Source: Nanobdellota archaeon (GTDB taxonomy: Archaea; Nanobdellota; Nanobdellia; Woesearchaeales; GW2011-AR9). From it: DNA of 32,875 nt. Location: positions 1 through 32,875 of the forward strand of contig JAHJDB010000041.1 in the NCBI GenBank assembly GCA_018812765.1, written 5' to 3'. Under the pieces are notes generated by a model. That model saw nothing but the letters and a program-made list of their open reading frames with translations. It was not told the DNA's origin and ran no database searches. A program made the position numbers and the translations under genes. Shown piece after piece: positions 1 to 32,875 of the stretch; position 1 is the first letter of the stretch; each line of letters starts with the position of its first letter.

Positions 1-216
1 CTTAACTTAATGACATTGGCTTGCTCCGTTGGGTAGTCGGTTTTCAGGATTTCTCTTTTATTATTGTTTTTATGATTGTTTTTTTCATCATAGTTAATTA
101 GTTCATGTATTTAGCTTACCATTAACTTCTTTAAATTAATTATTTTTTATCAACAAGAAAAATAAGAACTATCTTGAACTTTTTGAAAAATCTAAAAGAA
201 AAATAAAACTAAGTCC

Positions 217-3200
217 TTAACCACATCCCCCTGAAGAGGTTCCACAAATCTCACAGATTTGACAGGTTCCAGACTGCTTAAACTGAGAGGCACCGCAGTT
301 AGTGCATTTCTCTTCAGTAGATTTTTCTTCAAAAATTCTAGTGGCATTTCTTTTGAGACTTTCGGGGGTAGTCCCTGGAATAGATTCTTCTCTAAATTCT
401 TGCAGAAAAGAACCTAGTTCAGATATTAAAGGGTTACCTTGGACATTTAAACTCTGTACCGCTATAATTGCTGGAGCCATTCCATTTTTAAGGTGTAAAT
501 TTACTGAACCTATTAAAGCATCCATCATCGACCGGTTGATAGGAGTTAAGCCATCCAGGGAATAATTGACCTTGCTTATTTTTCCAGAATTCATCTCTGC
601 AGAAAAGATTAGATCTCGAGGACCGACCTTAACTTTCCGTTTGATTATTTCTTTAACCGGCTCTTCTTTCTCATCAAGAACATCTTTCAATTCAGGAGCT
701 TTTTCAAGCGTAGTGTTTAAAGGCTGGCTAAGCTTACATCCATCTCTGTAAAGTGCAACAGCTTTGATCATCATGGTCCAAGCATCAAAATAGGTTTTTT
801 TAATCTGTTCAACAGTCCATTCTTCAGGCATGTTTACAGTTTTAGATATCGCTCCAGAGACAAACGGCTGTACTGCTGCCATCATCTTTAAATGTCCGTA
901 AGGATGAATGTATCTTGTTCCTTTGCTGCCACACCTGTTGGCACAGTCAAAGACCGGGAAATGCTCTTCTTTTAAATGAGGTGCACCTTCCAAAGTCATG
1001 GTTCCACAGACATATTCGTTTGCTTTAGAGATTTTTTCTTCACTGAAGTCTTCAAGCAATCCATTAAAAGCATATCTTAGATCCATTGCACTCTTCAAAC
1101 TTTTTTCAGCTTCTTCAATCTTTTTGATGCCGGCCCCTTTTTTTAGCAAGGATTCCGTGTTGATGTCAGGACAGCCTTGAAGTGTGCCATGGCCTAAACA
1201 ATAAGCTTCAATCTCTTTAATCTGTTGATCGGTGTATCCTAACGTCTTTAAGGCTGGGGGAACTGATTTGTTTACCAACTTTAGCATCCCTCCGCCAGCT
1301 AATTTCTTGAATTTAACTAAAGCATAGTCTGGTTCGACTCCGGTAGTGTCACAGTCCATGACGAAAGAGATAGTTCCTGTCGGAGCTAACACCGTCACTT
1401 GAGCATTTCTGTATCCATATTCTTTACCTAAAAGAAGAGCTTTATCCCAGGAATCATGGACTGCTTCCAAAAGTTCAGCAAGACATTTTTCTTGATCTAA
1501 AGGTATTGGTTTAACAGTCAAACCTTCGTAATCATCAAAACCATAAGCGGCGCTACGATGGTTGCGGATGACTCTTAACATGCTTTCCTTATTTTCTCCG
1601 TATCTTTCAAAAGGTCCTAAGACTGAAGCTAACTCGGCAGAAGCAGCATAACTATCTCCGGTCATAATTGCTGTCAACGCTCCAGCGATAGTTCTTCCTT
1701 TATCACTATCATAAGGAACCCCTTGTAGCATCAATAGACAGCCGATGTTAGCATACCCTAAACCTAAAGTTCTATATTCATAACTTTTCAGAGCAACTTC
1801 TTCCGAAGGGAAGTGAGCCATTAACACGGAAATTTCCAAGGCAATGGTCCATAATCTTATAGCATGCCTGTATCCCGAGATATCAAATCTACCGTCAGCA
1901 TAAAACTTAGCTAAATTAATCGATGCTAAATTACAAGCAGTATCATCTAAAAACATGTATTCGCTGCAGGGATTAGAACCATTAATCTTACCCCCGGCAG
2001 GACAGGTATGCCATTCGTTGATGGTTGTATCAAACTGTACTCCTGGATCAGCAGAAGCCCAAGCACAATAACCTACTTCGTCCCATAATCCTTCTGCAGA
2101 AACTGTAGTCATTATTTCTCCAGTAGTTCTTGCTTTCAAGCCCCATTCTTTTCCTTCTTGCAGAGCTTCAAAAAATTCGTTAGGAATTCTCACAGAATTA
2201 TTACTGTTCTGTCCAGAAACAGTAACGTAAGCTTCAGATTCATAGTGAGTATCGAACTCTTGTAATGGTAATTCATAACCTTGTTTAGCTAGATCTAAGG
2301 CTCTTACAAGATAATTTATCGGTATTCTTCCTTCAGCAGCTTCCTTGATGGCTTTACGGACTTCTTTATCTTCTAAAGGATTTTCTTTATTCTTTGCTAA
2401 CTTGATTAGCTTAGATAATCTTTCTTTCAAGATTTTACTTCCGGCGACCAAGGAAGCAACTTTCTCTTCTTCTCTGACTTTCCACCAAATGAAATCTTGG
2501 ATTTCTGGATGGTCCAGGTCTAAGCTGACCATCTTGGCAGCTCTTCGAGTAGTTCCTCCGGATTTTACCGAACCAGCAGCATAGTCAAAGATTTTTAGGA
2601 AGCTCATCAATCCCGAACTGGAGCCTCCGCCAGACAGGATTTCTCCTTTTCCTCTTAAAGTAGAAAAATTACTTCCTGAACCACTTCCGTACTTAAATAC
2701 TCTTGCTTCTTTGGTTAATAGATTGAAGATGCCTCCTTTACCGACTAGATCATCATTAATCTTTTGGATAAAACAGGCATGAGGCTGATTTCTGGTATAA
2801 GCATCTTTTGAATATTCTAATTTTTTAGTTGCTGGATCAACATAACTGTGGCCTTGAGCCGGTCCGGTGATCCCATAAGCCCAATTTAATCCTGTTGAGA
2901 ACCATTGCGGGGAATTTGGAGCAGCATATTGGTTAATAATCATATAGACCATTTCTTCATAAAATACAGTGGCATCTTCCGGAGTGGAAAAATATCCATA
3001 CCTTTCTCCCCAACGTCTCCAACATCCAGCGATACGGTGAGCTACTTGTTTGATGCTGGTTTCACTTCCAGTTATTACTTTTCCATTTTCATCTAATAAT
3101 AATTCTCCTTCATCATTCTTTAGAGGCACTCCTGCTTTTCTGAAATATTTCTGGGCGAGAATGTCTGTGGCAGTCTGGCTCCAGAAAGCAGGAACTTCTA

Positions 3201-3354
3201 CATCATCCATACTAAATACAAATGATCCATCCGGATTTCTGATGCTTGAAGACCTTTTCTCGTAAGTGCACATTTCAAATGGACTTACACCTGCTTTAGT
3301 AAAGTGTCTAAGTATCTGAAGCCCTTTTTTTTGTGATAAAGTTTCTTGTTCCAT
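217..3354 (-). CDS. nrdJ: Class II (adenosylcobalamin-dependent) ribonucleotide reductase
   Basis: Motifs APNSPQW, QPHACFI, GGTTRRAAKM, SNPCSEY (radical Cys), ACNLAS, LAPTGTIS, GAISKTVN and YRDG. C-terminal Zn ribbon CTNC...CEICGTSSGGCG. ATG at 3354 preferred over TTG at 3363. Confidence 0.95.
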   Translation of the reverse strand: MEQETLSQKKGLQILRHFTKAGVSPFEMCTYEKRSSSIRNPDGSFVFSMDDVEVPAFWSQTATDILAQKYFRKAGVPLKNDEGELLLDENGKVITGSETSIKQVAHRIAGCWRRWGERYGYFSTPEDATVFYEEMVYMIINQYAAPNSPQWFSTGLNWAYGITGPAQGHSYVDPATKKLEYSKDAYTRNQPHACFIQKINDDLVGKGGIFNLLTKEARVFKYGSGSGSNFSTLRGKGEILSGGGSSSGLMSFLKIFDYAAGSVKSGGTTRRAAKMVSLDLDHPEIQDFIWWKVREEEKVASLVAGSKILKERLSKLIKLAKNKENPLEDKEVRKAIKEAAEGRIPINYLVRALDLAKQGYELPLQEFDTHYESEAYVTVSGQNSNNSVRIPNEFFEALQEGKEWGLKARTTGEIMTTVSAEGLWDEVGYCAWASADPGVQFDTTINEWHTCPAGGKINGSNPCSEYMFLDDTACNLASINLAKFYADGRFDISGYRHAIRLWTIALEISVLMAHFPSEEVALKSYEYRTLGLGYANIGCLLMLQGVPYDSDKGRTIAGALTAIMTGDSYAASAELASVLGPFERYGENKESMLRVIRNHRSAAYGFDDYEGLTVKPIPLDQEKCLAELLEAVHDSWDKALLLGKEYGYRNAQVTVLAPTGTISFVMDCDTTGVEPDYALVKFKKLAGGGMLKLVNKSVPPALKTLGYTDQQIKEIEAYCLGHGTLQGCPDINTESLLKKGAGIKKIEEAEKSLKSAMDLRYAFNGLLEDFSEEKISKANEYVCGTMTLEGAPHLKEEHFPVFDCANRCGSKGTRYIHPYGHLKMMAAVQPFVSGAISKTVNMPEEWTVEQIKKTYFDAWTMMIKAVALYRDGCKLSQPLNTTLEKAPELKDVLDEKEEPVKEIIKRKVKVGPRDLIFSAEMNSGKISKVNYSLDGLTPINRSMMDALIGSVNLHLKNGMAPAIIAVQSLNVQGNPLISELGSFLQEFREESIPGTTPESLKRNATRIFEEKSTEEKCTNCGASQFKQSGTCQICEICGTSSGGCG

Positions 3355-3623
3355 TTTATACAACCCCTTTTTTATAATAAATAATATTTAAATGATATTT
3401 AGATGATGTTATCTTGTCTTAAAAGTAAAAACATCCTTCACCTCTTTGAATGTTTCTACCTAAACAACCCCCGTTTTGATGGTACTTTTCTTAATCTATT
3501 TAAATGTTTTTTACTACTGAGAAATATGGTTTCTAGTGACCGATAGATTATTAAAAGTTTTGAGTAATGATTACGGATAAAGGCCATTAATAAGAAGCAG
3601 ATGATTAATAAGTTAAGATGTTT

Positions 3624-4304
3624 TTACTGAAATATTTTTTCTTTATCCTTATCATTCAAAAACCGATATCTCTTTTCTTCTAAATCTCCTAAACCTAATT
3701 TTCCTACTCTTACCCTTTGTAAAAAAAGTACTTTGAACCCTAAAGCAGAAAAGATTCTTCTGATGATGCGGTTTCTGCCTTCATGGATAGTAACTTCTAG
3801 GAGATTATTTGCTAATAATTTCACTTTTGCCGGGGCAGTCATTCCGTCTTCCAGATCAACACCTTTTTCAATTTGATTAATCTCTTTATTTTTGATTGGT
3901 TTTTCAATTTCTACTAAGTAAGTCTTTTTTATTTCATGTCGGGGATGCATAATCTGGTTGGCAAAGTCTCCATCATTTGTCAACAGAAGTAGACCGGTAG
4001 TATTGTAATCTAGTCTGCCGATAGGGAAGACTCTTTCTTTAATTTTGATATAGTCCATGACCGTTTTATATCGTTCGTCCGTTAAGGCAGTAACGCAGCC
4101 AGGGGGCTTATTGAAAATCAGATATACTTTTTTTTCTTTTCTTAAAGGTTTATTATCAACTAGAATTTGATCTTCTTCAGAAGCCTTGTCACCGATAGTG
4201 ATAACTTTTCCGTTAACTTTCACTCTTTCTTCTTGGATAAGCTCTTCTGCTTTTCTTCTGGAACAATATCCATAATTGCTTAATAGTTTCTGTACTCTTT
4301 GCAT
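3624..4304 (-). CDS. rRNA pseudouridine synthase, RsuA/RluB family (S4 plus catalytic domain)
   Basis: N-terminal S4 domain (RVQKLLSNYGYCSRRKAEELI), FNKPPG, catalytic GRLDYNTTGLLLLTNDG, EGRNRIIRR. Confidence 0.93.
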   Translation of the reverse strand: MQRVQKLLSNYGYCSRRKAEELIQEERVKVNGKVITIGDKASEEDQILVDNKPLRKEKKVYLIFNKPPGCVTALTDERYKTVMDYIKIKERVFPIGRLDYNTTGLLLLTNDGDFANQIMHPRHEIKKTYLVEIEKPIKNKEINQIEKGVDLEDGMTAPAKVKLLANNLLEVTIHEGRNRIIRRIFSALGFKVLFLQRVRVGKLGLGDLEEKRYRFLNDKDKEKIFQ

Positions 4305-4406
4305 AGGGTTAATTAATAAGTATCTAATATAAATTTTACTGAATTAGGATTTCATATTAGCCCTTAAACCTATAACATTTAAATATCTTTAAAAAATTCT
4401 TATAAT

Positions 4407-4922
4407 ATGTTGTTAATAATATTAAAGAGCCTTTATTTTTTCTTACCAGCATATTTTGCTAATATGGCTCCGGTTTTGTTAAGATGGATTCCGATCTTAG
4501 AGAAGCCCGTTAACGAAGAGCTGTTTGGAAAAAATAAGACCTGGCGGGGAATCCTGGTAGCTATTATTATAGGCTCTTTTGTTTTTTCAATCCAGAAAAT
4601 CTTATATGCAGTTGGGTTTCAAACCCTTTCCTTGATCAATTATAATGATTTTTCTCCTTTATTAGGTTTATTGTTAGGTTTAGGAGCGATACTTGGTGAC
4701 ATGATCAAAAGCTATTACAAAAGAAAACATCAGATTAAAGCCGGTAAACCGTGGTTATTTTGGGATCAGATCGATTTTGTGCTTGGCGGACTGATTCTGA
4801 GCTTGTTGATATACGTTCCACCGCCAGAAGTGGTTTTAATTATCTTGGTCTTTAGTCCGTTGTTACATTTGCTCGTAAATTATATCGGCTACTTGTTAAA
4901 GATCAGAGATGTAAAATATTAA
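4407..4922 (+). CDS. carS: CDP-archaeol synthase (CarS family)
   Basis: Hydrophobic 171 aa with PAYFANMAP, FGKNKTWRG, GDMIKSYYKR and WDQIDFVLG motifs typical of CarS. Confidence 0.88.
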   Translation: MLLIILKSLYFFLPAYFANMAPVLLRWIPILEKPVNEELFGKNKTWRGILVAIIIGSFVFSIQKILYAVGFQTLSLINYNDFSPLLGLLLGLGAILGDMIKSYYKRKHQIKAGKPWLFWDQIDFVLGGLILSLLIYVPPPEVVLIILVFSPLLHLLVNYIGYLLKIRDVKY

Positions 4923-4932
4923 GAGGTAAAAA

Positions 4933-5436
4933 ATGTTGATAGATCGTGTTTTGGACAGTGAAAAGACAGTAAAAATAATAGATATAGTATCTTCTCTTAA
5001 AGATTATAGCTGGGTCTTTCAGAAGAGTTTCTCTTTTACAAAGAACGAAGAAAAAGAATTTACTTATTATGTTAATAATGAAGTGCTTTCTTGGCATGAA
5101 GCAATATTAAAAGTCAAAGGAGTAGATTTTAAGAAGATTAATCTTCCTCCCCTTTCACAATATCTTCTGCCCATATTGGTTGATATGAACTACGAGGGGA
5201 TGTTTGGAACCGAGATCATCAAGTCCGGATTTGATTATGCTTTCGTGACTTCTACTAACGTTTCAAAAGGAATGCGTCTGGTAAATCTGCTTAGATCCGA
5301 TGATGACCATTTTCGCCTGTACGGGGTTAACGTGAAATATCCTTTGTTAAGAGATGGTGCTAGTGAGGAAGAGATTACGAGTTCAAGCATCTCTCAGAAC
5401 ATCTTAATTTCCGGACTGGTAACCTTGTTAAAATAA
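4933..5436 (+). CDS. Hypothetical protein
   Basis: 167-aa ORF with GAGGT SD, 10 nt after carS; no recognised motif. Confidence 0.65.
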   Translation: MLIDRVLDSEKTVKIIDIVSSLKDYSWVFQKSFSFTKNEEKEFTYYVNNEVLSWHEAILKVKGVDFKKINLPPLSQYLLPILVDMNYEGMFGTEIIKSGFDYAFVTSTNVSKGMRLVNLLRSDDDHFRLYGVNVKYPLLRDGASEEEITSSSISQNILISGLVTLLK

Positions 5437-5524
5437 GGCAGTTTCAGAAAACAGTTTTTTTGCCAGTTTTTTTAATCTTTAGCAGAACGATCAGAAAAAT
5501 AAAGTCTTTAATCAGATCTTTAAA

Positions 5525-5746
5525 CTATAAGCCCATGTTTCCGGTACTCAAATCCATCAATATACCTTCTAATTCGTATTGTTTCCCTTCTTCACAGAAT
5601 TCGTAAGGGCTTTTACCTAGTCTTTTATTAAAATCATAAAACCAACGAACCAAGTCTTCTTTATTAGGAAAATAAGCATCAAGAACCTTACTTAAGTCTG
5701 TTCCGGCAGTTTGGTATACATCATCTATCTTATTATATTGATCCAT
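5525..5746 (-). CDS. Small protein resembling the Xre/MbcA/ParS antitoxin C-terminal (DUF2384-like) domain
   Basis: Pattern YFPNKEDLVRWFYDFNKRLGKSPYEFCEEGKQYELEGILMDLSTG matches the F..W...N..LG..P......G....V...L.....G consensus by eye. Confidence 0.5.
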   Translation of the reverse strand: MDQYNKIDDVYQTAGTDLSKVLDAYFPNKEDLVRWFYDFNKRLGKSPYEFCEEGKQYELEGILMDLSTGNMGL

Positions 5747-5787
5747 AATTTGACAAAATTAAAACAACTATTTAAATCTATTTTTTA

Positions 5788-6354
5788 TTACTTAAATCTA
5801 TTTCTTTTATTAACTAACCAGCTAATCTCTTTAACCAAAGAATAGATGACAATAGCTCCGGCTATAAAATAACTGCCTATCAATAAAGTAATCTTAGTGG
5901 GCATTAGAGGAAAAAGAATTATTATCAATGTACCTAAATAGGTCGTTCTCAGGAAATATATCGGAGATTTAGCTTTAGAAAGAAGATGGATCATCACAGT
6001 CACTAAAAATAGTCCAGCAACAAAATAAGGATAATAATCTTGTAGATACCATCCTAACTTAATTAATATAAGGAAAGTGATTAATGAATCTGTAGACAAG
6101 TCAAAATATTTACCAAACTCGCTTGTTTTTGAAATTCTGGCGATCAAGCCGTCTAACCCATCAGCTAAGAGGTGCAGGATAGCAAACAATACAAACAACA
6201 CATAATTTGAGAAAAGAAAAAAAATTGCCGTTAATCCAAACAATAAAGATAAGGACGTCATCATGTTTGCGCTAATCCCTAATTGATGTAATCGTCTAGC
6301 TGTTCCGGAAAATTTTTTAGTCCTGAATTTTCGGGATTTTTCTATAACTTCCAT
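5788..6354 (-). CDS. CDP-alcohol phosphatidyltransferase family protein
   Basis: Signature DGLDGLIARISKTSEFGKYFDLSTD, ISANMMT segment, multiple TM helices. Confidence 0.9.
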   Translation of the reverse strand: MEVIEKSRKFRTKKFSGTARRLHQLGISANMMTSLSLLFGLTAIFFLFSNYVLFVLFAILHLLADGLDGLIARISKTSEFGKYFDLSTDSLITFLILIKLGWYLQDYYPYFVAGLFLVTVMIHLLSKAKSPIYFLRTTYLGTLIIILFPLMPTKITLLIGSYFIAGAIVIYSLVKEISWLVNKRNRFK

Positions 6355-6406
6355 TTTTAATTTATTGTCCGTAATATATATAAAGAAACTCTATAAAAAT
6401 GTTCCT

Positions 6407-6673
6407 ATGTATCAGTTGGAGTTAAATAAAGCAATCGAACAGATTAAGGAGAGCAAAGCCAAGACTGTTTGCATCCAATTACCGGATGGTCTAAAGAGCA
6501 AATCTAAAGAGATTGTCGATGAGCTTGAATCTAAAACCAAAGCAACCGTATTGATTTGGTTAGGTAGCAATTTTGGCTCTTGCGACATACCTTTAGGTTT
6601 AGAACGGTTAAAAGTAGACTTTTTAATCTGTTGGGGCCACAATCAATTTCATAAGAAGGAGGAAGGCTGGTAA
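6407..6673 (+). CDS. dph2: Diphthamide biosynthesis enzyme Dph2, N-terminal domain (split gene, part 1)
   Basis: VCIQLPDGLK, FGSCD (first Fe-S Cys), WGH; ATG at 6407 preferred. Confidence 0.85.
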   Translation: MYQLELNKAIEQIKESKAKTVCIQLPDGLKSKSKEIVDELESKTKATVLIWLGSNFGSCDIPLGLERLKVDFLICWGHNQFHKKEEGW

Positions 6674-6687
6674 GCTATTATTGTAAG

Positions 6688-7401
6688 ATGAAAACCTTGT
6701 TCTTAGATGCACCTTACGCAGGGCTAGTTGAACTATCTCCGGAAACTTTAGACTATTTGATTAAAAAAGGTTATAAAAAAGTAGGCTTATATGCTTCTGT
6801 TCAGTTTGTAAATCGTTTAGAAGAAATAAAAAAACAGTTAGAAAGGAATAAGATTAAAGCTTTAACTTCAAGACCAGATAGAGCTCATGTTGAATCTCAA
6901 CTTTTGGGGTGTAATGTTCATGGTTTAAACTTAGAGGGAGATGTTGATTGTTACCTCTACGTCGGAGACGGGAAATTTCATCCCTTAGCTTTAGTTTACT
7001 CTCAGAAGAAAGGACAGAAAGAAGTAGTTTGCGACGACCCCTTAAGCCGGAAAATGAGCTTATTATCTCGGGAAAAGGTTAAGACAACCTTAAAGAAGTA
7101 TAAATCTTTTTTGATGAAGTTCTTGACAGCAAAAATTGTCGGAATAATTATCACTCTTAAGCCTGGACAAGAGCATTATGCTTTTAGTCAGAAACTTAAA
7201 GAAAAGTATCCGGACAAGAGGTTTTATTACTTTATTGATAATAATATTTCTTTTGAGCAGTTAGAGAATTTTCCTTTTGTAGATGTTTGGGTCAATACGG
7301 CTTGTCCCAGGATTGCTTTAGAAGAGCAAGATAAATTTCTGAAAGGAGTCATTAATTTGAATGATGCTTTGAATGCTAATGAAGTTTTAGCAGGTTTTTG
7401 A
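6688..7401 (+). CDS. dph2: Diphthamide biosynthesis enzyme Dph2, domains 2-3 (split gene, part 2)
   Basis: SVQF, QLLGCN, YVGDGKFHP, KPGQ, NTACPRI (second and third Fe-S Cys). Confidence 0.88.
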   Translation: MKTLFLDAPYAGLVELSPETLDYLIKKGYKKVGLYASVQFVNRLEEIKKQLERNKIKALTSRPDRAHVESQLLGCNVHGLNLEGDVDCYLYVGDGKFHPLALVYSQKKGQKEVVCDDPLSRKMSLLSREKVKTTLKKYKSFLMKFLTAKIVGIIITLKPGQEHYAFSQKLKEKYPDKRFYYFIDNNISFEQLENFPFVDVWVNTACPRIALEEQDKFLKGVINLNDALNANEVLAGF

Positions 7402-7489
7402 CTATTTCTGTGGTAATGCTTGTAGCTTGCTGTGATGATATGGTTTTTGGTGGGTTAGATTTATATACAATTAGATTTTTTAAATTAAA

Positions 7490-7984
7490 ATGTCAGAAAG
7501 ATTTTCTTCATCTCAGTTTGTGATTAAGTCTTCTCCGGAAGCGGTACAGTTTCAATACGGGATGTCTGGTAGGATGGCTTTAGTTGGAGCAGGAGTTGGA
7601 GGCATAGGCCTGTGGGCGCAGGATTTTTTCGATAAGGCAATGGGTTCATATTCTTTAGGTTGGACCATAATGTATGGGAGCATTTCAGCTTGTGGTCTGC
7701 TACTGTCTGGAGCGGGAATTTTAAAAACTTACGTTGAATCAAACTTAACGACTATCATCGATAAAGAAAAGAGGATTATCAGAAAAGAGTTTAAGCTTTC
7801 GAAGATCGAAGAAAAGTATGCTTCGATAGACCGGATTGATGCTATCGATTTTGGGAACGGTATCGGACCGGTATACGTAAGAGGAAAACTTGAAAAGAGT
7901 AAAAAACTTGAACTCTTGATCGCTACTTTACAGAAAAATCCGCAACAGCTTAAGAAAGACCTCGTCAGCTATCTGAATGATTGA
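7490..7984 (+). CDS. Hypothetical membrane protein (2 TM plus a possible bacterial PH-like beta domain)
   Basis: Two hydrophobic segments, then a beta-rich soluble region (TTIIDKEKRIIRK...YASIDRIDAID). Confidence 0.6.
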   Translation: MSERFSSSQFVIKSSPEAVQFQYGMSGRMALVGAGVGGIGLWAQDFFDKAMGSYSLGWTIMYGSISACGLLLSGAGILKTYVESNLTTIIDKEKRIIRKEFKLSKIEEKYASIDRIDAIDFGNGIGPVYVRGKLEKSKKLELLIATLQKNPQQLKKDLVSYLND

Positions 7985-8100
7985 GGCTCTCGGTTCTTTT
8001 TTTTTAAGATAGGAATGCCGGTCGGAAAAATTGTTTTTTTAAACTGATCTTTATCTGCCCTTAAATTTCTCTCGTCGAATAACCGACGGTAAAAAAAAGA

Positions 8101-8112
8101 AAAGTTTAAATA
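8101..8112 (+). promoter_or_regulatory. Archaeal BRE/TATA box for the 8189 gene
   Basis: A-rich BRE followed by TTTAAATA (8105-8112); GAGGTG SD before ATG 8189. Confidence 0.6.
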
Positions 8113-8188
8113 CTATAGTGGTTTCTTAAGAAACAGAAAACGCAAGGTTTTCTAAAATAAAACCATAAAAAGAGAGGTGTGGTAAATT

Positions 8189-8530
8189 ATGGCAACAGTA
8201 GTATGTAAGAGTGGAGTTAAAAAAGAGTCAGGCTACCTATATTTCGTCGATAAAAAAGGGAATGTAGCAAGAGCTAAGATGAGCAGAGCCGGACGGAAAA
8301 CAGGAAAAGCCAAAATAGAAGTAGTGTCTAAATGCGGAATTAAGAAAGAATCTGGTTTCTTATACTTCGTCGACAAAAACGGTAACGTAGCTAAAGCAAG
8401 CATGGCTCGGGGCAGAAAAGCTGGCAAGAAAAAAGCAGCTAAGAAAAAGCCTGTTAAGAAAGCAGCTAAGAAAGTAGTTAAGAAAGCTAAGAAACCTGCC
8501 AAGAAAGCAGCTAAGAAGAAAAGAAGGTAA
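8189..8530 (+). CDS. Basic chromatin/nucleoid protein: two tandem Cc1-like repeats plus a Lys/Ala/Pro-rich histone-H1-like tail
   Basis: Internal duplication (GVKKESGYLYFVDKKGNVARAKMSR / GIKKESGFLYFVDKNGNVAKASMAR) and C-terminal KKAAKKKPVKKAAKKVVKKAKKPAKKAAKKKRR. Confidence 0.7.
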   Translation: MATVVCKSGVKKESGYLYFVDKKGNVARAKMSRAGRKTGKAKIEVVSKCGIKKESGFLYFVDKNGNVAKASMARGRKAGKKKAAKKKPVKKAAKKVVKKAKKPAKKAAKKKRR

Positions 8531-8533
8531 AAT

Positions 8534-8570
8534 TCTTTTTCTTTTTTCTGTTTTTTTTTGTTTTTATGTT
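8534..8570 (+). terminator. Oligo-T archaeal intrinsic terminator region
   Basis: Several consecutive T-runs immediately after the stop at 8530. Confidence 0.55.
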
Positions 8571-8647
8571 CTGATGTTTTTATGTTCTTTTCATTGTTAT
8601 TTTAATGTAGCTATATTTTTATAAATTTTGACTATTTAAGGAGTTAT

Positions 8648-9313
8648 ATGAGCAACAGGTTAAACAATTTTTCAGTCTCAGAATGGTTAAAATTTACCCA
8701 AAGCTGGTTTGTTAATAATAGTAGGAATAAAGGGGTGCCTGAAGAGTTAATAAAAGAATTTGTCTCTTTCTTTACTAAAGCAGGGGATGTAGTTCTGGAT
8801 CCGTTTTTAAAAGAAGGGAACACTTTAGCCGCTTGTTATCATAGCAAACGGAACGGTATAGGCATTGAACCAGAAGAGGGTTGTGTTGAAAACGCTAAAA
8901 ATCTGGTAAAAAAACTTGAAGGTCAACTGCAATTGACTTTAACTGGAGCGGGCCAGCATTGTAAACAGTTCGTCCTCCAAGGAGATCCGAGCAACATCGA
9001 TTATCTTTGGCAGCAATATTCTCTGCCGGAAGTAGATTTTTTGATCACTTCTCCTCCTGTTGCTAAGGGTCTTTCAGAAACTTTTGTAAAAATAAAGTCA
9101 AAACTAAGAGATGGTGCTTATCTTGTACTAATATTAAATAACTGGAATAGCCTGTCTGCTTGGGGATTAGTTCAGGAGATGTCTGGACAATTTCAATTTG
9201 TTAGTGAAAAGGTCTGGTGTCAAGAAAAACCTTTGTCTCCTCAAGGTTATGGTTATAGATTTATGCCTAATATGCATCATCATTATTGTTTTATATTTAA
9301 AAAAATTAAATAA
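8648..9313 (+). CDS. N4/N6 DNA methyltransferase-like protein with degenerate motifs
   Basis: PEELIKEFVSFFTKAGDVVLDPF and GIGIE (SAM-binding region) precede FLITSPP, but GxG is replaced by LKEG and SPPY by SPPV. Confidence 0.75.
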   Translation: MSNRLNNFSVSEWLKFTQSWFVNNSRNKGVPEELIKEFVSFFTKAGDVVLDPFLKEGNTLAACYHSKRNGIGIEPEEGCVENAKNLVKKLEGQLQLTLTGAGQHCKQFVLQGDPSNIDYLWQQYSLPEVDFLITSPPVAKGLSETFVKIKSKLRDGAYLVLILNNWNSLSAWGLVQEMSGQFQFVSEKVWCQEKPLSPQGYGYRFMPNMHHHYCFIFKKIK

Positions 9314-9399
9314 AAGTATGTCGGCTCTTAATTGCTTGTAAAAAAAGATGAAATCTCCTAAAGAGAAATTTTTATAAAGAACAAGAATATTCTTTTTTA

Positions 9400-10716
9400 A
9401 TGATGAGATGTAAAAAGATACTGGTGTTGTTGGTTATTCTAATATTTGTTGTCAGTTGCGCTCCTCAAGAGATCTCTGATGAAGAATTAGAAAAAGAATT
9501 AGAAAAATTATCAGACCAAGAGCTTAAAGGAATTGTTGAAGCTGGTGAAAACAGTAACGAGGATACAGCAATTGCAGGACAAGCATTTAGCATGTTTAAA
9601 GCATCAAAACCAAGAGTTTTAAAAAAAGCAATCCAAATAACAGAAAGAAGAAAAATTGAAAAAATAAATCTGGAGGCTCCTTCGGAGTCTGTGCCAGAAA
9701 TGCCTTTGAATCCTCCTCCAAAGTTTGAGACAGAAGTTCCTTTCAATCCTCCAGAAATCAGTTATCCGCCTGTTCTTGATCCAATAGGGGATAAACAAGT
9801 CAAGGAAGGAGAATTATTGGCTTTTATTATTAATGCAACTGATAAAAATTTAAATGATACTTTAACTTATAGTGCTCAGGGAATGCCTTTTGGAGCTAGT
9901 TTTGATGCGAAACTTCAGACCTTTAACTGGATTCCAGCTTATAATCAAGATGGAATCTATCCGATCACGTTTAAAGTAAGCGATGGGAAAGATGAAGATA
10001 ATGAAACAATCAACATTACTGTTTTAAATTCTACGGTTTTAGATTTCTGCGTACCTAAACCAAATGGACTGGTTAGTTGGTGGGATGGAGATAAGGTCAA
10101 TGGAACGACTGCCTACGACTTAGTTGGAGGACATCATGGAACTTTAGCTAATGGAGCTAAAATAGGAACTGGGATGGTGGGAAACGCTTTTAATTTTAGT
10201 GGTAATAATGGTTATGTTGGTGTTGCTCATAATGCTGATTTTAATATAGATTATAGTTGGTTTATTGATGCTTGGGTGTTACCCACATCGTTTCCTGCTT
10301 CTGGAAAAAGAGGGGTAATTTTGATGAAATGGGTCGATGGTGGAGAAAACAAGGCTTTAGAAATTGGTTCTGATGGAAAAGTTTTCGTTACACTTGTAAA
10401 AGTACCTAGCACCAATGTTCAATTAATCGCAACCACTAACCTAACAAAAGATAGGTTTACTTTCGTAGCTGTAAGTTATAATGGGACTGCTTTAAACTTA
10501 TATCTTAACGGCAAGCTTGATAATAGCATACCTTTATTTATGGATGTATCAGATTCAACTGGAGTTCTTTATATGGGTAATCATCCTACAAGAAATCCTT
10601 CTGAATTCGTTCCTTTTGACGGCTTGATTGATGAAGTTGAATGGGGTACAGAAGCCCCAACAGAACAGAAAATAATGGATATCTTTTCTTCTACTAGTAA
10701 AGGGAAATGTAAATAA
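9400..10716 (+). CDS. Secreted lipoprotein/adhesin with an Ig/cadherin-like domain and a LamG-like jelly-roll domain
   Basis: Signal peptide ending VVSC; Pro-rich linker; PPVLDPIGDKQVKEGELLAF...ITFKVSDG Ig-like repeat; GLVSWWDGD...LYLNGKL...FDGLIDEV LamG-like domain. Confidence 0.8.
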   Translation: MMRCKKILVLLVILIFVVSCAPQEISDEELEKELEKLSDQELKGIVEAGENSNEDTAIAGQAFSMFKASKPRVLKKAIQITERRKIEKINLEAPSESVPEMPLNPPPKFETEVPFNPPEISYPPVLDPIGDKQVKEGELLAFIINATDKNLNDTLTYSAQGMPFGASFDAKLQTFNWIPAYNQDGIYPITFKVSDGKDEDNETINITVLNSTVLDFCVPKPNGLVSWWDGDKVNGTTAYDLVGGHHGTLANGAKIGTGMVGNAFNFSGNNGYVGVAHNADFNIDYSWFIDAWVLPTSFPASGKRGVILMKWVDGGENKALEIGSDGKVFVTLVKVPSTNVQLIATTNLTKDRFTFVAVSYNGTALNLYLNGKLDNSIPLFMDVSDSTGVLYMGNHPTRNPSEFVPFDGLIDEVEWGTEAPTEQKIMDIFSSTSKGKCK

Positions 10717-10755
10717 GGTGTAACTTAATCTTGTCTTTTAGTATTTTTTTTAAAA

Positions 10756-11766
10756 TTATTTGTTTAAAATTATTGTTACAATCTCTTTAGCTGCTTTTTC
10801 AAGATCATCATTATTTACTTCAAAAGAGAAATTTTGTTTGTTAAGAGTATGGACATAAAGCAGATCGTAATACTCTTCTAAAAGGATCTTAGTTGCATCT
10901 TCAAACTTTTTTTCTTCAATCAACCTAACAATCTCCTCTTTCTTTTTCTTGCTAATGATGTCTCTTAACGTGGGCGTTATTTTCTTAATCTCTTCAGCCA
11001 TCTCGGGAGTGGCAAAATATTCCCTGACCGCTTCGGCAATTCTTTTTTCAAGACTTCTGGTGATAAGGATATTCCGGCCTTTTTTCATGGCTTTAAATAA
11101 AAAGGGTGGGATTTCAACGTTGCCGATCTTTCTGCTTTCTCCTTCAGTGAATATAACTTTTTCACTATTAAGTTCCTTTAATCTTTTCAGTAATAGATTC
11201 TCAAATTTTTTCTGTGATCTTGGCTTTAAGCCGACAGCACCAAATAAGCTTCCTCGATGCTGAGCTAGCTCTTCTAAGTCCAGAGCAGAAGGCAGCTTTT
11301 TTAACAGGTCCGTCTTTCCGGTACAGGTAAGGCCGTATAAACAAACTATCTTCGGTTTTAATTTGAAATTATTCAATTCTTCCAGAATGTAATGTCTAAA
11401 TAATTTATATCCTCCTTCCAGCTGTAAAACTTTGTATCCCAGAGACTCTAACAAGGAAGCAATGATCTTTGATCTCATCCCTCCCCGGGCACAGTAAACG
11501 ATGATAGTTTTATCTTTGTGCTCTTTTACGGCATTATAGATGGAAGGGATTTTTGAAGGGAAATATTGCAGACCTTTTTCGATGGCTTCTTCTCTTGATT
11601 TTTGTTTGTAGATGATGCCAATCTCGTGCCTTTCTTCATCAGACAGCAAAGGAACATTAACTGCTTCTAAGATGTGATCTTCTTCAAACTCTTTCGGTGT
11701 TCTTGCATCTATGAAGAGAACTTCTTTAAGCTTGAATGCTTCTTTTATAGTAATCTGTTCTACCAT
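10756..11766 (-). CDS. selU: tRNA 2-selenouridine(34) synthase (SelU/MnmH/YbbB)
   Basis: Rhodanese domain (IDARTPKEF, YCARGGMRS, LEGGYK) fused to P-loop GLTCTGKT, DLEELAQHRGSLFG, EGESRKIG, LLEEYYD. Confidence 0.92.
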   Translation of the reverse strand: MVEQITIKEAFKLKEVLFIDARTPKEFEEDHILEAVNVPLLSDEERHEIGIIYKQKSREEAIEKGLQYFPSKIPSIYNAVKEHKDKTIIVYCARGGMRSKIIASLLESLGYKVLQLEGGYKLFRHYILEELNNFKLKPKIVCLYGLTCTGKTDLLKKLPSALDLEELAQHRGSLFGAVGLKPRSQKKFENLLLKRLKELNSEKVIFTEGESRKIGNVEIPPFLFKAMKKGRNILITRSLEKRIAEAVREYFATPEMAEEIKKITPTLRDIISKKKKEEIVRLIEEKKFEDATKILLEEYYDLLYVHTLNKQNFSFEVNNDDLEKAAKEIVTIILNK

Positions 11767-11878
11767 GTCTAAGAGGTTAATTTTTAGCTTGTTTTTTAAA
11801 ACTTTAGTTTGTGATAGTTATTTTCAGGAGGAGAGTTAAGAATTAGAATGATTTAAGGAATCATTTCTTTTTTGTAAG

Positions 11879-12289
11879 TTATTTTTTAGGTAGTTCTTTT
11901 TCAGGGCTGAGCCTATTCTTTACAGAAGCACGTAATTCTTTAGTTCTATTTAAAGCGCTTTTTGTTCTTTCCTTAACGTTTGAATGCAACTTTATGGTTT
12001 CTATTTTAGTCTTATTTAGAGCTCTTTTAGTCCCTTCTTTGAAGGATTTATGGTAATATTTGTAAGAAAAATATTTGTTAATAGCTTTAGCATATTCTTT
12101 TCCAACCCAATATGCTCCCAGGATAAGCATTCCCCAAGTTAAAACGTATACTACTAGAGAAGACCACCTGATCAGTTTATTATTGAAATAAAGGAAAAAA
12201 ATCACAGTCATAATCTTAGCGATGATAAAGTTAGAAATAAGTAAAATTACTCCCAGATAAAATTTAGGACTATATTTAATCTTAACCAT
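11879..12289 (-). CDS. Hypothetical membrane protein (2 TM plus basic tail with a short internal repeat)
   Basis: Two hydrophobic helices; repeat KEGTKRALNKTK / KERTKSALNRTK. Confidence 0.6.
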   Translation of the reverse strand: MVKIKYSPKFYLGVILLISNFIIAKIMTVIFFLYFNNKLIRWSSLVVYVLTWGMLILGAYWVGKEYAKAINKYFSYKYYHKSFKEGTKRALNKTKIETIKLHSNVKERTKSALNRTKELRASVKNRLSPEKELPKK

Positions 12290-12572
12290 TAGACTAAGGA
12301 AAGGAATAGTGTTAATTAAATCTTTCTAAAATAAGGCGTAATTCTTTTTCTGAGTGGTTATCATCATCCTGGCCAAGAGTGAGGGAGCTAAACTATTCGT
12401 CAGCTGTCTTTTCCTTCGAAAAATATCTAATTAATCTTCAACCTAAATCTTCTAGAAAAGGATGAACGAACGACAAAGATAGTCATCACTCCCTTTTTGA
12501 ATTGGGTCTAAACTAAGATTAAAATTTAACAGGCCACTAACAAATTATCAACAAACCTTTATGTTTATGGCT

Positions 12573-12863
12573 TTACAACAGATCTTTAACTGTAATATTT
12601 GATTCGATTACCCGGTCGCTTTTACTGCAGAAAGGACAGCCCGGTCTCTTAGAAGTAAATTTATATTTACACCTTTCACAGAAGAGCTCTTTTTTAACAG
12701 GAATTTCGTCTCCAAAACCCCAGGTAAATCTTTTTTGTTTTACATAACAGCCATAGCAGGAGTATCTTGGTTTTTTCGAGACTGATCTAAGGATTATGGC
12801 CGAACCCTTCTCTACCAAGGTATTGCAACGGAAGCATTTTACCATTATTCTTAATACGACCAT
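12573..12863 (-). CDS. Double zinc-ribbon protein
   Basis: Four CxxC pairs: CFRC, CYGC, CERC, CPFC. Confidence 0.7.
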   Translation of the reverse strand: MVVLRIMVKCFRCNTLVEKGSAIILRSVSKKPRYSCYGCYVKQKRFTWGFGDEIPVKKELFCERCKYKFTSKRPGCPFCSKSDRVIESNITVKDLL

Positions 12864-12950
12864 ATATCTGTAATGATAATGACCTTTAAAAAACTGTGTT
12901 ACCCCCGTCTCTAAATAAATTTATATATTATCTTATCTTTTGTGAAGGTT

Positions 12951-13697
12951 ATGAATGGGATTAAAAAGAGCATTGGCAAGGTAAAATATGCCTTCATAAT
13001 TTTTTTAGTTGTCTTATTATATTATGCTCTGACAAAATCCAGTCTTGTCCAACATTATTTTAATAATCCCGAACTGCTGAGAACTTTGATTTTAGGCATG
13101 GGGCTTTTAGCACCTCTAGTCCTGATATTTTTACAGGCTTTTCAAACGACGTTATCTATTTTTCCGTCTCAAATAACAACTATTGCAGCAGGTTTTATTT
13201 TTGGACCGTTTTTAGGACTGGCTTATAGTCTTGCGGGTGCATTTATTGGTTCTGCTGTGGTTTTTTTTCTTTCTAAGAGATATGGTAAGGATCTAGCATT
13301 GAAATTCTTTAATAAGAAAGATGTAGTCCATTTTAATCTTTTCTTCAAGCAGAAAAAATTCTGGGCCTTATTCATCGCCAGGATCACTCCCATCTTTCCT
13401 AATGACATCGTAAGTTTTGCTGCGGGATTGACAACAATGAAATTTTGGCGTTTTTGTTTAGTCTCTACCAGCGGTTTTGTCATCCAAATGGTTGTTTTAG
13501 TCTATTTCGGAGCTGGTCTTAATGAAGGACAAATAAAATTTGTTCTTTATCTATTTAGAATATTAGTGGGATTGTTATTGTTTGTTGTTCTTTTTAAGGG
13601 AAAATTTAGGAAAATACTTATTAAAGACATCCATAAATTAGAAAAAGAAGGAAAGATCATTGAGAAAGAAGTGGAGAAGGAATTTAAGAAGATATAA
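12951..13697 (+). CDS. TVP38/TMEM64 (VTT/DedA superfamily) membrane protein
   Basis: IFPSQITTIAAGFIFGPFLG, GAFIGS, ARITPIFPNDIVSFAAGLT. Confidence 0.88.
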   Translation: MNGIKKSIGKVKYAFIIFLVVLLYYALTKSSLVQHYFNNPELLRTLILGMGLLAPLVLIFLQAFQTTLSIFPSQITTIAAGFIFGPFLGLAYSLAGAFIGSAVVFFLSKRYGKDLALKFFNKKDVVHFNLFFKQKKFWALFIARITPIFPNDIVSFAAGLTTMKFWRFCLVSTSGFVIQMVVLVYFGAGLNEGQIKFVLYLFRILVGLLLFVVLFKGKFRKILIKDIHKLEKEGKIIEKEVEKEFKKI

Positions 13698-13752
13698 AAG
13701 TATCAGAGAAATTTGAGCTTATGGCTTATACTAAAAAAGAAAGAATCCTAAA

Positions 13753-14994
13753 ATGAAAGAAGTCCTGAAGAAGATAAAACCGGGGAAAGAAGAAGTAAAA
13801 AGGTTTAAACTAGTTACCTCTGATTTCATGAAAAAATTAAACTCTAAGCTTAAGGATGCTGTAGCAATCTTGGGTGGAAGCGGAGCTAAAGATACCTGGT
13901 TGTCTGGAACCCATGATGTTGATATTTTCGTAGCCTATGATTTTCAGAAATTTTTTCAGAAGTCAAGCCAGCTTTCAGAATTATTGCAGTCTTCCTTGAA
14001 GAAAGCTTTTCCAAAAAGCAGCATCAATAGGATGCATGGAAGCAGGGACTATTTTCAGATTAGATATGAAAATCTTGCTTTTGAGATAGTTCCAATCCTG
14101 AAAATAAAAAAAGCAGAAGAAGCAGTGAACATTACAGATGTTTCTCCCTTACATTCTTTATGGGTGAACAAGAATGCTAAGAACATTAAAGACGAGATCA
14201 GGTTAGCAAAACAATTTTGCAGGGCAAACAGGATTTACGGCGCGGAATCTCACATTCAGGGATTTAGCGGTTATGTCTTAGAGATCTTAACGGCTTATTA
14301 CGGCTCCTTCGTCAATCTATTGAAGGCTTCACAGAAATGGGGCGTGAAGGAAGTGATCGATCCGTCCAAGTTTTATAAAAAAGATATGGCTTTATTCCAT
14401 ATCAACAATTCCAAACTCCTATCTCCGTTGATAATAGTCGATCCAGTCGATAAAACCCGCAATGCGGCAGCTGCACTTTCAAATGAAAAATTTTTACTGT
14501 TCAAAAAGAGAGCTAAACAATATCTTCAGAAGCCGAACCAGATCTTTTTTGAAAAAAAAGAAGTTACTTTTGAAGAATTAAAGAAAGAAAAAAAGAATGT
14601 CGTTTACATTACTGCTGCTCCATTAGACGGCAAGATTGATGTTGTCGGCGCCAAGCTCTTGAAAACTTTCAATTATCTGGAAAGTGAACTGAAGAAGTTT
14701 GGCTTGAAGAAGTCTGGCTGGGAATGGGAAGAAGGCCGGGAGGCAGTTTTTTATTTTGTTCTTGAAAGGAAGGAATTGCCTAAGTTTGAAGTTAGATCAG
14801 GTCCTCCTGTCAAATTAAAAGAATTTGCTGCAGATTTCAGGGAAAAAAATCAAGAGGTTTATGTCGAGAAGGAGAGATTGATGGCAAAGATAAAGGTTCA
14901 ATTTCCTGAATTGAAAGATTTTGTCGATAATTTATTAAAAGAAGTTTATGTTAAAGAAAGGATAAAAAAGATCAATAGCTTGAAATTATCTTAA
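13753..14994 (+). CDS. cca: Archaeal class I CCA-adding enzyme
   Basis: GGSGAKDTWLSGTHDVDIF nucleotidyltransferase motif, IYGAES..GFSGYVLEIL, IVDPVDKTRNAAAAL, RSGPP. Confidence 0.93.
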   Translation: MKEVLKKIKPGKEEVKRFKLVTSDFMKKLNSKLKDAVAILGGSGAKDTWLSGTHDVDIFVAYDFQKFFQKSSQLSELLQSSLKKAFPKSSINRMHGSRDYFQIRYENLAFEIVPILKIKKAEEAVNITDVSPLHSLWVNKNAKNIKDEIRLAKQFCRANRIYGAESHIQGFSGYVLEILTAYYGSFVNLLKASQKWGVKEVIDPSKFYKKDMALFHINNSKLLSPLIIVDPVDKTRNAAAALSNEKFLLFKKRAKQYLQKPNQIFFEKKEVTFEELKKEKKNVVYITAAPLDGKIDVVGAKLLKTFNYLESELKKFGLKKSGWEWEEGREAVFYFVLERKELPKFEVRSGPPVKLKEFAADFREKNQEVYVEKERLMAKIKVQFPELKDFVDNLLKEVYVKERIKKINSLKLS

Positions 14995-15008
14995 TTTAAA
15001 AATAAGTT

Positions 15009-15563
15009 TTATCGTTTTTTTCTTTTCGTTTTGCTTTTTCTGCTCTTTTTAATTTTGCTCTTGTTAAGGTGCTGATGTCTTTTCTTGTGATGTTCGATCT
15101 TGGTAAACAATCTAGTCTTGGTGATTATTCTGATAATTCTGGCTGCGATTTTTAAGACTTTAGCAAGTTTGCTTCCTCCTTGTGAAAATAGTTTAAAGAA
15201 TTTACTGGCTTCAAGGCTTTCGTGAAGGATGCTTTGCCCCAGGACAAAACGTTCAGCAGCAATTATTGTTCTATATGTATAACTTATTATATTAAAAAAG
15301 ATGATGAAGGGAAAAATTGCGACTATATCCAGCCAATAATGCTTAAAAAAGAATCTTGCTCCTTTTGACTTTATGGCCAGAAAGACCAGATCGATAATGA
15401 AAATAGTTATTACCAAATAATCGATAATATGGACTATTAATTCTATAATATGATTCTCAATATGCAAAAACAGCTCAAAAAGGATGATTAAAAGCAGGGC
15501 TACGACAGCAAAAGGAATGAGCTTGGCATTATAATGTTCGACCTTTTCCCAAAATTTATTCAT
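15009..15563 (-). CDS. Stand-alone voltage-sensor-like domain (S1-S4), no pore domain
   Basis: S2 with IFIIDL, S3 with YWLDIVAIFPF, S4-like KLAKVLKIAARIIRIITKTR; then a basic tail and stop, with no GYG filter. Confidence 0.75.
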   Translation of the reverse strand: MNKFWEKVEHYNAKLIPFAVVALLLIILFELFLHIENHIIELIVHIIDYLVITIFIIDLVFLAIKSKGARFFFKHYWLDIVAIFPFIIFFNIISYTYRTIIAAERFVLGQSILHESLEASKFFKLFSQGGSKLAKVLKIAARIIRIITKTRLFTKIEHHKKRHQHLNKSKIKKSRKSKTKRKKR

Positions 15564-15651
15564 AAGAAAAGGAGATTTTAGAAGTTTTTAAAGGTTTTTA
15601 ATATCTTCCAGAATCCAAAACTATAAAAATCCTTGATTCTTTCTTTTATTT

Positions 15652-16044
15652 ATGGTCAGCGTTGCAGCAAAATGCAGGATTTGTAACAATACTTCCCCGG
15701 CAGAACAATTTAAGCTTAGTCACGAGTATAAACAGATGGTCTGCCATAATTGTTTTACTGGTAAAACAAAAAATTTGCAGGAAAGGGAGAAGGTAAAAAG
15801 GATGGAAACTCCAATTAAACCGCCGGGCTGGGATGCTGAAGATGAATATCTTGCTAAAGTTGCTAAACAGAAAAGCATGGAAAATAAGTCTTACTTTAAG
15901 AAGATTCCGGGATCTGATCATGTTAAATGCACCTGCCAGAATTGTAAGTTTGAATTTAAGTATGATCCCCTTAAAAATATACCTCGGGCCTGTCCTTATT
16001 GTAATGGGGAAATTCCTCGCTTAAGGATGTTTACCTGGTCTTAA
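15652..16044 (+). CDS. Double zinc-ribbon protein
   Basis: CRIC, CHNC, CQNC, CPYC; central PPGWDAEDEYL. Confidence 0.75.
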   Translation: MVSVAAKCRICNNTSPAEQFKLSHEYKQMVCHNCFTGKTKNLQEREKVKRMETPIKPPGWDAEDEYLAKVAKQKSMENKSYFKKIPGSDHVKCTCQNCKFEFKYDPLKNIPRACPYCNGEIPRLRMFTWS

Positions 16045-16171
16045 TTAAGGAATGGTTTTTCACTAAGTTTCTGCTGAAAAAATGGATCTTGAGAATGATT
16101 TAGGTTATCCTTGGGAATAATCTTGTTTTTTATAGATAAAATTAAGAACTCTTTTTTCATTTCAGATAATC

Positions 16172-16729
16172 ATGGAAGATTTTATCATCAGAAAAGAAGA
16201 TCTAGAGATCCCTGAAGAAGAAGAAAAACCGTCTAAACTGAAGAAACTGTTTATTTTAATGGCTGGAGTAATTATGATTGTTCTGATGTTATCATTCATT
16301 TTTGCGAGCTATCCTCTTTCAAACATAATTGCGGGCTTGTTGGAATCAAGCCCTTTGGATAGTAACGAAATTAAGATGGACGGATTTTCGATAATCTTTG
16401 AAGATCTAACTCACGAATCCTTAAAACAGATCTATTTTTCTGAACAGAAAGTAGAATTTAGTGTTTGTTTACAAGGGCAGAAGGTTGGTCCTGATTATTA
16501 TATTGGTTCCTTATACCTGCCGGAGATGTATGAACAGGCTTTTGATCATGTTTCTTTTCAGCCTTGTTCTAAGGATACTTTGATCATGCTGCATAGCCAT
16601 CCTTACAAAAGCTGTTTAGCTTCTGATACGGATCTAGATACCTTAAAAAAGAACAAAGAAGTCAATCCGGATGTTTTGATGGTGATCATGTGTGAGCCGG
16701 AGAGGTTTAGTGTTTATGGAGCAGATTAG
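16172..16729 (+). CDS. Membrane-anchored JAMM/MPN+ (JAB) metalloprotease-like protein
   Basis: One N-terminal TM, then E(FSVCL)...HSHPYKSCLASDTD, an exact HxH-x7-S-x2-D JAMM motif. Confidence 0.75.
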   Translation: MEDFIIRKEDLEIPEEEEKPSKLKKLFILMAGVIMIVLMLSFIFASYPLSNIIAGLLESSPLDSNEIKMDGFSIIFEDLTHESLKQIYFSEQKVEFSVCLQGQKVGPDYYIGSLYLPEMYEQAFDHVSFQPCSKDTLIMLHSHPYKSCLASDTDLDTLKKNKEVNPDVLMVIMCEPERFSVYGAD

Positions 16730-16857
16730 AAAGGGTGTGTACTTCTTTGTAAATTTCTCACTGCAAAATAACTAATTTTATTTTTTATATTTTGTCGAAA
16801 AGGTGAGACCCAGAATCAAAGGTAATTTTATAAAAAGAACTTAATTAAGTAACTAAA

Positions 16858-17475
16858 ATGGACAAAGCTAAATTGAGGGGGATGATAATTTCAAACATTC
16901 ATGATTTGGTAAAAATTATTGATAAAACAGAAAGGAAAAAAGTACTAAAGCATTATTGGTATCTGAATAGGATGTTTGTTTATCCTACATATGAATTTTC
17001 TGGAGTAGAAGAAGTCGACGAATTTATCGTAAGATTATCATTTTTTTGTGAAGGAATTCGTAATAGATTAAAATTAAGTGAAAATAGGTCTGATGAAATA
17101 AAAGAAATTAAGAAAGTATATAGAAATGTATTCTTAACTTGTGTTTATAATTTTGAACCTAAAAAAGAAATTAAAGAATTAACTCAAAAATTCCATGATT
17201 TGGTTGAGAATTATTTCAAAAATGATGTTTTAGGTTGTATATTGGGAATAAGTGTAAAACGCTTTTGGTTATTCAAAATAAAACAAAAAAAATACGAACT
17301 TGTTGAAACTGGAAAAGTTATCAAAAGTGGAAAAACAAGTAAAGAAGGAATAATTGCTTTTGAAAATATTAAAAAAGGAAATTATATTTTAAAAATTTAT
17401 TTTGATGAAAAAGTAAAAGAAAAGAAGATTCAAGTCACGGAATTCTTATCTGGTATAAAATTAAATTTTATTTAA
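16858..17475 (+). CDS. Hypothetical protein: helical N-terminus, possible prealbumin/carboxypeptidase-regulatory-like C-terminal beta domain
   Basis: 205-aa AT-rich ORF; C-terminal SGKTSKEGIIAFENIKKGNYILKI pattern; TATA-like TTTTATAAA upstream. Confidence 0.55.
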   Translation: MDKAKLRGMIISNIHDLVKIIDKTERKKVLKHYWYLNRMFVYPTYEFSGVEEVDEFIVRLSFFCEGIRNRLKLSENRSDEIKEIKKVYRNVFLTCVYNFEPKKEIKELTQKFHDLVENYFKNDVLGCILGISVKRFWLFKIKQKKYELVETGKVIKSGKTSKEGIIAFENIKKGNYILKIYFDEKVKEKKIQVTEFLSGIKLNFI

Positions 17476-17552
17476 TCTCTTTTTAAAAAACTATAAATAC
17501 AAGGTATAAGTTATCCCGTATTTAATACGAGCATAACACTTGTTAAGTAAAA

Positions 17553-17667
17553 TGCCCTCGCGAGGATTTGAACCCCGGTTTGAAGCTTTCTGCTAATTTC
17601 TTGAAAACCGCAAGCTCCCGTCCTGTTTGCCCTGTTATTAATAACATCCAGGCTAGACGACGAGGGC
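17553..17667 (-). tRNA. tRNA-Arg(GCG) with two introns (21 nt at 19/20: 17627-17647; 20 nt at 37/38: 17588-17607); CCA not encoded
   Basis: Minus strand reads GCCCTCG TC GTCT AGCCTGG [intron] ACA GGAC G GGAGC TT GCG G [intron] A GCTTC AAAC CGGGG TTCAAAT CCTCG CGAGGGC A. All four stems pair. TTTTTAAA TATA box about 25 nt upstream (17693-17700). Confidence 0.9.
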
Positions 17668-17707
17668 GTAAAAGAAGAAAAAATAAGAACCCTTTAAAAA
17701 TGTTCAC

Positions 17708-18265
17708 CTAGTTTAAGTTTGGATCTTTTTTAGGGTCTTGTTCTAGATAAACATAATCTGCTGTTTGGGAATAATATTGTTTTCGGAACACATCTAAAAT
17801 TAAGTAATAAAGGGGAAGTTCTTTAGAGGGATTATGAAGCAAATATACGTTTGCTGGTAAGGAGTCTGTATTATCAAATCTTTTATTGGATTTTATTTGT
17901 TTTTTAAGTTCATCTAGGCTTATTTTTGGCAGTTCAATTAAATTATCTTCGATGGTTGTGGGCAGCATCCCCGACCCTAGAATCTGGACTATAGTCTCAA
18001 CACAGGTTTCATATAAGGATCCTTCTTTTTCCACAATGTAATGGGTGTGCGAGTTATTAAGATCAATTTCATTTAAAGGCGTGATCTCAGTAAGATCAAG
18101 TATGCTGTTTGTAAAACATTCTAAGTTTTTTTCAACAGTTTCGTATATTCTTACTAAGGTTCTGAATCCTTCGTCAAGCTTAGCAACGTAATCTTTTTGT
18201 TTAGAATCTAAACTTTCTACTGAAGGCAGCTTCAACCTATCTGTCAATTCTTTTCTTTTAACCAT
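17708..18265 (-). CDS. Hypothetical protein
   Basis: 185-aa ORF with AGGAG SD, directly downstream of the NFACT gene. Confidence 0.6.
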   Translation of the reverse strand: MVKRKELTDRLKLPSVESLDSKQKDYVAKLDEGFRTLVRIYETVEKNLECFTNSILDLTEITPLNEIDLNNSHTHYIVEKEGSLYETCVETIVQILGSGMLPTTIEDNLIELPKISLDELKKQIKSNKRFDNTDSLPANVYLLHNPSKELPLYYLILDVFRKQYYSQTADYVYLEQDPKKDPNLN

Positions 18266-18279
18266 TTTTTTTCTCCTCT

Positions 18280-19071
18280 TTAATTTTTTTTGATCTCCCC
18301 GCCGCCAGCAGGAAGGAATTTGATGATGTCATCCAAGTCTCCGCCTTTTAATTTTGATTTTATCTTCTTGGCTAGACTGCTTTTCTTTTCTCTTCCGGAG
18401 ATGATGACAAGATAGTTGTTTGTTTTTGTTTTTACTGCTGTTACGGGGCCGCCGATAATCTTTTCTTCAACCAGACCGATGGTGTATTCCAGTTTCGGAT
18501 GAATATAGGTTGTTTTTCCCCGGATCATAAAGCTTCCTTTCTGAAGATATTCTCCTGATTGGGCTTCTTTGGTGACCTGTTCCGGCTTAACGTAAAAAAC
18601 GTCTGCACTGCCATGGCCTAGCTTCCAGGCTTTAGAATAGACGGCTACGGCCTGGGCAGTTTCGTCAAGAGTAGTTTCACCGGCTTCCTGTCCGTTTTTA
18701 ATCACAAAGAAAGGGCTTCCAGCCATATCAGTATGAAAGACTAAATCTTCTTTTTCTAGATGTTTTTTAATCACTATTTCGTTTGAGGTTGCATCTTTTC
18801 CACCGATGCACAAGAATCCTTCAGAAGAGATGAACCAATGAAACTTTTCATACCACTCTTTTTTACTTTCTTTTTTTGATTGTTTCCGGGCTTCTTCTGC
18901 CCAGAATTTATCTTCTTCTTTTCTCAGCTTTTCTAATTTACCTTCACTTTCTTTCAAGGCTTTTTTTGCTCCTTCTAATTTCTTCTTAGCTTTTTTTGAT
19001 AAGTTGAAGTAAGTGCCGGCATTTTCATCTACACTTTTAGTAAGATCAAATTCTATTTCCATTGTTATCAT
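18280..19071 (-). CDS. NFACT-R (DUF814) domain protein; N-terminally truncated Rqc2/RqcH/NEMF homolog
   Basis: FDLTKSVDENAGTYFNLSKKAKKK coiled coil, WYEKFHWFISSEGFLCIGGKDATSNE, FHTDMAGSP, SKAWK, QVTKEAQSGEYLQKGSFMIRGK. Confidence 0.88.
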   Translation of the reverse strand: MITMEIEFDLTKSVDENAGTYFNLSKKAKKKLEGAKKALKESEGKLEKLRKEEDKFWAEEARKQSKKESKKEWYEKFHWFISSEGFLCIGGKDATSNEIVIKKHLEKEDLVFHTDMAGSPFFVIKNGQEAGETTLDETAQAVAVYSKAWKLGHGSADVFYVKPEQVTKEAQSGEYLQKGSFMIRGKTTYIHPKLEYTIGLVEEKIIGGPVTAVKTKTNNYLVIISGREKKSSLAKKIKSKLKGGDLDDIIKFLPAGGGEIKKN

Positions 19072-19210
19072 AAAAGCAGATATTGTTTTAAAATGTTTGC
19101 ACTATTATTCTTTTTGAGAAGTATCATCAGCATTAAAAACGGTCATTTCTTTCTTTTTTCTTTAGGGAAGTATCGCAATCTTTTAATACTCTTAATATAT
19201 CATTTAATTA

Positions 19211-20050
19211 ATGGTATTAGAATCGCTCTTAAATCCCTTAGCTTTAAAGACAAGACCGTGGGAGATGTTTTTTGCTGGTTTTATCTATGCGGTAGTCGGC
19301 TTATTGTTATCTTATTTTTCATTTAGGGAGCATACAGGATTGTTGATGGTCTCTTTTATCGTCATGGCGGCAATCCCGATGGTATATGTAGCCATAAAAA
19401 AAGAAGAGAAATTAGACCTGAAGATGAACAGTGAATGGAGATTGTTGCAGGAGCATTCTAAAGTGATCATGTTCTTGGTTTTTCTGTTTTTAGGGATAAT
19501 GTCTGCATTAGTGTTAGCTTACGTATTCTTGCCGCAGGATACAGCCAAGACCATTTTCAACGTTCAGGAGCAGGAGATTATCGATGTGAATAATAACGTT
19601 CAAGGGAAGATCATCACTTTTGATATCTTCATAAAAATTTTTTTAAATAACATGAAAGTTTTGTTTTTTTGCCTGGCCTTCTCTTTCTTATATGGTTTTG
19701 GGGCCCTTTTTATCTTAACTTGGAATGCTTCAGTAGTTGCTGCAGCGATGGGAAACTTGATCAAATCAAAACTAGGAGCGGCAGCTTCAGTAATTGGATT
19801 TAACACTCTCTCTTCTTATTTTGGTGTGGCTACGTTTGGCTTCTTACGTTACATGACTCACGGAGTTTTTGAAGTTGTTTCTTACTTTATTGCCGGATTG
19901 GCGGGAAGTATAGTGTCTATCGCTGTAATCAGGGGCAACATGGAAAATAAGAAAGTCATCAAGGATACTTTGTTCTTGTTCTTGATTAGCATAGGGGTGT
20001 TGTTATTTGCAGTAATTGTAGAAGTCTATTTTACTCCCTTGTTTTTCTGA
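19211..20050 (+). CDS. SpoIIM/DUF95 family membrane protein
   Basis: Multi-TM; IFLNNMKV, LTWNASVV and HGVFEVVSYFIAGLAG motifs. Confidence 0.8.
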   Translation: MVLESLLNPLALKTRPWEMFFAGFIYAVVGLLLSYFSFREHTGLLMVSFIVMAAIPMVYVAIKKEEKLDLKMNSEWRLLQEHSKVIMFLVFLFLGIMSALVLAYVFLPQDTAKTIFNVQEQEIIDVNNNVQGKIITFDIFIKIFLNNMKVLFFCLAFSFLYGFGALFILTWNASVVAAAMGNLIKSKLGAAASVIGFNTLSSYFGVATFGFLRYMTHGVFEVVSYFIAGLAGSIVSIAVIRGNMENKKVIKDTLFLFLISIGVLLFAVIVEVYFTPLFF

Positions 20051-20147
20051 ATCAGCACAGTCAAGTTTTAATTTTAAGTTAAGATGTGGTAAGGTTTGAC
20101 AAAATCACCAGAAAACTTTATAAAATATCCCTTTGGTGTTGTTTTTC

Positions 20148-20891
20148 ATGGTAAAAAATAATTTATTTACAATGATTGCCGCAACTGCTGTTGGAATTGC
20201 AGCAATGAGCGGTTGCGCTAAGGGAGCATCAGAAGACACCGTCCCGGACGAAGAAGTCGCTTCCGTTTTGGAATGTAAAATCCGAGCAGAAGCTAACGGG
20301 GTAATGAAAAATAACATAACTGTGTTTGAAGTTGACGGGATAAAAACAGGTATTTATGCCTTAAATTTTCTTGAAGATCCTAACAGAGTAACTTTGTCTT
20401 ATAATAATAGCAATGATGATTATGGCTCATTTGAAGTAGAGCAAGAAGATGTCGTTAAGCTTCATGACGGTTCACGTTTGTATGTTGGAGAAATAGACCT
20501 GGTCTCTAATTGGGCTTTTATCTATTTAGCCGGAGCAGGAGTCCTTACTAAGGAAGCTAATCTAACTGCAACAGGGAACAATTTGATTGAATCAGAAGAA
20601 GTAGTTTTCAATTCAAACAATTTAAGCCGTAAATATGAAGTCAGCCTTTTTGCGGAAGGAGTAAAAATTACAGACGGAAAAACCGGTCCGGGAGTAGTTG
20701 TTTCTCGCGATGATTATGAAAGCATCAACACCAGCCCAAGTCTTTATGCTAAGGGTGTAGGAGTAGTAGAATATGAATCTGGTGCAGACGGCATCCTGAT
20801 TCACAAGTTCAAATCAGGCCCAGATTATACCAGCACCGTCGTAAGATTTTTTGAAGATATTGTTAAATGCGAAAAAAAAGAATTGATCTAA
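20148..20891 (+). CDS. Hypothetical secreted lipoprotein (beta-rich surface protein)
   Basis: Signal peptide with lipobox-like AAMSGC; acidic beta-rich body; TTTATAAA at 20117-20124. Confidence 0.65.
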   Translation: MVKNNLFTMIAATAVGIAAMSGCAKGASEDTVPDEEVASVLECKIRAEANGVMKNNITVFEVDGIKTGIYALNFLEDPNRVTLSYNNSNDDYGSFEVEQEDVVKLHDGSRLYVGEIDLVSNWAFIYLAGAGVLTKEANLTATGNNLIESEEVVFNSNNLSRKYEVSLFAEGVKITDGKTGPGVVVSRDDYESINTSPSLYAKGVGVVEYESGADGILIHKFKSGPDYTSTVVRFFEDIVKCEKKELI

Positions 20892-20997
20892 TAGTTCGAT
20901 TCTCCATTATTTTTCTTTTTTCTGAAGCGGCTAATCCGAAACCCTATCCTACTACAGAGACCATAACCCTATACTTTGTATAAGAACATGATATCTT

Positions 20998-21054
20998 CCG
21001 TCTGGTCAAGTCATGTTTATTTGCGATAAACGATGACAAACATGACCCAGACGG
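20998..21054. other. Intergenic inverted repeat/hairpin
   Basis: CCGTCTGG (20998-21005) pairs with CCAGACGG (21047-21054); GTCATGTTT (21010-21018) pairs with AAACATGAC (21038-21046). Confidence 0.7.
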
Positions 21055-21119
21055 CTAAGGTTTCATAAAATTCCTCTGAAGCATAACAAATAAATAGAAC
21101 TGTGATTTTAATCTTAATC

Positions 21120-21395
21120 ATGAAAAAACGTCTTCGTATAAAGATTAAAGGACATGTGCAGGGAGTTTTCTTCAGGCATAATATCAGAGAGAAAGCTTTT
21201 ATCTACGATCTTAAAGGGTGGGTCAGGAATTCTAAGGATGGTTCTGTTGAAGCTGTTTTTGAAGGAGAAAAAGAAAGGCTGGAAAAAATGCTGAAGTTTT
21301 GTAAGGCTGGCCCTATAGTAGCAAGGATAGATGAAGTTAAAGTGGAGTGGAGTAAATCTAAAAACGAATTTGAAACTTTTGAAATAATCGAATAA
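21120..21395 (+). CDS. acyP: Acylphosphatase
   Basis: GHVQGVFFR phosphate-binding loop, GWVRN, DGSVEAVFEG, GP. Confidence 0.93.
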   Translation: MKKRLRIKIKGHVQGVFFRHNIREKAFIYDLKGWVRNSKDGSVEAVFEGEKERLEKMLKFCKAGPIVARIDEVKVEWSKSKNEFETFEIIE

Positions 21396-21409
21396 TTAAT
21401 TTTGAGAAC

Positions 21410-21892
21410 TTAACATTCTTTAATCTCTTCAAGAACTATGGCTTGATCAACGCAAATCTCTTCTTCTTCGTATAATTTAACTTTTGGAGATATCTTTACT
21501 TGTCTAATCTCTCCTGACACAGATTGATCATAGCTAACATGACCCAAATAAACTCCCGCTTTACCTATCCTTGTTTCAGGCATTTCAAAAGTTTCTGCTT
21601 TTTCTGTTCCGATGATGTTTACGATCAAGCCATCTACTTCTGTATTCACTCCGTTTTCAACAGTAAAAAAAAGATCGTTCTCACCAGAATTATAACAGAC
21701 TTGTTCTATTTTACTGACCACAGACAGTTGTAAACCGATGTTTACAGGACATTCTGCCTCTGATTCTACTTGCGCTCTTCCAAAATTCATGATTACTACA
21801 CCTAAAGCTACTGCAAAAGATATCAGCAACAGAGTTGCCATCAGAGGGGTAACTCCTTTTTTGTTCCAAAGTTTTTTGTTAAAAAATTTCAT
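21410..21892 (-). CDS. Archaeal type IV pilin-like protein (class III signal peptide)
   Basis: NKKG/VTPLMATLLLISFAVALGVVIMNFG prepilin cleavage site and hydrophobic helix; Cys-containing globular domain. Confidence 0.85.
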   Translation of the reverse strand: MKFFNKKLWNKKGVTPLMATLLLISFAVALGVVIMNFGRAQVESEAECPVNIGLQLSVVSKIEQVCYNSGENDLFFTVENGVNTEVDGLIVNIIGTEKAETFEMPETRIGKAGVYLGHVSYDQSVSGEIRQVKISPKVKLYEEEEICVDQAIVLEEIKEC

Positions 21893-21937
21893 GTTTATTA
21901 GTTTTAACCTTCAATTAATTTTGCCGTGTTGAAAGTT

Positions 21938-22378
21938 TTATTTTTTCCAATGGGTTTTATTTTTATGTAAAATTTCTTCAACACGATGAAAGGGAATAAA
22001 TACTTCTTTTTTACCTTTTTCTAAAAATACCAAGGTGTCTTTTTCAATATTTTTTATCTTTTTAGCTTCGAGAAGAATCAGTTTCTTTTTGATCTTGTCA
22101 TAGTATTTAATATGGAATTCATGTTTTTTTGGATGGGTATGCACTTTATGGAGTACAGCTCCAACCGGATCTCCTTTTTCCCAGAAAGGGCTTGTTCCTT
22201 TAAAGATTAAACCGGATAAGGATAACATTACTAGTCCAACTATTAAACTAATCAGGGGATTTTGGAGATAAGAAAGAGTACCGATTCCATCCCAGACTCC
22301 GGCCCAGAAAAAAACTACGCCCATCACCCCGAACAGGTACCAAAAATATTTTTTTATTTTTTCAAAGTTAAACATCAA
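21938..22378 (-). CDS. Two-TM protein fused to an MJ1316/DUF504-like domain (paralog B)
   Basis: TM hairpin (VFFWAGVWDG), then VLHKVHTHP..EFHIKYYDK...VFIPFHRVEEILHKNKTHWKK. Confidence 0.7.
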   Translation of the reverse strand: MMFNFEKIKKYFWYLFGVMGVVFFWAGVWDGIGTLSYLQNPLISLIVGLVMLSLSGLIFKGTSPFWEKGDPVGAVLHKVHTHPKKHEFHIKYYDKIKKKLILLEAKKIKNIEKDTLVFLEKGKKEVFIPFHRVEEILHKNKTHWKK

Positions 22379-22416
22379 TCTGCCTCTTTAATTTGTCTTT
22401 CTTCAATCTGTCTTTT

Positions 22417-22857
22417 TTATAGTTTCCAGCTGGTTTTTCCTTTATAAGTAACTTCAGTTAATCTGTGAATAGGGATAAAGACTTCCTGATTTCTGTTTTT
22501 ATGCCGCACTATAAGGATCCCTTTTTCCATTTTTTTTAATCTTTCAGCATCAATCAAGATGTCTTTCTTGAGAGATTTATCATGGTATTTTAACTTAAAA
22601 TTTTTTTTATCCGGATGTTTTTGTATAGTTGTTACAGTTTTATGGATTGCTTTTTCAACCCCTCCTAAAGGATCGAATTCCTTAAAGATGAGCCCCGAAA
22701 AGGTAAGCATGGCAAAACCGATGAACAGAAATACAAAAGAATCGCCGATGTAAGGAATCTCGTATAATCCTTCCCATAAGCCTTTCCAAACAAAAATTAT
22801 TGCTACAGCAGAGTACAAAGATGATAAGAAATGCTTGTCTTGTTCTCTAAGTATCAA
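22417..22857 (-). CDS. Two-TM protein fused to an MJ1316/DUF504-like domain (paralog A)
   Basis: TTG start with GAGGTG SD; TM hairpin (IFVWKGLWEG), then IQKHP..NFKLKYHDK...VFIPIHRLTEVTYKGKTSWKL. Confidence 0.7.
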   Translation of the reverse strand: MILREQDKHFLSSLYSAVAIIFVWKGLWEGLYEIPYIGDSFVFLFIGFAMLTFSGLIFKEFDPLGGVEKAIHKTVTTIQKHPDKKNFKLKYHDKSLKKDILIDAERLKKMEKGILIVRHKNRNQEVFIPIHRLTEVTYKGKTSWKL

Positions 22858-22963
22858 ATAAATTACACCTCTTTTAACAGTATTGTAAATGGTGCTGATT
22901 ATAAATATCTTTCTGTGCTTGTTAAAAGTTACCTTTAATAAATTTTAAGGTTAATCTACTTAA

Positions 22964-23329
22964 TTATTTTCTTTCTTCAACGTACAAAGTGTACTTGTCT
23001 GCTTTAAAGAAATCTTTGCAGAATTTAGCTGTCTTTTTGGGGTTATAAGTCTTACAACTAAAAACGTCTATGAAAGCTCTATCCCCTTGCTCATCAAAAT
23101 GGCTTATGATTGTGCTAGTTTCAATAAATTGCATCATTGAGTACCCTCTTAACTTCCCATGCCCAAACCTCTTTATTTTGGGAGGCCCGACTCGTTTCAT
23201 TTTTAGTTCTTTTACTATAGCGCAAACAAATTTTTTGATTTCTTTAGGGTTCTTAATTAGATTGTGGTTACAGCCATGAAGATCTATGCTTGCTGATCTC
23301 CCCCACCACCAATCTTTTTTTTGAGGCAT
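22964..23329 (-). CDS. S-adenosylmethionine decarboxylase proenzyme-like protein (pyruvoyl-dependent, class 1B fold)
   Basis: IDLHGC, GYSMMQFIETSTIISHF (ETS instead of ESH at the self-cleavage site), AFIDVFSCK. Confidence 0.8.
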   Translation of the reverse strand: MPQKKDWWWGRSASIDLHGCNHNLIKNPKEIKKFVCAIVKELKMKRVGPPKIKRFGHGKLRGYSMMQFIETSTIISHFDEQGDRAFIDVFSCKTYNPKKTAKFCKDFFKADKYTLYVEERK

Positions 23330-23406
23330 AGAGTTAATAGAATAGAAAATTATTTAAAAGTTTGCAAAATAAAGTATCCACCAGATAGTAGTAATTAATA
23401 GAAACC

Positions 23407-23414
23407 TTTATAAA
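23407..23414 (+). promoter_or_regulatory. Archaeal TATA box with BRE
   Basis: GAAACC-TTTATAAATA upstream of GAGGT SD and ATG 23458. Confidence 0.55.
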
Positions 23415-23457
23415 TAGGCTTTATTCATGATATTTATCAAGAAATGAGGTAATTAAA

Positions 23458-23664
23458 ATGAATAATACAATTGAAAACACTCTTGAAAGAATGGCTGATA
23501 GTGTTAGAAGCGCAAGAATCAGATTAGGAAATCCTGCTGAAGAAGAAGCTAAATTACTTAGAAAATCAGTAAAGCTTTACCCAGTAGATTTTGAAGGAAC
23601 AAGCACTCCTAAGATGGGGATTTATTTTTCAGAAGGAAACTACGATACTAGTTGTATGTGGTAA
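23458..23664 (+). CDS. Small hypothetical protein
   Basis: 68-aa ORF with TATA, GAGGT SD and a T-rich terminator-like tract downstream. Confidence 0.55.
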   Translation: MNNTIENTLERMADSVRSARIRLGNPAEEEAKLLRKSVKLYPVDFEGTSTPKMGIYFSEGNYDTSCMW

Positions 23665-23713
23665 TTTCTGTTTTTTTTATTTTTTTAAAAAATTTAAAAA
23701 CTGGTGAGTGCAA

Positions 23714-24196
23714 ATGGAAGAAAAAATAATCGAATTAGAAGTAGGAGACATCAAAGCAGCGGCATCGCCTAAAATTCTTTATTCTGGTGGCTTAGGTCCC
23801 TGCGTAGCTGTGGCCGCTTACGATCAAAAGAACAAATTAGGATACATGGTTCACGATCCGGCACCGGAAGCGACAAATCATTTAAGAGATTTTTTGCAGC
23901 TTGTTGAAGAAAAATCAGGTAATAATTTCAGAGATATCTCGGGATTAGTTTGTTATGTTGCTGGGGGCAGTTTGACGGGTTTTGAATGTATCGGTGGGGA
24001 AAATGAATCAATCCAAAATAGTAAAAGGATTGTTGAACAAGAATTAAGTGCTAAGTTTAGAAATGTTAAATTTTCTTGGTCTCCTCTGAATCATGTGGCT
24101 GAATTGTATCTTAATACAGCGAATGGAAAATTTGATTTAATCATGAATCCAGAGTTTTATTTTAAGGGTTATGGTTCTTATGACGAGAAATATTAG
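23714..24196 (+). CDS. CheD-like deamidase-fold protein
   Basis: GGLGPCVAVAAYD...GYMVH (catalytic Cys/His) and VAGG; GGTGA SD. Confidence 0.7.
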   Translation: MEEKIIELEVGDIKAAASPKILYSGGLGPCVAVAAYDQKNKLGYMVHDPAPEATNHLRDFLQLVEEKSGNNFRDISGLVCYVAGGSLTGFECIGGENESIQNSKRIVEQELSAKFRNVKFSWSPLNHVAELYLNTANGKFDLIMNPEFYFKGYGSYDEKY

Positions 24197-24206
24197 GTAA
24201 TAAAAA

Positions 24207-24845
24207 ATGGATGTATTAGAATTAAAAAAAGAACAGTTTAAACTCGCTGGAAAAATCAGTTTAAACGATACCTTTTCTAAAGTAAAAACAATCGGTGGAA
24301 TCAGCTGCCTGCAGTTTGGCAACCAACTGATGGCTTCTGTTACCGTCTGTGAATTCCCTTCTTTAAAATTAATAGAAAATAAGACTTATCTTTTAGATAA
24401 TCCTTTGCCTTATAAGCCCGGTTTTCTTGCTTATAGAGAGATGCCTGCGATGATCGAGGCTTATAATAAGCTTGATGAAGAGCCAGACATCTTGCTGGTA
24501 AAAGGTCCAGGAATACTTCATCCTCGAAAGATTGGCATCGCTTCTCATCTGGGCTTGGCTTTAAATGTTCCTACCATCGGGGTGCAGAATAAATTAATGC
24601 TCGGGAACATCGAGAAAGGAAAGATAATTCTTAACAATGAGGTAGTCGGTTTTGAGATCAAAACCAAAGAGCATGCTAAACCAATCTACGTTTCTCCAGG
24701 TCATCAGGTCTCTTTAGGCACGGTATTGAATTTGATCCCTAAAATTATAATTTTCCCCCATAAGTTGCCTGAACCTCTACATCTAGCTCACAAGGCTAGT
24801 AGGAAGATCACTAGAAAGGAAGAGATCAAAGAAGATGTTTATTAA
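24207..24845 (+). CDS. nfi: Endonuclease V homolog lacking two catalytic Asp residues
   Basis: PYKPGFLAYRE, GILHPRKIGIASHLG, PTIGV, PIYVSPGH, LPEPLHLAH; the acidic positions read GGIS and LVKG. Confidence 0.88.
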   Translation: MDVLELKKEQFKLAGKISLNDTFSKVKTIGGISCLQFGNQLMASVTVCEFPSLKLIENKTYLLDNPLPYKPGFLAYREMPAMIEAYNKLDEEPDILLVKGPGILHPRKIGIASHLGLALNVPTIGVQNKLMLGNIEKGKIILNNEVVGFEIKTKEHAKPIYVSPGHQVSLGTVLNLIPKIIIFPHKLPEPLHLAHKASRKITRKEEIKEDVY

Positions 24846-24989
24846 AGTTGGGCAGTAAAATATAATAATCAGGGAAGAAATTTTTAATGAAGTTAAAAGC
24901 AGAGTTTCAGTAACCAAATCACTTCATTTCTAGGAATAAAAAAGAATAAACAAAAAGAATAAAGTCTCGTTTAAGAGACTTACTAAGGA

Positions 24990-25358
24990 TTAAAAGTACA
25001 TCTTTACATTATTTGCTTCGATGCTTTTGATTATAAACAGCTGATCATCGTTGTAACGTCCTTTCAGTTTAACTTTTTCGTTATCCTTATCATCAATCTC
25101 TGATTGGATCAAGGCAGCGGCATCAACGACATAGCTCACGTCTCCTTCCTTGTATAATCTTGCAATCACGGCTTTACCGTTAACATCTAATACCGTTGAC
25201 ATATATCCAGCCATCCCGGAACAGGTTCCGGCTACAGCCACTTTAGCACTTAAAGGAAGCCCGGAAATCTCAATCTCTTTATTTTCAGCTTTGCTTTGGT
25301 TATCATAACCCGTAAAAAGAGCGACAATCAATCCTAACCCAGCCAGAGTTTTTTTCAT
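24990..25358 (-). CDS. Secreted hypothetical protein
   Basis: Signal peptide MKKTLAGLGLIVALF; GAGGTGA SD. Confidence 0.65.
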   Translation of the reverse strand: MKKTLAGLGLIVALFTGYDNQSKAENKEIEISGLPLSAKVAVAGTCSGMAGYMSTVLDVNGKAVIARLYKEGDVSYVVDAAALIQSEIDDKDNEKVKLKGRYNDDQLFIIKSIEANNVKMYF

Positions 25359-25452
25359 CTTAATTCACCTCTTAAGTGTTTATAAGATTTAAGACTACAA
25401 ATATAAATATTTTTAATCATTAAACAGTTACAGGTATTTTATAATAGTAACC

Positions 25453-25460
25453 TTTATAAA
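25453..25460 (+). promoter_or_regulatory. Putative TATA box upstream of smc
   Basis: AACC-TTTATAAA in the divergent intergenic region. Confidence 0.45.
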
Positions 25461-25545
25461 CCAAAAATGAAACATTCAAAACATATAAAAAGAGGGTGGA
25501 AATTCATCCTAGAAGAGGCATTAATACTTATTGGAGAGATTTAGT

Positions 25546-28500
25546 ATGACAATTATAAACCGTATTACAATCCACGGATTCAAAAGTTTTGCCCATAAGA
25601 CAGACATTCCTTTTGAAGAGAAATTTAACTGTATTCTTGGTCCAAACGGTTCGGGAAAATCTAACGTAGGAGATGCTCTTTGCTTCGTCTTGGGAAGAAT
25701 TTCAGCCAAATCTATGCGGGCAGAAAAGGCAGCTAACTTGATTTTTAACGGAGGTAAAGATAAGAAACCTTCTTCTGCAGGTTCGGTAGAAATAGCGTTC
25801 TGTAACAAAAGTAAGATCTTTCCTGTTGAGGGAGCCGAAGTTGTTGTAAATAGGACTCTTAAAAAAGATGGGAATAGCATCTACCGAATTAATGGTAAAA
25901 AAAAGACTCGTTCAGAAGTTATCGACCTTCTTTCTGTAGCTCACATAAATCCTAACGGTTATAACATCATCCTTCAAGGAGATATAACTAGATTTGTAGA
26001 CTTGCATCCTGTCGAGAGAAGAAAAATCATTGAAGAGATTAGCGATGTTTCTGTATATGAAGACAAGAAACATAAAGCTTTGTTAGAGTTAACTAAAGTT
26101 GAAGAGAAGCTTAACAATGCAGATATTATTCTTAAAGAAAGAAAGACTTATCTTAAAGAGTTAAAAAAAGATCGTGATCAGGCTTTAAAATTTAAAGAGC
26201 TGAAAGATCAGATTGATTCAAACAAGGCAACTTTTTTGCATCTACAGATAACCGAAAGGGAAGAGGTAAAAGAGAAGTATGATTCTGAATCTAGTGGCAG
26301 CCAGAAAAAGATAGATTCTTTCAACGAAAAAGTAAGTAAGCTTAAAGAAGATATAGTTGAACACAAAAAAAGTGTTGAAAGTATTAACCACCAAATTGAA
26401 CAGAAGGGCGAGAAGGAACAACTGAAAGTTCATCGGGAGATTGAGGATTTAAAGGTTATTCTCGCTCAAGACAAAACTAGAATTTCAACCCTGAAAGATG
26501 AGATTAATAAGATCAATCAGAGGAAAGACCAGATTAATATTGAGATTAAGGAACTAGAAGAAAAAAGTTCTTTACATTCAAAGAATGATCAGGAAATCAG
26601 GTTAAATATTCAAAGGAAACAAAAAGAATTAGAATCCTTGGAAGAGGCAATTGCTCAATTCAAGAAAAAAAATAAGATTGAATCTTCTCAAGAACTTGAA
26701 GTTGAGATTGAAGAAAAAGACCAGCTAATCGAAGAGAAGCAGGAAGAAGTTCAACAGATCAGAGTAAAACAACAGGAACTTTTGAGAGAGAAAGATCGGA
26801 TAGAGTATAAATTAGAATCAATCGATGAACAAATCAGGAAAGTTAAAGAAGTTAAAAAAGAAAATAAAGAGCAGATTAACACTTTACAGCAGTACAAAAA
26901 TGATTTTAAGGCTTCTACTTTAAGATTGAACACTTGTTTAGATCAAGACAGCAGTTTTGCTTCTCAACTAGGTAATGCCAGAAGAAAATTAGCAGAATTA
27001 CAGGAGCTGCATGCTAAATCATCAGCTAAGAATCTTACCATCAAAGCAGGTCTTGCCAGTAACTTAGCTGTAAAAAGTATTCTTGACAATAGGAAAAAAT
27101 TTGGTGGTGTCTATGGAACTATAGCTGAGCTTGGACAGACTAAAAGAGAGTATGCTTTGGCTTTAGAAACTTGTGCTGGCGGCAAGATGCAGAATATAGT
27201 TGTTGATGAAGATAAGACTGCTGCTGAATGTATTAAATATCTTAAGAGCAACAAGCTTGGTTCTGCTTCATTTATTCCGTTAAATAAGATCAAGTATCAA
27301 GACATCTCTGGTGATGATCAAAAAATGCTTAAAAATAAAGGGGTTCATGATTTCGCTCTCAATTTAATTTCGTTTAAATCACAGTATAAGAAAGCTTTCT
27401 CTTACGTTTTTGGAAAAACTCTTGTTGTTGATACTATCGATACAGCTAGACAGATTGGGATTGGTAAAATAAAGATGGCCACTTTAGACGGCAGCATTGC
27501 TGAAGCAAGCGGGGTAATGAAAGGTGGATTTATCACTAAAAAATCTTCGTTAGGGTTCCAGGAAAAGGATTCCATGGAAGAGCTGGAGAAACTAGATAAA
27601 GAGATTGCTGAGATTCAAAGTGTTTTTGCTAATGTTGAAATGAAAAGAGATGCTAACATGGAGGAGATATCTTCTCTTAGAAACAAGAAAGCAGAATTAG
27701 AAGGAGAAATAATTAAGCTAGAAAAAACTTTACACTTAGATACGGATGATTTAGATGCTTCTGGGGAAGTTAAGAAAGAGCTGAAGACTAGGCTTAAGGA
27801 TGTGGAGTCAGAACTTTCAAATGTACAGAGAGATATTAGTAGGATTAATCAGGAACTTGCTAACCTTAAATCCAAGAAAAACATGTTAAGATCAGAAGTA
27901 AGCCAGTTAAGGAATCCTCGGCTGCTTGCTCAGCTTAGTGCTTTTGAAGAGTCTAGGCAGAAATCTCGGGAAGAACTTTTGCATCTTCAGAACGAGCTGA
28001 AAAATATTACAATTCAAATGGAGCAGATGATCGGTCCAGAAAGAGAGAAGTTTAAAGAGATTTTCAAACAGCATGACAAAGAAGAACAGCAATTCCTTGT
28101 GGAAATAAAAGAGCTGGAGAAAAAAGTAAAGAAGAAGGAAACTGAACTTTCTGAGAAAGAAAAAGAAAGTAAAGAATTTTATTCCAAATACAAGGAATTA
28201 TTTAATCAGAGAGAAAAGTTAAGTTCAGAAATAAATAAATCTGAAAATGAAGTTGAATCTTTGCGAGAAAAAGTTCGTGAATCTGAGAGAGAAGTTAATC
28301 TAATCTCTTTAAAGAATGCTGAAGTTAAAGCCAGACTGGCTGGATTATATGAAGAGTTTAATAGATATAAGGATGTTGAGATTTTTAAGGATAAGAATAA
28401 AGAAGAGCTTCAACAAGCTATCAATAAATTTGAGGTTATGCTTGCTCAGATGTCTGCTGTGAACATGAAGGCGCTAGAGATTTATGAAGTTGTGGAAAGA

Positions 28501-29037
28501 GAATTCAACAAATTAATGGGAAAGAAAACCAGTCTTGAAACAGAAAAAGTAGAAATCATGACTTTAATGAACGAGATTGAATCAAAGAAGAAGGAACATT
28601 TCATGAAAACTTTCAATCAAGCTAATGAAAATTTCCAGAAAATTTTTGGCAACCTTTTCAAGAAAGGGAAAGCTTACCTGCAATTAGAGAATCCTGAGAA
28701 CATTTTTGAGGGCGGACTTTCCATAAAAGTAAAATTCACCGGTAATCGTTTCATGGATATTAAATCCTTGTCGGGGGGAGAGAAAACTTTGACGGCTCTA
28801 TCCTTTATTTTTGCTATCCAAGAATACCAGCCAGCTTCATTTTATGTTTTAGATGAAATTGATGCTGCTTTAGATAAGCATAACTCTGAAATCCTGTCAA
28901 AGCTAATCAGGAATTATGCTGATAGGGCACAGTACATAATTATTTCACACAACGATTCTTTGATCTCTGAAGCTGACACCTTATTTGGAGTAAGCATGAA
29001 AGATGGAGTAAGCAAAGTTACTAGTTTAAAGCTTTAG
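25546..29037 (+). CDS. smc: Chromosome segregation protein SMC
   Basis: GFKSF, Walker A GPNGSGKSN, ILQG, long coiled coils, hinge (GVYGTIAELG...GVMKGG), LSGGEK signature, Walker B LDEIDAALD, IISH. Confidence 0.97.
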   Translation: MTIINRITIHGFKSFAHKTDIPFEEKFNCILGPNGSGKSNVGDALCFVLGRISAKSMRAEKAANLIFNGGKDKKPSSAGSVEIAFCNKSKIFPVEGAEVVVNRTLKKDGNSIYRINGKKKTRSEVIDLLSVAHINPNGYNIILQGDITRFVDLHPVERRKIIEEISDVSVYEDKKHKALLELTKVEEKLNNADIILKERKTYLKELKKDRDQALKFKELKDQIDSNKATFLHLQITEREEVKEKYDSESSGSQKKIDSFNEKVSKLKEDIVEHKKSVESINHQIEQKGEKEQLKVHREIEDLKVILAQDKTRISTLKDEINKINQRKDQINIEIKELEEKSSLHSKNDQEIRLNIQRKQKELESLEEAIAQFKKKNKIESSQELEVEIEEKDQLIEEKQEEVQQIRVKQQELLREKDRIEYKLESIDEQIRKVKEVKKENKEQINTLQQYKNDFKASTLRLNTCLDQDSSFASQLGNARRKLAELQELHAKSSAKNLTIKAGLASNLAVKSILDNRKKFGGVYGTIAELGQTKREYALALETCAGGKMQNIVVDEDKTAAECIKYLKSNKLGSASFIPLNKIKYQDISGDDQKMLKNKGVHDFALNLISFKSQYKKAFSYVFGKTLVVDTIDTARQIGIGKIKMATLDGSIAEASGVMKGGFITKKSSLGFQEKDSMEELEKLDKEIAEIQSVFANVEMKRDANMEEISSLRNKKAELEGEIIKLEKTLHLDTDDLDASGEVKKELKTRLKDVESELSNVQRDISRINQELANLKSKKNMLRSEVSQLRNPRLLAQLSAFEESRQKSREELLHLQNELKNITIQMEQMIGPEREKFKEIFKQHDKEEQQFLVEIKELEKKVKKKETELSEKEKESKEFYSKYKELFNQREKLSSEINKSENEVESLREKVRESEREVNLISLKNAEVKARLAGLYEEFNRYKDVEIFKDKNKEELQQAINKFEVMLAQMSAVNMKALEIYEVVEREFNKLMGKKTSLETEKVEIMTLMNEIESKKKEHFMKTFNQANENFQKIFGNLFKKGKAYLQLENPENIFEGGLSIKVKFTGNRFMDIKSLSGGEKTLTALSFIFAIQEYQPASFYVLDEIDAALDKHNSEILSKLIRNYADRAQYIIISHNDSLISEADTLFGVSMKDGVSKVTSLKL

Positions 29038-29285
29038 ATAAATAAACTTGATTTTTTAAGTAAATCGTTTATTTTCTCAAAAACAATTCAACTAAAAGTC
29101 ATCATTAGTTTTATAAAATTTTTTTATTCCAGAATTACGGCATTAAAAAAAGCGAAATAAATACTATCAGTTGTTTCATGACACATTAAAATCTGACAAC
29201 ATCTAATAAATAGATAAAACCAACAAGAGCTTACTGATAAAGTCAATAAAATTGACTAGATTGACTTTAGGAGTTTCTTGCTTTA

Positions 29286-29522
29286 TTAAAGGTATTTCTT
29301 AGCTTTTTCTATTAATGGAAGGACAGCTAGAACTTCTTCTTTGTTCATCCTTCCGAGTTTTGCAAACATAGGTTCGCCGCTAGCATTCTTATTTTGTCTT
29401 ACAATCTGCAGCTTAGGGGTACCTTCATTGTATGCAAATACGGACACAGTTATCTTAGTTTTCTCAAAGTCTACGGCTTCTGAGAACAGTTCTTTGTCCA
29501 ATTCTTTGTTAAATCCTGGCAT
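29286..29522 (-). CDS. Small PC4/YdbC-like ssDNA-binding protein
   Basis: VSVFAYNEGTPKLQIVR...KLGRMNKEEVLAVL resembles the PC4 fold; AGGAGG SD overlapping the gyrB stop region. Confidence 0.55.
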   Translation of the reverse strand: MPGFNKELDKELFSEAVDFEKTKITVSVFAYNEGTPKLQIVRQNKNASGEPMFAKLGRMNKEEVLAVLPLIEKAKKYL

Positions 29523-29533
29523 TTTTTTTCCTC

Positions 29534-32800
<3,267 letters not shown>

Positions 32801-32875
32801 CTAATTCCACCTTTGTTTTAACAGGTTTTTTTGTGGTTTTATCGACGATAAATAATATTATATTATATAAGAATA

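Follow-up and report, generated by a model that had tools for sequence, protein, structure and literature searches.

Gene and protein layout

The window (the whole stretch of 32,875 nucleotides that was analyzed) carries on its + strand, at 16172..16729, a complete gene of 185 codons plus a stop, which is present in both the ORF list and the sequence and encodes a membrane-anchored JAMM/MPN+ protein of 185 aa. The source organism of this gene is a tiny groundwater archaeon. On the same strand, at 16129..16134 and 38-43 nt 5' of the ATG, lies a TTTATA hexamer that is, from sequence only, a possible archaeal TATA box; given a genome GC content of 35.6%, its occurrence may be due to chance.

Residues 1-21 (16172..16234, + strand) form a charged N-terminal tail, the last residues of which are KPSKLKK and which is predicted to be cytoplasmic; this tail is weakly conserved, varies in length and sequence in the family alignment, and has pLDDT values of 49-65 in our AF2 model. 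Residues 22-46 (16235..16309, + strand) comprise a single hydrophobic helix, modeled with pLDDT values of 93-97 and predicted to be an uncleaved signal anchor of N-in/C-out orientation; in the translation, the hydrophobic stretch that follows KPSKLKK reads LFILMAGVIMIVLMLSFIFAS (23 residues), and the best 19-residue window of the helix has a Kyte-Doolittle mean of 2.96. The next residues, 47-59 (16310..16348, + strand), constitute a conserved juxtamembrane segment with the consensus YPIxxIIxGxLES, in which AF2 modeled a short helix at residues 49-58. Pro48, Ile52, and Ser59 of this segment are invariant or nearly so in the family alignment, with Ser59 being kept in 232 of the 253 members of our conservation alignment, which excluded 16 of 269 proteins whose length fell outside 150-240 aa. 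The remaining residues, 60-185 (16349..16726, + strand), form a minimal MPN/JAMM catalytic domain, assigned by Foldseek, VIA-align, and a profile match to Sst2. The original prediction had listed an intact JAMM motif, one transmembrane helix after KPSKLKK, and four cysteines, all of which are read directly from the translation.

Family size and distribution

A word-indexed search (192 candidates) returned 133 homologues at E<=0.01; among the 120 homologues listed, the lengths were 163-210 aa and the identities to the query 44-100%. An exhaustive HMMER search of 1.84 billion proteins yielded, at E<=0.001, the representatives of 226 clusters formed at 50% identity, with E<=1e-10 in 186 of them and E<=1e-30 in 45. 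Nearly all of these representatives are 170-205 aa long, and their match begins at about residue 10-20; the helix is therefore part of the family architecture. Further, a pattern scan of species-representative genomes located the family at 71 genomic loci. With these homologues, cluster representatives, and loci in hand, the ORF at 16172-16729 is therefore not a chance one. A search for longer relatives found no extended or fused version of the domain, which we treat as weak evidence. The database names of the relatives are "hypothetical protein" and, in six JGI entries, "proteasome lid subunit RPN8/RPN11."

The family is confined to Woesearchaeota-like DPANN archaea. The deposited labels of the 71 loci are Woesearchaeota, Nanoarchaeota, "archaeon," and "uncultured Methanosarcinales archaeon," with one locus in a Nomurabacteria bin. 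In a sample of 401 genomes from the same phylum as the source genome, each at least 90% complete, the family was found in 100, usually as a single copy, and all 100 carriers share the family, order, or class of the source genome. Within the source organism's own taxonomic family, 17 of 41 genomes have it. This lineage-restricted and patchy occurrence therefore marks the protein family as accessory and not core.

Fold and catalytic motif

In the AF2 model of the 185-aa protein (mean pLDDT, 87.1; pTM, 0.72), helices 22-46 and 49-58 are followed by a domain of the order β1-α1-β2-β3-(hairpin)-β4-loop-α2-β5-β6. Foldseek returned 85 matches in the PDB at E<=0.001, the top three of which (CSN5, the Caldiarchaeum Rpn11 homologue, and AMSH) had E values of ~1e-5 at a probability of 1.00. 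VIA-align, an independent all-against-all structural comparison, placed 30 chains at Z scores of at least 8, with MPN proteins foremost, including Rpn11 (4o8x_B; Z 11.4, rmsd 2.0 Å over 109 residues), PfJAMM1 from Pyrococcus (5ld9_A; Z 10.2), BRCC36 (Z 10.2), 6fjv_A (Z 9.6), Cap3 and bacterial Ubl deubiquitinases (9ild_A, Z 9.6, and 8tyy_B, Z 9.4), AfJAMM (Z 8.9; 90 residues aligned at rmsd 2.4 and 22% identity), and RadC (2qlc; Z 8.3). A profile built from 29 members matched Sst2, an AMSH-like protease, at E 3.9e-4 over profile positions 96-180, which span the Glu strand and the HxH...S..D segment. The protein's own score against the Pfam Prok-JAB profile (PF14464) was 13.7 bits, short of the cut-off of 25; 24 of 29 aligned relatives matched this profile at E<=0.1 (best, 1.4e-6), and 2 of the 120 listed clusters had a precomputed PF14464 match. 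As modeled, the fold of the domain is MPN, and comparison with JAMM structures (Rpn11, PfJAMM1, and AfJAMM among them) agrees with the assignment in the original prediction.

The translation contains Glu95, His141-Ser-His143, PYKSCLA, Ser151, DT, and Asp154, a motif that equals the JAMM motif EXnHS/THX7SXXD given in PMC300881. Glu95, the predicted general base, is encoded at 16454..16456 (+ strand), and the segment H141-S-H143-PYKSCLA-S151-DT-D154, with the predicted zinc ligands His141, His143, and Asp154 and the predicted oxyanion Ser, at 16592..16633 (+ strand). Among the 253 aligned members, Glu95 is kept in 251, His141 in 252, His143 in 250, Ser151 in 252, and Asp154 in 252, which upholds the earlier claim of a motif conserved in homologues. 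We take the spacing from Glu95 to Gly102 to equal that of the E-x-x-G-x-L-x-G segment of Rpn11 and AMSH. By analogy, Glu95 would correspond to Glu22, and His141, His143, Ser151, and Asp154 to His67, His69, Ser77, and Asp80, among the catalytic residues of AfJAMM named in PMC300881. By its fold, its motif, and the conservation of that motif, the protein fits the JAMM/MPN+ superfamily. Near-invariant catalytic residues in an MPN fold make it very probably an active enzyme.

Cysteines and probable disulfides

The protein has exactly four cysteines, Cys99 (codon at 16466..16468), Cys132 (16565..16567), Cys148 (16613..16615), and Cys174 (16691..16693), all on the + strand; Cys148 is kept in 252 of 253 members and each of the other three in 251 of 253. 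All four occur together in 248 of 253 members, and 230 of 253 have exactly four cysteines in total. Cys148 lies five residues after His143, at the position of Cys74 in AfJAMM (His69+5), and Cys174, its putative partner, falls in strand 169-175 of the AF2 model, which follows the motif helix (152-164). In AfJAMM, a Cys74-Cys95 disulfide joins the β4-α2 loop to β5 and stabilizes the zinc-site loop, according to PMC300881. By analogy with this bond, a Cys148-Cys174 disulfide is likely, and Cys99 and Cys132 would then be the remaining pair. AfJAMM is cytoplasmic, however, and has the counterpart cysteine pair, so that Cys148 and Cys174 are no proof of export.

The genome encodes (i) a VKOR-thioredoxin-like CxxC fusion of 275 aa and (ii) a TM-anchored DsbA-like protein of 559 aa. 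A preference for even numbers of cysteines is a signature, in disulfide genomics, of organisms that oxidize their exported proteins. Among 982 ORFs crudely called from the source genome, the N-anchored or secreted class (n = 109) comprised 70 proteins with an even cysteine count, 18 with an odd count, and 21 with none, whereas the proteins without a hydrophobic segment (n = 721) comprised 247, 357, and 117, respectively (Fisher p = 6e-12 for the contrast in parity); the contrast persisted when the first 45 residues of the latter class were excluded (235 even, 330 odd). VKOR was found in 163 of the 401 genomes, that is, in 51 of 100 genomes with the JAMM family versus 112 of 301 without it, a weak link among related, non-independent genomes. 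Since only 51 of 100 carriers have VKOR, it cannot underlie the four cysteines everywhere. The suggestion in the original prediction that the cysteines may form disulfides is thus plausible for this organism in view of the VKOR and DsbA-like proteins and the cysteine parity, but it is not matched by the distribution of VKOR among the carriers. It is also possible that the four cysteines instead form a structural metal site.

Membrane side of the catalytic domain

Charge bias was evaluated in 185 members with H.HP[YF] and a length of 160 aa or more; the 84 of 269 proteins that this excluded are either fragmentary or differ at position 145. For 181 of these 185 members, the Kyte-Doolittle mean of the most hydrophobic window of 19 residues reached 2.0 or more. 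On average, 3.23 Lys/Arg lie within the 15 residues that precede the helix versus 0.89 within the 15 that follow it, and Lys/Arg was higher on the N-terminal flank in 166 of 185 members, equal in 15, and lower in 4. In 109 proteins of the same genome with a single N-terminal hydrophobic segment, taken from crude ORF calls, the bias was weaker (2.50 versus 1.79). From this bias the positive-inside rule, which is a statistical one, predicts an N-in/C-out orientation. The original prediction had placed the domain outside on these grounds, and the charge bias proves to be a family-wide one, with the topology itself being a predicted one.

Two clusters, P0162 and P0270, contain a folded GGACT/AIG2-like domain (PF06094; E 2.3e-18, residues 4-103) on the N-terminal side of the helix; their sequences are 76% identical and come from contigs of 259 and 387 kb. 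With this domain ahead of the helix, and with no signal peptide, the N-terminal end of these proteins must therefore lie in the cytoplasm. Some other members have tails of 60-70 residues that are rich in Lys and His. A search of the source genome (92.8% complete) found no GGACT domain at E<=0.01.

The stretch after the helix is ~13 residues long and conserved to the same extent as the domain; its length therefore makes a second membrane crossing impossible and would keep the active site near the membrane surface. N-glycosylation sequons were not enriched in the family (0.85 observed versus 0.99 expected from shuffles), and their commonest positions were 78 (57 of 253) and 71 (49 of 253). We consider it quite likely that the catalytic domain faces outward, as predicted.

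Ubl systems and gene neighborhood

A search of the whole genome found ThiF and ThiS matches on contigs C106, C107, and C34 and none on C110, which carries the JAMM gene. Across the 71 loci, Pfam searches found no Ubl, E1, or E2 among the 136 immediate neighbors, which are unrelated housekeeping or membrane proteins. When the nine neighbors in the window were compared with the 71 loci by tblastn, at most 3 were shared. All-against-all clustering of 795 ORFs gave, as the best non-JAMM cluster, an arginyl-tRNA-synthetase-like one (identity assigned by eye) in 13 of 72 loci; the recurrent neighbors all belonged to a single group of roughly ten syntenic loci, and there was otherwise no conserved neighbor.

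Elsewhere in the genome, three consecutive genes of contig C106 encode a ThiS/SAMP2-like protein of 67 aa with GG at its end, a PP-loop ATPase, and a ThiF E1 of 317 aa, an arrangement that we take to resemble those of tRNA thiolation and sampylation. Contig C107 encodes a protein of 526 aa in which the ThiF domain is duplicated. Moreover, a second JAMM-motif protein, of 376 aa and without a hydrophobic segment, is encoded on C69, and this soluble JAMM could serve the Ubl system of the genome. The original claim that no Ubl or E1 gene is nearby thus stands for the window and for the immediate neighbors, but not for the genome, in which the Ubl-E1 operon of C106 is present.

ThiF was found, at E<=1e-5, in 268 of the 401 genomes: 77 have both the JAMM family and ThiF, 23 the family only, 191 ThiF only (among them G359, which is marked unpublished), and 110 neither. 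The 23 carriers without ThiF include G004, which is a single contig and 99% complete, and in one family (f5) all 3 genomes have the JAMM protein and none of the 3 has ThiF. A protein whose carriers lack an E1 in 23 of 100 cases therefore cannot depend generally on an E1-made conjugate. Since related genomes are not independent, we leave the slight excess of ThiF among carriers statistically uninterpreted.

Three assignments to known types of JAB protein are not supported. A Tox-JAB module does not fit in view of the fixed architecture of ~170-205 aa, the lack of longer relatives in the search for them (weak evidence), and the lack of a conserved neighbor. Nor does a RadC-type JAB, as the query had no RadC match, 5 of 29 relatives matched only at E>=0.014, and neither an HhH nor another extra domain is present. 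The genomic linkage typical of a Ubl-system JAMM was not found, going by the neighbor counts (0 of 136) and the absence of ThiF from 23 of 100 carriers, although the Ubl-E1 operon of C106 is present in this genome.

Discussion

The analysis shows that the gene is real and one of a family, that its product has an MPN fold and a conserved JAMM motif, that the flanks of the helix differ in charge, and that Ubl/E1 genes are not linked to it. In our preferred reading, to which we assign a probability of roughly 0.55, the protein is a signal-anchored, outward-facing zinc (iso)peptidase with two disulfides that acts on a membrane-proximal component of the envelope or surface. The mechanism that we infer concerns topology, disulfides, activity, and class of substrate. 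A single N-terminal signal-anchor helix would fix a zinc-dependent JAMM/MPN+ hydrolase in the cytoplasmic membrane, with the short charged tail inside, and with the juxtamembrane helix and the minimal MPN domain outside, near the membrane surface. Following the scheme of AfJAMM and Rpn11, zinc would be held by His141, His143, and Asp154, a water molecule would be activated by Glu95, and the intermediate would be stabilized by Ser151, so as to cut an amide bond (of peptide or isopeptide type) in a substrate chain held in extended form. Two disulfides (Cys148-Cys174 and Cys99-Cys132) would most likely form among the four invariant cysteines and stiffen the active-site loop. The substrate would not be a cytoplasmic E1-made Ubl conjugate and would most likely be a membrane-proximal envelope or surface component, either the cell's own or that of a partner cell. 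The original prediction had proposed surface proteins or host cell-envelope linkages as substrates in a probable episymbiont; both these substrates and this lifestyle are hypothetical.

A more specific version of this reading, which we regard as rather doubtful, is that the protein is the first JAMM to act outside the cell on a non-Ubl substrate, that is, a DPANN membrane-surface isopeptidase that cuts isopeptide or γ-glutamyl cross-links in the envelope. Candidate targets of such an enzyme are surface filaments or S-layer anchors of the same cell, and the peptide bridges of a partner's pseudomurein or peptidoglycan. The GGACT family acts on γ-glutamyl amines, and the GGACT fusion would therefore fit the cutting of γ-glutamyl cross-links; apart from this rare fusion, neither the gene neighborhood, nor the glycosylation sequons, nor fusions gave a clue to the substrate.

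Two rival explanations concern where the domain resides. According to one, the protein is a tethered, cytoplasm-facing Ubl protease that removes or processes the SAMP/TtuB-like ThiS of the genome after its conjugation by the ThiF E1. This explanation draws on the C106 operon with its ThiS/SAMP2-like protein, PP-loop ATPase, and ThiF E1; on the presence of ThiF in 77 of 100 carriers (versus 191 of 301 non-carriers); on the closest folds, all of which are Ubl-directed (Rpn11, PfJAMM1, Cap3, and a bacterial Ubl deubiquitinase); and on the equivalent cysteine pair of the cytoplasmic AfJAMM. It is, however, opposed by the Lys/Arg distribution (3.23 versus 0.89), which indicates the opposite orientation in 166 of 185 members, and an N-out protein would need to export tails of 20-110 residues with about five Lys/Arg and, in two clusters, a GGACT domain. 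Moreover, 23 of 100 carriers have no ThiF, none of the 136 neighbors is a Ubl or E1, the Ubl of this genome already has GG at its end, and the same genome encodes a soluble JAMM. The cytoplasm-facing alternative is thus weakened despite the SAMP/TtuB-like Ubl and the E1 encoded elsewhere in the genome, and we hold it to be unlikely. According to the other, which appears highly unlikely, the hydrophobic segment serves as a signal peptide that is cleaved, so that the JAMM domain is released as a soluble, secreted protein. While an N-terminal segment followed by small residues (FAS/YP here) and a domain with the cysteine pattern of the exported class would suit secretion, the stretch ahead of the hydrophobic core is acidic and, at ~25 residues, long (the mean start in the family is 29.8), the family alignment shows no conserved small-x-small cleavage motif, and the segment after the helix is conserved like the domain and modeled as packed against it. 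Furthermore, the core of ~23 residues exceeds that of a typical signal peptide.

A third rival accepts the fold but doubts the chemistry: the protein would be another hydrolytic JAB, such as the nuclease proposed for RadC and Tox-JAB, or a structural MPN subunit. Weak RadC matches in 5 of 29 members (best E, 0.014) and the alignment of RadC 2qlc at Z 8.3 are in keeping with this, and in PMC3239186 and PMC3482391, Aravind's group makes the case that several clades of JAB domains lack a peptidase function. However, peptidase-type MPN+ enzymes score higher both in fold (Rpn11, Z 11.4) and in profile (Sst2, E 3.9e-4), Prok-JAB matches 24 of 29 members, and neither an HhH or other DNA-binding domain nor a fused toxin-delivery region is present; an inactive scaffold is further opposed by the near-invariance of the full catalytic set, Ser151 included. 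We therefore see little prospect for a non-protease, and the outward-facing (iso)peptidase is the reading that we retain.

To our knowledge, JAMM/MPN+ enzymes are generally treated as cytoplasmic partners of ubiquitin-like systems. In a sizeable family of conserved sequence, a signal anchor combined with a cysteine pattern of the exported type and with the absence of linked Ubl or E1 genes would extend MPN chemistry to the cell surface, and the domain of ~125 residues would be a small, easily expressed candidate for studies of how the envelope, their own or a partner's, is remodeled by genome-reduced DPANN archaea. The value of the finding rests on the predicted topology; should the domain face the cytoplasm, the protein would be a membrane-localized desampylase, which is likewise undescribed. 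Our literature search, which had subscription journals outside its scope, found no description of a membrane-anchored or extracellular JAMM, JAB, or MPN protein in archaea, including DPANN and Woesearchaeota. In the literature, all characterized prokaryotic JAMM peptidases are described as cytoplasmic and as acting on Ubl tails (PMC3239186, PMC3482391), JAB peptidase activity has been argued to be restricted to Ubl tails (PMC3239186), and a survey of prokaryotic JAB domains describes all those previously identified as intracellular except for two toxin clades (PMC3482391).

Comparison with known systems

Among known enzymes, AfJAMM (Archaeoglobus AF2198, PDB 1R5X) is likewise a minimal archaeal MPN+ domain without insertions, with the same motif, a cysteine at His+5, and a cysteine on the next strand (a pair that is disulfide-bonded in AfJAMM); unlike the protein described here, it is soluble and cytoplasmic and has no tail, helix, or juxtamembrane segment. 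Rpn11, PfJAMM1, and the Caldiarchaeum Rpn11 homologue (the group of 4o8x_B, 5ld9_A, and 6fjv_A) are the best structural matches and have the catalytic motif in common with it. These Rpn11-type enzymes, however, are cytoplasmic and cleave at ubiquitin or SAMP tails, and many of them have Ubl, E1, or E2 genes alongside or a second MPN subunit as partner, whereas the new family has a membrane anchor, no Ubl-type neighbor among 136, and 23 of 100 genomes without a ThiF E1. The endosomal K63 deubiquitinases AMSH and Sst2 provide the best sequence-profile match among solved structures but are eukaryotic and cytosolic, are recruited to membranes by other domains, and have insertions and a second zinc site.

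Cap3 and the bacterial Ubl deubiquitinases of defense systems also have the MPN+ fold in common with the new family (9ild_A and 8tyy_B, as aligned above), but they are encoded beside E1/E2-like and cyclase or Ubl genes, none of which was found in the 71 loci. Lastly, the Tox-JAB domains are, according to PMC3482391, the only prokaryotic JAB domains described as exiting the cytoplasm of their producer. Each forms the C-terminal module of a large RHS or secreted bacterial toxin, has an immunity gene next to it, and is a predicted nuclease, whereas the protein described here is a stand-alone archaeal one of 185 aa.

Genomic neighborhood of the JAMM gene and its relatives

The JAMM gene (window 16172-16729, plus strand) is preceded on the same strand by a gene (window 15652-16044) for a 130-aa protein, whose four CxxC pairs are arranged as two zinc-ribbon-like halves and which gave only weak Pfam matches (HypA and Rpr2); this gene is common to 2 of the 71 related loci. 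The downstream gene (window 16858-17475, plus strand) encodes a 205-aa protein with no homolog in the 71 related loci, and its last 60 residues show a weak likeness, below cut-offs (E ~1e-3), to (i) prealbumin-like/SpaA and (ii) T9SS sorting-domain folds. Further along, on the minus strand, lies a gene (window 18280-19071) for a short NFACT-R_1 protein of 263 aa, a truncated version of the ribosome-quality-control factor in which all of the NFACT_N region except its end is missing.

Outside the window, two clusters of relatives (P0162 and P0270; 278 aa) carry a GGACT/AIG2-like domain, followed by a TM helix and then the JAMM domain. This fusion is rare. The contigs that carry it measure 259 and 387 kb, and the nearest relatives of the two clusters (194 aa) are devoid of the GGACT part. 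One family member (locus L025, MFTJ01000050.1) comes from a contig assigned to the bin of a Nomurabacteria bacterium (CPR), an assignment that seems likely to reflect mis-binning, because every other locus is archaeal. Many of the other loci were deposited as "uncultured Methanosarcinales archaeon", yet their proteins group with Woesearchaeota.

Putative disulfide-forming, JAMM, and Ubl-E1 genes elsewhere in the genome

The window's own genome (G000) encodes a 275-aa fusion of VKOR with a thioredoxin-like CxxC domain (contig C55:2260-3084), as well as a 559-aa DsbA-like protein (C3:14714-16390). The latter runs from a long charged tail through a single TM helix and a DsbA-like CPYC domain to a C-terminal extension. 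Combined with the bias toward even Cys counts among its exported proteins (70 even versus 18 odd), these genes indicate that this DPANN archaeon forms disulfides extracytoplasmically.

A further protein with the JAMM motif (376 aa; C69:1801-2928, minus strand; L076:919-2049) contains HSH-x7-S-x2-D, lacks a hydrophobic segment, and bears a low-complexity tail, NFNLSNFNLNNFN. Its Prok-JAB score is sub-threshold (21.6 bits), and the product of the adjoining gene (306 aa) matches no Pfam family.

On the minus strand of contig C107 (L074:433-3247), three ThiF matches within a 526-aa protein suggest a duplicated E1-like domain. Its gene overlaps by a few codons with another, whose 417-aa product belongs to no known family, and the pair may constitute a separate Ubl-like or defense module. 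The sole clear Ubl-E1 set found in G000 is a row of three genes (C106:5110-7190; L072:368-2445) encoding a 67-aa ThiS/SAMP2-like protein with a C-terminal GG, a 315-aa PP-loop ATPase that is Cys-rich at both ends, and a 317-aa ThiF E1, an arrangement that we take to resemble tRNA-thiolation and sampylation systems.

Follow-up and report, generated by a model that had tools for sequence, protein, structure and literature searches.

A conserved tandem pair of membrane-anchored MJ1316 proteins in one family of Woesearchaeota-type archaea

The MJ1316 domain (DUF504) is widespread among archaea and eukaryotes. Burroughs and Aravind are said to have arrived at its role in RNA-end recognition computationally, from domain fusions, and we know of no role for the domain that has been settled by experiment. 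The closest described relatives of the two proteins reported here, A and B, are the soluble UPF0248/MJ1316 proteins (PF04457, DUF504; about 80 aa), which share the same domain end to end with the anchored forms but, unlike A and B, have no membrane part. Their helix motif reads LLNKIKWD where the anchored forms instead carry (V/I)H.HP, and their genes lie within gatD-gatE operons, whereas the anchored genes never do so in the loci that were read. In eukaryotes, MJ1316 is likewise an add-on module, fused to RNA-repair and release-factor-like enzymes and presumably recognizing RNA ends; PMC6514570 states, after earlier work, that RNA 2'-3' cyclic ends are what the domain recognizes. The eukaryotic partners described there are soluble enzymes (2H-type, C12orf65-like), whereas the partner in A and B is a non-enzymatic hairpin of two transmembrane (TM) helices without a catalytic domain.

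Membrane effectors of cyclic-nucleotide defence combine TM segments with a sensor of the SAVED or CARF type. Their likeness to A and B lies in the outline alone, namely few TM helices and a small cytoplasmic ligand-binding domain; the sensor belongs to another fold and family, and A and B come without a synthase, a defence neighbourhood or a PADLOC match. PilN/PilO and GspL/GspM, from type IV pilus and type II secretion systems, are paralogous bitopic pairs whose members cross the membrane once and carry a periplasmic domain. As with A and B, both partners are small, related and membrane-bound, their genes adjoin each other close to a pilin gene, and a heterodimer is expected. In sequence and fold, however, they show no relation to A and B, which cross the membrane twice and carry a cytoplasmic domain, with no ATPase or platform gene adjacent. 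The closest known systems also include small Sm-like or SH3-like barrels (SspB, WYL domains, Hfq). The sequence-only reading that drew attention to this locus knew of no description of a two-TM hairpin joined to MJ1316, and the literature searched, which left the primary MJ1316 paper and its supplements outside its scope, likewise yielded none.

Locus and protein architecture

The window, meaning the whole 32,875-nt stretch of DNA that was analysed, stems from a small groundwater archaeon of the Woesearchaeota-type DPANN. It had been proposed to contain two neighbouring 146-aa open reading frames (ORFs) of common architecture, 38 nt apart, and a pilin gene 45 nt downstream on the same strand; all three ORFs and both distances (B to A, and A stop to the start of the pilin-like ORF) were found as described (Table 1), and A and B are identical at 51/141 positions (36%; BLASTP, E 6e-34). 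The motifs quoted at that time are all present as well: the hairpin contains WAGVWDG and LSGLIFK in A, the product of gene B has an N-terminal cytoplasmic REQDKHFL and a hairpin with WKGLWEG and FSGLIFKEFDPLGG, including FSGLIFK, before its MJ1316 domain, and HP, KY.DK, EVFIP.HR and WK follow.

Table 1 Features of the B-A-pilin locus in the window
Feature	Position	Strand	Remarks
Gene B, upstream paralogue, 146 aa	22417..22857	(-)	ORF from TTG
Gene A, downstream paralogue	21938..22378	(-)	146 aa from TTG, 145 aa from ATG at 22375
Pilin-like ORF, 160 aa	21410..21892	(-)	Class III signal peptide, four invariant cysteines
Intergenic leader upstream of B	22858..22963	(-)	Putative; from pattern matches and sequence reading

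For gene A, the ATG that directly follows the TTG is the likelier start codon, in keeping with the 145-aa public call P0001. The public call for B is shorter (P0094, 133 aa), and the N-terminus conserved in its homologues, M-x-L-R-E-Q-D-K-H-F, supports the TTG start. Pattern matches in the leader comprise a Shine-Dalgarno-like GAGGTG at 22866-22871, 8 nt before the TTG of B, and a TATA-like TATTTATAAT at 22898-22907, which are the putative ribosome-binding site and promoter of one B-A-pilin transcript. A pattern search found no terminator-like site among the three genes on their strand, and the pilin-like gene is probably co-transcribed with B and A. Rfam returned no match at E<=0.1 for positions 20900-23700.

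MJ1316 is the sole domain detected in A and B, spanning residues 74-146 of A and approximately residues 70-146 of B. The PF04457 profile has a gathering score of 26.3 bits; hmmscan gives 33.1 bits for A (profile positions 6-75 of 75) and 25.9 bits for B, marginally below the cut-off, and a six-frame search of the genome places both above it (34.3 and 26.8 bits) and finds no MJ1316 genes other than these two. Across the anchored family, 85/86 members match PF04457 at E<=0.1, and a profile of 33 soluble MJ1316 proteins aligns with the family over 75 columns (hhalign, 99.05%, E 2.2e-18), which together bear out the earlier assignment of the C-terminal part to MJ1316/DUF504. Across A, B, three single-copy and 13 soluble sequences, Y-x-D, the I/E positions, E..IP.HR and the terminal W reach at least 80% conservation; in the 86 anchored sequences, D94 and P129 never vary and H131 and R132 hardly do. 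The domain content as such is not newly recognized, because public records already name members 'DUF504 domain-containing protein' or 'RNA repair domain-containing protein'. Neither A nor B matches an NCBIfam model, a PDB sequence search returned no chain for A (best E 0.28) or for the soluble-family profile (best E 0.21), and the Protein Atlas, queried with the whole protein, holds nothing beyond its own kind.

In both proteins, hydrophobic stretches cover approximately residues 11-33 and 40-60. Over the 86 sequences, K+R averages 2.07 before TM1, 0.17 in the inter-helix loop and 3.43 after TM2, and the predicted topology is an N-in/C-in two-helix hairpin that leaves the MJ1316 domain in the cytoplasm. 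This domain carries 17.6 K+R against 8.5 D+E and 0.05 Cys per sequence. The AlphaFold2 model (pLDDT 81.9; 90-96 in the blocks of the C-domain) renders it as a helix and a small Sm/SH3-like barrel. Within the hairpin, W25, G27, W29, G31, G48 and S55 are strongly conserved, which could point to a role of the hairpin beyond anchoring, for example in forming a pore. Hairpin-only proteins match residues 1-78 of B with 99.5% probability (E 4e-23), and to judge from this profile match the hairpin is a separate, mobile membrane module found also without MJ1316. Two of these proteins exceed the cut-off of 25 bits for the Fuseless-like family PF15993 (P0349, 34.6 bits; P0283, 28.0 bits), whereas A and B do not match it and 3/86 anchored members do so at E<=0.1; the hairpin alone gave no usable match in the Protein Atlas.

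Distribution, order and history

A search of 185,579 species genomes with a B-only alignment gathered 71 loci, 60 of which hold at least two copies. Simple B-then-A pairs occur at 56 loci, with stop-to-start spacings of -13 to +9 nt at 45 of them. Within the family of the window's genome, 44/81 genomes are positive and 37 are without the pair, and at least two copies are present in 43 of the 44 positives; among the family genomes of at least 90% completeness, 32/56 contain it. What was first seen in a single window is thereby confirmed as a conserved arrangement. In the samples searched, anchored MJ1316 is restricted to one order of Woesearchaeota-type archaea, that of the window's genome, and the tandem pair to the family of this genome. 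In a phylogeny from a quick tree search, A is the faster-evolving copy and a single clade: its 62 rows are set apart by one branch (SH-aLRT 90), and its subtree parallels that of B. B retains the motifs of the single-copy form, which is presumably ancestral, and the fixed B-A order, the abutting genes and the joint retention of both copies fit a hetero-oligomer.

The pair occupies one fixed syntenic place, with AdoMetDC and EndoV on one side and the family-wide pilin gene on the other; in the window, the neighbours are genes for AdoMetDC, EndoV, acylphosphatase, SpoIIM, an NFACT-R protein and SMC. Such a conserved neighbourhood within one family largely reflects vertical inheritance. We reject the idea that the pair is of mobile or viral descent, given a base composition like that of the surroundings, repeats around the pair that are AT-rich chance matches with none flanking it, and no PHROG matches.

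Possible functions of the pair

The preferred reading, to which as a whole we assign a probability of roughly 0.4, holds that A and B are an accessory heteromer for tethering or sensing, which binds RNA 3' ends or nucleotides at the membrane, that they constitute a dispensable module of one family, and that they are not a defence effector. The analysis establishes the architecture and domain identity of the two proteins, their predicted topology, the conservation, gene order and co-retention of the pair, its distribution and the gene contexts; as to hetero-oligomerization, ligand and biological role, we infer the following. The pair would derive from one old duplication of the single-copy gene present elsewhere in the order, A and B would be co-transcribed as paralogous proteins of the cytoplasmic membrane, and their hairpins would pack together as a hetero-oligomer. 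Two diverged, very basic MJ1316 domains would in this way be held against the inside of the membrane and may bind a terminal ribonucleotide there, be it a mononucleotide or the 3' end of an RNA or tRNA in its free, cyclic-phosphate or acylated state, and the pair would thus serve as a membrane tether or sensor of RNA ends or nucleotides.

Gene contexts speak for such a ligand. The genes of the soluble relatives abut gatD and/or gatE at 12/18 loci in one survey and at 21/27 in another, and the substrate site of GatDE is the 3' end of tRNA. The overlap between single-copy anchored genes and AMP phosphorylase, set out below, and the recognition of RNA 2'-3' cyclic ends stated in PMC6514570 count in the same direction. 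No strong soluble-type MJ1316 was found in 22 genomes of the window's family at E<=1e-8.

The pilin-like neighbour suggests a different role, in which the A/B hairpins would associate with the N-terminal helix of the pilin within the membrane, providing a platform for assembly, an anchor or a link across the membrane, and the barrels would dock or signal in the cytoplasm. We regard this as unlikely. The pilin-like protein has a class III signal peptide (KKG followed by VTPLMATLLLISFAVALG) and scores just above the cut-off of 20 bits for TIGR02537 (20.1 bits, E 3.4e-4), and the motif KKG(I/V)TPLMATLLLISFAVA is kept in 39 pilin-like sequences; Pfam Pilin_N is weak (1/39 members, E 0.056). The class III N-terminus of the 'TPLxAT' type occurs in just one of the 2,425 ORFs of the genome, which also encodes a prepilin peptidase (57.5 bits, contig C39) and, outside the window, T2SSE-type ATPases on contigs C22 and C71. 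The pilin homologue lies immediately 3' of the last MJ1316 gene, often overlapping it, at 54/71 loci, and no terminator-like site separates the three genes in the window, so that the proposed link to a pilin stands as far as presence and adjacency are concerned. It does not extend to dependence: the pilin gene is present in 74/81 family genomes, 31 of which have it without the pair, and since the pair-less loci retain the same EndoV / pilin / NFACT-R synteny, we reject the idea that the pilin depends on A and B. Furthermore, the 54 pilin-adjacent loci are non-independent, no pilus assembly ATPase or PilC-type platform gene adjoins A/B in the window, and a pilus role leaves the RNA-end-type domain without a reason. 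Among the 28 single-copy anchored genes, three have a 'TPLxAT'-type ORF within 1.5 kb (L007, L009 and L088), in differing arrangements, against 25 loci without a pilin-like neighbour.

In a third role, nucleic-acid or nucleotide acquisition and salvage, which appears improbable, RNA or DNA ends, or nucleotides, that reach the inside of the membrane would be received or sensed by anchored MJ1316 and channelled into salvage by AMP phosphorylase, and the pilin-like protein or else a transporter would supply the outer component. Speaking for it is a cluster of an AI-2E-family transporter, AMP phosphorylase and anchored MJ1316 in another family, f44, where the single-copy anchored gene and the AMP phosphorylase gene overlap by 4 nt at 10/12 loci, as they also do at one locus of family f94 (L011); the enzyme in those clusters scores 567 and 579 bits on TIGR03327 (cut-off 535). 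Other lineages also have pilin-like neighbours, and the use of extracellular DNA by Woesearchaeota through the AMP phosphorylase pathway has been proposed (PMC8421398). In the window's own genome, however, AMP phosphorylase is encoded on a separate contig (C108) with no MJ1316 neighbour, no ComEC-type channel lies nearby, and the pair is missing from the 37 negative family genomes, though salvage is presumably needed by all; moreover, this account is assembled from two unrelated neighbourhoods. A bolder version, which we hold to be more doubtful again, makes A/B the cytoplasmic receiver of an unrecognized archaeal uptake or salvage system, in which a pilin-like surface part or a transporter would deliver RNA, DNA or nucleotides and an A/B heteromer would capture 3' ends or nucleotides and pass them to salvage enzymes, AMP phosphorylase for instance; in parallel, the archaeal amidotransferase GatDE would include soluble MJ1316 as a third, so far undescribed component holding the tRNA acceptor end.

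The sequence-only reading had itself drawn the analogy to nucleotide-signalling defence: the pair would be a hetero-oligomeric channel or effector in the membrane, and cleaved RNA with 2',3'-cyclic phosphate ends, or else a cyclic nucleotide, would gate it. On this view A and B would resemble in action the membrane effectors of CBASS or type III CRISPR-type systems. The two-TM outline with a small ligand-binding domain, the highly conserved hairpin residues, the patchy occurrence in the family (44/81 genomes) and weak holin-type or Fuseless scores of a few hairpin-only relatives would suit it. The surroundings do not: Pfam found no CD-NTase/cyclase, Cas10, TIR, CARF or SAVED-type partner among 28 window ORFs and 6 near ORFs, the 28 larger window ORFs being housekeeping or without assignment; A and B themselves match no SAVED, CARF or other second-messenger sensor; PADLOC gave no match for A, B or the pilin and a 12.8-bit noise match as its sole result among 15 proteins; and PHROGs matched 0/6 proteins. 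With no defence gene, PADLOC match or signal-making enzyme nearby, a defence effector or gated channel is therefore unsupported, and fixed synteny among housekeeping genes in place of a variable island, unremarkable base composition without flanking repeats, and relatives tied to AMP phosphorylase and gatDE make it highly improbable.

Meaning and minor observations

The pair thus adds no new defence system, but it documents naturally membrane-tethered MJ1316, in a single-copy and an obligate two-copy form, within one DPANN order in the samples searched, and a separable two-helix membrane module that occurs also without MJ1316. Each form has a gene context of its own (gatD-MJ1316-gatE when soluble, AMP phosphorylase-MJ1316 when anchored and single-copy, B-A-pilin in the case of the pair), and the three contexts give the vague label 'RNA repair domain' testable ideas, namely binding of a terminal ribonucleotide or of the tRNA acceptor end, possibly at the membrane. 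Should the heteromer and its ligand hold true, they would provide the first functional handle on MJ1316 in DPANN archaea, whose reliance on nucleotide scavenging is a question of long standing. Taken side by side, the pilin, AMP phosphorylase and gatDE contexts point to no single common process, which counts against the preferred reading.

No longer fused form of B emerged at E<=1e-3 from 248 candidates; this is weak evidence. Two singletons, each on one contig and anecdotal, carry an A-type C-domain in other company: P0233 joins it to a Sortilin/BNR part and a TM segment, and P0242 to HTH_3.

An MJ1316 domain on a membrane hairpin

The architecture shared by the paralogous proteins A and B is real and conserved. 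It combines an MJ1316 domain with a two-helix membrane module that is mobile, and in a single family duplication has made it an obligate pair. In the mechanism that we rank first, tentatively and at a probability of about 0.4, A and B would form a hetero-oligomer that tethers or senses an RNA 3' end or a nucleotide at the membrane. The adjacent 146-aa ORFs and every motif quoted in the sequence-only reading were confirmed in the translations; the ORF listing places 38 nt between B and A, which share 36% identity over 141 residues (E 6e-34). The predicted TTG start of B is supported by the MxLREQDKHFL N-terminus conserved in its homologues and by a GAGGTG 8 nt upstream, and for A the likelier start is the ATG of the next codon, which agrees with the 145-aa public gene call P0001.

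Coordinates of the genes and loci discussed
Sequence	Coordinates	Strand	Feature
Window	6365-6673	+	ORF, positions 1-59 of a diphthamide synthesis (Dph2-type) profile
Window	6688-7401	+	adjacent ORF, positions 85-287 of the same profile
Window	18280-19071	-	263-aa protein matching the RqcH C-terminal part only (NFACT-R; NF041120, 381-645 of 645)
Window	21410-21892	-	pilin-like ORF, 160 aa, beginning 45 nt past the stop of A
Window	21938-22378	-	gene A, 146-aa ORF
Window	22417-22857	-	gene B, 146-aa ORF
Window	22964-23329		S-adenosylmethionine decarboxylase (AdoMetDC) gene, 106 nt upstream of B
Window	29534-32782	-	GyrB, 1,082 aa, with intein
L084	4001-5931		B-A-B-A locus
L013	962-1944		stretch in which a single-copy anchored gene overlaps an ORF
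L007/L096	592-1437		trio beside a single-copy anchored gene
L009	664-1499		trio beside a single-copy anchored gene

By sequence, the C-terminal domain belongs to the MJ1316 (DUF504) family, as had been proposed. A matches the Pfam model PF04457 at 33.1 bits (cut-off 26.3; profile positions 6-75 of 75) and B at 25.9 bits, while a six-frame search of the genome places both above the cut-off (34.3 and 26.8 bits); E≤0.1 is reached by 85 of 86 family members. Aligned with the anchored family, a profile of 33 soluble MJ1316 proteins gives 99% probability (E 2e-18, 75 columns), and the hallmark residues Y-x-D, E, E..IP.HR and W are retained in an alignment with 13 soluble and three single-copy forms. 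Across the 86 sequences the domain is strongly basic (17.6 K+R against 8.5 D+E) and almost cysteine-free. An AlphaFold2 model of A, built on the 86-sequence alignment, has a mean pLDDT of 81.9 (90-96 in the C-domain), with helices at 5-32, 41-59 and 71-81 plus seven strands; a Foldseek comparison with the PDB returned nothing at E≤1e-3, with Hfq proteins in the uppermost rows, and the model was also compared with 48,161 chains by VIA-align. A-type MJ1316 C-domains were also seen in two singletons, each on one contig and possibly a fusion artefact: P0233 (641 aa), with a Sortilin/BNR-repeat ectodomain and one TM helix, and P0242 (250 aa), with a zinc-ribbon-like region and HTH_3 but no TM.

The hairpin proposed to precede this domain likewise holds up, as two hydrophobic segments on either side of a short loop. 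Mean K+R counts over 86 sequences are 0.17 in the loop, 2.07 in the N-tail and 3.43 in the 20 residues after TM2, so that by the positive-inside rule both termini and the MJ1316 domain are predicted to be cytoplasmic. Residues 1-66 of A and B (DKxFL ... FWxGxWEG ... P ... G...L..SG) form a module of their own: hairpin proteins without MJ1316 exist (P0252, P0261, P0287, P0335 and others, one from a Peregrinibacteria record), usually with charged or coiled-coil tails, and align with B residues 1-78 at 99.5% (E 4e-23, hhalign). No Pfam family is dedicated to the hairpin; the Fuseless model (PF15993) is passed by two hairpin-only relatives and weakly touched by three of 86 family members. Public records already annotate some relatives, either as 'DUF504 domain-containing protein' or as 'RNA repair domain-containing protein'. 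The claim that the fusion is undescribed stands for the literature searched, a body to which the primary MJ1316 paper and its supplements did not belong, and in which no paper naming MJ1316, DUF504 or UPF0248 appears to deal with this form.

A duplicated and jointly retained pair

For A, a word-indexed search returned 93 relatives, and for B 212; all are about 145 aa long, and those with a named source belong to MAGs of Woesearchaeota or Nanoarchaeota. The family profile matched just 166 of 1.84 billion cluster representatives at E≤1e-3, of which roughly 30 are full length and the others soluble MJ1316 or hairpin-only proteins. In a phylum sample of 401 genomes, every one at least 90% complete, 43 carry a full-length match, all 43 within the window's order. 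The two-copy form is confined in this sample to the window's own family, where 22 of 41 other genomes are positive in addition to the window's own and 21 of the 22 hold at least two copies; single copies occur in 14 of 29 genomes of another family, f44, and in six further families. A wider own-family sample has the genes in 44 of 81 genomes (32 of 56 high-quality ones), with at least two copies in 43 of the 44, and the pair is thus accessory, both members being retained or lost jointly.

Used as the query against 185,579 species genomes, the B alignment yielded 71 loci, typed by A- and B-specific HMMs. Simple B-then-A pairs account for 56, an A-like then B-like order for three, a B-A-B-A array of four anchored genes followed by the pilin for one (L084), and single genes for 11, three of them at contig ends. 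From stop to start, 45 of the 56 simple pairs are -13 to +9 nt apart; the 38 nt of the window is at the long end. One own-family genome, G469, has two separate pairs, on contigs C83 and C79. A quick maximum-likelihood tree of 135 sequences has a branch (SH-aLRT 90) that sets all 62 A copies apart, with single-copy forms grouped towards B and parallel subtrees for A and B; the juxtamembrane REQDKHFL and FKEFDPLGG of the single-copy form are kept by B and lost in A. Together, order, spacing, tree and motif retention indicate a single old duplication, after which the two copies co-diverged and were retained obligately as a pair. This is the pattern expected of a heteromer, which A and B may form. 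Conservation of the pair is borne out by fixed order and joint retention, and the suggested hetero-oligomer is an inference from that pattern.

The pilin neighbour

The ORF downstream of A carries a class III signal peptide (TIGR02537, at the cut-off) and four invariant cysteines, the latter in keeping with an extracellular protein. In 54 of 71 loci a homologue comes directly after the last MJ1316 gene, an adjacency that would suit A and B as accessories of the pilin. However, 74 of 81 own-family genomes carry the pilin: 43 have both, 31 the pilin without the pair, one the pair without a pilin match and six neither. Twelve pair-less loci keep the same block, with NFACT-R (RqcH C-terminal) beside the pilin in nine and EndoV in five, and none holds an MJ1316 gene. 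The pair is therefore an insert, or a unit that can be deleted, with AdoMetDC/EndoV on one side and a pilin gene common to the family on the other. The 54 adjacent loci are one inherited arrangement, and the link first drawn from the window, where the neighbour is indeed present, is less telling than it appears. Some independent support comes from the 'TPLxAT'-type N-terminus, found once among 2,425 ORFs of the window's genome, which lies within 1.5 kb of three of 28 single-copy anchored genes in differing gene orders, two of these loci (L007 and L009) belonging to two other families. The genome encodes its pilus ATPase and its prepilin peptidase on contigs other than that of A and B. On balance, an accessory role is unlikely.

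Beside single-copy anchored genes of two other families lies a conserved trio, made up of two membrane proteins of about 100 aa and a protein of 76-93 aa whose N-terminus is of the pilin type; the trio is divergent in one locus, co-directional and overlapping in the other. In 33 of 71 loci, and in nine of 12 pair-less ones, the pilin-like gene has next to it a homologue, similar in length, of the window's 263-aa NFACT-R protein, which thus looks like a conserved short protein, not a truncated gene.

Other gene contexts and candidate function

GatDE is the tRNA-dependent Glu-tRNA(Gln) amidotransferase, which acts on the acylated tRNA 3' end, and AMP phosphorylase acts on a mononucleotide. Within the order, 12 of 18 loci show the gene for the soluble 80-aa MJ1316/UPF0248 form abutting or overlapping gatD and/or gatE, one of the 12 (L022) being from a genome flagged unpublished. 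A phylum-wide sample that takes in other orders shows it in 21 of 27 loci; five genomes are common to the two sets, and the relatives' loci concerned are L014-L034 and L139-L165. Its position between or overlapping these genes suggests a putative, undescribed GatDE-associated protein. In f44, an AI-2E-family transporter, AMP phosphorylase and anchored single-copy MJ1316 follow one another in 10 of 12 loci (L112-L123), the last two overlapping by 4 nt; the same overlap occurs at L011 of family f94, and the phosphorylase matches the equivalog TIGR03327 at 567 and 579 bits (cut-off 535). According to PMC6514570, RNA 2'-3' cyclic ends are recognised by the MJ1316 domain. A terminal ribonucleotide is the thread common to GatDE, AMP phosphorylase and such ends.

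The f44 order could also mean that A and B couple uptake to salvage. In the window's genome, AMP phosphorylase and gatD are on contig C108 and gatE on C47, none linked to A/B or gatD to gatE, and such coupling seems improbable. No soluble MJ1316 was found there by six-frame profile search, nor any strong soluble-type match in 22 other own-family genomes.

The sequence-only reading had likened the layout of A and B to membrane effectors of nucleotide-signalling defence and suggested a channel or sensor; the layout is real, but positive evidence for an effector or channel is absent from window content (class II ribonucleotide reductase, pseudouridine synthase, CDP-archaeol synthase, CCA-adding enzyme, SMC and GyrB, among others), from PADLOC (none for A, B or the pilin; 12.8-bit noise as the sole match among 15 proteins), from PHROGs (0 of 6), from base composition (even across the region) and from repeats (none flanking the pair). 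Such a role is very improbable.

The AdoMetDC gene lies likewise upstream in 22 of 71 loci, and polyamine-synthesis genes recur beside anchored MJ1316 genes; the overlapped ORF of L013 resembles, by eye, pyruvoyl-dependent arginine decarboxylase. Elsewhere in the window, the Dph2-type ORF pair may reflect a gene that is split, a frameshift or an error in sequencing, and the intein of GyrB lies between its GyrB and Toprim parts, with an Intein_splicing match spanning residues 456-880.
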